DNA from: a virus
Direction: 5' to 3' (one strand)
IMG/VR virus record: IMGVR_UViG_3300045988_129435
DNA length: 64,000 nt
Shown here: positions 1 to 64,000 of the stretch, in pieces
Layout: every line of letters begins with the position of its first letter
Position numbering within the stretch: the first letter of the stretch is position 1
Notes under the pieces: model-generated
Seen by the model: only the letters and a program-made list of their open reading frames with translations
Database searches by the model: none
What the model was told of the DNA's origin: nothing
Position numbers and translations under genes: made by a program

Positions 1-1090
1 CTTCATTAACTGTTCCGTCTTTATAAACATAAGTAAACAATAAGGCTAAATTATCATTTGCTTTTGTGAGGTGGATAGAATTTCCAGTAAGCTCAAATAT
101 AAAATCAGTATTATTACTACTAGCCATTTTATCCCAAGTTTTATTAGCACCAAACACAACCGGATAGCTATTGATACCACTCTCCCCTTCCCAACCGATA
201 TTGTTTAACTGGATGTTGTGACCTCCTACAAAGTCGATCAACTGATCGTTAAACTCTGCATGGTTCTCGTTGGTGATACCCTGCTTCTTGATGTTGTAGT
301 ACAACTGAGGCTTGATGATCTGTCCCGAACGGTCAAGGTTATAGTAGGCGATGATCTGATTGATTTCGTCAGTGGTCAGAACTTTATTAGCGATGAATCC
401 TCCTGCGTAGGCAATTTTAACACATTTTCGAGGAACATTATTTGTATCAAGATATCCGATAACTGAAAAATAATCAGCAACTCCAGCAGCTGTAGGATAG
501 CTAGCAGTGAAATCATTCTTATCTCCTAAAATATCATTGACAACCGTAACATTTCCTATCTCGTTAATACTTGGGGACGTATATCCACAAATATAATATT
601 TGCCATTAAGGCCATTCCTTTCGAACATATTATTCCGGATAAACCTTTTGCCCAATACATTGACATGATCAGAGCCTATATCGGAAATATAGTTAATTAT
701 GCTAATGACAGTACATTCCTTGCTATCTCCTATCATTTCGTCAACGGTCTTTTCGCTGACGATCATGTCGTCTACTCCGTCTGTACATAGCCAGCCTTCG
801 AAGTCGGTTCCCGGTAATCCATACCCACTGCCCTCCGTAAATCCGAAGTTCAGCAGGCGCATGTCATTCCCGTTTGGTGTCAAGTCCTTCAAAACAGCCC
901 GGTCAGGGTCGTCGTTTGTCTTGCCCCAGGTGGATATAGCCATCTTGACGTGGCTGAGTAGTTCGGGGTCGATGTAGGGACGACCGGAGCCCGAAGAAGC
1001 TACCGGAACTCCCAAGCGTATCGCATTCATGCGAATAGGATCAAGCCCTATCGCATCAAGCTTAATTGGATTTAATCCTATTGCGTTCAT
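1..1090 (-). CDS. hypothetical protein in tail-fibre region; 3' end cut by window edge
   Basis: Hand translation from ATG 1088-1090 (MNAIGLNPIKLDAIGLDPIRMNAIRLG...) stays open to position 1. TAATG overlap with the stop of the upstream ORF. Absent from the ORF track because it has no stop in the window. Confidence 0.5.
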   Translation of the reverse strand, partial: MNAIGLNPIKLDAIGLDPIRMNAIRLGVPVASSGSGRPYIDPELLSHVKMAISTWGKTNDDPDRAVLKDLTPNGNDMRLLNFGFTEGSGYGLPGTDFEGWLCTDGVDDMIVSEKTVDEMIGDSKECTVISIINYISDIGSDHVNVLGKRFIRNNMFERNGLNGKYYICGYTSPSINEIGNVTVVNDILGDKNDFTASYPTAAGVADYFSVIGYLDTNNVPRKCVKIAYAGGFIANKVLTTDEINQIIAYYNLDRSGQIIKPQLYYNIKKQGITNENHAEFNDQLIDFVGGHNIQLNNIGWEGESGINSYPVVFGANKTWDKMASSNNTDFIFELTGNSIHLTKANDNLALLFTYVYKDGTVNE

Positions 1091-1371
1091 TACTCTTCTG
1101 ATTCAAAAATAGAAGCCTTTACCGGTTCCGTTTCACATTCGATTTTAAGATACTGTCCGGGGATACAACCGACAACCGGACAAGCAAACACTTTTGTATA
1201 GCCTCTACTCGGCAGTGGAGAGTAATTCTGCCCGTCATAGCTTATATACACCCAAAGTTTACCGCCTTTTTCAAATGTAATCTGCAATCCTACTTCCGCA
1301 GAATTTACCTGAACGGCATCGCTTACATAATTCTTCGCACCCTTCGTAAAGGTTATAGCTGTTTCTTTCAT
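1090..1371 (-). CDS. hypothetical protein (93 aa)
   Basis: ORF track; GGAGG 8 nt upstream of the ATG; tightly packed after the endolysin gene. Confidence 0.5.
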   Translation of the reverse strand: MKETAITFTKGAKNYVSDAVQVNSAEVGLQITFEKGGKLWVYISYDGQNYSPLPSRGYTKVFACPVVGCIPGQYLKIECETEPVKASIFESEE

Positions 1372-1382
1372 GATTATTCCTC

Positions 1383-1889
1383 CTATTTTTTTGCTGTTAT
1401 CACTGTATTTCGTAAAAAATTCGGATACTCTGCCCGCACATCAAAACAAGGACACGCCTTGATAAATTCTGCCGGTTCCACCTCACCCGATCCATCCAGA
1501 TCAGGTGAAGCATCCCGATGACCGAGCAGCTCGATGATATCATACTCTTTACAGAGCTTCGCTATCAATTCGCGCAATGCTGTTTTTTGCTCGACAGTAC
1601 GAGTATCGGCCGGTCTTCCACTCGCGTCCAGACCACCGATGTAGCAGATACCGATACTGTGTTTATTATAACTAATACCGGAAAAACCTTTTGTGTTACA
1701 ATGCGCTCCGTCAATGGATAATGACCGGCCGTTTTCTACGGTACCATCTAAATCAATTACAAAGTTATAGCCAATTTGATTAAAGCCACGCGCCCGGTGC
1801 ATCCGGTCAATATCCTTAGCTCGCAAGTCTTGCCCGGCAAGTGTTGCCGAGCAGTGAATGATGATTGAGTCTATATCTTCTCTTTTCAT
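1383..1889 (-). CDS. N-acetylmuramoyl-L-alanine amidase (Amidase_2/PGRP-type endolysin)
   Basis: IIIHCSAT...DIDRMHRARGF..IGYNFVI..DGTV..GR...GAHC...GHRD, typical zinc-amidase endolysin motifs; GGAGG before the start. Confidence 0.9.
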   Translation of the reverse strand: MKREDIDSIIIHCSATLAGQDLRAKDIDRMHRARGFNQIGYNFVIDLDGTVENGRSLSIDGAHCNTKGFSGISYNKHSIGICYIGGLDASGRPADTRTVEQKTALRELIAKLCKEYDIIELLGHRDASPDLDGSGEVEPAEFIKACPCFDVRAEYPNFLRNTVITAKK

Positions 1890-1901
1890 ATACTTTTCCT
1901 C

Positions 1902-2171
1902 CTATAAAATTAATGTTAATACTCCCAACGCCAAACCTCCGCAATCACAGATAATATCCTTGATGGAAAACTCGCTTTTCTTACAATACTTGTCGTATAT
2001 TTCCTTCAGAATAAAGATCGCAACGGTTATAGCGACCGCTAACCATAGCGGAATATATTTTGATAGCCACATAACCAAATTCTGGCATACTATAATGTGG
2101 GCTATGCCGTCTATGCCTATCATGGATAGAAGCTTGCCGGCTAATGCGCTGATTTTATTTATCATATTCAT
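1902..2171 (-). CDS. small membrane protein, holin candidate
   Basis: 89 aa with 2-3 hydrophobic segments, directly upstream of the endolysin. Confidence 0.45.
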   Translation of the reverse strand: MNMINKISALAGKLLSMIGIDGIAHIIVCQNLVMWLSKYIPLWLAVAITVAIFILKEIYDKYCKKSEFSIKDIICDCGGLALGVLTLIL

Positions 2172-2190
2172 TTTCTATTTTATAATTTAT

Positions 2191-2198
2191 TACTTTTG
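2191..2198 (+). promoter_or_regulatory. -7 box TACTTTTG (TAnnTTTG)
   Basis: Plus-strand match to the Bacteroidota -7 consensus, 17 nt upstream of ATG 2216. Confidence 0.45.
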
Positions 2199-2215
2199 CA
2201 AAAAATGATACACCT

Positions 2216-2668
2216 ATGGATATTTCAGAATTAATAAAAAGCTATAACGCTGAACAAAAGAATGTATTTACAGGATTTTGCATACAACTGCCACTATGCT
2301 TTTCTATTTTGTATTTATATATACCAGAGTTTAAATCTCTCGATGTATATTTGCAAATCATATTTACGGCAACTTCTTCTATATTATCCATTTACTTTTC
2401 TTTTATATGGTTATGTCTATGTTCTTCTATATCAAAAAGAAGATACAAACTAGAAGCCTTTATACTAATTCTTCCCATATTAGTGACATCGTCTAAATTA
2501 CTTATATCTCCTTCAGATTACATCCTAGGATATGAACATGCTTTAACTACGTTTCTTCAAGCTTCTGCGATTCTTTACACTCCTTTTGCCATTTTTGGGC
2601 TTATTCTCCGCAAATGCATAGAGTATGATAAAAAGCAAAAAGGGAAGAACATAAATAATAGTGTATAA
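2216..2668 (+). CDS. multi-pass membrane protein on the opposite strand (moron-like)
   Basis: 150 aa with at least 4 hydrophobic segments and a Lys-rich tail; AT-rich; only plus-strand gene in the lysis cassette; has its own -7 box. Confidence 0.55.
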   Translation: MDISELIKSYNAEQKNVFTGFCIQLPLCFSILYLYIPEFKSLDVYLQIIFTATSSILSIYFSFIWLCLCSSISKRRYKLEAFILILPILVTSSKLLISPSDYILGYEHALTTFLQASAILYTPFAIFGLILRKCIEYDKKQKGKNINNSV

Positions 2669-2676
2669 ATTCATAC

Positions 2677-3138
2677 TTACTTCTCCTTTTCTATAATCTC
2701 CTTCACATCTTCTTTATCAACCTTGAACACCTTCTTTCCAAAGACTCCCAAAGCTCCAATTACATTTATATTGATCCCCTTTGGTTTCAATATATTGCCG
2801 ACAATCGAACACCCTTCAATAAAGCATACCAATAAGCAGGAATATACATCGATAGGATATTCGCTATGACTTGCCACAGTGATCATGCAGACCATGCAGA
2901 CAAAAGCAAAATAAGTAACCATCTTTCCCATAGTAGCGCGAATTGCACGAGAGAATCTGACTTTTTCACCCATTAGCATACTTTTTCTGACACCGAAGAG
3001 AAGATCACAAAGGATTACCGCGCATGATACAATCAGCCACGGAATCATATTCTGCAATGACTCGGAAACAAATGCGGTAGCGATTGCCGCAAATCCGCCT
3101 GTAGTTGTATGTACTATAGCTTCCTTCATAGCAAACAA
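2677..3138 (-). CDS. phage holin-family membrane protein
   Basis: 153 aa, 3-4 TM segments (WLIVSCAVILCDLLFG..., MVTYFAFVCMVCMI), charged C-terminal tail; resembles LL-H/holin_4-type holins; sits in the lysis module. Confidence 0.55.
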   Translation of the reverse strand: MFAMKEAIVHTTTGGFAAIATAFVSESLQNMIPWLIVSCAVILCDLLFGVRKSMLMGEKVRFSRAIRATMGKMVTYFAFVCMVCMITVASHSEYPIDVYSCLLVCFIEGCSIVGNILKPKGININVIGALGVFGKKVFKVDKEDVKEIIEKEK

Positions 3139-3623
3139 GTCAAGTAAACGGTTAGCAATGAAATTAACTCAATCCAGAACATCGATTTGCATGCCGTCAG
3201 GTCCCATATAAGGTTTCCGGACCAATTCTTGACTACAAACGTTATCGCGTAGATCAGAAATGCAGCCCATAGCAGCAGCCAATACCACGAATTGCATCCT
3301 ACCCATATTTGGGAGAATACAAGCGACATCACCGCGCCGGCTATATGAGCTTTCTTGTGTGCTCCTTTAAAATTCGGGGATACTCCCAATACAATCATTC
3401 CGACTACAGAAAGAAAGATCAGGAACTGACTGTTTTCTGTACTTGCATCCAATGCGGCCGGAAGCAACAACAAAGACGGGAGAATCATGCATATACCGAA
3501 CCAATACCTGTTACTCAGAATGTAATAGGTATCGGAAATAGAATAAGGGATACCCTTTGTCTTGTAAATCATCACACCAACATAAGATGCGAAAACCAAT
3601 AATGATAGTATTGCCAAAATCAT
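3126..3623 (-). CDS. integral membrane protein (165 aa)
   Basis: Five or more hydrophobic segments; overlaps the holin start; lysis-module position. Confidence 0.5.
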   Translation of the reverse strand: MILAILSLLVFASYVGVMIYKTKGIPYSISDTYYILSNRYWFGICMILPSLLLLPAALDASTENSQFLIFLSVVGMIVLGVSPNFKGAHKKAHIAGAVMSLVFSQIWVGCNSWYWLLLWAAFLIYAITFVVKNWSGNLIWDLTACKSMFWIELISLLTVYLTCLL

Positions 3624-3635
3624 AGTTTTATCTGT

Positions 3636-4205
3636 TTATAATGAAAACTCTAGTTTATTCGGATAACCGGTCTTGTAGTTGTAAGACTCGACTTCCTCTC
3701 CCGTCTGCAATCCCCGAACGAAAGCAATATGCTGCTGCGTCACATTATAGCAATCAAGAGCATATAACTCTAATGAGTTCAGCATAAGGAGAGCACTTGA
3801 AACAGGTATCGTATACTTTACCGCATCAAACCATAAAACGGTATCCAGTCTTCCGGCCTGCTTCTCAATATTGATTGAGTTAACAAGACCTACGCGGTCC
3901 TCTTTGGTAAGCCACATTCTCTTTCCGGAGAGAGTGAATGAATTCACAGCGTCTGACTTGTCATAAGCATTAATATCCGCTATCTTCATCTCTTTTAGTT
4001 CATCAAGGGTATACTCATGATCAACCAATACGGGATAGCCGCTTTCGTTCTCCCTTATTTCCTTTCCGGATGACTGACCGTCCAGCAACTCCTGCCAGTA
4101 TTCTTCCGTTATCTCTACTGAACCTTCTTGTGGCTCATCGTAGAATCCTTGTTTCCAATATTTTGCCATAATATTATTTATTTCCAACGCCCAACGGCTA
4201 TCCAA
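3636..4205 (-). CDS. tail-fibre-associated protein, DUF4376-like C-terminus
   Basis: 189 aa; the C-terminal region (KIADINAYDKSDAVNSF...LELYALDCYNVTQQH) resembles the DUF4376 domain seen next to phage fibres. Confidence 0.4.
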   Translation of the reverse strand: MDSRWALEINNIMAKYWKQGFYDEPQEGSVEITEEYWQELLDGQSSGKEIRENESGYPVLVDHEYTLDELKEMKIADINAYDKSDAVNSFTLSGKRMWLTKEDRVGLVNSINIEKQAGRLDTVLWFDAVKYTIPVSSALLMLNSLELYALDCYNVTQQHIAFVRGLQTGEEVESYNYKTGYPNKLEFSL

Positions 4206-4579
4206 TAAAAAGGATTAGTTCCCGCGCCAGTACCATTACTATCCCCAACGGTATATCTACTACGTATTCTAAAAAGGTTTGTACCTACCGATATTATAAA
4301 ACCAGAAACAACATTCATACCGCTGCCCGGTTCGTAGTAGGTAATCACAGGAACATAACTGGTATTATAAAATGATAGTGGTAAATACACATAGGTGTCG
4401 TTGCTTGAGCTTGACTTGTATCCCCACTGAATCAATAAACCATTATTAAACTTAGCATATCCGTTCATGCCCAAGGATACAGTCATAGCGTTAGACAAGT
4501 CTGCCTTTGCCAAGTCGGGAATCATGTTCAGCAATTCTACAACTCTATCCCCTGTAAATCCGCTATTATAATCACTCAT
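4178..4579 (-). CDS. tail-fibre tip-like protein
   Basis: 133 aa; GLLIQWGY...YWIAVGRW resembles gp53-like fibre C-terminal domains; position distal to the fibre. Confidence 0.4.
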   Translation of the reverse strand: MSDYNSGFTGDRVVELLNMIPDLAKADLSNAMTVSLGMNGYAKFNNGLLIQWGYKSSSSNDTYVYLPLSFYNTSYVPVITYYEPGSGMNVVSGFIISVGTNLFRIRSRYTVGDSNGTGAGTNPFYWIAVGRWK

Positions 4580-4848
4580 GCAAACTCTTTTTTAATCACA
4601 TTAAACGTACTTCCATCTGACAACAAGAAACGTCCTTCAGCAACAGCAAATGCCTGTCTCTTGCCTATTTGGGAGATGGTAGTGGAGACAGATGCCTGTA
4701 CTCCACTATTAGTTGTCCTAAACACAACAGTCTGCTCCCTGTCGAGTCCTTCGTTGGCAACATCGCTTGACACGCTTGCGGTTCCATTTGAACCGGGAGT
4801 GATAACGATGTTGCCTTTTCCTTCTTTCCAAGGAATCTGCATGCTCAT
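4576..4848 (-). CDS. hypothetical protein with BACON-like C-terminal half
   Basis: ATG at 4846-4848 overlaps the TAA of the upstream gene (TAATG). IPWKEGKGNIVITPGSNG...NEGLDREQTVVFRT resembles the second half of a BACON/Ig domain. Confidence 0.45.
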   Translation of the reverse strand: MSMQIPWKEGKGNIVITPGSNGTASVSSDVANEGLDREQTVVFRTTNSGVQASVSTTISQIGKRQAFAVAEGRFLLSDGSTFNVIKKEFA

Positions 4849-5456
4849 TATGCGGCAGTCCAAGAAGTGTTAGACGTAACATTGACGGATACAGCAAATC
4901 CACTCTGAGGAATAATAATTTCCGTCGGAGAAACAGACAATGTAGCATCACCGGCAGCCTGTTTGATAGCAATCTGAGCAGCCTGTCCTCCATTCGCTGT
5001 TACCTTTAAGGTTCTAACGACCTCTTCGATAGTATCGTTTTTAGGAAATTCCAACTCGATAGAGAAAGGAAATTCCGCAGTAGCCCCCGGGTCACCGGTA
5101 ATAGTAGCCGCATTGTTAGTCTGAGTTCCATTCGCGCTATACTTTGTAGGCAACGTTACATCTGTTACGCTTCCCGCCCACGCAAACGTCAATTTCGAAG
5201 AGTTTGTTTTACCCTCGACGGTCACTGTTCCTGCTGTTTTAGGAGCAGACATCTCAGAACCATTATCAAAGGAAGCAAACTCAGACTTCGGTGACTGAGT
5301 TACCTTATAGGTCGAAGGAGTGGATACACCGACACCGGTCACCGTTACTGTTCCTGTACGGGCAGTACGCCCTGTGTGAGCGTCTGCGCTATTTGCAATT
5401 GTCCCGTTACCTGATCCGGTAGACGGATTTAACTTTAACCAACTAGGTTTTGCCAT
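4848..5456 (-). CDS. Ig/BACON-like repeat surface protein
   Basis: 202 aa, Thr/Ser/Gly-rich. SWLKLNPSTGSGNGTI...GRTARTGTVTVTG and a C-terminal ...VSVNVTSNTSWTAA resemble BACON segments. Confidence 0.5.
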   Translation of the reverse strand: MAKPSWLKLNPSTGSGNGTIANSADAHTGRTARTGTVTVTGVGVSTPSTYKVTQSPKSEFASFDNGSEMSAPKTAGTVTVEGKTNSSKLTFAWAGSVTDVTLPTKYSANGTQTNNAATITGDPGATAEFPFSIELEFPKNDTIEEVVRTLKVTANGGQAAQIAIKQAAGDATLSVSPTEIIIPQSGFAVSVNVTSNTSWTAA

Positions 5457-5493
5457 AATACAAAATTTAAATAAAACAATTCAATTAACTATA

Positions 5494-5742
5494 TCATTCT
5501 TCCTGCACAGCATGCCATACCACATTGGACAACACATCGACATTATCCTCAAAGTTGTTCGAAGGCATCAGCCATATGTAATCAGGGTCAACTTTTAAAT
5601 AAGCCTGTTTACCAACATCACAGACAACCCCTATCGACACCTTCATGCCCGTTGCCGAAGCGGAAACCTTCATCTCATCCGCTTTGGCCGAGACATTTCC
5701 AATGCCCTTGACAGCCTCGATATGTACAGATATGCATCCCAT
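5494..5742 (-). CDS. hypothetical protein (82 aa)
   Basis: ORF track; packed in the tail-fibre operon. Confidence 0.45.
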   Translation of the reverse strand: MGCISVHIEAVKGIGNVSAKADEMKVSASATGMKVSIGVVCDVGKQAYLKVDPDYIWLMPSNNFEDNVDVLSNVVWHAVQEE

Positions 5743-5743
5743 T

Positions 5744-6079
5744 TTACACTGTCTTTATACCGGTATTCATCTTATCTACCTCTACTCTTGTTCCGCCTTC
5801 ATAGTCGGAGTCAGGAAGGTAAGCCGTAGTCTCCAGCCAGATTTCCCCCGATCCGATTATCTTTGTGTCTATGTAGCAGGTGTAGCTATTCTCATTGACG
5901 CGGATCATCTCAGACTTCTTTATTATCTGTGACGCATTCGAACAGTAATAGACAAAGAAGCGGCATGAGAAGTCTATATCGTCCATCGTCAATCCAGAAG
6001 GAAGGTCGATGGAGATGACTGTTTTAATTATCGTTCCTTTTACTCGCATATATGTTATTTTTTTTAAGTCTATTTTCAT
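5744..6079 (-). CDS. hypothetical protein (111 aa)
   Basis: ORF track; packed in the tail-fibre operon. Confidence 0.45.
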   Translation of the reverse strand: MKIDLKKITYMRVKGTIIKTVISIDLPSGLTMDDIDFSCRFFVYYCSNASQIIKKSEMIRVNENSYTCYIDTKIIGSGEIWLETTAYLPDSDYEGGTRVEVDKMNTGIKTV

Positions 6080-6090
6080 AAGTTATTATA

Positions 6091-9000
6091 TTATGCCGTT
6101 TTATTCCTTCCTATAACTACGACCTCAAATGCACTATTAATCCATCCCTGGTCTTTATGAAATGTCTTTACTGTAAAAGTATTGGACTGTTTATCGGATA
6201 TTATACAAATAGTCCAATTTTCATTTACCCCTGTAGCTATTATAAAATAATCAGTATGATTTAAATCGTGCCGAAAGACATAGTTACCTGTATCCGTCCT
6301 GCTGACACTCATATAACACCCATCCCCCCATCTGTTTGATATACCACCTGCTCCTGTGATGCGTCCAGCCCATAACGCTCCCGGAGCATTCCATTTTTCG
6401 CCTTTTCTCTGAATAAATTCATGCGATCCAGCGCTTGAAATCGCATTAGATGCTCCATTACCAAGAATACTTAATACGTCTTTACCCGAACCTCCACTAA
6501 GACTCACAGCAGATCCTTTGTCATTTCTTACTGAAAGTAGCGCAGCAGCAGGATTTCTCATTCCATACTCATTTATGCGAAGGAAATGAACACCATCCTC
6601 TTCAATTAAGATTGATCCATTCTCATTTAGAGAAGAAAGCGCATCACCCTCAATTTTAAAGCCCGCTATTTTCCCACCATCGGCCTCAATAGTTCCTTTG
6701 AATATGTACTTCTTAGTTAACGGATCAAGTTCAAAGACTATCTCATTATCAACCAGTGCGAAAATTCCGGTACGCTTTTCTCCGTCAACTGTGATACAAT
6801 CTCGACCAATAGCAACTCCGGTCAGTTTACCATTGCTATCCTTCGTACCAGAAAACATCTTTGGGGATACGATATACTCCCCGTCAATCTCTGTCTTATT
6901 ATTATTCCATTGTTCGACCCAAGGGAGTAGATTCGCGTCTTTTCCGTCCTCTCCCGGAATACCAGGTTCACCCGGTTTACCATCCTTCCCGTAATGACCA
7001 AAGAGACGATAGTTCTTATACTCTCCCCACTTTCCATCTTGCAGAGTACGCTCACAAGTGTACTCATAAGGATAAGTTTCCGATGCTCCACGAGGATTAT
7101 CCACCCACCAGAGCACATCTTCCCAGTATGTTTCATTAGTCGGAACAATCCCCGAATGCGCCTGAATAGCTACCTTGTATACATCATTGTATTTTACTAT
7201 GTTACCTGCCGAATAGAATTTTGAGCTACTGTATTCAGGAGCATCACCAATGTATTCGTTAACATATTCGTTGGATGCCGGAAGGTCAATAACATTACGC
7301 TTAGACTTTGCAAGCAGGTAAACCTGCTCCTCGGTCTTGGAGTCCGTTGGGAATATGACAGGTTCGCTCCAGGAAGGAGTTGTTTTACCATCAATCACTG
7401 CAGTGGAATACCAACAGGTAGTAGGATCGAGCATACGAAACTTGACTCTGTCCTCGTTACTACTTGTGCTGCTGTCTTTCGTGTATACAATTTCAACAAA
7501 GTGACTGCCGGCTGTAGGCACTGCAATATCCACCACCACATTGGTTACTCCACTTCCCTCCCAGGCATGTTCGTTGGAACTGCTATATGATGTATCAAGG
7601 GCTTCTACGATACCTTTGTCGTAGTTCTGCTCAGATGATACATCAATCTCTATATGTATCATCTGATTAGCTCTTCTTGTCGTAAACGACACTCTTTGCT
7701 TGTATGTCGAGGAATGAGATGTAGGAGATGGAGAGACATAGTAATCACCGTCTTTTGTAAAGTTACCCGAATAAGAGAAGGTAATATCCTCCCGATCCGG
7801 AGAAAGGGACCATCCTGCCGGATTTGCACCGGTAGGCGTAGCAGGCTTTCCGAAAGCATGCTTATACCGTAGCTCCGTATATTTACCCGGTAATCCCTTG
7901 AATCGTATAGGATCACCCCATGTGCCGGAAGAAGCGCTTGAAGCGACCTTCTGAGAAATCCAGACAACATCTTTTGTTGCGTTAGTGTGCCATCCTCCGC
8001 TTGTCCCGCTTCCGGTCGGACGGGATGGTTCATCTTCGCTGTCATGGTATGTAATGAAAACACTCAGGCCATCCGTGCCGTCAGTACCATCTGTTCCGTC
8101 CTGACCGTCCGCAACCATCAACTCCCAAGCAGCGCCGTTATAGATATAGACGATACCATTACTGGTATTGCGATAAGCCCAGTTTTTTTGAGGATTGGCA
8201 GGAGCGCTTGATAAATCCCCTTTCCACGTAATACTGAGCCCGTCTTTACCATCTTCACCATTTATACCGTCAAGCCCCTTCTTCCCGTCTGAGACAACAG
8301 CAATCGTTTCGCGGTCGATCAGTACTACTCCCGATGTTTCATTGTAAAGCCGGAACTGTATCTTATCTGTTATCCCGGAGACGGATATTTGCTTATCCGG
8401 AGTATAGCTAGTCGCATTTCCTGAGTCTATAATATAATCCATTGAGTAGCCAACTGGCAGAGAGGATACGACAGTAGAAGCTCCGTCGGTCTTCATCACC
8501 CGGCAGGATATATTCGAGACATCACTGTTCCCGTCAGCATCTCTCTTTATGATATTGGTCGATGGCTGAAGCGAGTAAATGACCGCGTTCTGACCATTTG
8601 TTCCGTCAGTCCCATCCTCTCCATTCTCCCCCGGCTTCACTTTGTTTATCGATAAATGCAGGGTACGTTCATACTGAGAACCTTTGTATGTTACCCGTCC
8701 CGTTATGGGTATACGAATTACATCAGCCACCGCAGCAGTAATAGCTGTTACCTTAACTATCCCTGTGCTACGATCAGCCGTTGCTGTCACGCCTGTGATG
8801 CTGCCTACAGAAAGAGAATCAAGAGGAAGCTCGGTTGTTCCGTAGAACATAGAGAATGTTGTTGTGACAGGTAAACCGAATACCACCGTCCCGTCCAGAG
8901 AGCAAGCTACAGACTGCATTTCATCGTCAAGATCAGCAGAGATGCTTCCTTCTCCGTCAAGACCATTCTTACCATCCTCAGTCATCACATACCATGCGCC

Positions 9001-10140
9001 ATCCTGGTATACGTAGCATTTCTTGTCGGTAGTATTACGATACCAGTATCCGTTCTGAGGATTTGCCGGAGCAGAAGAGAATTCCCCCATAAAAATGAGG
9101 CTTGTACCGTCTTTGCCGTCAGTACCATTCGTACCGTCCTGGCCATCTTTACCCGGTTCGCCCTTGAGATTTTCCTTTGTTTCCTCGTCCAGATTATCCC
9201 ACGTTAAGACCACTCCCTTCATGGAGCACACATATTTTTTTTTCGATGCGTCCCAATACCACGAAATGGCACCTCCGGCTATGTGACCGGATTTATCTGT
9301 AGCAAATCGGGCTGATCCGTCTCCAAACTCAGCAGTACCGTCCGGATAGATACAGTAAACGACATGCCCTTTAGAGTCTGTACCTTTGATCATACCATTT
9401 TCGCAATAGAAACCCTTAAGCCCGTCTGTTCCGGGAATATCACCGCCCATACGGATTTTCGTACAACCGGCAAAACTCTTGCTGTTGATACCAAACAGAA
9501 TATCGATTGCAGGCTGTCCACCTTCATCGGCATGCAAATAGATCGCACTCTGACGATTTACATCCTTCGAGTTACCGAACTGGACAATCTCATCACTGAC
9601 AGCCGGAGTAGTCATACCCGACAATGCCGGATCAACAGCCTCCATGCCGTCTGTGTAACCTATACCGCCGGTGAACTCACTGACAGGTATGACGATTGTA
9701 TCAACACCGTCAATCTTGCGTATTTCGGCTATCTCGACCCAATAGCCTTTAAGGGTACCATTCGTCCAATCCTGGCACCGGATGAAATCGTGTGCGACAA
9801 AAGACATCTCATCCTCTATGGTGACCAGCCAGTTTTGTCCGGACTCATCCAGCGTGGCAGTCTTTATACGACCGCATGCCTGAGTGATACCCAGTGCACC
9901 CTTCACCGCGCGGATCTTCTGAATAAGAAGCTCAAAAACGACCATTGTCTCGCGAACAACGAGACTGTCTATCTCCAGTTTCCATTTACCCTTGATATAC
10001 TCCCACAGCTTCCATCCATGACCGGCAAATCCGGACACGAAGTCTTCGACGTATTCCTTTACGCCGTTCGACAACTTACGTCCTGTCGCTTTCACAGAAC
10101 AAAGAAATCCGTAGAACTTACCGTTACTTAGTATTGCCAT
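6091..10140 (-). CDS. tail fibre / host-specificity protein with collagen-like G-X-Y repeats
   Basis: 1349 aa. Three G-X-Y tracts (GEPGKDGQDGTNGTDGKDG; GLDGINGEDGKDG...DGQDGTDGTDGTDG; GKDGKPGEPGIPGEDGKD). Follows the tail hub gene. Confidence 0.8.
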   Translation of the reverse strand: MAILSNGKFYGFLCSVKATGRKLSNGVKEYVEDFVSGFAGHGWKLWEYIKGKWKLEIDSLVVRETMVVFELLIQKIRAVKGALGITQACGRIKTATLDESGQNWLVTIEDEMSFVAHDFIRCQDWTNGTLKGYWVEIAEIRKIDGVDTIVIPVSEFTGGIGYTDGMEAVDPALSGMTTPAVSDEIVQFGNSKDVNRQSAIYLHADEGGQPAIDILFGINSKSFAGCTKIRMGGDIPGTDGLKGFYCENGMIKGTDSKGHVVYCIYPDGTAEFGDGSARFATDKSGHIAGGAISWYWDASKKKYVCSMKGVVLTWDNLDEETKENLKGEPGKDGQDGTNGTDGKDGTSLIFMGEFSSAPANPQNGYWYRNTTDKKCYVYQDGAWYVMTEDGKNGLDGEGSISADLDDEMQSVACSLDGTVVFGLPVTTTFSMFYGTTELPLDSLSVGSITGVTATADRSTGIVKVTAITAAVADVIRIPITGRVTYKGSQYERTLHLSINKVKPGENGEDGTDGTNGQNAVIYSLQPSTNIIKRDADGNSDVSNISCRVMKTDGASTVVSSLPVGYSMDYIIDSGNATSYTPDKQISVSGITDKIQFRLYNETSGVVLIDRETIAVVSDGKKGLDGINGEDGKDGLSITWKGDLSSAPANPQKNWAYRNTSNGIVYIYNGAAWELMVADGQDGTDGTDGTDGLSVFITYHDSEDEPSRPTGSGTSGGWHTNATKDVVWISQKVASSASSGTWGDPIRFKGLPGKYTELRYKHAFGKPATPTGANPAGWSLSPDREDITFSYSGNFTKDGDYYVSPSPTSHSSTYKQRVSFTTRRANQMIHIEIDVSSEQNYDKGIVEALDTSYSSSNEHAWEGSGVTNVVVDIAVPTAGSHFVEIVYTKDSSTSSNEDRVKFRMLDPTTCWYSTAVIDGKTTPSWSEPVIFPTDSKTEEQVYLLAKSKRNVIDLPASNEYVNEYIGDAPEYSSSKFYSAGNIVKYNDVYKVAIQAHSGIVPTNETYWEDVLWWVDNPRGASETYPYEYTCERTLQDGKWGEYKNYRLFGHYGKDGKPGEPGIPGEDGKDANLLPWVEQWNNNKTEIDGEYIVSPKMFSGTKDSNGKLTGVAIGRDCITVDGEKRTGIFALVDNEIVFELDPLTKKYIFKGTIEADGGKIAGFKIEGDALSSLNENGSILIEEDGVHFLRINEYGMRNPAAALLSVRNDKGSAVSLSGGSGKDVLSILGNGASNAISSAGSHEFIQRKGEKWNAPGALWAGRITGAGGISNRWGDGCYMSVSRTDTGNYVFRHDLNHTDYFIIATGVNENWTICIISDKQSNTFTVKTFHKDQGWINSAFEVVVIGRNKTA

Positions 10141-10141
10141 A

Positions 10142-12781
10142 TTATTCTAATTCTTCAATCAATGAATCTTCAACTTCTTCTATCAATTCTCCGCCACGAA
10201 CTACAAGGCCACCGTTAGCTGCAGAAAATCCTTCCGACACAAATCCCTTACCGAAAGTTATCAATCCTTCTGCTTTGTCATCTTCAATGCTGCTAAGGGA
10301 GCGACGTTCAATCTCATCAATAATTCTTTTTGCCGAAAATGTATTGCGATCCGTAGGAACAGTCTTGTCATTCAAACCGATGAGATATATACTCGTTCCT
10401 CCACTTCCTGACACAGAACCGGTATATGCCTGTCCCTTGTATGTAAGAGAATCAAGTTTGCTTTCTATCTCGCCTATACGCGAATATGAGGCAGTCTCTC
10501 CAACCGTATAAATTGGATGATCGTAAGGAATATCCAGCGGCCACTCAAAACCAATTATTCTGGATTGTCTGCTTTTAGGAAAGAAAGCCTTATTGATCAG
10601 GTTAACTTTGTCTCCCACCTCATAGGTGATAATATTCTCATTATTATAGATGAACTCAGGGTCCATATCACAATCGTAGGTGGAAGGATCAATCATAGAC
10701 TTTTTGACATAGTCTTTTGCCTTTTTCAATAACTCATCTTCGGCCTCCGGAATCAATTCTTCTGAGACATAAGCCGTATCAAAACCATAAAGAACATATG
10801 TGTCAGAATCAGCAGGAAACAAAATGTCATCAGGAAGGTAACGGCCGTAATCCTCATTACGCACAATTTCGAAAGTGGTACCGGAATCATCACTCTCCTG
10901 CAGAAGTAACTCAAAGTCCAGGCCGGCGAGTTTGCCCGTCTGAAAGGTCAAGCGGAAACTTTCTCCGTCCAGCCGGAAGTCATTTGTAAAATTCTTCAAC
11001 CCTGCATCCTTGAACGTATAGATACGATACTTGTCTCCGGTTGGATTGTCGTCCTCGTCAAGTTCATCTTCCTCCCGGTATGTTACATTTGATAATGTGC
11101 CGACATATTTGGGATGTTCATCTTCAAAGATGACAATTCCCTCTACAGCTTCTTCCTGCGACATCTCCACATTATTATTGTCATCATAATGAGTTTCACC
11201 AATGTATATACGTTCTCCAGTAGGACTATAACGGTAAGCATCCACATAAGGAACTTCCTCCGGGAGCATAAGACGTTTCTGGACCACACCATTTAAAGTA
11301 AGCTCCTTGTCATCTTTGCTAAAGTAGCTGTCAGGAACCTTTCCCTTAATGATGTTGTCAATTGTATATCTATCACCGAGCGAGGCCGTTACTCCGCTAG
11401 GCAATTGTATTACGTTAGCGGAATCACCGATTAAATGGTCCGGATTATATACACAGGAGAATGTCTTACCCGAATTTAGTCCGGAAAGAAAGGTCACTGT
11501 AGCATCTGCCGACGATCCTTTGAATAGAGTTATATCATACGAAACATAAGCCGAGAAAGAATCATTCAGAATAGAGGATTCACGGGATGGGACATGTGCG
11601 TATATCCTGATCTTTAAATCAGTAGCATTCCCTTCAATCTGCAAAGAAGAAGCGACAGCAAACACAGCAGAGACTTCGTACTGCTGCTCTTGGGATAAGG
11701 TAACCGTTTGATTACCTATAGAAACTTCTTTAGTTACACCAGATAATTTATAGACATAAGATGCCCTCAAAACATAATCACCGGCAGGAAGAAAAGAACG
11801 TCCTGATCCGATTGAAGGAATAACCGTGGATACATTAATTGATATGCCTTCTCCTGATGAAACCTTATAATCTCCTGCAGGTAACGAAGTTACGATATCA
11901 GTGTCATGCGTCCATTCTACATAAGATGCAGTAAAACTGCCACTACCTATACTTTCCTTTACCGGATACTCTTCTTTGTGAACGACGCGACTTGGGAAAT
12001 ACTTTACATCAAGCGGTCTTGCCGTATCGGATATTTCCCTACCGTTTGCCTGCTTGACATCAAAAATAAGATTCTTACGGTAAGTAGAAGGAATGTTTCG
12101 CGTTGAACCAAAGGCATAAACACGAGTAGCGAAAACCGTCTGACTATCGCTACGCTGCATGGAGCTTACGTTTACATCCTCAGTATCTGTCAAATCTCCG
12201 GCCTTGAAATCTACGGGAGAGCTGTATTCGCAACGTCCGAAATGAATTGTCTTATCAGTTATCCACCATTCACACTCCCATGTCTCCGCCATTTGGGTAA
12301 GGGCATCAATCAGGTTTACGCTATCATACGAAACGAGCTTGGAAGTGTTTTCAACCGTAGTGTCAATCTCATATTTAAAATCCTCTTCTCTATATTTGTA
12401 TCCGAGTGATTTCAGGTTATCAAGGAAGACTTTAAGATGAACGTCAAGAGTGGCTGTCAGGTTCCAGCTCGCCTCGCGACCGGTACTCTCCGGAGTATAG
12501 AAAAACTTCTTGTTTTTCCACTTCCAGTAGTAGGCGTCCAGCCGGAGTTCGTAATCATAACCACCGGTTGTAGAATTATAGGTGGGCTTGTACAAGTCTA
12601 CAAGCTCAAACATGCCAATTTCGTTATCTATACCATCTCCTAGTTGAAAGTAGATAGGATCTGCAAGAGAAAACTTCAAAGTTATATAGTCTTCCTTCAT
12701 CAGAAGAAAGTGCCGCTTTGATCCTTCGTTGATAGAAGTAGAAAAACGAATGTTGCCGGATATGTCTTTGATGTCTATCAT
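10142..12781 (-). CDS. tail hub / tail-associated (Tal-like) structural protein
   Basis: 879 aa; second gene downstream of the tape measure gene, as in siphovirus Dit-Tal order. Confidence 0.6.
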   Translation of the reverse strand: MIDIKDISGNIRFSTSINEGSKRHFLLMKEDYITLKFSLADPIYFQLGDGIDNEIGMFELVDLYKPTYNSTTGGYDYELRLDAYYWKWKNKKFFYTPESTGREASWNLTATLDVHLKVFLDNLKSLGYKYREEDFKYEIDTTVENTSKLVSYDSVNLIDALTQMAETWECEWWITDKTIHFGRCEYSSPVDFKAGDLTDTEDVNVSSMQRSDSQTVFATRVYAFGSTRNIPSTYRKNLIFDVKQANGREISDTARPLDVKYFPSRVVHKEEYPVKESIGSGSFTASYVEWTHDTDIVTSLPAGDYKVSSGEGISINVSTVIPSIGSGRSFLPAGDYVLRASYVYKLSGVTKEVSIGNQTVTLSQEQQYEVSAVFAVASSLQIEGNATDLKIRIYAHVPSRESSILNDSFSAYVSYDITLFKGSSADATVTFLSGLNSGKTFSCVYNPDHLIGDSANVIQLPSGVTASLGDRYTIDNIIKGKVPDSYFSKDDKELTLNGVVQKRLMLPEEVPYVDAYRYSPTGERIYIGETHYDDNNNVEMSQEEAVEGIVIFEDEHPKYVGTLSNVTYREEDELDEDDNPTGDKYRIYTFKDAGLKNFTNDFRLDGESFRLTFQTGKLAGLDFELLLQESDDSGTTFEIVRNEDYGRYLPDDILFPADSDTYVLYGFDTAYVSEELIPEAEDELLKKAKDYVKKSMIDPSTYDCDMDPEFIYNNENIITYEVGDKVNLINKAFFPKSRQSRIIGFEWPLDIPYDHPIYTVGETASYSRIGEIESKLDSLTYKGQAYTGSVSGSGGTSIYLIGLNDKTVPTDRNTFSAKRIIDEIERRSLSSIEDDKAEGLITFGKGFVSEGFSAANGGLVVRGGELIEEVEDSLIEELE

Positions 12782-12813
12782 AAGTTTCGTATACCTTCAT
12801 ACGATGTTTGATA

Positions 12814-12821
12814 CAAAAATA
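12814..12821 (-). promoter_or_regulatory. -7 box TATTTTTG
   Basis: Minus-strand TAnnTTTG 32 nt upstream of ATG 12781, immediately after the terminator hairpin. Confidence 0.5.
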
Positions 12822-12826
12822 CAAAA

Positions 12827-12847
12827 AATGACATTAAAAGTGTCATT
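12827..12847 (-). terminator. hairpin plus U-tract
   Basis: Minus-strand RNA AAUGACA-CUUUUAA-UGUCAUU followed by UUUUUG, directly after the TAG of the 141-aa gene. Confidence 0.6.
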
Positions 12848-13273
12848 CTAATCGTTAATATTTCTATCCATAGGATTAGGTTCTACTATCTTTAATGAAA
12901 AGTGGGCGATTCCCCTCATAAACTGAGTAAATTGATTGCATGAAAGATATATTGTGCGATAAACTATATTAGGCTGATATTTAGACCTAATATTTAATAC
13001 ACCAGTAGCCAATTCCTGACAGAAGCTATCATACTTTTCAAAAAACTCATCTTCATTTTTAGCAGTGAGATTAATGGTTAAGGTGAGACTACGCTCATCT
13101 ACTTTTGGGGTAGCGGCTATTACACGCTTGCCATGTTCTAGTCTTGATTTATTCTCTATAAACTCTTTATTAGGAGGAGGAGTCATCAATGCTGATAAAG
13201 AAGATGTATCCATACTGATTCCCCAATTATCATAGGAATCTTTATTGTTTATAAAAAGTTCACCTTTGGGCAT
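12848..13273 (-). CDS. putative distal tail protein
   Basis: 141 aa, immediately downstream of the tape measure gene. Confidence 0.4.
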   Translation of the reverse strand: MPKGELFINNKDSYDNWGISMDTSSLSALMTPPPNKEFIENKSRLEHGKRVIAATPKVDERSLTLTINLTAKNEDEFFEKYDSFCQELATGVLNIRSKYQPNIVYRTIYLSCNQFTQFMRGIAHFSLKIVEPNPMDRNIND

Positions 13274-13298
13274 ATTATATATATTTTACAGTTTAGAA

Positions 13299-16200
13299 TT
13301 AGCGAGTAGAGAGTCCTTTAGTATTAATTCTTACTTCGGATATATCAGTCTTTATATCATTTAGCAATTTCGTATATTTGGCAATATCATCTAAATAACT
13401 ATTTGTTATGACATGCTGGGTTAAAATGTTGTTGAGCACTTCATTTCCAACAGACGATATACTTGTGAGAGAGTTTATCCCCATAACGACAGCTATCATT
13501 TGATTCTTGATTTCTTCACCAGCGATCTGAAGGGCTGTGAAACGACCGATCAACTCTCCGGCATCCTCATGTGTCATTTCGGTGCCAAAGCCTTTCTTGG
13601 AAGACCCCTGGGAAGTAAATGTGCCACCACCGCCTACGATCTGCTCCCATGCCTTTCTGTCTTCAAGAGCACCATTTACGATAATATCCCATCCTTCTCT
13701 TAAGTCTTTAATATCAGAAGAGGTGATACCTCCCTCTTTGCCCATGGCCTCAGAAAAGGATTCATACCATTTTCTTAATTCATCTTCATATCCCTTCGCG
13801 AACATTTGAGTGAATACAGCCTTTCGCATATACTCTCCAAAATTATCAGCAAAGTCTTTGGATGAAGCATCCATGTCCATGAGAGTATCTATGAAGTTGT
13901 CAAACAGACTATCGAATGACGTCTGAGTCAATTGTTCTTGAACGGCTTTCTGAATATCTTCTATTCTCTCTCCACCTTCAATAATCTTATTGAGGTAGTT
14001 TTGAACATCTCCATCCAACTTAGACCAAAATCCAGGAGCTTCCTCTTTTAACTTTTCAAGCTGTTCAGCCGTCAAGTTAAAGAGACCGGAAAGTCTTCCT
14101 CCTATAAAATCCGGATCTTTGCCGATTGACTTAGCAAACTCGTCCCATTGATCCCATAATTCCTGACTCATGCTATTGCGAATACGAACACCAATAGAGT
14201 GGGAACCGGCAGATGCGCCAGATTGCAATCGTTCTCTTCCTAATATTTTATAAGACTCAATGCTTTTGTTTGCTATTTCAATAGCTTCATCTCCCGCTTT
14301 AGCAGCTTCGGGACCATAAGACATATCTATGTATTCTTTTTTCTTATCAATTAACTCATCCCATATTTCATCTAACTTGTTATACTCATCAACCATTTCA
14401 TTGTAACGAGAATAGTCAGCACCACCAAAACCGAATAATCCGGCAATAGTATTCCCAACGCCCGCCAAAACGCTAACTGCACCTGTGATAGCACTAAAAG
14501 GTTTGGTTAAGTCTATTCGTTCCAGCCCACTCATTACTTGCCCGATACCATCCAAAGTCTTACTTATGGATTCTGGAACCTTCACCCCAAAGTTTTCAAG
14601 CATTCCAACAACGTCATTGCCTGCATTTACAACCTCCATGCCTTTTTGCCCGATAGAATTTGCTGCTTGAGTTAACTTTGACAAAGCTTTTTGTCTGTCA
14701 GATTGAGCAGCGGCCAAGTTATTTTCTGCTTGGGTAAGAGTCAGTAATCTAGTAGTTAATTTCCCGTTCTCATCGGTATATACTTTAGTTATTACCTCTC
14801 CTCCCTGAATAACAGTATTTAAATCCTCTTGAGCCTTGATTACCGCAGATGTAGCATTACGATAATTATCTGCACTATTTTTCAGTTCTCCCAAGGGATT
14901 ACGTACTGTTATTTTTAGATCAATTTCTTTGAAGGCATCTTGCAACGCTTTAAGATCAGTAGGTTTTATATCTTTAGCTGCTTTATTTATAACCTCTTTC
15001 AGGTTATCACGCATCTTAACCAGTGCCTCAGTAGACTGAGCATCAAGGTTTCCGAATATGTTTGCAAAATTGATAGATGATTTTAGTTCTTCAAAGCTAA
15101 CTTCCTTCAGTTTATTTTCCTTCTCTTTTTCCAAGGACTTCTTAGCGCCCTTGGTGGTAGCTTCACTGATTTTAAGGTTATATTCTTCGTTTATGGCAGC
15201 TTTTTTTTGTTGAAATGTACCATATTCTTTAAGGTATTCATTCCAGCATTTCATTTCTTCCTGATAAGGATAAATATCTTGCCGTAAAATGGTATTATTT
15301 ATAATTTTATCAAAAGCAGATGTATCAACTTTCACAGCAGATGCATCAAACGTTTTCTTTTTATAGTTATTAGTCTGCTTTTCCCGCAAACTCTCCTGTT
15401 CATCAAAGACCTTTCGCTGAAGCTCAATCTCCGTTCGGATATAATCTTCCCGCTGACGTTCTAAATCCTGTATTTCCTTCTTGTTGTCCAATTCACGTTG
15501 TGCACGAATCTTGGCTTCTCCTTCTGCCATAGCGTCAATACGAGACTGGGTAAGTTGATTCTCCAGATCTTGTTCCTTGCGCTTCCTTTCGGTTGCTTGC
15601 TTGTCTAATAGTTCGGAGATTTTCTTTTGTTGGTTTACGATGGAGTTATACTCTTTGGCTGTTTTAGAATCCGAATACTTATCTATTTGTTTTTGCGCTT
15701 CCTGTATTTGATTTGTATATTTATTCCATTCCTTTGAATTTTCTTTAGAAGAGTCTAAAGCAGCGCGGGCATCTTCGGCTTCTTTCTTCTTCCCTTCCCA
15801 ATATTTTTTATTGTAGACAGTAGGCTTATCAGCATCCTTTTTAGCTTGTTCGTCTGCTTTCTCAAAATCATCTAAAGCTTTAGTATAAATTTCAAGTTCT
15901 TTTCTTGCAGCAGATAAATCTTCTTTCAATGCTCCCGTATACCCCCCTCTATTATCAGTTTTAATTATACTGTTTTCCAGACCTTGTATTTTTTGTTGAG
16001 ACATTACAACCTTAGTCTTTAAACCAATACGTTGCCGCCTTAAAAGTTCATCGGTCTCAAGTTTTATAAGCTCCGCATTTGTTTTTCGTTTTGCAGTTTC
16101 CCAATCCATATTTTGGAACACTTCAGGCATTAAACGCTGCAATTGGCGATATGCAATAAAACGTTCTTCTATAGATTTGGATTCATTACTTAAAATATTT

Positions 16201-17378
16201 GACAGTTCACTCGCTTTATTTTTTAACCCTTCATAATAACCTTCTTGCGCTTCAAGTGCTTCGTTTGTTTTGCGAACAGCTCTTTCTGTTTCAGTCTCTG
16301 CTGTGGCAAGTTTATAAATGCCATAAGCCAATCCAGCAATAGCAGCTGCAGCCAATACATACGGATTCTTTAGCATTGATAAATTCAAAGCGTCTTGAGC
16401 TTTTTTAGTTAAGACTAACCATCCATAGTGAACAGCTTCTTTGGTTGTCAAAGCTGTAATCCCTGATGCTTGTAAAGCTTGCAAAGAACTAGTAACCATT
16501 AGGGCGGTGCGATATGCTCCATAGGTTCCTACGATTTCTAACAGTACTCGTCCCACTTTCTCATAGTTTTCAACTAGATAGGAAACTCCAGATAAAGCAT
16601 CGTTAATGATACCTTCATTGGCTTTTCCTATTTCATTAAACATGGTAGCAATAGCATCCTCAATATTAGGGATTTGCCCAGTAATTGTCTTTGACTGTTC
16701 TTGCATAAGATTGTAGAACATTCCGCCTTCATTAGTAAGTGACATGATAACCTTTTGAACTTCCGGGAAACCAACCTTTCCGGCTTCAACAAGTCCCTTA
16801 ACTTCATTTTCCGCAACATTAAATTGCTTTGCTAGTTCGCGAATCATAGGTATACCACGGCCAGTGAACTGATTGAGGTCTTGGGTATATAAACGACCTT
16901 GGGTCATTGTAGTACCATAAAGATAAACGATATCTCCAAGAGGTTGGGATAAACCGGCAGCAATATTACCCAAACGTATCAAATCGTCATTAACATTTTC
17001 TACATTTTCCCCATAAGCAAGGAGTTGTTTAGCTCCATTAGCAACTCCCTGTAAATCAAATGGTGTAGTAGCCGCAGTCTTTACCAGTTGTTGCATAAGA
17101 GCATTTGCTTTTTCTTCACTGCCTAACATCGTCTTAAATGCGACTTCCAACTGTTGAAACTCACCGCGAACTTGAGCAATATTTGAAATCAACTCTTTCG
17201 CTGTAAATCCTGCTCCAAAAGCAGCAGCAGCTTTAGTCATACGGTTAAATAGATCTTCAATACTTAACCCACTTTGTTCTATTTGTTTAGAAGTGTTTCT
17301 TACTCCATTCTCACATTCATGTAATTTGCGTATGAAGTTGGAGTTATCGCCAGTGATATCAAAGTGTAATCCAGCCAT
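13299..17378 (-). CDS. tail tape measure protein
   Basis: 1359 aa. N-terminal TP901-type core (GSEEKANALMQQLVKTAATTPFDLQGVANGAKQLLAYG), long coiled-coil centre, hydrophobic GxxxG-rich segments. Confidence 0.9.
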   Translation of the reverse strand: MAGLHFDITGDNSNFIRKLHECENGVRNTSKQIEQSGLSIEDLFNRMTKAAAAFGAGFTAKELISNIAQVRGEFQQLEVAFKTMLGSEEKANALMQQLVKTAATTPFDLQGVANGAKQLLAYGENVENVNDDLIRLGNIAAGLSQPLGDIVYLYGTTMTQGRLYTQDLNQFTGRGIPMIRELAKQFNVAENEVKGLVEAGKVGFPEVQKVIMSLTNEGGMFYNLMQEQSKTITGQIPNIEDAIATMFNEIGKANEGIINDALSGVSYLVENYEKVGRVLLEIVGTYGAYRTALMVTSSLQALQASGITALTTKEAVHYGWLVLTKKAQDALNLSMLKNPYVLAAAAIAGLAYGIYKLATAETETERAVRKTNEALEAQEGYYEGLKNKASELSNILSNESKSIEERFIAYRQLQRLMPEVFQNMDWETAKRKTNAELIKLETDELLRRQRIGLKTKVVMSQQKIQGLENSIIKTDNRGGYTGALKEDLSAARKELEIYTKALDDFEKADEQAKKDADKPTVYNKKYWEGKKKEAEDARAALDSSKENSKEWNKYTNQIQEAQKQIDKYSDSKTAKEYNSIVNQQKKISELLDKQATERKRKEQDLENQLTQSRIDAMAEGEAKIRAQRELDNKKEIQDLERQREDYIRTEIELQRKVFDEQESLREKQTNNYKKKTFDASAVKVDTSAFDKIINNTILRQDIYPYQEEMKCWNEYLKEYGTFQQKKAAINEEYNLKISEATTKGAKKSLEKEKENKLKEVSFEELKSSINFANIFGNLDAQSTEALVKMRDNLKEVINKAAKDIKPTDLKALQDAFKEIDLKITVRNPLGELKNSADNYRNATSAVIKAQEDLNTVIQGGEVITKVYTDENGKLTTRLLTLTQAENNLAAAQSDRQKALSKLTQAANSIGQKGMEVVNAGNDVVGMLENFGVKVPESISKTLDGIGQVMSGLERIDLTKPFSAITGAVSVLAGVGNTIAGLFGFGGADYSRYNEMVDEYNKLDEIWDELIDKKKEYIDMSYGPEAAKAGDEAIEIANKSIESYKILGRERLQSGASAGSHSIGVRIRNSMSQELWDQWDEFAKSIGKDPDFIGGRLSGLFNLTAEQLEKLKEEAPGFWSKLDGDVQNYLNKIIEGGERIEDIQKAVQEQLTQTSFDSLFDNFIDTLMDMDASSKDFADNFGEYMRKAVFTQMFAKGYEDELRKWYESFSEAMGKEGGITSSDIKDLREGWDIIVNGALEDRKAWEQIVGGGGTFTSQGSSKKGFGTEMTHEDAGELIGRFTALQIAGEEIKNQMIAVVMGINSLTSISSVGNEVLNNILTQHVITNSYLDDIAKYTKLLNDIKTDISEVRINTKGLSTR

Positions 17379-17424
17379 AAGTCTTTTCGATAGAAATAGT
17401 TCCGTGCAACATTACACGGCAATA

Positions 17425-17432
17425 CAAAGATA
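17425..17432 (-). promoter_or_regulatory. -7 box TATCTTTG
   Basis: Minus-strand TAnnTTTG 46 nt upstream of the tape measure ATG; preceded by hairpin 17441-17457 plus a U-tract and followed by leader hairpin 17402-17419. Confidence 0.5.
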
Positions 17433-17527
17433 ACAAAAAATGGCGCAGTTAGTGCCACTATTATAAGAAAAACATATTTAATACATTATTTTTTTATCTT
17501 TAATTTTGTTTGTATTGTTATATAAAA

Positions 17528-17535
17528 TATATTTG
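17528..17535 (+). promoter_or_regulatory. -7 box TATATTTG with upstream TTTG
   Basis: Plus-strand TAnnTTTG 29 nt upstream of ATG 17565; TTTG motifs at about 17505-17512. Confidence 0.55.
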
Positions 17536-17564
17536 TACAAACGTTATTGTAAAACTGTAAAAAT

Positions 17565-18689
17565 ATGGATTTCAAGGATCAAATTTTACAACTGTCAGAC
17601 CGCATAAAAAAACAAAAAGATAGCATATCTACAGAAGAAGCCACAAAAAATGCTTTCATAATGCCATTGATAGCTTCTTTAGGTTATGACGTCTTTAATC
17701 CTTTCGAAGTTGTTCCGGAAATGGACTGTGACTTAATCAAAAAGAAGGGAGAAAAGATTGACTATGCTATAATGAAGGACGAAAACCCGATACTTCTTAT
17801 AGAGTGTAAGCATTGCAAACAAGACTTGAATCTGCATGACACCCAACTACAAAAATATTTCGTAGCCTCTAAGTCTCGCTTTGGAGTCCTCACCAATGGC
17901 ATAGAATACCGTTTCTATACCGATTTGGAGAAGGTTAACATTATGGATGAAAGGCCATTCTTAGTTGTAAATATGCTAGATCTGTCTGATGCAGACATAG
18001 AACAGCTGAAAAAATTCCACAAATCTTATTACAATGAAAACAATGTACTTAGCACAGCAAATGAATTAAAATACACAACGGAGATAAAGGAAATTTTCAA
18101 CAAAGAAATACAATCTCCTACATCTGATTTTGTTAGATTCTTTGCAAAACAAATATACACAACCGGGCAAATCACACAAAAGGTAGTTGAAATGTTCACC
18201 CCGCTTGTAAAAAAGTCAATGTCTATGGTAATAAATGATATCATAGCTGAAAGGCTTAATACAGCAATGAAAAATGACGAACAGGTTGAAGACACAACTA
18301 ATATTTCTAGTAATTTACCTAATTCTCCCAAAGAAAATACAGAAAACAAACTACCTGAAGGGATAGTTTATATGGATAAAGAAGCAGGGATTATCACCAC
18401 ACAAGAGGAAATGGATGCTTATAATATCGTGAGAAGCATACTTAGGCGTAGTGTAGACGCTTCACGGATTACATATAAAGACTATAAGACTTATTTCGTT
18501 ATAAGTTTAGACAACAGTCAATGGTATTGGATATGTCGTATTTCTATTGGAGCAAGAAAGAAGCAAATAGGAATACCAGTAAACAAATACAAAAGCTGCG
18601 ACTGGATTCAGATTGATAGCATAGATGATATATTCAAATATGCGGATAGACTTGAAGAATCAATTAAAATGGCAATAGAAAAGTTGTAA
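17565..18689 (+). CDS. HsdR-N-terminal-like (PD-(D/E)xK fold) nuclease-domain protein
   Basis: The N-terminus (EEATKNAFIMPLIASLGYDVFNP...EKIDYAIMKDENPILLIECKHC...FGVLTNGIEYRFY) matches the type I restriction enzyme R N-terminal domain pattern. Opposite strand to the tail genes. Confidence 0.65.
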   Translation: MDFKDQILQLSDRIKKQKDSISTEEATKNAFIMPLIASLGYDVFNPFEVVPEMDCDLIKKKGEKIDYAIMKDENPILLIECKHCKQDLNLHDTQLQKYFVASKSRFGVLTNGIEYRFYTDLEKVNIMDERPFLVVNMLDLSDADIEQLKKFHKSYYNENNVLSTANELKYTTEIKEIFNKEIQSPTSDFVRFFAKQIYTTGQITQKVVEMFTPLVKKSMSMVINDIIAERLNTAMKNDEQVEDTTNISSNLPNSPKENTENKLPEGIVYMDKEAGIITTQEEMDAYNIVRSILRRSVDASRITYKDYKTYFVISLDNSQWYWICRISIGARKKQIGIPVNKYKSCDWIQIDSIDDIFKYADRLEESIKMAIEKL

Positions 18690-18708
18690 AAATAAAAACT
18701 CAATAATT

Positions 18709-19206
18709 ATGAAGAAGAATATTTTATTATTACTGGCGGTGTTTATTTATTCAATAATGGGATTTGCTCAAGAAAAGAAAGAAGTTATCATTAAAGCTGG
18801 TACTGTTGTTCCTTTGGAAGCCATAAGTAATGTTAGAGCCTCTCAAGTACATGAAGGGCAGAATATCGATTTTAAAGTTTCTAGGGATGTTATTGTAGAT
18901 AAAATAGTAGCTATTCCTGCTGGAACTATAGCTAAGGGAATAGTATATGAAGCAAAAAGATCGTCATGGTTTGGAACTAAAGGAAGATTAGGTATTAAAC
19001 TACGTTATTTAACTCTTTCATCCGGAGATAATGTAAACTTCTCATCTTCTGAAGTTTATATTACTGGGAAAAATCGTACTCCTCTATCAGTAGTAATCTT
19101 TTGTTTCACATGTCTTCCTCTTCCTTGTGGATCTAAAGCTGAAATGAAAATTGGTTATGAGTTTGATGCATCAGTAGCTAACAATACTACAATAACTTTA
19201 GAGTAA
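18709..19206 (+). CDS. secreted or membrane-associated protein with signal peptide
   Basis: MKKNILLLLAVFIYSIMGFAQ signal sequence, beta-rich body, hydrophobic Cys-containing segment near the C-terminus; 20 nt after the nuclease-like gene. Confidence 0.55.
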   Translation: MKKNILLLLAVFIYSIMGFAQEKKEVIIKAGTVVPLEAISNVRASQVHEGQNIDFKVSRDVIVDKIVAIPAGTIAKGIVYEAKRSSWFGTKGRLGIKLRYLTLSSGDNVNFSSSEVYITGKNRTPLSVVIFCFTCLPLPCGSKAEMKIGYEFDASVANNTTITLE

Positions 19207-19237
19207 TTATTAAAAAATTGTTCAGTTTTACCTATAA

Positions 19238-19275
19238 ATCACGAGGATTTTTGTATAACCCCCGTGATTTTTTTA
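19238..19275. terminator. bidirectional hairpin terminator
   Basis: ATCACGAGG-loop-CCCCGTGAT followed by TTTTTT, lying between convergent genes. Confidence 0.6.
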
Positions 19276-19309
19276 TCCCTAATTTTTAAAATTGTTCTAT
19301 TCTTCGTAT

Positions 19310-20026
19310 TTAATCCCATTTCATAGCTTTTATCTTTGCCATGTTTTTCGGATCGTCCGCATTTACAAATGTCCTGTCATTGGAAATACGGGCTTCTTTC
19401 TTTTCTTCATCGGTAAGATATACTGAAGTAATAGTATCTGCCATCAACATTTGAAGAAATGAAAAACTAATTTCCCACACAATCTGCTGTGGAGTCATGT
19501 TGAGCTTTTCACATGCTGGTAATATCAAAGAACCAAATACGCTTTTACCGCCAAAAGTGATAGAATTACCTTTTTTGTTTTTTATCATTGAGACTTTAGC
19601 TAGTTCTTTGCGTTCCCGGTCAATCCCAAAATATTTGATAAACTCATCGGTATTATCTTTAGTAAGCACTATAACAAGAAGCTGAGACATTTCTTCATTT
19701 GAAAGATTGTTTCTCAAAAACTGGCATCTACTATTTACAATTCTGCTATTAAATAGTTCTTCTTTCTTGTTGAGCGTATGATATGATAGTAGCTGGCAAA
19801 CAATATCTTTTTTTTCTTGGCATAATCTTAAAGCCTCCATGTATGGGTTTGATTTTATAATATCAGCATTCATATCAAGGCTTTCAATAAGTCTTGAGAG
19901 TAGATACGTTTTGCCTAACGTTATTGGATATAGATAAAAATGTCGCTTATTAACCTGAAAGCCGTATGGCCTTTCCATTATGGTATCAGCAATATTCATT
20001 TCTATTATTTTTCGATCTTCAATCAT
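19310..20026 (-). CDS. putative tail assembly chaperone
   Basis: 238 aa, located between the tail tube and tape measure genes; no recognisable motif. Confidence 0.35.
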   Translation of the reverse strand: MIEDRKIIEMNIADTIMERPYGFQVNKRHFYLYPITLGKTYLLSRLIESLDMNADIIKSNPYMEALRLCQEKKDIVCQLLSYHTLNKKEELFNSRIVNSRCQFLRNNLSNEEMSQLLVIVLTKDNTDEFIKYFGIDRERKELAKVSMIKNKKGNSITFGGKSVFGSLILPACEKLNMTPQQIVWEISFSFLQMLMADTITSVYLTDEEKKEARISNDRTFVNADDPKNMAKIKAMKWD

Positions 20027-20048
20027 ATACTATTACCTTTTAGAAAAC

Positions 20049-20078
20049 AAATTGGCTATCTTCACAGACCACCAATTT
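20049..20078 (-). terminator. hairpin plus U-rich tract (possible attenuator)
   Basis: Minus-strand RNA AAAUUGG-16 nt-CCAAUUU then GUUUUCU, 22 nt upstream of ATG 20026. Confidence 0.4.
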
Positions 20079-20101
20079 CAGATTTGAACAAAAAGACCTA
20101 G

Positions 20102-20173
20102 AGCGGACTGATGGACCTGCACCATCCCCTTCACTCTGGTAGAGCGACGCACGCCTGTGTGTGCTTAATCCGC
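20102..20173 (-). ncRNA. tRNA-like cloverleaf, anticodon ACC, non-canonical T loop
   Basis: Hand fold: acceptor GCGGAUU/AGUCCGC; D arm GCAC-ACACAGGC-GUGC; anticodon arm UCGCU-CUACCAG-AGUGA; T arm GAUGG-UGCAGGU-CCAUC. Confidence 0.4.
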
Positions 20174-20227
20174 AAGTGTGCATCTATAAAGCAGATGCAC
20201 AAAGGTTTAAACTATATCTATTGTAAA

Positions 20228-20779
20228 TTATCCGCCTATGCCGGAATTGGGGGCGACTTCAAACTTGTCTCCATCACCGTCTTCGTCGTCCGGGTCACAC
20301 TCTATTTTTGTAATAGATGATCCTGTTGTAGGAGTAACAATAATTTTACCCCATTGAACTTGTTTCTTTTCAGCGGCATATTTTAAAGCGTCAAATGTAT
20401 ATGCCCACACACCACCATCTGCACTAGTAAACGTATCTTCAACTGACACTGTTGTCTTTTCCATACAAAATCCAGGAACTTCGGGATCTTCCGGTTGTAG
20501 TGCAACAGCATAATTGTGAGCAACTACGCCATCACTGTCGTTGATAGGTCTTTTGCGGCCTTTTGCTGCACGTATGTTGAGTACAAGGGCATAGGTGTTT
20601 TTACCATACTTGACATCTTCATTTTCTCCACCTTCAATTTTGGCTTCTTGTTTGTCGCCTTTTGTTGTTGTCAACTGTGTGGAATCTTCCACGGGTGTAG
20701 GAAGCTCTTCCCATTTGGGCGAAGAAGCATCCAAGTCTTTTACGAAAATTCGGGGTTTACCCCATCCGATTACTGCCAT
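20228..20779 (-). CDS. putative major tail (tube) protein
   Basis: 183 aa; position after the head-tail joining genes; acidic C-terminal extension. Confidence 0.5.
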   Translation of the reverse strand: MAVIGWGKPRIFVKDLDASSPKWEELPTPVEDSTQLTTTKGDKQEAKIEGGENEDVKYGKNTYALVLNIRAAKGRKRPINDSDGVVAHNYAVALQPEDPEVPGFCMEKTTVSVEDTFTSADGGVWAYTFDALKYAAEKKQVQWGKIIVTPTTGSSITKIECDPDDEDGDGDKFEVAPNSGIGG

Positions 20780-20808
20780 AGTTCTATATCACTTAATATA
20801 GTTAATAC

Positions 20809-21231
20809 TTATTCGTTATTTATCTCAATGTACAATTTGTTATTAATGAAATGTTCTGTATGTCCGTCCTCAAAAGGTGTATTTGTAGGACTGGTTTTTT
20901 GGCTACATTTTGATGGGGTTGTGTGGTATTCATCTTTTCGTATGGAGATAAGGAATTTGCATAATTCACACAGCTTACCTACGCGTAGAGTATCTTTTTC
21001 CCACGCCTTTGTTTCCGAATTCCATAAATCACGGACATACACATTGACATTAACATAAGCTCTTTGGATTTGGCCACATCCTTCATTGGCAAGTACAGAT
21101 ATAACAATATCCTCTTTGTCTGACTTGTTTGGTCTTCCTCTATCACTTAATTTGCCGGTAACATTCCTTTCAAGGTCTGTGCCCTTAATTTTGTGATAGA
21201 CAAACTTAGCTATTTCAATGTCTGATTTCAT
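20809..21231 (-). CDS. head-tail joining / tail terminator candidate
   Basis: 140 aa; ATGA overlap with the upstream gene; synteny only. Confidence 0.4.
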   Translation of the reverse strand: MKSDIEIAKFVYHKIKGTDLERNVTGKLSDRGRPNKSDKEDIVISVLANEGCGQIQRAYVNVNVYVRDLWNSETKAWEKDTLRVGKLCELCKFLISIRKDEYHTTPSKCSQKTSPTNTPFEDGHTEHFINNKLYIEINNE

Positions 21232-21692
21232 TATTTAGCAATCTGTCTTTTTAGTTTCTCAAGCATCTTGGGAACTTGGTCCATCGCCCACAATTCCGTT
21301 GATGCAAGTACGTCCTTATTATCCTTCCTTTCCACATATTCAGCATAGTTCATTCCTGCGACTATAACAAGCACATAGTCATTAGGATACCTCTTTACAA
21401 GTTCCTTGGCCAAGTTTTTACCTACACTTACGCCTTCCGAGCCTTGCTTTATCTGATTGAAGTCTGAGTATTGGATAATATTACCGTTATAAGCTATTAC
21501 ATAGCCAACTGAACTTCGCAGGTTACCGGACTGATCATACCAACTTTTATTACCTTCTCTGTCACGTACTCGTGAAACACATTGTTCCCCAAGGTAAGAC
21601 AAAGCGCGTATTGTTAGCCTTTCAACCCGATTTGCTTCTTTCATAAGAACCTTATGAATTTCATCCAGCTTGGTAGTCATTCTTATGCCCAT
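21231..21692 (-). CDS. HK97 gp10-like tail completion protein
   Basis: 153 aa; size and synteny, with an N-terminal pattern like the gp10 family. Confidence 0.45.
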   Translation of the reverse strand: MGIRMTTKLDEIHKVLMKEANRVERLTIRALSYLGEQCVSRVRDREGNKSWYDQSGNLRSSVGYVIAYNGNIIQYSDFNQIKQGSEGVSVGKNLAKELVKRYPNDYVLVIVAGMNYAEYVERKDNKDVLASTELWAMDQVPKMLEKLKRQIAK

Positions 21693-21696
21693 AATA

Positions 21697-22038
21697 CTAA
21701 ACCCAAATTTTGCACTGAAGTTGGTAACGATGGAAACCTTTTACTTCAAATTCCCTTTCAATTCCTCCGAGAAGACTTATCTTAACCCTGTCACCAATAG
21801 TAAAGGTTTGACAATTGCTTGGAAGACATACCGTATATGAATAGCTTCTTACAACACCATCCTCAAACTCTCTTTCTTCCGCCTTCCCAGAAGGCACGGC
21901 ATCACAAGGAATTGAGCCTTTCCATTCAGATGAACCTAGATGATAATCACCATTTTCATCTTCATATCCAGAACTAGATACAAGGTACTGCAAACGGTGA
22001 GGTTTTCTATTCAATACAGCCATTTCTACGACAAGCAA
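21697..22038 (-). CDS. head closure / head-tail adaptor protein
   Basis: 113 aa; synteny after the connector gene. Confidence 0.45.
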   Translation of the reverse strand: MLVVEMAVLNRKPHRLQYLVSSSGYEDENGDYHLGSSEWKGSIPCDAVPSGKAEEREFEDGVVRSYSYTVCLPSNCQTFTIGDRVKISLLGGIEREFEVKGFHRYQLQCKIWV

Positions 22039-22364
22039 TCACCTACATATACCTTTGGCTTTGGTTCCAATTCTACCGAAGGTTCACCAATGGTATCGTA
22101 GATGGAGTTAACATGCAACAGTATTAGTTTCTTATCTTTATCAGACAAAGCCCCGAAGGACTTGTCTGCTTCAGAGAAATTGATAGCCTGAACCAAAGAC
22201 CAAAGACAATCAGCTAGAGCTCCCTGATATTCGTTGGAATGAGATATGTCATAATTAAACTCATCATCGCCATTGAGATTACGTTTAATCATCACATTCT
22301 CTACAAAACCGATAGGGATCGGATAATGTATTTCGTCTATGAGGGCTTGCTGAATTGTCTTCAT
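22026..22364 (-). CDS. gp6-like head-tail connector protein
   Basis: 112 aa, immediately downstream of the capsid gene. Confidence 0.45.
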   Translation of the reverse strand: MKTIQQALIDEIHYPIPIGFVENVMIKRNLNGDDEFNYDISHSNEYQGALADCLWSLVQAINFSEADKSFGALSDKDKKLILLHVNSIYDTIGEPSVELEPKPKVYVGDCLS

Positions 22365-22367
22365 GAC

Positions 22368-23705
22368 TTACGATGCTTTATGAGATTCAACCGCCTTTTT
22401 CAATGCTTCTTCGTCTGCGTCACTCAATCTGTTGACTGCTGCGATTAGCTTATCATCGGAAACGGTGGAAGTCAGGTTCTTGCCTGCAATCTTGTTATAT
22501 TCCGTCACAAACTCCGGCTTTTTGTAAGTTGCTCCCCAAATTGTAATTTTGACATCAGTGGCATCCTTCTCTTCTTCTGTAGTGTTTACAGTTTGGGCTT
22601 CCAGTATATCCAAAGAATAGATTTGGTCTACGTTTTCGATAACCGGCAAACAAATAGCCTGTCCGTTTGTAAATTCCTGTAACGGATCTGTCTTAGAGTA
22701 ACGGCTGATCAACTTGTATTCATCAACGGTAGTATATTCCACTCCATTAACAGGATTAGTCGCTTCAGCCAAAGTTCCCCATACAAAAGAGCCTACATTA
22801 TCAGCAGAAGGGAGAAATATCAATTTATTCGCGTTCCACGGTTTATAAGATACCCTTTTACCGTTCTTTTCATAAGTTACTGAACGGTCAATCTTCAGGA
22901 ATGAGATACCGTTATATTGGTCAGAGAACGCTTCATCAAATAATGTAGAAGTAGGTACAGGCAGCTTAGTCTCATTATCAAAGGTTTGTCCTCGATAATT
23001 TGCGGCTAATTCTTTAGCCCATTGAGATTGACGCATTTTGTTATATGTAGATAAAGCCAGCATAATGACCGAAATACTGTTACCGTCATCATTAGCTTTG
23101 CTTATAACTCTCTCGATATCATCTCCTGTAACTTCCCCAGTAGTAACAACGCCAAAACTATGACTAGGTAAATAGCCGTATTTAACGCGCAAACCAAGAC
23201 CGGTGTTCTTATCATCATCATCTTCAACAACAATAACCCCATCAGAAAGCCCAGTAAGGAAATTAGCCTCATTTCTTTCGTCAATACCAACAGAACATGC
23301 GGTTCCGTCATCTGTTAAACGAGAGAAAATTCTATTTTTAAGAGATTTTTGCGCTTCTTCCGTAGTGGCATTAGATAAATGCGCTTTCATGATATTGATA
23401 GCGTTGATCTGAGTTTCTCTCAAAATTTTCTTAATACCAATTTTCGGCAATACTCCACTAGAACGAGCAATAGAGTCACGTTTCTTTGGAGACAAGGGAG
23501 AGTCCATAGCTACCATATCAGCAGCTACATATGTAGTGTTAGCAGATGTGCCTTCCCATTTTTGATCAGGAGAATATACCTTAGTAAGCATCGTTTTGTG
23601 AAGATAGGTCAAATTCTGGTTTGTTCCATTGATCTTTTCTTTCACATATAGACTCAATTTAGGCCATATTCTTCTTACAAATTCAATAAATAATGATTCA
23701 TTCAT
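22368..23705 (-). CDS. major capsid protein
   Basis: 445 aa; strong AAGGAGGTGAAAGATG start context; flanked by scaffold/decoration and connector genes. Confidence 0.7.
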   Translation of the reverse strand: MNESLFIEFVRRIWPKLSLYVKEKINGTNQNLTYLHKTMLTKVYSPDQKWEGTSANTTYVAADMVAMDSPLSPKKRDSIARSSGVLPKIGIKKILRETQINAINIMKAHLSNATTEEAQKSLKNRIFSRLTDDGTACSVGIDERNEANFLTGLSDGVIVVEDDDDKNTGLGLRVKYGYLPSHSFGVVTTGEVTGDDIERVISKANDDGNSISVIMLALSTYNKMRQSQWAKELAANYRGQTFDNETKLPVPTSTLFDEAFSDQYNGISFLKIDRSVTYEKNGKRVSYKPWNANKLIFLPSADNVGSFVWGTLAEATNPVNGVEYTTVDEYKLISRYSKTDPLQEFTNGQAICLPVIENVDQIYSLDILEAQTVNTTEEEKDATDVKITIWGATYKKPEFVTEYNKIAGKNLTSTVSDDKLIAAVNRLSDADEEALKKAVESHKAS

Positions 23706-23718
23706 CTTTCACCTCCTT

Positions 23719-24120
23719 TTAATCGTGTAAAAAAGTTAGTTGTGGCAATGCCGTTTTTAATTCAGCCTTGATGCTGTCAATAGGATAAGGACTTGCCACG
23801 TCATTCACTTCGCCAGCATACATGATACCAACGAATGGTTTGTCGGCAGGCTTGGAACAAACAACAACACCAACATATTCATGATTGCCTGGCAATGATT
23901 CGTAGGCTGTACCTGCAGAATTAACAGGCATTGGCTTATAAGTATCATTTTCTGTATCGCGGATAACGATATGTCCGGCTTTGATTACAGACTGCTTAAA
24001 TCCAGTCATGTCCAACGTCCGACCATTCATAATTCCGCCCAAATAGTTACGAATAACAATCGAATCCATTCCGGTTAGGATTGTTTCTTGTTCGTTGACT
24101 AAATCAGCTTTTGCACCCAT
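23719..24120 (-). CDS. putative capsid decoration protein
   Basis: 133 aa, between the scaffold and capsid genes. Confidence 0.4.
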   Translation of the reverse strand: MGAKADLVNEQETILTGMDSIVIRNYLGGIMNGRTLDMTGFKQSVIKAGHIVIRDTENDTYKPMPVNSAGTAYESLPGNHEYVGVVVCSKPADKPFVGIMYAGEVNDVASPYPIDSIKAELKTALPQLTFLHD

Positions 24121-24137
24121 TTTTAATTTACTTTTGA

Positions 24138-24854
24138 TTAAAGACCTTTAGCCATTGCTATGACCTCTTCATCGGTTAATACTTCATTTTCTTCTTGCTT
24201 CTTACTTCCTGCACCTGGAGGATTACCTAAACTAGAAAGCCCTGCATCGGCACGTTCTTGGTTGTAAGATTTCAAATCTTCCTCAACTTCGGAATAGAAT
24301 TCTTCAAACTCTTCATCATTTTCAAACTTCATTTTATTGAAAGATTTCAATGTACGAGTACCGAATGTGCCAGCATCTTTCAATAAGGATTCAAGTTTTT
24401 CTTTACGTGTAGTGGTAACTTTTTCACCTTTCAATGCTGCGATTTCGTCATTCAGTGTTTGTACTGTCTGAACTAAACCTTTAGCCCATTCCGGAGCATC
24501 ATCATTCTTTCCTCTGTTTTTGGGATTTTTGGTGTTTGAACCAGCTTGACGTCTTTGATTGTTCGAAGCTCCGTCGTCGTCATCGTCATCGTTGTCGTCG
24601 TCATCTGTTTCAGGGTGATTTTTCTTCCATTCATCAAGCAAGCGATTGGCTTGTGACTGGCCGAAAGGTAAGTAACGTAGTGCGGAGTCAATCTCTTTGT
24701 CAATTTCTGCATTTACGTCTTCATCTGAGGCATCATCTGCGGAAGTAAGGTTATCGGCAATCTTGGCAGCAATACCCTTTAATTCCCTTGAATTGAACCC
24801 TAACGCCTTCGCTTTAAGTTTCAATTTTACAAACACTTGTTGTTTTCTGTCCAT
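24138..24854 (-). CDS. scaffolding protein
   Basis: 238 aa, charged and helical, with acidic run DDDDNDDDDDDG; upstream of the capsid gene. Confidence 0.6.
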   Translation of the reverse strand: MDRKQQVFVKLKLKAKALGFNSRELKGIAAKIADNLTSADDASDEDVNAEIDKEIDSALRYLPFGQSQANRLLDEWKKNHPETDDDDNDDDDDDGASNNQRRQAGSNTKNPKNRGKNDDAPEWAKGLVQTVQTLNDEIAALKGEKVTTTRKEKLESLLKDAGTFGTRTLKSFNKMKFENDEEFEEFYSEVEEDLKSYNQERADAGLSSLGNPPGAGSKKQEENEVLTDEEVIAMAKGL

Positions 24855-24991
24855 TGTACAATGTTTTAGTTACTAAAAATAGCCTGCATAGCACGTATGC
24901 CAGCAGACTATTCGCTAGAACTTTACTAAACATTAGAGCAATGAGTCTTTACGACAAGTTCTGTGGCGTACGTCTTCATACGCATCTGCTA

Positions 24992-24999
24992 CAAAGGTA
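24992..24999 (-). promoter_or_regulatory. -7 box TACCTTTG
   Basis: Minus-strand TAnnTTTG 137 nt upstream of the scaffold ATG; leader hairpin 24966-24983 follows. Confidence 0.5.
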
Positions 25000-25052
25000 G
25001 TAAAAGTGACATTTAAAGAGCCATATTCAACGTTAAACTTTCATAATAAACG

Positions 25053-25087
25053 CACGGCACGAAAGTAGTCTTGTACTCCGTGCCGTG
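25053..25087 (-). terminator. 9-bp GC-rich hairpin
   Basis: CACGGCACG-17 nt-CGTGCCGTG; on the minus-strand RNA it is followed by CGUUUAUUAU. Confidence 0.5.
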
Positions 25088-25244
25088 AAACTGAATGTAG
25101 TTGTACATCAGCGGTTATTCTTTAAGATATCTATATGCTTTTAGGTATTTGTTTATTCCATTTTCTTTTTCTATCTTTGCCTCATCATCATGGAATTGGG
25201 TGGTTGTGGAGACTGCCCTTTTCTTTTTCCCATAGCTTACCTCC

Positions 25245-25529
25245 TTACTTTCTGGAAGCCTTTGCTAAATACACAACTTCCATCTGTTCACTTTCATCAA
25301 TGGTATTCACTTTCCCCTGCTTCATCCATGCTTCTATTTCAGTACGATCAAAGTACAGCTGCTTTCCATTAGGTTTATAGTGCGGTATTTGACGATTACA
25401 AGTGAGTTTATACAAGTGACTTTTACTAAGTCCGGTCAATAGTGATGTATCTTCTAATGTCAGCACATTTTTTGCCGCCAATAGGGTATAAACTAAAATC
25501 TGATTAATTTTATCTTCCATATCTTCCAT
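25245..25529 (-). CDS. excisionase/MerR-type helix-turn-helix DNA-binding protein
   Basis: LTLEDTSLLTGLSKSHLYKLTCNRQIPHYKPNGKQLYFDRTEIEAWM matches the HTH_17/excisionase-family pattern. Confidence 0.7.
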   Translation of the reverse strand: MEDMEDKINQILVYTLLAAKNVLTLEDTSLLTGLSKSHLYKLTCNRQIPHYKPNGKQLYFDRTEIEAWMKQGKVNTIDESEQMEVVYLAKASRK

Positions 25530-25737
25530 TTTTGTGACTTTGGAGCTATGTACACTTGCACTTCTGTCTGTTTAACATGGTGCAAAAATCGGAAAGGAAA
25601 GAAAGAAAAAACATTTGCTTTTATTGGGATATACATTGGGAAATATATTAGGCAATACATCAAAAAAGGTAGCCTAATCGGTTGCCTCATTAAATATATT
25701 ACCTATGTCCTTTATCCTTCAGGTGACCGTCACATTG

Positions 25738-25745
25738 CAAACTTA
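25738..25745 (-). promoter_or_regulatory. -7 box TAAGTTTG
   Basis: Minus-strand TAnnTTTG; palindrome GTGACCGTCAC (25723-25733) lies just downstream of it. Confidence 0.4.
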
Positions 25746-25777
25746 TAAATTTTATAGATGAAATCAAAGGCTAATCA

Positions 25778-26134
25778 TTATTTTTTTCTAAACGGATTGA
25801 AATCAGGGTCTTCTCCTTTTTCCGACTCGTAACCGTCTAGAATAGCATTCGTGTTGGCTTCATCCTGCCATCGTTCAAAAACCACGCGATCGGATTCATC
25901 TTGCCGTTCGCGTTCTTCGGTTGTCATGGAATCATGCTTAGTGGCGATGCGTTTATCGATTTCTGCCCATCGTTCCTTATCCTTCATAGATTCCTCATGC
26001 AGTTTAATGAAATCCTCTTCTTGCATCTCCTCAAAGTTTTCAGTTGTATTCCAGTATTCTACACCTTTGTACTGGAAATGGATAACTCTACCATTTTTAC
26101 CACTACGTTCTATAACTTTTACACCTTTTATCAT
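25778..26134 (-). CDS. hypothetical protein (118 aa, acidic)
   Basis: ORF track; ATGA overlap with the MuF gene stop. Confidence 0.5.
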   Translation of the reverse strand: MIKGVKVIERSGKNGRVIHFQYKGVEYWNTTENFEEMQEEDFIKLHEESMKDKERWAEIDKRIATKHDSMTTEERERQDESDRVVFERWQDEANTNAILDGYESEKGEDPDFNPFRKK

Positions 26135-28821
26135 TGCTCTATCAATTTAATGCGAATAATGCCATCAAGTTCTCTTGGAAGCCCAGACACCAAGAACTTA
26201 CTCTGTCTGTCAAACAGAATTTCATGCTGGTTTTCTAATGTAAAGATACCATTAAATTCTGATATTTTACTGATATCCCGTCCGTTTTTACTTTGAATTT
26301 CAAAGATAACACGCTTGTAACTTTTGGGCACTCCCATATGAGATATAAATTTTCGTGGAGTATCTTCATATATACTGGAAGACACAAACCCTTTATCAGA
26401 AATTACATCACCGATATGGTCTAGAAAGCGCTCTTGCAACTTCTTCATGCTCATGGTTTCACCACGGTACACTATGCCTTCATGCTTAGGTAACTTGGAT
26501 AAAGCCTGACTTATCAATTTACTTGCTACGTCAACATATTCATCTTCCGTACTGTTGCGGAGTCTACGGTTTATTTCACGGCTGGTAGCACCTTTGTTTG
26601 TTTTACCCACCGCCTGCGTATAAGCATTGACAGCCGCTTGTTGCACTTCTGGAATGTGAGGATAGGTTTTATTGTAATATTCTACACGACTCATAGCAAG
26701 ATTAGTCCTGTGTTTGCGTACAAAAACCTTTTCTGTCTTATTATAGACATCTACCTTAAAATCCTCACGGATATACTTCCCATTGTCGCGGATGAAATAA
26801 GGAGAACTGCCCCAGCTTTTGGCACGATGTATGTTATCGTTAATCCACAGCTTGAATTTGTCCGGTACATCCTTGACCTCATTCACGCTCTCGGTGGAAA
26901 CATCGCTCCGTCCATCCCATTCCCAGAATTCTTCTTCTGTTTTGAGAATAGGAACTTTATAACAACGACAATTACTACCCCAAAAACATTTTCCATTTCT
27001 GCGTATATACATGATATGGTTACGTTCAAGTGTCAGGTCATAAACATTTCCATCATACAAAACATATTCTTTATCAAATACTGTTGATGTAGTTGAGTAA
27101 CATTCACGTATAATGTAGCAGTCATAATTTGATTTTATTTCAACTCCATTTCTTTTATGAGATTTTCCAGCCTTATTTACAGAGAATGATGGTCTTTTAC
27201 CTGATTTCAATATAAGTTCAGACAAATCTCCTGACATTTGTTTAGAAGTAGTGAAAAACATTCGTTCTTCTTTGTTAGAAGTGAATACATTCCCTCTATT
27301 CCCAACAAATGACTTGAATGGTCTTGTATATCCATCGCACAGAACGAAAGCATTCAAGAATATTTCAATCTGCCTTTTGGATGACGATTTTATTTCATTC
27401 GGTATATATTTTTCATTGCATACACCAAAACGTTTCAAATATTGGCAAATGTCTGCTGAATAAAAACATACACCGTCATCATATTCAGTTACTTTATACC
27501 CAAGTTTTTCTATTAGTGATATGATTTTATTTCTTGCAGGTTCTCCTTTTTTTTGAGATATAATAACTTGACTTTTACGTATTGTGCTACCATCTGATAA
27601 CCAATATCCCATGAACTCGCAAAACAAATCAAAATCAATGACTGTGCTTCCGATTGTCATACAATCAATATCATCAGACTTATATTCGCAGCCACGATAA
27701 AATGCACCCTTCCCTTTTGTATATTCATTCGCTTGGCAGTTCCTAATTCTGCCATCATTCTTATTCAAATAAACCATATTGTGATCAGGCGTGACAAGGC
27801 AATCTAATGACTTATTGAAAAAGCGAATCATTTTACCGCTATGTGAATAGCATTGTCTGTCTGTAAATCCAACCCATTCAGGAACTCTTTCGTTTGGATT
27901 TAGAGATAATATCAAGTCATCGTCAAGCACATCTTTGAATAACTTCCATCCTCTACTTGTGAGCACTTCACTATCATCTGAGTAGCAATTAGGGTGCCAT
28001 CCTGTCCACTCAAAATCTTTTGGGTACTTTCCTGCAAGTTGGTCGCAAATGTCATAATACCGTCCCTTAGGAACTCCCTTGCAGTTATGGTTTCCACTCA
28101 ACTTTATTTCATATCCGACTACGAAATCCATTTGTTTCCATCTTTCGTTTTCGGCTGCTCTATAAGACATGTTTATTTCTGAACGGGCTAGACGTATGGA
28201 ACGATATTCACAATCTTGTATATGTTCAGCACTGCCATATCTGTCTTTGTAATCTTTTTGCAGTAATGGGAAATCAAGAAGATATTTACTTATTTGCTTA
28301 CTCAACGTAACAGCACTGGTTCCTTTTTGAATAGCGCATGAGATCGCAGCCTCCAGTTCTTCTTTGTAGATCATAGATTGCTGCCAGAGTTTTGCAGATA
28401 TATTGAATCCTTTATCTTTTCGATTCTGGAATGCTTTCAAAGCATCTGAATTTGTTTGATATAGTATTTTATATTTTTCTTTGTCAACTTGGGCGTTATA
28501 TGCTTTTAGTACTTTGTTTACTATTAAATCCTGTGCTTCATTACTGTTCTTCCATTCTTCGGTAGTACCACGATAGATAGTTGCATTTATATCCTCTACA
28601 AAGTGCTTCTGTATATCGTCAATTTGCTTTTTAGTTTGAGGGTAGTCAGACCATTTAAACGGCTTATCACTATCTGAGAAATAATTAGTTAGTGAAACGG
28701 CTTTGGCTGCTTCCAAATTCAGGGTATCATATATCTGCTCAACTAGGGCTACATATTTGTTTAATCTCCTGTTGAGTTCTTGGTATTTTTTTTTCTGATT
28801 TGGAATCTTTGGCTTTGCCAT
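26131..28821 (-). CDS. head morphogenesis protein (SPP1 gp7 / Mu F family) with inserted intein and C-terminal ADP-ribosyltransferase domain
   Basis: The GWHPN|C...SN|CRCY split restores the MuF HPNCRC motif. The C-terminus carries an R-S-E ART triad: VYRG, FVSSS, ENQHE. Confidence 0.85.
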   Translation of the reverse strand: MAKPKIPNQKKKYQELNRRLNKYVALVEQIYDTLNLEAAKAVSLTNYFSDSDKPFKWSDYPQTKKQIDDIQKHFVEDINATIYRGTTEEWKNSNEAQDLIVNKVLKAYNAQVDKEKYKILYQTNSDALKAFQNRKDKGFNISAKLWQQSMIYKEELEAAISCAIQKGTSAVTLSKQISKYLLDFPLLQKDYKDRYGSAEHIQDCEYRSIRLARSEINMSYRAAENERWKQMDFVVGYEIKLSGNHNCKGVPKGRYYDICDQLAGKYPKDFEWTGWHPNCYSDDSEVLTSRGWKLFKDVLDDDLILSLNPNERVPEWVGFTDRQCYSHSGKMIRFFNKSLDCLVTPDHNMVYLNKNDGRIRNCQANEYTKGKGAFYRGCEYKSDDIDCMTIGSTVIDFDLFCEFMGYWLSDGSTIRKSQVIISQKKGEPARNKIISLIEKLGYKVTEYDDGVCFYSADICQYLKRFGVCNEKYIPNEIKSSSKRQIEIFLNAFVLCDGYTRPFKSFVGNRGNVFTSNKEERMFFTTSKQMSGDLSELILKSGKRPSFSVNKAGKSHKRNGVEIKSNYDCYIIRECYSTTSTVFDKEYVLYDGNVYDLTLERNHIMYIRRNGKCFWGSNCRCYKVPILKTEEEFWEWDGRSDVSTESVNEVKDVPDKFKLWINDNIHRAKSWGSSPYFIRDNGKYIREDFKVDVYNKTEKVFVRKHRTNLAMSRVEYYNKTYPHIPEVQQAAVNAYTQAVGKTNKGATSREINRRLRNSTEDEYVDVASKLISQALSKLPKHEGIVYRGETMSMKKLQERFLDHIGDVISDKGFVSSSIYEDTPRKFISHMGVPKSYKRVIFEIQSKNGRDISKISEFNGIFTLENQHEILFDRQSKFLVSGLPRELDGIIRIKLIEQ
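26971..27987 (-). mobile_element. LAGLIDADG-type intein (339 aa) in MuF
   Basis: Starts CYSDDSEVLT (Cys1 = residue 279). TPDH block B. Two dodecapeptide motifs: FMGYWLSDGS and FLNAFVLCDGY. Ends FWGSN followed by +1 Cys. Confidence 0.8.
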
Positions 28822-28946
28822 TATTTTATATACTTTTTCTTATCCTTCTTGGTAGGGTAGAGATGATGTTTTACTATAATCTTACCACAAATAGGACAAT
28901 CTTGTACGATGTATTCCACTGTAACTACTCTAGTATGCTTTTTCAT
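28821..28946 (-). CDS. small CxxC protein (41 aa)
   Basis: Hand-found: GGAGGAATAAATATG start; MKKHTRVVTVEYIVQDCPICGKIIVKHHLYPTKKDKKKYIK; its TAA overlaps the MuF ATG (TAATG). Confidence 0.35.
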   Translation of the reverse strand: MKKHTRVVTVEYIVQDCPICGKIIVKHHLYPTKKDKKKYIK

Positions 28947-28948
28947 AT

Positions 28949-29311
28949 TTATTCCTCCGAAATTCTATCAGGTGCTGGCATTTCCAATAATCGGATAGCT
29001 TTAATTGTTTCCTTTCCCTCCAATATCGCTTTACATAAACGATGGTAGCCATCAGCAATTTGACCTACTTCGTCAAGAATAATAGGATATTCAAGAGAGC
29101 ATTGATTCACCCGTTTGCATTGAAAAATGAAACTGTGAAGCTGATTGCATTCAAATGGTTCAGCTGTAAGGTCTATATTCCATAGTGGCATATCAAGAAC
29201 CGGATATTCTTTTGCCTTAGCAAAATCGTAGAGTGTTTGAGCTTTCCATATCTTGTTTCCACGATGATATTCACTTTCAGCAAAAGTTATATTATCTATT
29301 GGAACTTTCAT
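28949..29311 (-). CDS. small ParB/Srx-fold-like protein
   Basis: ILDEVGQIADGYHRLCKAILEG resembles the ParB-like DGxHR motif. Start moved to ATG 29311, one nt after the upstream stop. Confidence 0.45.
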   Translation of the reverse strand: MKVPIDNITFAESEYHRGNKIWKAQTLYDFAKAKEYPVLDMPLWNIDLTAEPFECNQLHSFIFQCKRVNQCSLEYPIILDEVGQIADGYHRLCKAILEGKETIKAIRLLEMPAPDRISEE

Positions 29312-29312
29312 A

Positions 29313-29660
29313 CTATTCTTTCTTGATATATACTTTGATTTCACCAGTAACATGTAGCTCATCACCAATTTTTTCAACGGAGTATTCTATTAGTTCCCTT
29401 TGGTTGATCGAACTGATAATTGATTGGCGGACTTCATCCTTAACTTCCTTGATTAACTTTTCATCTGATTTCCGATTAGACCAGCCTTCATCAAGTTTTT
29501 TCTTTTTCCGGTAATCCTTGATTTCTTTTTTAGTCCGAACAAGGCAGATACCAAGCTTCTTTGCTTCGTAGTTATCAACTTGTTCAATACTACTTAATCT
29601 TTCTTGTGGGGTGATCTTCGCTACTAATCTAATAAGCCAGTTTGATATTTTTCTCTTCAT
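29313..29660 (-). CDS. hypothetical protein (115 aa, Lys-rich)
   Basis: ORF track. Confidence 0.5.
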   Translation of the reverse strand: MKRKISNWLIRLVAKITPQERLSSIEQVDNYEAKKLGICLVRTKKEIKDYRKKKKLDEGWSNRKSDEKLIKEVKDEVRQSIISSINQRELIEYSVEKIGDELHVTGEIKVYIKKE

Positions 29661-29734
29661 GATTTTAAGTTTTAAGTTGGCAACGCAAACATATGCCTAC
29701 GCCGCCTTTACTTTTCTACAAGTTGGCGGACAGG

Positions 29735-30025
29735 TTATAAATCTTCATCCTCATAAGACATTTTCGCACTCATGACACCGACTGTGCTTAGTATCTTGAT
29801 AGAAAGCCCCTTTTGTACATCAAGCTCAAAAATCACATTATCATTGAATTGAGCAGAAGGGTATTGATACAACAGTGCATAATCCATACCTTCCAACTTT
29901 GCGTATAAGCTAAGTGTCCCATGTTTCTCTCTGTCTATCTGTATTACACATTTGCCAACAGAAGTAAACTCACAAGAATAACCCTGTTTTTCTTTACTAA
30001 ATTCTAATACATCTATTTTTACCAT
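29735..30025 (-). CDS. hypothetical protein (96 aa)
   Basis: ORF track; downstream of the portal gene. Confidence 0.5.
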   Translation of the reverse strand: MVKIDVLEFSKEKQGYSCEFTSVGKCVIQIDREKHGTLSLYAKLEGMDYALLYQYPSAQFNDNVIFELDVQKGLSIKILSTVGVMSAKMSYEDEDL

Positions 30026-30044
30026 AATGATTATATTTTGATTA

Positions 30045-31442
30045 TTATTCCGATTGTTCGAAAATATTGCTTATTCTACTTTGAGAAGCTGCAGCTTCCT
30101 CTTTCTGTATCTGCAATAGGGTAGCTTCTGGATCATTAGAACCTGCCTCCCTAATAGTTTGAAGCTGACTCTTAATAGCTTTACCTCCATTTTGTTTAAT
30201 AAGTCTGTCAGTAGTGGCATCCTCATCCATTTGTATGAAAGGAGTTATAATATGTTCAACTTCTACATTGTCAACTTCACTCGCCCAAGAGACATTCATC
30301 ATTTTAAGAAAAGCCTTAATAACACTACATTCACGTTCAAAGGCCTCTATCCACGAACCGCTTTCATCGCCAACCTTTAGGTGGGCATCAGTAAGAAGTG
30401 TTTGTCTAGCATCAAAGCCAATATTACCAAGTGATTTCATATTATCAAATGAGATGTCCGGCATTTGGGACTGACTCCAAAAGAATTTGATAAGAGTATC
30501 AACATGATATTTTAAAGCTTCAATAGCCTGTTCCCATGAAACATATGACACATCTCCTCCATTTTCGACACGAAATACCCTACGGCTTTCTCCCTTGTCT
30601 TCTTTTCCTTGAGTTTCACCTGCTACTTTGAGAATAGGAGCACTATTATAGGCTATAACGTCACTATTGCGTGATAAAGTATATTCTATCTCATTACGCA
30701 AATACGACAATCCATCGTATATAGGAACAGGACGATAAATATAGACTCCTGGAATTTTCATAATAACAATAGGTTCTACTTTAACTTGTTTCCATCCAGT
30801 ACCCTGTTGCATCCATTTATAGTGAGTAGTAGCCGTATATGTTTCAAAAAAAATAACTTCTTTATCCTTTATTTTTTTTGAATATTCAAATGACATAGCA
30901 ACCATATCATCCAACTCATCGAGCAAAGGATACAGTTTAGTTCCATCCATTGGGGAGTAGGTCTTACATTTCAGTTTATATTTGCTTTTAAAGCCATATA
31001 AGGTATTCGGGTTCTCAACGGCATACCAGATGGTAAATACTTCACATGAAGCAAAATAATTATTTCCTCTCTTGATATTTTCACTGTCGACGCGAGCATA
31101 CTTGTAGATATTTTCAATGGCTTTAGCGATCTGCTGTTTGATTTCATTATCCTCAATATTATGATATACTCGTCTTACAGGAATAGAAAACATAAACTCA
31201 GTTATTCGCTTAGTGAGGAGCTTCTCCAAACCGATGTATATGCGAGAAGCCTTTTCTACTGTCCCATCAGATTTTATCTTATCCTTACGGGTAACAGTAT
31301 CACTAACTATCGTATGCAATTTCGGTTCGTAATCATTGATAAGTTTGCTCCATGAAGGAACTGCGACTGATTTTTCTTTCAGATCGTTAATTACTTCATC
31401 AGCAGAGCGGGAATTGTCTAAAATAGAAGTTATTTCGTCCAT
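30045..31442 (-). CDS. portal protein (SPP1 gp6-like)
   Basis: 465 aa; between the terminase and MuF genes. Confidence 0.8.
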   Translation of the reverse strand: MDEITSILDNSRSADEVINDLKEKSVAVPSWSKLINDYEPKLHTIVSDTVTRKDKIKSDGTVEKASRIYIGLEKLLTKRITEFMFSIPVRRVYHNIEDNEIKQQIAKAIENIYKYARVDSENIKRGNNYFASCEVFTIWYAVENPNTLYGFKSKYKLKCKTYSPMDGTKLYPLLDELDDMVAMSFEYSKKIKDKEVIFFETYTATTHYKWMQQGTGWKQVKVEPIVIMKIPGVYIYRPVPIYDGLSYLRNEIEYTLSRNSDVIAYNSAPILKVAGETQGKEDKGESRRVFRVENGGDVSYVSWEQAIEALKYHVDTLIKFFWSQSQMPDISFDNMKSLGNIGFDARQTLLTDAHLKVGDESGSWIEAFERECSVIKAFLKMMNVSWASEVDNVEVEHIITPFIQMDEDATTDRLIKQNGGKAIKSQLQTIREAGSNDPEATLLQIQKEEAAASQSRISNIFEQSE

Positions 31443-31569
31443 AGGCTGTTCCGTACTTCTTCATACGGTGATTAGTTGAACATATATAAATACTCCCAAA
31501 GAAACCGGATTGCACAATACGCACTATCCGGAAACGTGAAGGAGCACGTTAGCATCAAATGCTACGGTG

Positions 31570-31577
31570 CAAATATA
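31570..31577 (-). promoter_or_regulatory. -7 box TATATTTG
   Basis: Minus-strand TAnnTTTG 127 nt upstream of the portal ATG; the leader contains several hairpins, including 31451-31468. Confidence 0.5.
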
Positions 31578-31623
31578 ATAAAAGTGACTATAATAATGCC
31601 ATATTATAACAAAAAAATAATAT

Positions 31624-31899
31624 CTATCTAGTATAACCGACCATTTTTACAGCCTCATGCATATAATAAGGGAGGTTGATAGCTGCAATTTTACCGGCAT
31701 ATCCACAACGCCATAATTCAGCTTGCCAATCCTGTATATCATCACGTTCATCAATATTGTACTTCTTCAGTAAATCACGCATAATAGCACAATCTTCATA
31801 TCTTCCCATAACTTTAGCAGAAGAATAAAGATTGAGTAAGACTTCTTGACCATAAAGAAGAAGTACTTTTTCAAATACATTAAGTCGATCTTGTATCAT
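31624..31899 (-). CDS. hypothetical protein (91 aa)
   Basis: ORF track. Confidence 0.5.
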   Translation of the reverse strand: MIQDRLNVFEKVLLLYGQEVLLNLYSSAKVMGRYEDCAIMRDLLKKYNIDERDDIQDWQAELWRCGYAGKIAAINLPYYMHEAVKMVGYTR

Positions 31900-31920
31900 A
31901 GGTATATTAATGTCTTACTC

Positions 31921-32310
31921 GGTAAAGGTGATGAATGCTGCATAGTTTAGCCCTTAGAGGATTTTACGCCTCTTGGCTATAGCAGCATTCAAACAGTCAT
32001 TGCTCGTATAAAGTACGCCGTTTTTAGCTGGATGGCATTAACAAGTCACCATCTTCCCGGACTTTTCGCTTACTTGTCGCTGTGAAGGCACTCCGGTTTC
32101 GTTCGCCTCTCGATTTCTCACATCCACGCAGTATCGAGTTTTAGGAGTACAACCCTCTGTCTCTCTGCTTATGCAGCCTACCGCCGATTGTACAACTGGC
32201 TTTAAAAAGAAAGCCTCGTAATAGGTACGGGCTACTACGAGGCAATCATATATAAACTCCAGAAGGAGAATACTTAGTAAATGTCAGGTAACATTCCGTA
32301 CTTGTTACGG
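31921..32310 (-). ncRNA. candidate structured non-coding RNA or long structured leader (about 390 nt)
   Basis: No ORF of 60 aa or more on either strand between 31900 and 32653. Own -7 box at 32314-32321. Many hand-verified helices, for example 31933-31990, 32031-32053, 32057-32096, 32109-32138, 32213-32243 and 32296-32310. Confidence 0.4.
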
Positions 32311-32313
32311 ATG

Positions 32314-32321
32314 CAAATATA
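32314..32321 (-). promoter_or_regulatory. -7 box TATATTTG
   Basis: Minus-strand TAnnTTTG, 3 nt before hairpin CCGUA-ACAAG-UACGG. Confidence 0.45.
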
Positions 32322-32398
32322 GATATTTTATTTCAGAACAACATCTATAAAAGATAAATTTAACACATATTTATCCTTTATAGATATCATATTACCCA

Positions 32399-32517
32399 TG
32401 TGTCGTTTTTTTAGACAACTGTGTCACTAACTGTGTCGTTAATTGTGTCACTTGTAACTCTAATTGATTGATTTTTAGCATTATTTCTGTGTCATTAGGT
32501 GTGTCACCAACTGTGTC
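32399..32517 (+). repeat. iteron array: seven direct TGTGTC(A/G) repeats
   Basis: TGTGTC starts at 32399, 32420, 32432, 32444, 32488, 32500 and 32512, giving two triplets at exact 12-bp spacing separated by 44 bp. Confidence 0.8.
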
Positions 32518-32598
32518 CTAGAATTATATTAATCTATTGAAAATACTAAAACAAACAAAAATGGCGCCGACTTTCACAAGCCAGCGCACATAAGAGCA

Positions 32599-32670
32599 AT
32601 GAAAACACCAAAAAGAAGTGTTTTCAAACGCAAAGGTACTAAAAGAAACACAACTACAAAAAATCTTTGA
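32599..32670 (+). CDS. possible 23-aa basic peptide antisense to the terL 3' end
   Basis: MKTPKRSVFKRKGTKRNTTTKNL; preceded by the 20-nt repeat ACATAAGAGCAATGAAAACA, which also precedes two minus-strand MKT ORFs. Confidence 0.2.
   Translation: MKTPKRSVFKRKGTKRNTTTKNL
32631..32638 (-). promoter_or_regulatory. -7 box TACCTTTG
   Basis: Minus-strand TAnnTTTG 16 nt after the terL stop; followed by two hairpins (8 bp, and 9 bp with G-U pairs) and a U-tract. Confidence 0.35.
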
Positions 32671-34195
32671 GCAACTCTTCATCACTAATAAAACTGTAAT
32701 CTCTAGGATAAAACGTATTTGCTAATGCGTCCATATAATCAGGGGAACGTTTAATACGCTTCTTTACATCTTCTTTAGGCTCAATGATGATTTTTCCATT
32801 ACTAAGAAACTTCCATTTAGTTTCAGTAGCTTCTTCCATCAACTGGTCACATGGTGGCAGAGCAGCTCCAAAACCATTCTTGGGATTAAGCCAATCACGC
32901 AAAGCCCAATATAGATATGCTCTCATATTCGCGAACTCATACTCTCCGGTTATGTCATGCAAGCCATCTGCACCTTCAGAGTATTTACATGAAAAAGCGT
33001 TTGTAAATTCTTCCTCTAATAATCGTGAATACACACCAGCGCCCTCTCCTATCGTATCAATAAAAGCTTTTGCTCCTTTCTTTTTCAAATAAGGGACTGT
33101 CATACCTACTACATGCATGTGATCCGCACGTCCAGAAGATTGATGCACTTCAAATTGAGGAACATAGTTTCCATATCTCGGACAAAGCACACTATTGTCG
33201 CGTCCCATACCGGCAACGTCAACTCCTAACTTGCAAGATTTAGCTGGAATGAAACCGTCTGCTTGTAATTCTTGCCAATTCCTGTTTGCTATTTCTATCC
33301 ATTCATAAGGAATAAGAACATCTTCAGAAACCTTCGGGAACATACCAAGTACCTTGACTCGAAATAAATCGTTAGGTCGGTATAGACTTCCTTCCCAATT
33401 GAAATCGCCTTCTCCCTCATTAAAGTCTGTTTGCTGAATGGGAGAGCACCAATTTATTACCTTGTCTTTTACCCATTCATAATCTACTTGACCTGGAATT
33501 ATAACTTGTTTTTTTACCACATTCTCCGCATTAAGAGAACTAAGCCTAAATTTAGCAAAACGTTCTGATTTCATGGCTCTAGCTGCATATCCAGTAGTAA
33601 TATTAGGATTAAACACTATGAGCATCCGAGAATTTCCCTGTAAGTTACCTTCTATCGCATTATAAACAATTTCGGATATACCTGATGCCTCTGTGACAAC
33701 AAACATGGTATTTGCTGCATGAAATCCCGACCATGATTCAGTCGCGTTGTCATCCGCTTTAAATCCTGTCAAAAACCATTCTTCATAATCCGTTCTTATG
33801 TCATCAGCAGCCAATCTGCCTGGACAACAAAAAGGAAACTTTGCCCTTGCCGCACGAATCAACCTTCTGATTTCAGGAGTCATAATATTTTTCACTTGCC
33901 TCCCTGTTGGTGCTGTCATGGCCACCTTGGTATTCCCAACAAGCACACCTTTTTCATTAAATCTAGGAGTAAGATACATAAAACACAACGAAGCACAGGC
34001 CGCAACAAAATCTTTTCCACGAGCAGTTCCACTTGCAACAGCAGTCATGGGGTTATGTTGGACAGACTCAATAATAGCTTGCTGCTCACGATCTAATCTT
34101 GCGCATAATGCATCACGGACAAATTTATTCCAATCCTTCGACCAGTACGCTATAATTTCACTTATGAGTTTCTTTTTTTCATCCTTTGTCACCAT
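32654..34195 (-). CDS. terL: terminase large subunit
   Basis: 513 aa; ATPase N-terminal domain and nuclease C-terminal domain pattern; overlaps terS; upstream of the portal gene. Confidence 0.9.
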   Translation of the reverse strand: MVTKDEKKKLISEIIAYWSKDWNKFVRDALCARLDREQQAIIESVQHNPMTAVASGTARGKDFVAACASLCFMYLTPRFNEKGVLVGNTKVAMTAPTGRQVKNIMTPEIRRLIRAARAKFPFCCPGRLAADDIRTDYEEWFLTGFKADDNATESWSGFHAANTMFVVTEASGISEIVYNAIEGNLQGNSRMLIVFNPNITTGYAARAMKSERFAKFRLSSLNAENVVKKQVIIPGQVDYEWVKDKVINWCSPIQQTDFNEGEGDFNWEGSLYRPNDLFRVKVLGMFPKVSEDVLIPYEWIEIANRNWQELQADGFIPAKSCKLGVDVAGMGRDNSVLCPRYGNYVPQFEVHQSSGRADHMHVVGMTVPYLKKKGAKAFIDTIGEGAGVYSRLLEEEFTNAFSCKYSEGADGLHDITGEYEFANMRAYLYWALRDWLNPKNGFGAALPPCDQLMEEATETKWKFLSNGKIIIEPKEDVKKRIKRSPDYMDALANTFYPRDYSFISDEELLKDFL

Positions 34196-34670
34196 TCTTA
34201 TATGAACCGGTTAATGATTTTAAAGCATCTACCCAATCATCATTAGTAACATTTACATCTTGTTTATCTTTCCATTCATTTGGTCTACGATTTTTTAACC
34301 AAAATATTTGTGCTGTTGTATCTCCCGCGACATGCTTTTTCGTTTTCTTCACCACAGTCGTTTGACCAGATCCATCCTCTCCTATTTTCACCTCAGTTGT
34401 AGTTTCCTCAATATCATAGCCAATAGCTCGTTTATATAAAGCACTCTCTACCTTCATGTCGGCTTCGTCTTTACCTTCCTTCAACAAATCTATAACTTCA
34501 GGATGTTTCTTTAGTATACTTTTGAACGTAGTAAGTCCTATTCCAAGACGCACACATAAACCTTTATTGTCAGCCCCATTCCTACAGTCTGCTATAATAA
34601 GATCTTCCTTCCCTTTTATATATTTATCATAAAGAGAAATCTCCATTTTGGGCCTACCTCTCCCTGCCAT
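34179..34670 (-). CDS. terS: terminase small subunit
   Basis: 163 aa; HTH N-terminus and TTAQIFWLKNRRPNEWKDKQ, typical of small terminases. Confidence 0.8.
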   Translation of the reverse strand: MAGRGRPKMEISLYDKYIKGKEDLIIADCRNGADNKGLCVRLGIGLTTFKSILKKHPEVIDLLKEGKDEADMKVESALYKRAIGYDIEETTTEVKIGEDGSGQTTVVKKTKKHVAGDTTAQIFWLKNRRPNEWKDKQDVNVTNDDWVDALKSLTGSYKNGDKG

Positions 34671-34671
34671 A

Positions 34672-41957: not shown

Positions 41958-44183
41958 TCAGACTACGTTAATATTCATTTTCTCTTTCGTAAAGGATAGG
42001 ATGTGCACAATAACATCCACCGTCCATCCGTTGCCTAGCATTCGGTACTGCTGCGTGTCGGAACATTCCCATTTATACCAGGAAGGAATAGTCTGAAGGC
42101 GGGCGCATTCGGTAGGAGTCAGACGACGAATCCCTGCAATTCCCGTGAGAGGCGAATCCTCTTCTACAATCATTCCTACATGAGACGCAATATGCGTATC
42201 TGATTTTTGATCGGTATATAAAATTGTACCGTACTCACTTACTCCGGATTTCCTGTAATCCCCTCTATGAGGACGTATTCCTCTGTCTGTATACGAAACT
42301 CCTTTGACTCTAACATCTTCCACTATCAAATTTTCCTTTCCATCCTTATAGCATCTCGCCAGTAAAGTATTGCTCTTTAAAGTTGGGAATTGCGCTCCAA
42401 ACCCGTTCCTTTTTTCCGTATGTCTTTGTTTGTGATTCATTATGTCCGAAATGGCTTTATTACTCATATAATATTTCTCGTCCACTTCATCTTCAAGGAT
42501 ATCTTTCAACAAAAATCCCTTATCCGCAGGCTGCGGTATGTCAGAATACAAATCATCAAACAAACCATCTCTTTTCGTCCTAATATTCGTCCAATAGATA
42601 CGTCTCCGATTCTGTGCCGATACCAAGGCAGAATTGATATGCACGCCATATATCCCAATTGCGTTACTCAGTACCCGTTCCCACTTCTTCCCCATTTCCA
42701 CGTTTTCCAGCAAGAACAGCACATTCGGATTATATTTACGGATGTCAGTCAGAATACGCATATACTCCCAAAACAGATAAGACTCCCCTTCGAATTGAAA
42801 GCCTTCTTCTTTTAATTCCAGGTAGCGATCCAGAGTGTATATCTCTTCTTTATCCACAGTAGACATCCCGACACGTTTGCCGGCAAAAGAGAATGACTGA
42901 CAATTATGTACAACGAAATTATTTGCAGTATAAGAATTATCTTCCTCGACTTCAAGATTGTAAACCGTTTGCATTTTATATGCAGTAAACGACTTTACGT
43001 TTGACCACATTTTATCACCTATCGTTTTTGCCTTATCGTATCTCCTTTCTTTTTCTGAAAAGGATATTATATATTGCTTGTTCTGACGCACTGTTCTTCC
43101 TAGAAGCTTTTTGTGTTCCGCAGGTGTGTGTTTACCGACATTTATATGACTATTATAAAGTTTAGAAACAACACGCTGAATCGTGATTGCCAACATAGGG
43201 CTTATTGTCGTTATGTGCCATTCATTGCCATCTATACACCCGTCACCATCAAGAAACCCTTTCAGTACGATTGACAACAAATCTTTTGGCAGTCTAACTA
43301 TCGCTTCCCCAAAATGCTTATTTATAGAACCAATACCACAATACTTTTCTACTAGTTCAACTAACCTTTTATTGCTGAACACAATGCGATGGACGCTATC
43401 TCCGTGCTTATAGCAACTATAATTTAACTTGTCTATATTGGAGCAAAACTGTTCTACTTTTGAATTTCCGATACTTAGTATAAGCTGCCATGCTCTGCTT
43501 CCTTTGTGGTATTCGTCATACCTTTTGTCTTTCCTTGTATGTCCGCCTGCGATATATCTGCCTATTACATAGGCTTCGTCTTTAGTGATATTGTACGGAT
43601 TTTCGGATAGGTCATTCTGTATGTTTGAACATATATAATAATCTCCCTTAAGTAACCCAGCGTTCACCCACTCGGCATCTCCCAATATGACACGTGCAGA
43701 CTTTTTCCCATCGTCTTTTCTATAATATTCTTTATATTTCTTCCGGGCGTAAAAAGGATGATTCTTTGTGCAGACAACATCAACAAATCCTTGCGCTTTT
43801 AACGTATAGGTCATGGCTTCCTTATGACCTATAGCTAAAACAGGCATATATCTGTTATTGTGGGTGAGAACCTTGTCACCAACTCTTATATCTTCAATGT
43901 CTTTATACCCAACATCGGTCAACACTTTGACCCCTGCCGCAAAGCAAGGACTGCCCCCTATCAACAGGTCAATTGGTTCTAACTTAGACACATCTACCTG
44001 AGTGACATCTCCGAGCTGGATTGTATCCGGGAAATTGAGCTGCGTCTGCTTGATGGCATGCTTGTCTATCTCAGAAGCGTAATACTTTCCCGGGATAATG
44101 CCAAGCTGCTTCAAAGCAATCTGACCGCAGGACATGCCATCGAATAAACTTAGTACATTCATCTCTGATTTGTTATACTCCAA
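41958..44183 (-). CDS. DNA (cytosine-5)-methyltransferase interrupted by an intein
   Basis: Motif I LSLFDGMSCG. Motif IV is split as GGSP|C...HN|CQSFS. ENV motif LLENVEMG. QNRRRIYW. C-terminal RRLTPTECARLQ and GNGWTV. Confidence 0.9.
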   Translation of the reverse strand: MEYNKSEMNVLSLFDGMSCGQIALKQLGIIPGKYYASEIDKHAIKQTQLNFPDTIQLGDVTQVDVSKLEPIDLLIGGSPCFAAGVKVLTDVGYKDIEDIRVGDKVLTHNNRYMPVLAIGHKEAMTYTLKAQGFVDVVCTKNHPFYARKKYKEYYRKDDGKKSARVILGDAEWVNAGLLKGDYYICSNIQNDLSENPYNITKDEAYVIGRYIAGGHTRKDKRYDEYHKGSRAWQLILSIGNSKVEQFCSNIDKLNYSCYKHGDSVHRIVFSNKRLVELVEKYCGIGSINKHFGEAIVRLPKDLLSIVLKGFLDGDGCIDGNEWHITTISPMLAITIQRVVSKLYNSHINVGKHTPAEHKKLLGRTVRQNKQYIISFSEKERRYDKAKTIGDKMWSNVKSFTAYKMQTVYNLEVEEDNSYTANNFVVHNCQSFSFAGKRVGMSTVDKEEIYTLDRYLELKEEGFQFEGESYLFWEYMRILTDIRKYNPNVLFLLENVEMGKKWERVLSNAIGIYGVHINSALVSAQNRRRIYWTNIRTKRDGLFDDLYSDIPQPADKGFLLKDILEDEVDEKYYMSNKAISDIMNHKQRHTEKRNGFGAQFPTLKSNTLLARCYKDGKENLIVEDVRVKGVSYTDRGIRPHRGDYRKSGVSEYGTILYTDQKSDTHIASHVGMIVEEDSPLTGIAGIRRLTPTECARLQTIPSWYKWECSDTQQYRMLGNGWTVDVIVHILSFTKEKMNINVV
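42903..43946 (-). mobile_element. LAGLIDADG-type intein (348 aa) at the catalytic PCQ motif
   Basis: Begins CFAAGVKVLT (residue 80). Block B is TKNH. Dodecapeptides are VIGRYIAGGHT and LKGFLDGDGC. Ends FVVHN, followed by CQSFS. Confidence 0.85.
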
Positions 44184-44604
44184 TTATCTTATCGTTGATA
44201 CGAAATATGTTGTCACTCACAAAATCGTATATTTTATACATCAGTTCTGGTTCTTGCTTTTCGGGAGAATAAACCATTACCCTTTTACCTGCACCTTTCA
44301 TCCATCCGGCTTCTGTGTTGGCCGAGCGGCCACAAGGAAGAACCATAACGCAGACATCAGCCCACTGCATACCATTAAAATCTGAATCAAAACCTTTCTG
44401 CGCAATTGGGTGATTAAGTGCTTCTTGATATTGTTCAGTTGTCCAGTTCTGCCAATCAGGGTCTATATCAGACCATTGGAAACCACCATTCCCATGTGGG
44501 GGATTCTTAAAATCATAGACCTCATGTCCTAAATCACGGAGAATAGCTACAACGTCCTGTTGAAATACATTTCTCCAACTACTTGCTACATAAATCTTTG
44601 CCAT
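44173..44604 (-). CDS. nucleoside 2-deoxyribosyltransferase-like protein (tentative)
   Basis: 143 aa; the KIYVASSWRN start and overall pattern resemble NDT-like/SLOG-fold phage proteins; weak call. Confidence 0.3.
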   Translation of the reverse strand: MAKIYVASSWRNVFQQDVVAILRDLGHEVYDFKNPPHGNGGFQWSDIDPDWQNWTTEQYQEALNHPIAQKGFDSDFNGMQWADVCVMVLPCGRSANTEAGWMKGAGKRVMVYSPEKQEPELMYKIYDFVSDNIFRINDKIIGV

Positions 44605-44835
44605 ATTATTTTAAATTGTTACTTTTGGATGTCGTTTGCACGGTGCAAGCGACTTAATTTTATTTTTATGAAAAACATAATTTTAAAAGGACTCCTATAG
44701 CTTTACTACCGTGGGGCTATATGGATGTCCAAAATCAATTAGACGGTAGGATGGGAAGCATTTTTCAATCTCGTAAGTGACAGTTATTAGTTAATTGAAT
44801 ACGTGACAGAGTGTGTACCCATCTAAAATAAACAG

Positions 44836-44860
44836 GAGGCGGCTTTGCAACCCGCCTTTT
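44836..44860. terminator. GC hairpin
   Basis: GGCGG-9 nt-CCGCC flanked by A/T runs, 25 nt after the stop of the PAPS-reductase-like gene. Confidence 0.55.
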
Positions 44861-44884
44861 GCTTTTATTCATTACTAAATTGTT

Positions 44885-45691
44885 TTACCTTATTCTATTT
44901 AAAATCTCTTTCTGTATAACCTCTTTCGCATTAAAATGAAAAAGTCCCTTTTTCAAACGTCTAACATCCTGCATCGGCATTTCATTGATGTAGAAGTAAA
45001 AGGATTCATACGGATCACTGAAATTCTTAGCAAGAGCATTGTTAGGTTTATTATTCATATATCGTTCAATGGCGACAATCATTCTTCGGGCATAACCAGG
45101 AAACATCTTAAATTCTGCCTGCATCTGCTTGCAACCGGCAAGGGGACAACCAATACAGCCATGACGGGAAAGATTATAGGGCTTATCGTAATACTTGGAA
45201 TATGGAAGACCATTTTTACGAATGTAGTTCCATACATCGGCTTCTGACCAGTTAAGGATCGGGAGAATATGCTTCGCACCTTTCATCCATCTGCGTGCAT
45301 CACATTGCTCCGGTTCATACGACGCCCTCGATTGGCTTTCTTCTGCCCTCATTCCCTCTATTGTACGCTGACCGATACCGTATTGCTCCTTCAACTTTTC
45401 ACAGCAAAAACGCCTCATTCTGCCGGGTAATCCTTTATTTTCAACCAACTGAAAAAATGATTTCTTTGGGTGAAGTATCTGAACCTGTGAATAGTTCTTC
45501 TTTATGAAACTGATTGTACCAGGTGGATCAACTGTCGTATTTGCGTAAGACGCATTATACTTTATACCAGAACGCTCTGCAAGGTCAAGAATTACAACAC
45601 TATCTTTGCCGCCAGAAAAGCCTAAACACATCGGATCGTCACGTTCCATGCTGCGAAGAAAGTCGATTGCTTGCTGCTCCTTTTTATTCAT
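44885..45691 (-). CDS. PAPS reductase family (PP-loop ATPase) protein
   Basis: LGFSGGKDSVVILDL PP-loop motif; 268 aa; Cys-rich C-terminus. Confidence 0.85.
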   Translation of the reverse strand: MNKKEQQAIDFLRSMERDDPMCLGFSGGKDSVVILDLAERSGIKYNASYANTTVDPPGTISFIKKNYSQVQILHPKKSFFQLVENKGLPGRMRRFCCEKLKEQYGIGQRTIEGMRAEESQSRASYEPEQCDARRWMKGAKHILPILNWSEADVWNYIRKNGLPYSKYYDKPYNLSRHGCIGCPLAGCKQMQAEFKMFPGYARRMIVAIERYMNNKPNNALAKNFSDPYESFYFYINEMPMQDVRRLKKGLFHFNAKEVIQKEILNRIR

Positions 45692-45754
45692 TTCTAAACA
45701 ATTTTGAATTATTACTTTCTAAAAAACATGTCCCCTGAAATTGACCGAGCAGCC

Positions 45755-46144
45755 TTAATTATCAAAGATATGAGCAAACACACTCTTCTCGTCAGACAAC
45801 TCAATATTTAACTGGGACGGGAAACACTTGATGTAATTATAGAATTCGAACATCTTCTTGTCGTCGTCACCGCAGCGATCTATCAGCAGCTTGATAAAGG
45901 CAAGGAGACAGTCTGAGTCGTTTCCAAAATTCTCCTGAGTAGAAAGCTGGGTCTTGTCTACATCTTGCTTCAGCCGGCGTATAGCTGCTATCGCCGTGTT
46001 GAAATTGTGCTTGGCATCATAACGCAGATCATATCCCTGCTTTTTCATTTCACTTCTCATGTCGAGAAGAAGAGTTTCTACGACATCTGCCAACACATAC
46101 GTTAAGTTGAGGGTCGTATTAAGATTTGTTGTTCCTACCAACAT
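45755..46144 (-). CDS. hypothetical protein (129 aa)
   Basis: ORF track. Confidence 0.5.
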   Translation of the reverse strand: MLVGTTNLNTTLNLTYVLADVVETLLLDMRSEMKKQGYDLRYDAKHNFNTAIAAIRRLKQDVDKTQLSTQENFGNDSDCLLAFIKLLIDRCGDDDKKMFEFYNYIKCFPSQLNIELSDEKSVFAHIFDN

Positions 46145-46517
46145 AGTTAATTATACATTTTTCAATTCCACTTATGCGCCATGACTTATGAAATGGCTGC
46201 TTTGCTTTTGTATATAACTTGCACCGTTTACATATTGGTTTCAGGTATCTTCCCTGATAATGAATACCGTTACAAATTACTGGATAACCTTGGATCATCA
46301 TCTGTTCGGTTATTGGTTTTGTGATTTAGTAGGTAGATAACAGGCATAAGAATAGATTGAGTAAGCCTGTTGAGTACCACTTCTTTTTCTGTTAATTTTC
46401 TAATTGTTTTCATTGCTCTTATGTTTTTATATGTTTCTGATTTACAGGCATAAAGTTACTTGTTTTTTAACTTGTAAACAAACGTTACTTTCCTTATTTG
46501 TAGGGCTTTAGATTAAT

Positions 46518-47240
46518 TTAACTTGTTGATAAACAAGAGTTTCCAATACGTCTTGAAGCCCTTTCAATAGCATCCTTATCACCATTTTCTACAAGCTTCT
46601 TTTCTTGCTCAAGATATTCTGCGTATGATATGCTATTATTACCACGCTCCTCTATCTCTTTTTGTCGCTGAATGCGGTATTGCTCACGTTCGTGACGTTC
46701 AATTCCCCTTCGCCTTTCGGATGTATATTCAAGCATAGCACTTGTTATCTTCATAGGATCAATGGCTCCATAAAACCTCCCATATTGTCCAGATTTAAAA
46801 CGGGCTATGAAAAAACATATTTCAGCGGCATTGATATAATAATACTCCGAAAGGAATATTGCAGCCAATTCTTCAAGTTGAGTTTTGGCTATCTTTGTAG
46901 ATACCTCTGCAAAATCATTCAACGTTCCAAATTGAATTTTAAGCCACTCTAGTGGTGTCTCATCCCCATAAGTAGAAGCCAAAAGCCCCAAACTTGGTAT
47001 TTCAAGATTTAAAGCTAAATCTGCGTGTGTAGCATTACATCTGACAATTTTAAATTGTAAATCCGGATTGTAATCAAGAATAAATTGTGCCGGATCAGGG
47101 TATTTGGTCAATAATGCCCTCTGCTTCAAGTTCCTTTCTCTTTTTTGCGGCAGCTTCTCGGACGGTTGTAGAGACTGCAAGAATTGAATCAAGTTTTCGC
47201 TGCTCGCTATCTTGTTGGTTTTTACTAAGCCTTGTTCCAT
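46518..47240 (-). CDS. hypothetical replication-module protein
   Basis: 240 aa; overlaps the upstream gene by 146 nt in another frame, so the true start is uncertain. Confidence 0.4.
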   Translation of the reverse strand: MEQGLVKTNKIASSENLIQFLQSLQPSEKLPQKRERNLKQRALLTKYPDPAQFILDYNPDLQFKIVRCNATHADLALNLEIPSLGLLASTYGDETPLEWLKIQFGTLNDFAEVSTKIAKTQLEELAAIFLSEYYYINAAEICFFIARFKSGQYGRFYGAIDPMKITSAMLEYTSERRRGIERHEREQYRIQRQKEIEERGNNSISYAEYLEQEKKLVENGDKDAIERASRRIGNSCLSTS

Positions 47241-48006
47241 TGTAGTTACCTTCTAAAATTTTAGTAAAATTCGTAGGTCTGAAAATCCAATCAAAATCAC
47301 ATCGCCAGTTTCTATCATTCCTCCCTAAAAGAAATGGAGATTGAAGAATGTTGTTAAATACATCCATAATTGCTTGTTTGTCATATTCTGCTACACGAGC
47401 TTTTATTGATTTCTTCCTTTTGTCAGTCATGGATGACACTTTGGGAAGTTTACCATCAAACATCTTATTGAATGTATCCATTAAAGCATTATAATCAATT
47501 GCTTCATTTCCACTAGACTCTTCGTCATCCCCCGGGGGGATTATAGGGGGAATATCTCTTATTCCTTTTCCTTCTCCTATTATAAGCACTGATTGTTCCA
47601 TGATTGTTCCATGATTATTCAGTGATTGTTCGGTGAGAAAACTATGTATGTCTTTTTGGGCTTTGTCTATCAGCTCTTTAGGTATGTTCAAATCTTCGGT
47701 GTTGGGTCTGTTGATTACTTGATGCCGAGTAAAGTTAGGCAGATATATGAATCTCTCTTCGTTGTAAGAAAGCAGACATATAAATCCATTTATTACAAGC
47801 TCTTTTATCCATTTTTCAAACTGTTGCACCTGAATCTGATCATATGGAAAGACTTTAGATTTAAGCCAAATAGAATCACCTATAACTACTCCTATATCAT
47901 CGGAAAAAGACCATAGTCCAATATATAATAGTCTGGCATCACGACTTAAACGTCCGATCTTTATATCATCCCAGAATTTGGGCTTAATAGAACGTATACG
48001 TGCCAT
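47095..48006 (-). CDS. putative replication-associated protein
   Basis: The N-terminus RSIKPKFWDDIKIGRLSRDARLLYIGLWSFSDDIG is a motif recurrent in phage replication-module proteins; family not firmly recognised. Confidence 0.45.
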   Translation of the reverse strand: MARIRSIKPKFWDDIKIGRLSRDARLLYIGLWSFSDDIGVVIGDSIWLKSKVFPYDQIQVQQFEKWIKELVINGFICLLSYNEERFIYLPNFTRHQVINRPNTEDLNIPKELIDKAQKDIHSFLTEQSLNNHGTIMEQSVLIIGEGKGIRDIPPIIPPGDDEESSGNEAIDYNALMDTFNKMFDGKLPKVSSMTDKRKKSIKARVAEYDKQAIMDVFNNILQSPFLLGRNDRNWRCDFDWIFRPTNFTKILEGNYNGTRLSKNQQDSEQRKLDSILAVSTTVREAAAKKRKELEAEGIIDQIP

Positions 48007-48239
48007 GTTTGTTCGTAAATAATTTGGGTTTAATCATAACTTAATAAAATAAGCTCCATATTTTCATTGTTTCTATATTGTGGAACTCGGGAACAACTAC
48101 TCATACAGAGCTGACTTATATCTTTGCTATACGAGAGCTCCACCAATCGCATTTATTCTTTTCACGGTGTAAATCTACAAATAAGTGATATTACTAATAT
48201 CATTTTTAATCAATTATTTTTCCGTGATTAACATTTTTT

Positions 48240-48584
48240 CTAATATCCTTTCCTTTGTAATGCCAAATCCTGCTTTGCAAAAGATATCTGAGTACGTATG
48301 TTATCTCCAGCGTGAACAAGAGTTCGATTTATGCGATCTAGCCATACAACCAACTGATTAGCAGTCACACTTTGAGCTGAAACAAACTTAATTGCAACAG
48401 TTGCCGGAACTCGTGATATGAATTCCATGTGTTGAGAGTAAACATTTGCCGTTACCTGATCTTGATACGCTTTTGCATCAGCTAGAAGTTTTCCACTTCT
48501 TGCAAGGTATACATTTATATCAGTCAATCGATCTATAAGTTCTTTAGGATTGTCACTAGCTGTTGTTTCAAGAAACGACTGCAT
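48240..48584 (-). CDS. hypothetical protein (114 aa)
   Basis: ORF track. Confidence 0.45.
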   Translation of the reverse strand: MQSFLETTASDNPKELIDRLTDINVYLARSGKLLADAKAYQDQVTANVYSQHMEFISRVPATVAIKFVSAQSVTANQLVVWLDRINRTLVHAGDNIRTQISFAKQDLALQRKGY

Positions 48585-48721
48585 TTCTTCTATTTCCTGT
48601 ATAATAGGAGGCAGAGGACAATTGTCTATGCATATTGGTTTCTTCAGTGCGGTATGGTAAAGTTAAGTCCTCAGACATCTTTATCATTTTTCCACCATAC
48701 TGCCATGCCTTGAAATCAATT

Positions 48722-48949
48722 CTAAACTTTGCTTTGCGTAATATCTTCTGTTTTTATATTAACATTTCCACGATTGACAAATACCATTAATTTATCATTT
48801 GTCAAATGTTCGCAAAGAGGAAAATAAGATAAGGTAGACGTACCAATTTCTTCGCAAAAATCTTTCAACGAACATTTATCGCATTTAAAACTTGCAGTAT
48901 CTGACTGTATGGCTTCATGGAAAACTCCATTTATTAATATTCCATTCAT
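48722..48949 (-). CDS. hypothetical Cys-containing protein (75 aa)
   Basis: ORF track. Confidence 0.4.
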   Translation of the reverse strand: MNGILINGVFHEAIQSDTASFKCDKCSLKDFCEEIGTSTLSYFPLCEHLTNDKLMVFVNRGNVNIKTEDITQSKV

Positions 48950-49155
48950 TACTACTTCATTAAATTGTTTTATATACTATTTTCAACTCTATATTACCTT
49001 GAATAATCAAGGATGATATTGTTATTTTAAATTGCATGATTCACTTAGAACTACTTAAAACCGGTAAAACAGTGACAACCATTTTTCAGATTGTCACTGC
49101 GTCGATTGGCATCAACTTAAAGTGCTAGGACGAATCCCTGACACAACTTTCATAC

Positions 49156-49356
49156 TTAGTTAGCTCCCATTCGGCTACCATAATCAAAGTAGTCGACCTG
49201 ATTACGGGGAGAACGAGAAACCTTTAAGCTATCTAACAGCTTGGATCTCAACTTTTCGTTTTCAGCTTCTAACCGGTAACATTCGGATCTATATTGCGCA
49301 CATTCGGTGAATGAGCTTAACATAGCCATGTACTGTTTTATATCTACCTTAATCAT
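49156..49356 (-). CDS. hypothetical protein (66 aa)
   Basis: ORF track; TAGAGCAATG start context. Confidence 0.4.
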   Translation of the reverse strand: MIKVDIKQYMAMLSSFTECAQYRSECYRLEAENEKLRSKLLDSLKVSRSPRNQVDYFDYGSRMGAN

Positions 49357-49375
49357 TGCTCTATAGTTTATATTA

Positions 49376-49780
49376 TTATCCCATTATACTTCCATTTAGA
49401 CGCTGTGTAGTTCTTATATAGTCATCCAGTAGTTCGTGGAGAATGAAGTCCGGATAAACATTGATTGTACCGAAACGCTCAATATTTACCTTGTTGACAG
49501 GATACCCCCTTTTCCTACATAAGCGTGCAGCATCATTACTAAGCTTCGAAATGTCACTCACATAGATCGGCAATTTGTACCTCTGGATATACGATGACAT
49601 CGTTGAACATCCATAGTTACCGATACACTTTGAAGATAATTTCTTTACGCTATCTTCAAGTGCAGCTAATCTTTGTTCTGTCAATTTAAGCCTTTTCTCC
49701 TGTTCTACATTTGTCTTGGCCAACTGAAGAATCAGCTCGGCTTGACTCATTTCAACGGTTGAGTTCAAAATATTGTCCAT
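49376..49780 (-). CDS. stand-alone paralogue of the Rha C-terminal (ORF6C-like) domain
   Basis: SQAELILQLAKTNVEQEKRLK...RKRGYPVNKVNIERFGTINVYPDFILHELL aligns by eye with residues about 55-165 of the 54071-54589 ORF. Confidence 0.55.
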   Translation of the reverse strand: MDNILNSTVEMSQAELILQLAKTNVEQEKRLKLTEQRLAALEDSVKKLSSKCIGNYGCSTMSSYIQRYKLPIYVSDISKLSNDAARLCRKRGYPVNKVNIERFGTINVYPDFILHELLDDYIRTTQRLNGSIMG

Positions 49781-49807
49781 TACTCTATATATTTAATATT
49801 CAAATAA

Positions 49808-50119
49808 TCAATCACCTACGTAGCGCGAACCGAATCTACCAGTACTATTTACATTGTAATAAGCCGATACCGGTATGTTCTTGTTATTGTATCCTTCGTG
49901 CATTGTAGCTTTAGCTGTTTTGCTCATCGCTTCGTGTCTTTCTGCTAGGTATTTATCAGTTCTTTCTTTTACCGCTTCTACTGTGAAGTTGGCTTGGAGT
50001 TTTGCAAGTCTCCATGCTGACTTTAAACATTCACCGAAGGTCTTGCCTTGCTTCTTGCCTGAATACTTATACGATCTGTGAGCGTTTTTCATTATCTCTG
50101 ATAAATTGTAGCGTTTCAT
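49808..50119 (-). CDS. hypothetical basic protein (103 aa), first leftward gene of the switch
   Basis: ORF track; divergent from the XRE gene. Confidence 0.45.
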   Translation of the reverse strand: MKRYNLSEIMKNAHRSYKYSGKKQGKTFGECLKSAWRLAKLQANFTVEAVKERTDKYLAERHEAMSKTAKATMHEGYNNKNIPVSAYYNVNSTGRFGSRYVGD

Positions 50120-50166
50120 ATATTTAGGAGTTAATTGTTATTAGTTCTTTTATTTGATGTAAAGAT

Positions 50167-50246
50167 ACAAGTTATAACTTGTTTAACCAAGCATTATCAC
50201 AAGAAAAAACTTGTCTTTAACTTTATTTGTGCAAGTTATAACTTGT
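50167..50246. promoter_or_regulatory. three palindromic operators ACAAG-N6-CTTGT at 32-bp spacing
   Basis: 50167-50182 ACAAGTTATAACTTGT; 50199-50214 ACAAGAAAAAACTTGT; 50231-50246 GCAAGTTATAACTTGT. Confidence 0.7.
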
Positions 50247-50273
50247 TGCATGCGAAATATTACTACCTTTGCT

Positions 50274-50281
50274 ATAAATAT
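50274..50281 (+). promoter_or_regulatory. -7 box TACCTTTG
   Basis: Plus-strand TAnnTTTG 15 nt upstream of ATG 50297. Confidence 0.5.
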
Positions 50282-50296
50282 TAATCACTTTATTAT

Positions 50297-50578
50297 ATGA
50301 GAATCAGAGAAGCCATAGAACAACAAGGGATGACTACGCAAGATGTAGCTAAAAAAATAGGTATAACTTTAAGTGGACTTAATCAGCATATATCAGGAAA
50401 TCCTTCCATAAAAGTACTAACCAAAATAGCAGAAGCTATCAACGTCCCCATGTGGCAACTATTCGCGTCCCCAGAAGAAGTGCAGCTTCCCTCAAACGCC
50501 CATTCTGTAAAATGCCCACACTGCGGAAACGAGTTCCCTGTTAGCGTGAATGTTGAACTAAAGCCAGAAACCAGATAG
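50297..50578 (+). CDS. XRE-family HTH repressor with C-terminal zinc-ribbon-like CxxC
   Basis: MTTQDVAKKIGITLSGLNQHISGNPSIKVLTKIAEAINV is an HTH_3 pattern; C-terminal KCPHCGNEF. Confidence 0.85.
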   Translation: MRIREAIEQQGMTTQDVAKKIGITLSGLNQHISGNPSIKVLTKIAEAINVPMWQLFASPEEVQLPSNAHSVKCPHCGNEFPVSVNVELKPETR

Positions 50579-50592
50579 GACAATAGCAAGCT

Positions 50593-51018
50593 ATGGACAC
50601 AAAAGAACTAAGGTTAGGCAACTGTGTTATGCTTTCGAAGGATTACCAGTACGTAGGAGTTGAAATACCTACAGGTACTGTATGCAAAGTACATGCCATT
50701 AGTCTTAATTCCTTGTACCTGGAATGCCATGTAAATGGTGGGACTTTTTACGGTGAAGTTCCTATTTCTATGGTAGAACCTATTTCTCTCACAGAAGGAT
50801 TGCTGTTAAAGTGCGGATTTAATATCGAGTATTATGAATTCCAAATAAAAGAACAACGATTATTGACTATAGAAGATTTCTGGATATTATATAATACTCG
50901 TACTAACTTCTATGGAGTAATGCTCTCTAACAGAGTTTTTAAGCAAATAGAATATCTGAATCAACTTCAGAACATATATTTTGATTTAGCTGGAATAGAA
51001 TTAAAAGTAAATCTATGA
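50593..51018 (+). CDS. hypothetical protein (141 aa) in the immunity operon
   Basis: ORF track; 14 nt after the repressor stop. Confidence 0.5.
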   Translation: MDTKELRLGNCVMLSKDYQYVGVEIPTGTVCKVHAISLNSLYLECHVNGGTFYGEVPISMVEPISLTEGLLLKCGFNIEYYEFQIKEQRLLTIEDFWILYNTRTNFYGVMLSNRVFKQIEYLNQLQNIYFDLAGIELKVNL

Positions 51019-51344
51019 AACGTATAAAGCTCACAAAGGAAGAAAAAGAAACACTTAGAATCGTTGATAAGTTCAACGGTAAATGCCCTTGCGGTTTCCC
51101 TTTGCACGTCTACAACTTGTCCGTCCGATCACTTGAAAGGAAAGGACTAATAAAAGCCGCCTATCTGGAAGGTGGAGCAGTAGAAGATGCCAGAACCACC
51201 GATGAAGGAAAACACTACCTTTGTGAGAATCCCAATTTACGAAACCCTATCAACTGGACTGTTGTCGGAGTAATAGCCGGGATACTTTCTCTTATCGTGT
51301 CTGTTATAGCCTTATTTATAAGCTGTACTGCAATGTATAGATGA
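51015..51344 (+). CDS. membrane-anchored winged-helix-like protein
   Basis: LSVRSLERKGLIKAAYLEGG resembles a wHTH recognition region; C-terminal TM segment WTVVGVIAGILSLIVSVIALFI; ATGA overlap. Confidence 0.5.
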   Translation: MKRIKLTKEEKETLRIVDKFNGKCPCGFPLHVYNLSVRSLERKGLIKAAYLEGGAVEDARTTDEGKHYLCENPNLRNPINWTVVGVIAGILSLIVSVIALFISCTAMYR

Positions 51345-51349
51345 ATAAG

Positions 51350-51376
51350 AGGGATGCATTTGCATCCCTTTATTTA
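51350..51376 (+). terminator. rho-independent terminator
   Basis: AGGGATGCA-TT-TGCATCCCT followed by TTATTTAT. Confidence 0.65.
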
Positions 51377-51402
51377 TGTCAACGACCCAATATCCCTATA
51401 TT

Positions 51403-52062
51403 TTAGATAGGAAGAACATTCGGATATTTCCGATAATACAATTTAGTCAATGTGGATTTAAGGCTGTTATAGTCTTTGATAAAGCCTAGATCTATCCATT
51501 GGGCTATCTGTAATTCCAACTCATACAATTCACGAATTTTAGCTTCATCGCCAATTTTATTACGCATTTCTGATTCATGCTTACCGTAGACTATGATGTT
51601 TAGAGACTTGGCCAAGTCCTTGACTTTTTGTTTGAATAGGTCATCTGGCAAAATAGAACTGACCGCTTTACACATGGATGGGTATGCATCACCAGCAAGA
51701 TTGCGGAATTTTATCATTTCATCATATACAAATTTGAGAACATCATATTTAAATGAGGGATTTATCCACATCGCAAAATCAATAAAAAGCAGTGGATGCA
51801 TCCATGTGCCCGCGTTATCACCCTTATTTGCCCTTGATTTATGATAGGGGTAATTACCCGTATCATAATTTTCCCTTTCCATTATAGTGAAAATGAACTC
51901 TTTAGTAGAAGATAAATCGAAGTAGTCATTAACTTCTTTCTTCATTCCTTTTAATTGATTCCACTGTTTTAATAAATCTGTAGCATTGAAAAATGCATCT
52001 TTCGTTCTCTGAATTACCTTAAATTCACCCATTGGGCGAATCATAATCTGATTAGTCTTCAT
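51403..52062 (-). CDS. KilA-N domain protein
   Basis: FNATDLLKQWN...GTWMHPLLFIDFAMWINPSFKYDVLKFV; start placed at MKTNQIM. Confidence 0.75.
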   Translation of the reverse strand: MKTNQIMIRPMGEFKVIQRTKDAFFNATDLLKQWNQLKGMKKEVNDYFDLSSTKEFIFTIMERENYDTGNYPYHKSRANKGDNAGTWMHPLLFIDFAMWINPSFKYDVLKFVYDEMIKFRNLAGDAYPSMCKAVSSILPDDLFKQKVKDLAKSLNIIVYGKHESEMRNKIGDEAKIRELYELELQIAQWIDLGFIKDYNSLKSTLTKLYYRKYPNVLPI

Positions 52063-52211
52063 AATAATGTCTTTTCGTTCGAGGACGTACCGCACTTCTT
52101 CATGCGGAGATAAAAAGGCGAAAGCCATGCAGGGGGTTGTGACCTACACAGCTTTCTATATCTTAATCCTCTGATTAATTCTAATTTTAATAAGTACAAC
52201 CCAACGCATTG

Positions 52212-52219
52212 CAAATATA
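52212..52219 (-). promoter_or_regulatory. -7 box TATATTTG
   Basis: Minus-strand TAnnTTTG upstream of the KilA-N gene. Confidence 0.4.
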
Positions 52220-52304
52220 ATAATAATTTTTAAAAGTGATTATATAACTAACAATCAACATATTCTTTTAACTATTTTGTGATTCGATTCTCAAATGAAA
52301 TTGA

Positions 52305-52312
52305 TAACTTTG
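52305..52312 (+). promoter_or_regulatory. -7 box TAACTTTG
   Basis: Plus-strand TAnnTTTG 28 nt upstream of ATG 52341; TTTG at 52276-52279. Confidence 0.45.
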
Positions 52313-52340
52313 CATTGTGATACATATATAGCAGTACAAC

Positions 52341-52586
52341 ATGGGTAACTGGAGCGAAAGACAAGAAGAAAAACGAGAAGGAAAAGAGAAAGAGAAGACA
52401 AGCCGAGAAACGCTCGGAAAGTATTTCTATGACTTATCAAAACTTTCTTTTACTGCTTTATTCCTAGGTGGTGGAGTATCTTTAGTATTGGATTTCCAAA
52501 ACATTAATTATTGGGTACTTGTTTCTTTTGGTGCTTTTACTTCTTTTATCTTTGCATATATTGGATATAAAATACTTAAAAAATAA
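52341..52586 (+). CDS. small membrane protein with charged N-terminus and two TM segments
   Basis: 81 aa; N-terminal EEKREGKEKEKTSRE, then two hydrophobic segments. Confidence 0.5.
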   Translation: MGNWSERQEEKREGKEKEKTSRETLGKYFYDLSKLSFTALFLGGGVSLVLDFQNINYWVLVSFGAFTSFIFAYIGYKILKK

Positions 52587-52592
52587 ATAGTT

Positions 52593-52697
52593 ATGAATGG
52601 ATTAACAATAATATTTATATTTACTAGCGTTGTTGGCGCAGGGATAGCTATTTGGCTTAACACCAAATCCGGAAAAAGATGGCTCAATAGCCTATGA
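52593..52697 (+). CDS. 34-aa single-TM peptide
   Basis: Hand-found: MNGLTIIFIFTSVVGAGIAIWLNTKSGKRWLNSL, 6 nt after the preceding stop. Confidence 0.35.
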   Translation: MNGLTIIFIFTSVVGAGIAIWLNTKSGKRWLNSL

Positions 52698-52731
52698 TAA
52701 TTAATAGTATTAAACTTGTAATAGATAAAAG

Positions 52732-52757
52732 CGTCATGTAGAGTGACGCTTTTTTAT
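52732..52757 (+). terminator. rho-independent terminator
   Basis: AGCGTCA-TGTAGAG-TGACGCT followed by TTTTT. Confidence 0.7.
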
Positions 52758-52893
52758 TGCAGTTATACAATATAAGGCAGATTAAAAGCTGAAAACAAAA
52801 TGTCAAAGAACGATTTGCCGATAATAGGAGTTGAGCCAATCGACACAGGCTTATTATTAGTTTAATATTCGTACATGGTTTTGTGGATGATAA

Positions 52894-53676
52894 TCATATA
52901 ATATATTTCTTATGATCTATCAGAGCATTTGCAACAGAGCGTGATGCCCTTCTGCTAGCAACTTCACACTTACCATTACCTCGTATATCTTTTTTGTCTA
53001 TTTCATCGGAAGCGAGCGCTTCAGCAAGTCCAACAGCGGCAAGTTCTACACGAGACATATTATCACGAACGCTTTGACCTTTGATTAAACCTTTCTTTTC
53101 ACGAACGACCGATGCCGTACCACCGTACAAGGGCTCGTATATTGCGTTTGTGCAATTTCTGTAACCTTCTCCTGTCACTCCATGAGCGGCAAGCGTCTTG
53201 GTAAATTCGTTACGTGAATCTATTGATTTTAGTCTTTCAGAAATCCATTTGTTGTCTTTGCCTCTTTTCTTATAAGCTTTAATATATCGTTGACCTATCA
53301 AATCGGGGTTCTTTTCTTCTTCTATTCTTTGAAAGAAAACCTCATTGACTAATACATGAAGCGCAGGGTCAAGATATTTTGCATAAGCAAGAGCTATTTG
53401 TCTATGGGCATACGAACCACCTAATTTACCGCGCTTTGTTTTTATAATACGGTTTGAAACCGTATTTAAAATCCCGGATACCGTATTAACTAATTCAGAT
53501 GCAATATCTTGTCTAAGCCAATCGTTGGGATTTTTGCTTTTTGGTGAGCCTGCAATTTTCCACAAATCAGTAAGTGACAACAGATCACCGTCCTTGCCAA
53601 TCGTATCTAATACGTTAGCATCGTACTTTTTAATTTCTGCTTTCTTTCTCATGATATGATTATTTTTCAAAATCAA
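52894..53676 (-). CDS. KilA-N domain protein
   Basis: LSLTDLWKIAGSPKSKNPNDWLRQ...GSYAHRQIALAYAKYLDPALHVLV. Confidence 0.7.
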   Translation of the reverse strand: MILKNNHIMRKKAEIKKYDANVLDTIGKDGDLLSLTDLWKIAGSPKSKNPNDWLRQDIASELVNTVSGILNTVSNRIIKTKRGKLGGSYAHRQIALAYAKYLDPALHVLVNEVFFQRIEEEKNPDLIGQRYIKAYKKRGKDNKWISERLKSIDSRNEFTKTLAAHGVTGEGYRNCTNAIYEPLYGGTASVVREKKGLIKGQSVRDNMSRVELAAVGLAEALASDEIDKKDIRGNGKCEVASRRASRSVANALIDHKKYII

Positions 53677-53798
53677 TTTGCGCAGACAATATTTCTAACA
53701 AAGCCTGCAATTGTCCAACGATGTAAGGTTTTATATCTTCACTACAATTACTCGTAAATGCAACAAGCTTTTCTGATAGCTTATGCCATTCTTGCAAC

Positions 53799-54059
53799 TC
53801 ATTCGGTTTCATCATTATCAGAAGACTTATGAAACCCAGAAAAGGAACGAGGAACGATATTCGATTCTATTCTTTCATCCAATATTTCTTTTTTCAACAA
53901 TAGCATTATGCCATCATAACTTGACGATAGTTCTGATACAACTTCCCAACCTTGGCTACCTAAAACATTGAGTTTATCAGTAGTGTATTCTTGATAATTA
54001 TGCCTATAACCATCGTCCATAGGACGAAGTAGAAATGTTCTATATTCGTATTTCTTCAT
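53799..54059 (-). CDS. DUF4177-like protein
   Basis: MKKYEYRTFLL...LNVLGSQGWEVVS pattern. Confidence 0.6.
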   Translation of the reverse strand: MKKYEYRTFLLRPMDDGYRHNYQEYTTDKLNVLGSQGWEVVSELSSSYDGIMLLLKKEILDERIESNIVPRSFSGFHKSSDNDETE

Positions 54060-54070
54060 TTTTCTATTTA

Positions 54071-54724
54071 TTAGTTTATATTTGAAATCCCCATTCCAAA
54101 AACAACATCAAGTATCTCATCGGGGTAAACTTTCACTGTTCCCCAACGGACATCATGGATTTTTGTCGGCTCAACACCGCGTTTCTTGCAGAGAGCTGAC
54201 GCTTTCCGTCCCATCGCTCCGTAGCGTGAGACATCCAGTTTGATACTGTTTCTTGATATGTAGGCTACGATTGTGGATTGGTGCAGGTCCGTGGTAGTAC
54301 GCTGCTTGATTTCCTCAATCTCCGCTTGCATTTGTTCCTGCTTGCTTTCCAAAGCCTTCATCTTACGTTCATTCTCAACGTTGAATTGCGCAAGTTGGAG
54401 AATAAGCTCGGAAGGAGTAAGAGACTGTTTAGCCATAGGTTCAGCCTTACCTGTTTCGAGGGATTCCCAGCGATCAATAATTTTTTCACGGAGTACTGCG
54501 TCGTAGCCGGATGCGAGGATCAGACAACCTTTCTTGGTGAGATTGAAACATGGTCTTGGTTTCCCTTGATTATCCGAATATTCCGCCAATCCAAAATTGG
54601 ATTCGGCTACTCCTTATGATAATAGATTGCGAATATCACGCATAACATGGGCGTGTTGTTTGCTTGTAAGTTCGGCAATCTCAAGCGAACTCATTGTCTT
54701 GTTTTTAAATAATTCCGTTTCCAT
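54071..54724 (-). pseudogene. Rha-family regulatory protein interrupted by one in-frame TAA
   Basis: METELFKNKTMSSLEIAELTSKQHAHVMRDIRNLLS-TAA(54614-54616)-GVAESNFGLAEYSDNQGKPRPCFNLTKKGCLILASGYD; both parts are in the same frame (verified by hand). Confidence 0.7.
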
Positions 54725-54729
54725 AATAT

Positions 54730-55137
54730 TTATATTTCTGCTAAGTAACCATTCACAACTTCTATAAATTCCTCCAAAGACCGGACAACGACATATTTGT
54801 TTCCAGCCGCCTCGCATTCCTTTTGCCATTCTTTTTGTACCGGTCTTTGGTACTCACCTGGCTTTTTCATTTCTATACACAAAGCACCGTAGAAACGATT
54901 ACTTTTAAGAAGTATCAGATCTGCAACTCCCGAAAGCATCCCTTCTTCTTTCATGTATTCCCCGTTTCTAGCACTTCTTCTTGCTGCGTTAGGAACAGCA
55001 AATAAGATGTTTCTTAATTGGGGGTATTGGTTGCGAAACCATTTAACACAAGATGCTTGTATATTATGTTCTTCACTTTTTGGCTTTCTGCGAATATTGG
55101 TTCCGCAATATTTAGCTTTCATTTCTTCGTATGTCAT
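54730..55137 (-). CDS. VRR-NUC domain nuclease
   Basis: EHNIQASCVKWF...LSGVADLILLKSNRFYGALCIEMKKPG is a PD-(D/E)xK VRR-NUC pattern. Confidence 0.8.
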   Translation of the reverse strand: MTYEEMKAKYCGTNIRRKPKSEEHNIQASCVKWFRNQYPQLRNILFAVPNAARRSARNGEYMKEEGMLSGVADLILLKSNRFYGALCIEMKKPGEYQRPVQKEWQKECEAAGNKYVVVRSLEEFIEVVNGYLAEI

Positions 55138-55955
55138 AATACCCTAGCAAGTTTAAAATCAAGCAACATCAATAACTCATTAAATTTCTCTTTATACCAA
55201 AGTGGATGCGTTTCTTTGGTATTATTAGGGTTGACTTGGTTCTCACCATAAGTAAGCCCGGATTCGGTTATGGATTTGAAATGCTTATCTATACCTTTTG
55301 ATGATTTCCTTTTCATATCACATAAGATACCTTTCTGAATCGCTCTTTGATTAAACGCCTGTGCACTGATAGACAGCCCCGCTTCTTTGAGTAATTCAGT
55401 AGCGGACTTAAGTATCCCATGCGACGGAGTATAATCAGGTGTCGGAAGTCCAAGAGGTGCAGCTACTTTACTAATTAAAGACAATTTAGAAGAATCATTT
55501 AGATTAAGCACTTCACTTACACCTTTTACCCATTCAAGACCAACACGGACTTTAGTTGTTAGTGATGGTTCACGTTTGGGTTTGTTCTGGTTTTCGATTA
55601 CTTTCCGGACGCTTTGGTGGAATACTTGGCGATAAACCTCAAATACCGGTCTGACCTTGCGAGCGATAAAGAATTCCATGCAGGAAACTGTAAGTTTGTA
55701 TTCATTTGTCGGTCTGCCTCCGTTTGAGTTTTCCGCATTTCTGCGTAAAACTTGATAATCAACATTTTCGATAAATTGTTCACTTAAAGTTAGTGCTCTT
55801 ACGGCTTCTTCCTTTCTACCATACACCAACATCCAAACTTCATCGAGATTGATTGGAAACTCATTGTCAGATTTTGACAGTTCAAGAACTGCGTTAAAGT
55901 AACGCTTGATTTCGCTTTCGCTACTCTCTTTAGATAAGATTAAATTCGTTGCCAT
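55134..55955 (-). CDS. AntA/AntB-type antirepressor-like protein
   Basis: FPINLDEVWMLV...FIENVDYQVLRRNAENSNGGRPTNEYKLTVSCMEFFIARKVRP. Confidence 0.6.
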   Translation of the reverse strand: MATNLILSKESSESEIKRYFNAVLELSKSDNEFPINLDEVWMLVYGRKEEAVRALTLSEQFIENVDYQVLRRNAENSNGGRPTNEYKLTVSCMEFFIARKVRPVFEVYRQVFHQSVRKVIENQNKPKREPSLTTKVRVGLEWVKGVSEVLNLNDSSKLSLISKVAAPLGLPTPDYTPSHGILKSATELLKEAGLSISAQAFNQRAIQKGILCDMKRKSSKGIDKHFKSITESGLTYGENQVNPNNTKETHPLWYKEKFNELLMLLDFKLARVL

Positions 55956-55973
55956 ATATTTTAACTTTGGCTA

Positions 55974-56348
55974 TTATTTATTTCTAGACGCTTCCAAAAC
56001 TGGAAGGTTTGTTTCCGTTGGTATGTATATCACAGTTTTATCATTCAGATTGCTTTGCTGACGCACCCACAAATATTGAATATATGCAGGGGTAATACTT
56101 CCATTCTCAATTTTAATCGCTTCGGCAGCACCTTTGGCGCGTTCGATTTCCGCTTGAGCGTTCAGCTTTTCAGCTTCCAGATTAGCTTTAGCTTCTTCAA
56201 TCTTTATTTTACGGTTTTGTTCAGCTTTAGCAAATTCTGCCTTTCCAGACATTTCTTGTTGCCAAACGTTATAATAAGGGATAGCAACAAAACATCCTGC
56301 AACAATTGCGGCAAATATGATAGCCGCCAGAATTCCAAATTTATTCAT
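55974..56348 (-). CDS. N-terminally anchored coiled-coil membrane protein
   Basis: TM segment ILAAIIFAAIVAGCFVAI, then an Ala/Glu/Lys-rich helix. Confidence 0.5.
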   Translation of the reverse strand: MNKFGILAAIIFAAIVAGCFVAIPYYNVWQQEMSGKAEFAKAEQNRKIKIEEAKANLEAEKLNAQAEIERAKGAAEAIKIENGSITPAYIQYLWVRQQSNLNDKTVIYIPTETNLPVLEASRNK

Positions 56349-56510
56349 AATTTCTAATATTGGGTTTTATAGAGCCTCCCAAGGCTCATTTCTGTATTGT
56401 AGTTAATTTGTAGTAGATAGCTTATCACATAGAGAGGAACAAATAACACTCATCGTTCCTCTCTTTTAAACTAGTCTTCAATTATCGCCCAATCTGGCAA
56501 ATATTCTTCA

Positions 56511-57125
56511 CTATTGATCTCCTTCATTAGTATCTGATTTATTATTAGGGATTACTTTTGTTTTACCACCAGTTTTATCAACAATAACCGGTTTGCCACC
56601 TACAGTGGTTTCGGTACATTGCCCTTCAGGGAACTTATTAATAAAGCGAACAACTTCTTTATCTTCTGTTGCATTACTTTCTTCTTTGGCTTCATAAGGG
56701 AATACATCAACAATCGGAGTTTCAGCTACCATACCGATCTGATAATCTGCCATGGTCCCTTTCATGCCTTCATCCAACTTCTTCACTGCGTCACGCAAGT
56801 CGGCAGCTTGTACCAATACTTGTGTGGAAGTCTTCTTCTCTGCACCGCTTTTTTCGTCAAGGGTGATAAAGATCAGTTTGCACTTAAACCAGCGGTCGGC
56901 ACTTTCTTCGTCACTGGGGAAAAGTTCGCTATAGTTGGCACGTTTAATGTCCGATACTGTAAATTCTCCTGTTATAAATGGAGTCATCTCCTCGATAATA
57001 CGTGCTTCTGCTTCTGTAAAGCTGAGTGCATCTACCAGATAAGGTTCCGTCACTTTCTTCTGCATTCCGTTTTCCATTACTTTCTCGTAACGGATTTTAC
57101 ATTCAAACCATGTGTGCATTCCCAT
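56511..57125 (-). CDS. DUF4494-like protein
   Basis: HTWFECKIRYEKVMENGMQKKVTEPYLVDALSFTEAEARIIEEM resembles the Bacteroidota DUF4494 family. Confidence 0.55.
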   Translation of the reverse strand: MGMHTWFECKIRYEKVMENGMQKKVTEPYLVDALSFTEAEARIIEEMTPFITGEFTVSDIKRANYSELFPSDEESADRWFKCKLIFITLDEKSGAEKKTSTQVLVQAADLRDAVKKLDEGMKGTMADYQIGMVAETPIVDVFPYEAKEESNATEDKEVVRFINKFPEGQCTETTVGGKPVIVDKTGGKTKVIPNNKSDTNEGDQ

Positions 57126-57127
57126 AA

Positions 57128-57502
57128 TTATTTGTCTTTTTCAGGTTCGTCAATATATTTATCTGCAAAACGGTCAAGCGCTTTGATACACTTGTCCGGA
57201 AGCTGCTTTGCCGTATCATTCGTCTTGATATAGTCAATCGTGCCACCGACACCATAGATAAGAAGCATTTCTTTAGTCGATGGAATGAAAATACTCGCCA
57301 TCGCTGCTATTACACCACAGACAACAAAGCGTTTCAACCATTTAAAAAAATTGTGTTTTCCACCCTCATCTTCTATCATATCACCTTCCGTTACCAGCAG
57401 AGCAAACAGCATGGTAACGATAACTATCAAAGCTACAATCCATACGACCATAAACGCAGTGGACAGGTTACCAACTACGGTCATCCAATAAATTTCATTC
57501 AT
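57128..57502 (-). CDS. membrane protein (124 aa)
   Basis: Two or three hydrophobic segments. Confidence 0.5.
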   Translation of the reverse strand: MNEIYWMTVVGNLSTAFMVVWIVALIVIVTMLFALLVTEGDMIEDEGGKHNFFKWLKRFVVCGVIAAMASIFIPSTKEMLLIYGVGGTIDYIKTNDTAKQLPDKCIKALDRFADKYIDEPEKDK

Positions 57503-57790
57503 AATGTAAAAAAATTAAATTATTAATATTTGAGGTTATTTTTTCTCTTCCCAGGTTCTTCATATTTCCAGCCGTTAAGCCGGTAGCATTCTTTGAGAGA
57601 AAAAGACTTATCAGAGGGCTTTTGTCTACGACATATAAACTCTCCTTTTTTTGTATTTCTTTTCTTCATCACTTTGTTTTGATTATTTATTCGTTGACAA
57701 CTCATTCAGAAGTGCGTCAGACCGTTTTACCGCTTGTTCTGCAAGATTTGAAAAGGGACCAAAGTTATAATATTCCGTTTCTGACTGTTA

Positions 57791-57988
57791 CTAATCATTG
57801 TAATATTGTGGATAACACCCTTTTATAATCTCTTCTGCATCCTTTTGATGTTGAGTACCTTTTGCTAAAAGTTCAACAGTTGCAGCCAAAATGGAGATTT
57901 TGTTAGAATTGAGCCGATAAGCATCGGCAACCAATTCAGACATTGCATACCGTTTATCGGATAATCCTTTTATCTTAATCTTATTCAT
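57791..57988 (-). CDS. hypothetical protein (65 aa)
   Basis: ORF track. Confidence 0.4.
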   Translation of the reverse strand: MNKIKIKGLSDKRYAMSELVADAYRLNSNKISILAATVELLAKGTQHQKDAEEIIKGCYPQYYND

Positions 57989-58196
57989 TTCTTGATTTTG
58001 TTTTGAATTTGTTCAAAATAGCCCCTTTATTAAATAGCACCATGATAATTAATGCTAAAGCGACTTTCAATAATTGCTTTTTGCCAACAACTATGATATT
58101 ACTACGATTTAACCCATCATCAGTCATGATGCTATACCAATTCTTATAAGGTGGTAATACCTTATAAATATGTATTTTTCCAACTATCTTTTTCAT
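57981..58196 (-). CDS. hypothetical protein (71 aa)
   Basis: ORF track. Confidence 0.4.
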   Translation of the reverse strand: MKKIVGKIHIYKVLPPYKNWYSIMTDDGLNRSNIIVVGKKQLLKVALALIIMVLFNKGAILNKFKTKSRNE

Positions 58197-58260
58197 ATCT
58201 ATTTTGTTTTACGTTAATCCCTGTTTTTCAAGGATTAACAAGAGCTCTGTTAGCAATAAA

Positions 58261-58662
58261 TCATCTTCCGAATATTTCTTCAAATTTACGGTCTAAAACG
58301 TTCAAAATCCTCATTCTTACAGCAGGATCGATGGAAAGATTATCAATTGAGTAAATTCTTGAAATCAGTTGCTCACGAGAACCGCAGAAACAACCGCATG
58401 TATAAAACGGAGCAACGTTTGGGTAATTATGCTTGTACCATAAATGATTTGTACCCTTGATGACTACATAGGTCTCTGTGATTATGAACTCTTCATCGGA
58501 TGGCGTATACCCCGGGGTGTTGGGATTGCCAGCGGCACTGCGGCGGACATCACAGTGGCTATCTTTCGACAGTTCGACAAGGGTATCGACCGGAGTGTTG
58601 GGATTGCCGGCGGCATTGCGGCGGACAGCCCAGTCGCTATTTAAAATTTCATTCTTTTCCAT
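58261..58662 (-). CDS. protein with tandem LRV/HEAT-like repeats
   Basis: VRRNAAGNPNTPVDTL and VRRSAAGNPNTPGYT form a tandem repeat. Confidence 0.5.
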   Translation of the reverse strand: MEKNEILNSDWAVRRNAAGNPNTPVDTLVELSKDSHCDVRRSAAGNPNTPGYTPSDEEFIITETYVVIKGTNHLWYKHNYPNVAPFYTCGCFCGSREQLISRIYSIDNLSIDPAVRMRILNVLDRKFEEIFGR

Positions 58663-58766
58663 TGTATATTTTCTTTTTTAATTTTTTACTTAGTTTTTTA
58701 GCTTGTCTTGCTTTATCAAATTCGCAAGGCTTCTTACAATATTTATCAATTAACTCTGCACTCTTG

Positions 58767-59084
58767 TCAAGGAGCCGAATAATGGTCTGAACATCTGTTT
58801 TGCATACTTCCATTGCTTTTAAGTATATGTTTGCGAATCCAGGAAAAGCCACCATATAGCCATTTGTTTTGCTTACACAATAATAATCTATCACCTTTGG
58901 GATAAAATATAACCCATCCAAATCCTTTCTTAGACACAATAAATTCGAATCCAAAATCATTTCGCTGAATAACATCGTATCCTAAAGATTTGATAGCAGG
59001 AAGGATTGTATTAACAAATTGACTATAACGTTCTTCTCTTCTCTGTTTTACAAATTGTCCGTATTCTTTTCCAGTTTCACTCAT
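58767..59084 (-). CDS. hypothetical protein; 3' part ambiguous (overlapping alternative frame 58649-58975)
   Basis: ATGA-coupled start at 59084; a second long ORF overlaps it in another frame. Confidence 0.4.
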   Translation of the reverse strand: MSETGKEYGQFVKQRREERYSQFVNTILPAIKSLGYDVIQRNDFGFEFIVSKKGFGWVIFYPKGDRLLLCKQNKWLYGGFSWIRKHILKSNGSMQNRCSDHYSAP

Positions 59085-59998
59085 GCTAATTCTATTTTGT
59101 CAAAATCAATACCTTTTGAATTCATAAAATCACCAAGAGCAATGATGTTTTCACGAGTAGTGGTAACCTTGAATGCTCTCGTTAATAATTCAGGTTGTTG
59201 CGATATGGATTGACTAAAAGGTACTTGTTCGTCAGCTTTTTGATTTGCCATTGCAAATGGATTGATCGGACGTGATTTGACTTGTTCTACTTCAACAACT
59301 TTACGAGCTTCTTCTGCTTGTTGCTTTTCTTGTTCCGCTTTAATCTTAGCTTCTTCCGCTGCCTTAGCTCGCTCTCGTTGTTCTTTAAGTCGGTTGGCAT
59401 ATTGGATGGTGGATGTGATGTTAAGTATATCCATATAATAGGTACGAAGCACATCATAATCTTCACCAAAGCCTTTTAGCGTAGATAGCTCGTTTTCAAC
59501 CTTAGCAAATATAACGTCAATATCAGAGCAAACAGACTTCATGCTTGTAGTCTTGTTTAGCCATTCCAGTTTGAACACCTTGTTAAAGTCTACGAGATTA
59601 GTGTTCATGCCATCAAAATAGGTCTTAATGGTGGCTTTCTTCTTGTCCTTGTATTGCTGCTCATTCTGCTTGACTACAGTATCAATCTTAGCGGAGCATT
59701 CACCAATGAGTTTCACCGTTTCGTTTACTACCTCCTTGAATTCTCCAAAAGGTTTCATAAACTCCTTCTCTATTTCAAGGCGTTTGGAGTTGAGAGCTTT
59801 TGCAGCTTTGTTGAGAGAGGCTTTATCTCTCTTTGCCTGATCAATATTGTCATCCGTGTAGTTGGATATATCATACTTCGGCAAATTCGCCATTACAATA
59901 TCTCGGATTTGCTTTGCATTGGTAGTAAGGCTACCTAACGTCTTTTCACTCACGACCAGTTCTAGGTCGCTTTCTTGAATTGCTAATTGTGTTTCCAT
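59081..59998 (-). CDS. DUF1351-like recombination-module protein
   Basis: 305 aa; the N-terminal pattern and the position next to the RecT/exonuclease genes are typical of DUF1351. Confidence 0.5.
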   Translation of the reverse strand: METQLAIQESDLELVVSEKTLGSLTTNAKQIRDIVMANLPKYDISNYTDDNIDQAKRDKASLNKAAKALNSKRLEIEKEFMKPFGEFKEVVNETVKLIGECSAKIDTVVKQNEQQYKDKKKATIKTYFDGMNTNLVDFNKVFKLEWLNKTTSMKSVCSDIDVIFAKVENELSTLKGFGEDYDVLRTYYMDILNITSTIQYANRLKEQRERAKAAEEAKIKAEQEKQQAEEARKVVEVEQVKSRPINPFAMANQKADEQVPFSQSISQQPELLTRAFKVTTTRENIIALGDFMNSKGIDFDKIELA

Positions 59999-60002
59999 TG
60001 CT

Positions 60003-60461
60003 CTATTTTTTATTTAGTTTATTAACAATACGTTCTATCACCTCTGCATTATCTACTGAAAGCCATTCCTTCGCGACATTCCAAGCTATACTTTTAGATA
60101 CTTTGAAATTGTCAATGCGTGTAGAATGATGCGACAAACGCCCTTCGGTAGGATTCAATCCTTTGTCGTGAAGTTCACATAAACCATTATGGAAGAAAGA
60201 ACAATAATCATCGCCCGATGCAATTTGGATCATAGGAACTGGGAAATCAATAACCCCCATTATCATTCCGGCTCCCCAAAGAGTGGGGAGTAACCGGTCT
60301 GAATAACCCGCATCTATCAATTTCTCAATATCTTGCGGGGTTCCTAAACAAGGAGTATGGCATTGCATTTTGCATAATGAACATTTGCATTCACATGGTT
60401 TTCTACCTGTTTTTCGTATAATACGCTGGAGTTGAGTTTCTTTTATCAATGAATCGCCCAT
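60003..60461 (-). CDS. Cys-rich hypothetical protein (152 aa)
   Basis: CECKCSLCKMQCHTPC cluster. Confidence 0.45.
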   Translation of the reverse strand: MGDSLIKETQLQRIIRKTGRKPCECKCSLCKMQCHTPCLGTPQDIEKLIDAGYSDRLLPTLWGAGMIMGVIDFPVPMIQIASGDDYCSFFHNGLCELHDKGLNPTEGRLSHHSTRIDNFKVSKSIAWNVAKEWLSVDNAEVIERIVNKLNKK

Positions 60462-61147
60462 TATTCTATATCCGCTATTTGGTTAATAATATCGTCCGCC
60501 ATTCTAATACGCTTCTCCATTTCTGCAAAGACCTTTTCGTCTGGTAGTATACGAACAATGTGAATAGGATCTATTTGAAAAGGATTATATACAACAAAAT
60601 CAGTCCAGTTTGCATTACAACACATCATGTGAGCCATACACTGATAAAAGTATTCATATTTTATTTGAAGCAAAGAGTCATTGTCGTATACTTCACTTTT
60701 ATACTTCATGAAAGTATTTTGGGAAGGGCATTTTATCTCAATACATGCCCGTTCTCCCAATTCTTCATCATAAAAGAAGCCATCAGGACTACTTGCAAAG
60801 TTAGGGATAGTGGGGTGCTTACACGACCCCACTTCTACAATATGCCTTCCCGTTAACTTAGAATACAAATCACGTGCATTTGCCTCTTGCTCTGTTCCAA
60901 AACGCATAGCTTTACTTTCTACATTTACAGCAGATAAGTATTCTGTAAATGCAATATCATCATTTACTATTTCAGGATTCATAGCTCGCTCTGCCGCAAC
61001 TTGAAAAATATAACTTTTAGCAGTATCACTAAATATGCCGTTTCTGCTGCTTTTCATAAGTAATCCGACATTTGAACCACTAATTTTGCCTATGCGTTGT
61101 CTAAACCATGAAAGAGAATGCTGACCGTTACCTTCTAATATTTCCAT
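60461..61147 (-). CDS. YqaJ-type (lambda Exo-like) exonuclease
   Basis: SWFRQRIGKISGSNVGLLM...ACIEIKCP. Confidence 0.8.
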   Translation of the reverse strand: MEILEGNGQHSLSWFRQRIGKISGSNVGLLMKSSRNGIFSDTAKSYIFQVAAERAMNPEIVNDDIAFTEYLSAVNVESKAMRFGTEQEANARDLYSKLTGRHIVEVGSCKHPTIPNFASSPDGFFYDEELGERACIEIKCPSQNTFMKYKSEVYDNDSLLQIKYEYFYQCMAHMMCCNANWTDFVVYNPFQIDPIHIVRILPDEKVFAEMEKRIRMADDIINQIADIE

Positions 61148-61914
61148 TATAATAATGTTTTTTGAACCGGTTTATTACTTGTATTATTTTGAGACTGATT
61201 TACCGGTTGTTCCGGTTTAGGTTGCTCTTCCACTCCTGCGGCCTTAGCAGCAATTTCTGCTATTTTTTTACCCTTATCTTCTTTGTCTGTGACATCTTCA
61301 TATTCGGTAAATTTAACTTCTTGCTCTTCTTGTGTATACATTGCACCTAGTTGGGCCGGGAAAGCTTCACGCAATGCTTGGACTTTGGCTATCTTGGAAA
61401 TCATAGTGGATTTTTTTTCATTCCATATAGATTGCTTTTTGTCATATTCGGAAAGATTAACTTTCGCTACAATCGGAAATTTGCGGTCAGATCGGTAAAC
61501 TTCACACCATCCCCCTACAAGTACATCTGTCTTTTCATTATAAAAACAGCCTTCTACCTCTACAATCTGGTTATCTCTAATAATAATGATGCCCGCTTTG
61601 AAGCCTTCGTATTGTTCACTAGCGTCAGCACGTTTGAAAAACGCTTCCTTGCTGACAATCATCTGTGCCGGCTGTTGTCCGAACTTAACAAGAAATGCTT
61701 CGTTCAAGAATGGATTAAGCTGGTTGAATTTACAAATACTAATAAACTGAACAATATCTTGATCAGATACCTGCCCATTACCTTTAGTCAAATAGTTACG
61801 TACAATATCAAATGATAATGCCACGTCGTTACCTGCAACTTGATAAATGGTTTTGCCTTTACCAAACATTGCCAATGCATCATTTTCCTGTTTTGTTAAT
61901 TTGTTTTCTTCCAT
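61147..61914 (-). CDS. recT: RecT-family single-strand annealing protein
   Basis: ISICKFNQLNPFLNEAFLVKFG...ISKIAKVQALREAFP. Confidence 0.8.
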   Translation of the reverse strand: MEENKLTKQENDALAMFGKGKTIYQVAGNDVALSFDIVRNYLTKGNGQVSDQDIVQFISICKFNQLNPFLNEAFLVKFGQQPAQMIVSKEAFFKRADASEQYEGFKAGIIIIRDNQIVEVEGCFYNEKTDVLVGGWCEVYRSDRKFPIVAKVNLSEYDKKQSIWNEKKSTMISKIAKVQALREAFPAQLGAMYTQEEQEVKFTEYEDVTDKEDKGKKIAEIAAKAAGVEEQPKPEQPVNQSQNNTSNKPVQKTLL

Positions 61915-61933
61915 TGCTCTAATATTTTAAAGT

Positions 61934-62194
61934 TTAACAATATCTCGCCAACCCCTGCATTAGACAAAGGTTAGTTCTCTCTTCTTCTAAGCTTTTCTCT
62001 GTATATCCTGATGAAATACCTGAAGAGTATAACTTTAGTCTTTTATTGATTTCTTTTTTGACATCAGATATATCCTCTTTGATAAGCTGGATTATTTCCT
62101 CTTTCCTTGAATATCCATATTCAGGAAGATATTCAAGGTTACTAGATTCCACCTTTTTCAACTCGGCTTCTAATTGCAGTAATTCATCATTCAT
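61934..62194 (-). CDS. hypothetical coiled-coil protein
   Basis: Start moved to MNDELL, whose ATG overlaps the upstream small ORF stop. Confidence 0.45.
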   Translation of the reverse strand: MNDELLQLEAELKKVESSNLEYLPEYGYSRKEEIIQLIKEDISDVKKEINKRLKLYSSGISSGYTEKSLEEERTNLCLMQGLARYC

Positions 62195-62366
62195 GGAATT
62201 CTGATTTGAATGTTTCATACGTAACACCAATAGTGTCAAGTATTTCTCTTAATCTTTTGTTTTCTTTTTCCTTATTTTCAAGAAGACATTGCTCATACAT
62301 TATTTTATATGTAAGTGAAGCCAAGTCTTCATGACTCATTGCTAATAATTCTTCTTTTGTTTTCAT
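62187..62366 (-). CDS. hypothetical protein (59 aa)
   Basis: Hand-found: MKTKEELLAMSHEDLASLTYKIMYEQCLLENKEKENKRLREILDTIGVTYETFKSEFHE; preceded by the 20-nt repeat (19/20 match). Confidence 0.4.
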   Translation of the reverse strand: MKTKEELLAMSHEDLASLTYKIMYEQCLLENKEKENKRLREILDTIGVTYETFKSEFHE

Positions 62367-62383
62367 TGCCCTTATGTACGCTC

Positions 62384-62581
62384 TTATATGTACTTCACTT
62401 TTAGTTTTACATCGACCGGTTTGTCTTTCATTGAAGCAAAAGCATCGAGTATTTTGTTTTTCGTCAATCTGATAGGAATATCTATAATCTCCTTCTCCAC
62501 AATTGTAAGATGTAGTTTTCTTCCACTATACGTTATCAGGGTGATTTCCTGGATTACATACGGATATTTACTCATCTTCAT
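62384..62581 (-). CDS. hypothetical protein (65 aa)
   Basis: Start moved to MKMSKYPYV, overlapping the upstream small ORF stop. Confidence 0.4.
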   Translation of the reverse strand: MKMSKYPYVIQEITLITYSGRKLHLTIVEKEIIDIPIRLTKNKILDAFASMKDKPVDVKLKVKYI

Positions 62582-62732
62582 GCTCAAACCTTTTATTATG
62601 CTTTTCGATATACACTGAGAAATATCCAAATAACCCAAATGAAATCCAAAATGAAATCTTATATGGATCTGCCAATACAACCATTGCAATAAATGACAAA
62701 ACCCAAAGTGTTAATACAAATTCTTTTTTCAT
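62568..62732 (-). CDS. 54-aa membrane peptide
   Basis: Hand-found: MKKEFVLTLWVLSFIAMVVLADPYKISFWISFGLFGYFSVYIEKHNKRFEHEDE. Confidence 0.35.
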   Translation of the reverse strand: MKKEFVLTLWVLSFIAMVVLADPYKISFWISFGLFGYFSVYIEKHNKRFEHEDE

Positions 62733-62847
62733 AACTAACTGATTATCTTTTAATTACAATGTAAAGTTACTTTATTTTTGACTTTAAAGCAAATTATAAA
62801 CTTATAAAAATATTGTCTTTAACTTGATATAACTATTTGATTATCAG

Positions 62848-63054
62848 CTATTTTAAAGATGCGTTTTTGATAACATCATAGGCATTGCAGTACCATCTTC
62901 CATTTTGACGATTAGAGGGTATCTTTTCAGCACGAATACCGCCCGAACCTATCAATTTGAACAAACGTCCTCTACTTCCTACTATTTCTTCAGCTTCACG
63001 TTGGCTAAAAGTTTTATCATTGAGAACTATCTTTAATACATCCTCATTCAACAT
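62848..63054 (-). CDS. hypothetical protein (68 aa)
   Basis: ORF track. Confidence 0.4.
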   Translation of the reverse strand: MLNEDVLKIVLNDKTFSQREAEEIVGSRGRLFKLIGSGGIRAEKIPSNRQNGRWYCNAYDVIKNASLK

Positions 63055-63059
63055 TGTAT

Positions 63060-63614
63060 CTAATCTTTAAAAAGGTTGTTCTTGTGCGCGTATTGAATAA
63101 ACTCTGATTTTTCATGAATACCAAGTTTGATATACACTGACTTAATATGATTTTTTACAGTATGGGGGGAGAGATAGAGTTTTTCTGCAATATCTTCGTT
63201 ATTAGCTCCTTCATATATCATTTTCATAACTCTCATTTCTGCATCTGATATACGACTGTAAAATTGGGGACAGCATATAATACCTTCGTACTTGCATTCT
63301 CCACGCATGGGACATTTTACACGTTCAAAATTGAATCCACCGTTTTTATCAATATCCCGGCTTGTGTTATCCAGTTCTCCAAAATTGCATTTGCAGAAAC
63401 GTCTAACCATAAGGTATTGGAAATATGGGATATTCTGTGCGCTTTTTTGGTAACATTCCATCAGCGCCTTATATGCATCCGGGTAACATTCGCGTATACG
63501 ATCCAATACACTTTTTATTAGTCCTATGTCTTTATCGGTCACAGGTTGGTTGCTTCCATCAGGGAACAGACACCAAAGTTCATCTTCAAATATGTAGAAC
63601 TCTAAATCTTTCAT
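63060..63614 (-). CDS. LuxR/GerE-type HTH regulator with Cys-rich N-terminal domain
   Basis: ISDAEMRVMKMIYEGANNEDIAEKLYLSPHTVKNHIKSVYIKLG; upstream Cys cluster CKCN...CPMRGECKYEGIICC. Confidence 0.75.
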   Translation of the reverse strand: MKDLEFYIFEDELWCLFPDGSNQPVTDKDIGLIKSVLDRIRECYPDAYKALMECYQKSAQNIPYFQYLMVRRFCKCNFGELDNTSRDIDKNGGFNFERVKCPMRGECKYEGIICCPQFYSRISDAEMRVMKMIYEGANNEDIAEKLYLSPHTVKNHIKSVYIKLGIHEKSEFIQYAHKNNLFKD

Positions 63615-63629
63615 TGCTCAATAGTTTTT

Positions 63630-63884
63630 TTATTCAGACCATAAATTATTGCGTGGAATTCCCGTGATTTCGGAAAGTACTGAGATATGTTCAGGATTGT
63701 TGGGTTTCATGCCGTAAATAACCCAATTTCTAGCAGTATTAAACGACACCCCTGTCCTCTTTGTTATCTCATTAATAAACTCCGTCTTGGGATGGACTGA
63801 TTCCGGAAGATTTTTGTAATAGCCTTTTAGGGTCATTGTTTGACCTTCGTGCAGCAAATTGCTTGTTTTTAATCTATTTTCCAT
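63630..63884 (-). CDS. small HTH-like protein (MENRLK...)
   Basis: Start placed at ATG 63882-63884; ITKRTGVSFNTARNWVIYG is an HTH-like segment. Confidence 0.5.
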   Translation of the reverse strand: MENRLKTSNLLHEGQTMTLKGYYKNLPESVHPKTEFINEITKRTGVSFNTARNWVIYGMKPNNPEHISVLSEITGIPRNNLWSE

Positions 63885-63892
63885 TATCTTTG
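63885..63892 (+). promoter_or_regulatory. -7 box TATCTTTG
   Basis: Plus-strand TAnnTTTG 87 nt upstream of ATG 63980. Confidence 0.4.
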
Positions 63893-63917
63893 TATTGTTA
63901 TATATTATATCACATTG

Positions 63918-63925
63918 CAAATATA
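63918..63925 (-). promoter_or_regulatory. -7 box TATATTTG
   Basis: Minus-strand TAnnTTTG 33 nt upstream of ATG 63884. Confidence 0.45.
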
Positions 63926-63979
63926 CCTATTATAGATTAAATACTACTATAAAACAGATATATTTAACTTATTTTAAAC

Positions 63980-64000
63980 ATGGAAAATAGATTAAAATAT
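63980..64000 (+). CDS. 5' end of a divergent gene starting MENRLKY (cut by the window)
   Basis: ATGGAAAATAGATTAAAA is the exact inverted copy of the first 18 nt of the minus-strand gene at 63884. Confidence 0.3.

Follow-up and report, generated by a model that had tools for sequence, protein, structure and literature searches.

The cis-acting processive antiterminator RNAs (put) of the lambdoid phage HK022 are about 70 nt long, consist of two stem-loops and precede the terminators which they override; both put RNAs and the nut sites of lambda, situated close to the promoter in leaders of early operons that a repressor controls in temperate phages, work on the polymerase that transcribes them and thereby allow long operons to be expressed despite internal terminators. 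In phages P4 (CI) and P1/P7 (c4 RNA; Rfam family C4, RF01695), leader-encoded RNAs exploit short complementary pairs to provoke premature termination, and their specificity changes in a compensatory manner. ROOL, GOLLD and phi29 pRNA represent large phage RNAs forming assemblies via kissing contacts, the loops of pRNA covarying between related phages, while in the attenuators of plasmids pT181 and pIP501 and in the RNA I/RNA II pair of ColE1 the partner is a separate antisense transcript and loops define specificity groups. Here, we describe a phage RNA that shares particular traits with each of these systems and departs from all of them.

The stretch of DNA analyzed (hereafter, the window) comprises 64,000 nucleotides of the viral record IMGVR_UViG_3300045988_129435 from IMG/VR. 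Its gap between terL and the portal gene holds a conserved RNA of ~410 nt, running on the minus strand from 32321 to 31912 (Table 1). A novel structured RNA of ~400 nt had been supposed here in the initial annotation, made from the letters of the sequence, and this supposition is borne out by covariation, by the absence of a match in Rfam 15 and by the lack of a conserved reading frame. The observations on which it was based were reproduced for the most part: no ORF reaching 60 aa overlaps the region 31900-32653 on either strand (at most 34 and 53 aa according to the ORF list), G+C content of the stretch reaches 0.44-0.49 vs 0.28-0.38 in the flanks, the minus-strand box TATATTTG is present at 32321->32314, and every helix listed is found at its coordinates. 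The folding z-score amounts to -3.1 for the minus and -3.4 for the plus strand, none of 100 dinucleotide shuffles folding as well. Since the terS-terL unit ends at a terminator-like hairpin upstream, the module starts a new transcription unit. The product of the first downstream gene, a protein of 91 aa, has no PHROG or Pfam match, and nhmmer finds a single copy of the element in the window.

Table 1. Features of the terL-portal gap and its neighbors, in window coordinates (arrows show the 5′ to 3′ direction of the minus strand).
Feature	Position	Strand	Basis or remark
terL	32654-34195		phrog_2 match, E 3.7e-27
Terminator-like hairpin with U-tract, ending the terS-terL unit	32564..32587	-	terminator scan
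Seven direct repeats of TGTGTC(A/G)(C/T) type in two clusters, 12 nt apart	32399..32519	.	repeat search
17-nt inverted repeat ATCTATAAAAGATAAAT / ATTTATCCTTTATAGAT, operator-like	32343..32385	.	inverted-repeat search
Bacteroides-type -7 box TATATTTG (TAnnTTTG), 5′ boundary of the module	32314..32321	-	TA..TTTG in 21/21 aligned homologues
H1, 5′-terminal hairpin GUAACA-AGUACGGAA-UGUUAC	32288..32308	-	stem covaries between classes
H2, small hairpin CUCC-UUCU-GGAG	32257..32268	-	two pairs changed on both sides
H3, 12-bp hairpin GCCUCGUAGUAG-CCCGUAC-CUAUUACGAGGC (32243->32213) with U-tract UUUCUUUUU (32212->32204)	32204..32243	-	terminator scan
Alternative helix GGCUUU/AAAGCC, a competitor of the H3 base that would loop the U-tract out	32198..32215	-	comparison
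Pa, GUACAAUC (32193->32186) with GGUUGUAC (32154->32147)	32147..32193	-	comparison of 21 sequences
Pc, CUCGAU/AUCGAG with flanks CCU/AGG	32109..32138	-	comparison
Core "heart", adjacent hairpins Pd and Pe	32031..32096	-	comparison of 13 sequences
Pd, CCGGA with UCCGG	32096->32092 with 32061->32057	-	5/5 pairs change on both sides
Pe, GAUGG with CCAUC	32053->32049 with 32035->32031	-	4/4 pairs change on both sides
KL2, candidate second kissing loop, ACAAGU with ACUUGU	32077->32072 with 32046->32041	-	complementarity
Small hairpin CGUA-CUUUA-UACG	32005..32017	-	94-97% of cells paired
Pg, long bulged 3′ hairpin GAAUGCUGC-UAUAG ... CUAUGCAGCAUUC with apical AGAGG/CCUCU	31933..31990	-	99% paired
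Conserved 3′ tail CACCUUUACCGAGUAAGAC, 3′ boundary of the module	31912..31930	-	similarity to LoVEphage and all other classes ends here
First downstream gene, 91 aa	31624..31899	-	ATG 12 nt after the module; ORF list
Portal gene	30045-31442	-	phrog_64 match, E 1.6e-41; follows the 91-aa gene

As had been anticipated from the sequence, the element falls into no described family: at gathering score, Rfam 15 reports only a tRNA elsewhere in the window. With E values up to 10 allowed, nothing credible appears between 31600 and 32700, and for the window, the locus L278, the locus L042 and LoVEphage the matches attain at most 14-18 bits (E of at least 0.7) against thresholds of 41-81 bits, the core of the window and L278 getting no match at all. 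Thus membership in ROOL, GOLLD, HEARO, OLE, raiA, phage pRNA, C4, riboswitch, ribozyme or BTnc sRNA families is not found in Rfam 15. One match of 18.3 bits, to BTnc231, covers the terL terminator, outside the module on its upstream side. No description of the RNA was found in the literature, including the papers on LoVEphage; it may have been listed earlier in computational surveys, namely in a 2026 preprint devoted to language-model mining of non-coding elements that mentions structured RNAs of Bacteroides and of prophages (10.64898/2026.09.22.753630), or among the unnamed motifs of PMC8040213. The element is a new RNA family, belonging by kind to structured regulatory leaders or large phage RNAs, and, being small and well defined, this family can be submitted as such.

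Comparison with 50,697 deposited phage genomes by BLASTN gave matches only for positions 31913-32321 of the window, all with 76-77% identity and all within the LoVEphage group (LoVEphage, Phocaeicola phage PV4-TP1 and Bacteroides phage BI-TP1). Homologues were recovered from 62 viral contigs of IMG/VR by pattern scans and profile searches. Among 185,579 species genomes there were nine matches, of which eight belong to Bacteroides or Phocaeicola; the ninth comes from a MAG that carries a Clostridium label and is probably mis-binned. About 14 metagenome contigs complete the set (18 loci were matched by the pattern, and profile search recovers 14), while wider pattern-based hunts produced mostly chance matches. 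The homologues form about ten sequence classes. The locus L007 has a tandem of two 100% identical units at a distance of 609 nt, a duplication that may have been produced by the assembly. The depositors of LoVEphage annotated three short CDS over the element.

A close annotated relative of the window phage was searched for and none was found. With LoVEphage it has in common only the tape measure protein (28%) and YopX, KilA and Rha-like fragments, the RNA being 76% identical; a dedicated protein partner was sought among these common proteins, and no convincing candidate emerged. In every comparison the similarity extends from the -7 box exactly to ...CCGAGUAAGA, and such constant boundaries in otherwise unrelated phages indicate that a module consisting of RNA only moves between them. 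The module is itself composite. Four loci (L050 and its relatives) combine a core of the window type, with 93% identity, with another 5′ domain, the break occurring right after the U-tract, and a further core variant (type B), which resembles the window core in its 3′ two-thirds and differs in the first third, is joined either to the 5′ domain of the window type (L278) or to that of the L050 type (L340). Thus, 5′ domain and core are separately exchangeable, yet they always occur together.

The covariation proposed earlier as a check was assessed with an explicit structure imposed on 21 homologues: pairing is seen in 92.7% of cells vs 35-40% if the partners are slid by 1-3 columns, pairs changed on both sides number 32 vs 8-11 in the slid controls, and the covariation score is 0.266 vs 0.04-0.09, none of 500 shuffles reaching the observed values, which are counted without phylogenetic correction over only ~10 independent sequence classes. 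RNAalifold reports 27 pairs with compensatory changes, and the heart of the core, type-B cores included, is 96% paired vs 26-36% in controls. Cells with G-U outnumber those with A-C (148 vs 33), and by this asymmetry the RNA strand is the minus strand of the window. Covariation together with the minus-strand G-U bias shows an RNA structure apparently maintained by selection. Readings of the locus as something other than RNA, be it a small protein gene, a DNA site such as attP, pac/cos or an origin, or conserved junk, are extremely improbable, even if the two strands do not differ in folding by energy, the window has iteron-like repeats close upstream of the module and LoVEphage carries the CDS annotations mentioned above. 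Compensatory changes that keep the helices and the G-U vs A-C asymmetry speak against them, and so does the lack of conservation of the iterons. Protein coding was considered and rejected: stop-free runs occupy different frames in different classes, single-base indels between classes break the frame, no usable start codon is available in the window element (on the sense strand, ATG opens no ORF of more than 15 codons), and the small-protein frame named in the initial annotation as a ground for refutation is not shared across homologues. An attP, pac or cos site was likewise dismissed, the element being intact with identical flanks inside prophages of bacterial genomes and, on the circular record of LoVEphage, separated from the terminase gene by ~18 kb.

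The order of parts is constant across classes: TAnnTTTG, H1, an AU-rich stretch, H2, UUUAUAUAU, H3 with its U-tract, the core of ~290 nt and co-oriented genes. TAnnTTTG, alongside a TTTG at -33, is the established consensus of Bacteroides promoters, and the -7 box of the window conforms to a primary-sigma promoter of this type with a predicted start site. Its extended version TAT[ACT]TTTGCA[CT]CCGTAA is found in front of tRNA genes and numerous phage genes, in over 100 viral contigs; being generic among Bacteroidetes phages, this motif supports the promoter call and deprives GCAYCCGUAA of family specificity, so GCAYCCGTAA after the -7 box, tried as a family signature, was rejected as a common promoter feature. 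Besides the inverted repeat listed in Table 1, a shorter palindrome TATAGAT...ATCTATA, predicted to be operator-like, abuts the -7 box of the window, and each homologous locus has at this place its own, different palindrome. The direct repeats further upstream are candidate binding sites for a regulator; they are peculiar to the window phage and not conserved among homologous loci.

The leader hairpin CCGUA-ACAAG-UACGG, expected to follow the box, does exist in the window sequence but is not conserved; comparison backs H1 instead, the stem of which appears as GUAAUA/UAUUAC, CGACAU/AUGUCG and other variants between classes. H2 varies in the same way (CCUC/GAGG, GCCUG/CAGGC, UCC/GGA) and is directly followed by the conserved single-stranded UUUAUAUAU (32256->32248). 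The helix GCCUCGUA.../...UACGAGGC noticed previously at 32213-32243 is present as well and is re-read here as H3, a hairpin resembling an intrinsic terminator that pairs through its loop with that of the first hairpin. Its folding energy is -20.7 kcal/mol, 9/12 pairs change on both sides across classes, and a U-rich tract stands behind the hairpin in every class. The 12-bp stem with 6 G-C pairs, the loop of 7 nt and the tail TTTCTTTTTA are those of an intrinsic terminator, so that H3 with its U-tract looks like one and would presumably act as one. Counterparts of the competing helix GGCUUU/AAAGCC, already pointed out from the sequence, occur in three further classes (GGAUA/UAUCC, GGGAC/GUCCC, GGGC/GCCC), not in all; in those of LoVEphage and L085 they are weak or absent.

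The loops of H1 (GUACGG, 32301->32296) and H3 (CCGUAC, 32230->32225) are the 5′ and 3′ partners of a kissing interaction, KL1, found at a constant position of the leader as a perfect Watson-Crick match of 6-9 nt in seven classes with seven different sequences (p = 0-0.03 per class by shuffling). In addition to GUACGG/CCGUAC of the window, these are GUACGAG/CUCGUAC, GUGCAAG/CUUGCAC, CUGCAC/GUGCAG, GUAGCAG/CUGCUAC, AGUGGAACU/AGUUCCACU and AUCCACAC/GUGUGGAU; L278 supplies an eighth pair, GUAGGAG/CUCCUAC. Eight KL1 variants are thereby represented among 80 full-length copies, nearly all of which have a complementary pair. Within the class of the window, whose members are ~85-92% identical, KL1 columns are the most variable ones (9/17 vs 50/385, Fisher p = 1.7e-4), while the 45 copies of the LoVEphage class possess one KL1 type. 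Types of KL1 and types of operators assort independently. Hypervariability among the closest relatives is what one would expect of a specificity determinant operating between molecules rather than of a purely internal contact. In the homologous loci examined, no extra targets in trans were found for the loop sequences of 8-9 nt.

Downstream of the U-tract, Pa encloses a hairpin CUGC-AUAA-GCAG (32177->32166), both being 100% paired with four covarying pairs each, and the central pair of Pc changes from G-C to A-U in five sequences. The changes in Pd and Pe are seen across 13 sequences including type-B cores, with 96-100% of pairing retained, and the nearly invariant AACGAAAC is situated immediately 5′ of Pd. 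KL2 has complementary loops that are almost invariant and hence receive no support from covariation. The small hairpin next to it exhibits no covariation either and is deleted in the L042 class, and the apical part of Pg depends on the class (ACGG/CCGU, GGGG/CCCC). A helix GGUA/UACC, possibly closing the core by pairing of its 5′ part with the 3′ tail, shows no covariation. The terminator scan reveals no terminator-like site after the core on the minus strand between 32213 and 31400.

Location between terL and portal, recorded correctly for the window, turned out to be atypical of the family, which usually resides at the head of an early operon opposite to a repressor gene, and the neighborhood of tRNA genes, attributed to large phage RNAs, was not confirmed, since the element has no association with them. 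In most contexts the upstream neighbor is a divergent gene of HTH or S24-peptidase repressor-like type starting ~20 nt from the -7 box. In the LoVEphage group the element is placed between the gene of an S24 LexA-like/CI-like repressor and a divergent early operon, away from the terminase gene; this operon contains small ORFs, an HTH protein, exonuclease VIII and RecT, with a strong internal terminator-like hairpin before exo/recT in LoVEphage. Elsewhere a Rha-family gene follows the element (L208 and its relatives), or a tape-measure-like gene precedes it (L085). Co-orientation of the next gene holds for 24 of 25 distinct contexts, the exception being L114 with convergent ORFs after the element, and the distance to the start codon ranges from overlap (with the annotated ORF start of LoVEphage) through 12 nt in the window to ~66 nt in L050. 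The long regulatory leader for the 91-aa gene and portal, offered in the initial annotation as the alternative to a novel RNA, is favored by the element's own promoter, by the lack of a 3′ terminator and by the prevailing co-orientation of the next gene.

We therefore regard the element as a horizontally mobile module of temperate Bacteroides and Phocaeicola phages, made of a promoter and a structured leader, which, as judged from comparison of loci, most likely gates transcription in cis; the chances that this reading is right we consider about even. It relies on the combination of a regulated promoter of its own, an internal terminator, absence of a terminator at the 3′ end, orientation and the site at an early promoter. 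Transcription would start a few bases 3′ of the TAnnTTTG box, making H1 5′-terminal, and most transcripts would stop ~110 nt downstream at H3 and its U-tract, which might keep the operon insulated when the promoter is leaky or repressed. The H1-H3 loop contact may tune or switch this termination. Transcripts reading through would carry the core, whose part, at a guess, could be to keep the elongation complex or the mRNA productive by put-like processive antitermination, stabilization of the 5′ end or processing. The operon so gated would be the early lytic one, facing the CI/LexA-like repressor gene, in most phages and that of the 91-aa, portal and head-tail genes in the window. The internal terminator-like hairpin before exo/recT of LoVEphage implies that control of read-through would be useful there and renders such a role of the core plausible. 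Several observations count against a gate in cis. As the terminator precedes the core, the latter cannot influence H3 termination of its own transcript; internal terminators are not enriched in the window's late operon (12 sites vs 10.7 expected); and the L114 exception and the variability of KL1 are likewise unfavorable.

The diversification of KL1 keeps alive two models acting in trans, self-assembly after the manner of pRNA, ROOL or GOLLD and RNA immunity of the P4 CI or P1 c4 kind. According to one of them, the 5′ end of the operon transcript gives a stable "ornate" RNA in which the loops of H1 and H3 pair between molecules, producing dimers or rings that would serve the phage as a scaffold, a decoy or an anti-defence RNA. 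Large size, abundance of hairpins, phage origin and two loop-loop complementarities agree with this, as do the mobility of the module, present in unrelated phages at varied genome positions, and the location of the window copy between terL and portal; fast compensatory variation of loops in near-identical relatives would be expected if co-resident phages have to avoid cross-assembly. The model is nevertheless unlikely to hold for an RNA without a 3′ terminator that is positioned directly upstream of co-oriented genes, has an efficient-looking terminator ahead of its large domain and matches neither ROOL, GOLLD, OLE, HEARO nor pRNA in Rfam, the terL/portal site being an exception and association with tRNA genes being absent. 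The other model supposes a switch of immunity or self-recognition, in which short transcripts terminated at H3 accumulate and bind, through KL1, to nascent leaders that share their specificity, altering termination, so that a phage senses or excludes its own kind and new KL1 sequences create new specificities. It gains from the position of the element in an early-operon leader beside a repressor gene, where P4 and P1 put their RNA immunity elements, from covariation and hypervariability of complementary pairs (eight KL1 variants in the leader of the operon to be controlled), from coupling of a terminator to one of the partners and from independent assortment of KL1 and operator types. Partners only 70 nt apart on one transcript should, however, pair predominantly in cis; longer loops have no further targets in the loci examined, Rfam C4 gives no match, these phages already have protein repressors, and the 45 copies of the LoVEphage class retain a single KL1 type, which altogether makes such immunity a decidedly improbable option. 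We judge as quite unlikely the bolder proposition that KL1 is a self-recognition code at the RNA level by which terminators are flipped in trans, with the core as a new RNA domain binding polymerase or a factor.

A riboswitch-like core, sensing a small molecule, ion, tRNA or host protein and coupling the state of the host to the lytic or late operon, appears very doubtful. Long and nearly invariant unpaired stretches inside covarying helices (AACGAAAC; GUGCC..CAGC.ACAAGUAAGCGAAAA) are reminiscent of a ligand pocket and the element does occupy a 5′ leader, but the terminator is found before the conserved domain and none is found after the core, variable spacing to the start codon leaves no fixed platform for a ribosome site, the genes supposedly regulated are functionally unrelated, and the element is larger than typical aptamers and matches no known class.

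LoVEphage-type prophages, detected in ~8% of 1,241 viromes (PMC12629997), are among the temperate phages most widespread in the human gut, and the RNA described here stands at the site of their decision between lysogeny and lytic growth. None of the phage switches described includes a leader of 410 nt that has a terminator, a large conserved core and two loop-loop contacts, the second of them a candidate. Provided that the element does gate early transcription, it would be a missing component of Bacteroides phage regulation and could be used as a portable, promoter-coupled control part for Bacteroides engineering; if instead the self-recognition code were true, there would be, atop the protein repressor, a phage-specific immunity or all-or-none commitment switch dependent on RNA concentration. 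Compensatory and variable KL1 offers a clean experimental handle.

Among the known systems, ROOL, GOLLD and pRNA resemble the element in being large, hairpin-dense, phage-borne and endowed with loop-loop complementarity. Here, by contrast, the RNA has its own promoter and an internal terminator, lacks a 3′ terminator, forms the leader of genes rather than lying beside tRNAs, is restricted to phages of Bacteroidaceae and gives no match to their covariance models. In plasmid attenuators, too, 5′ hairpins with fully pairing loops of 6-9 nt decide on the downstream terminator or primer structure, but the phage element has its two partners on the sense strand, as hairpins of a single leader, and shows no evident antisense promoter. 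The covarying, variable KL1 beside a terminator recalls P4 CI and P1 c4, from which the element is distinguished by having both partner sites on one short transcript, by a large additional core, by the presence of protein repressors and by the lack of a C4 match. As to HK022 put and lambda nut, the differences consist in the terminator coming first, in a conserved domain of ~290 nt and in the absence of similarity by sequence or model; the element lies upstream of the operon terminator of LoVEphage, as put does, yet H3 precedes the large domain. What likens it to put and nut is the arrangement as a whole: a promoter-proximal leader, a divergent repressor gene and early genes with an internal terminator.

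The palindrome abutting the -7 box is a different one in every homologous locus, which suggests that phage-specific operators have been joined to one common leader, the structured RNA element. In the window the promoter spacer is overlapped by two such inverted repeats (Table), and between this promoter and the terL terminator lies an array of TGTGTC(A/G)(C/T) repeats that looks like iterons or an array of activator sites; in the homologous locus L208 the equivalent place is taken by repeat arrays differing from this set. As for the two hairpins 3′ of terL, a clear U-tract accompanies one of them (32587→32564), and the weak Rfam match to BTnc231 covers only the terminator part of this same hairpin. 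Further away, the gene for a ParB-like nuclease-domain protein is positioned directly upstream of terS, and the tRNA gene is non-adjacent to the element, at a distance of about 5 kb.

Coordinates of features in the window and in the compared loci
Feature	Sequence	Position or loci	Remarks
TGTGTC(A/G)(C/T) repeats	window	32399-32519	7 copies, 2 clusters, 12-nt spacing
17-nt inverted repeat and shorter palindrome	window	32343-32385 and 32318-32349	overlapping promoter spacer
Two hairpins 3′ of terL	window	32564-32626	minus strand
ParB-like nuclease-domain protein gene	window	34672-35436	phrog_7405; weaker ParB/nuclease matches
tRNA gene (sole one)	window	37366-37435	minus strand
Three short "hypothetical protein" CDS	L001 (MW660583.1 21135-21630)	4034-4177, 4221-4313, 3818-4006	LoVEphage annotation
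Strong terminator-like hairpin with U-tract	L225 (LoVEphage record coordinates)	23358-23385	within early operon
About 150-nt leader		L243, L246, L249, L262, L290, L313, L314	downstream of TATHTTTGCACCCGTAA
Third, short leader		L238, L244, L252 and about 20 more loci	

The same generic extended Bacteroides-type promoter motif also precedes other recurrent leaders. One of them, about 150 nt long and differing from the element (...AGCCGTCAGACGGGAGGCCGTCTTTTC...GGATTGCAAATATACGGCTTTTT...), is found in many viral contigs and is possibly a further undescribed phage leader RNA; the Rfam scan of two of its loci, L243 and L262, returned at gathering score nothing except tRNAs. Another is short (TATCTTTGCATCCGTAAACGAGAAYAAAACTCGTT...GGTGCAAATWTACAAAAAATAATATG), comprises a hairpin ACGAG...CUCGU and has a small, conserved gene downstream of it.

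The exact kissing-loop pair of the window, GUACGG/CCGUAC, recurs only in L211 (OLFW01000112.1, a 79-kb metagenome contig), which is probably the window's own phage or a very close relative. A single IMG/VR contig (L007, 3726-4634) carries the element unit in two 100%-identical copies 609 nt apart, representing either true tandem duplication or an assembly artefact.

Among deposited phages with homologues of the element, LoVEphage is annotated with three short CDS in this region, two of them (4034-4177 and 4221-4313) lying wholly inside the RNA element, whereas the overlap of the third is confined to the final few nucleotides of the element. Those first two, at least, are probably spurious, and in the records of PV4-TP1 and BI-TP1 the corresponding region is devoid of any annotation. 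The terminator-like hairpin of the LoVEphage early operon is flanked by the gene for a 233-aa protein and that for exonuclease VIII, and delayed-early genes may require transcriptional read-through.
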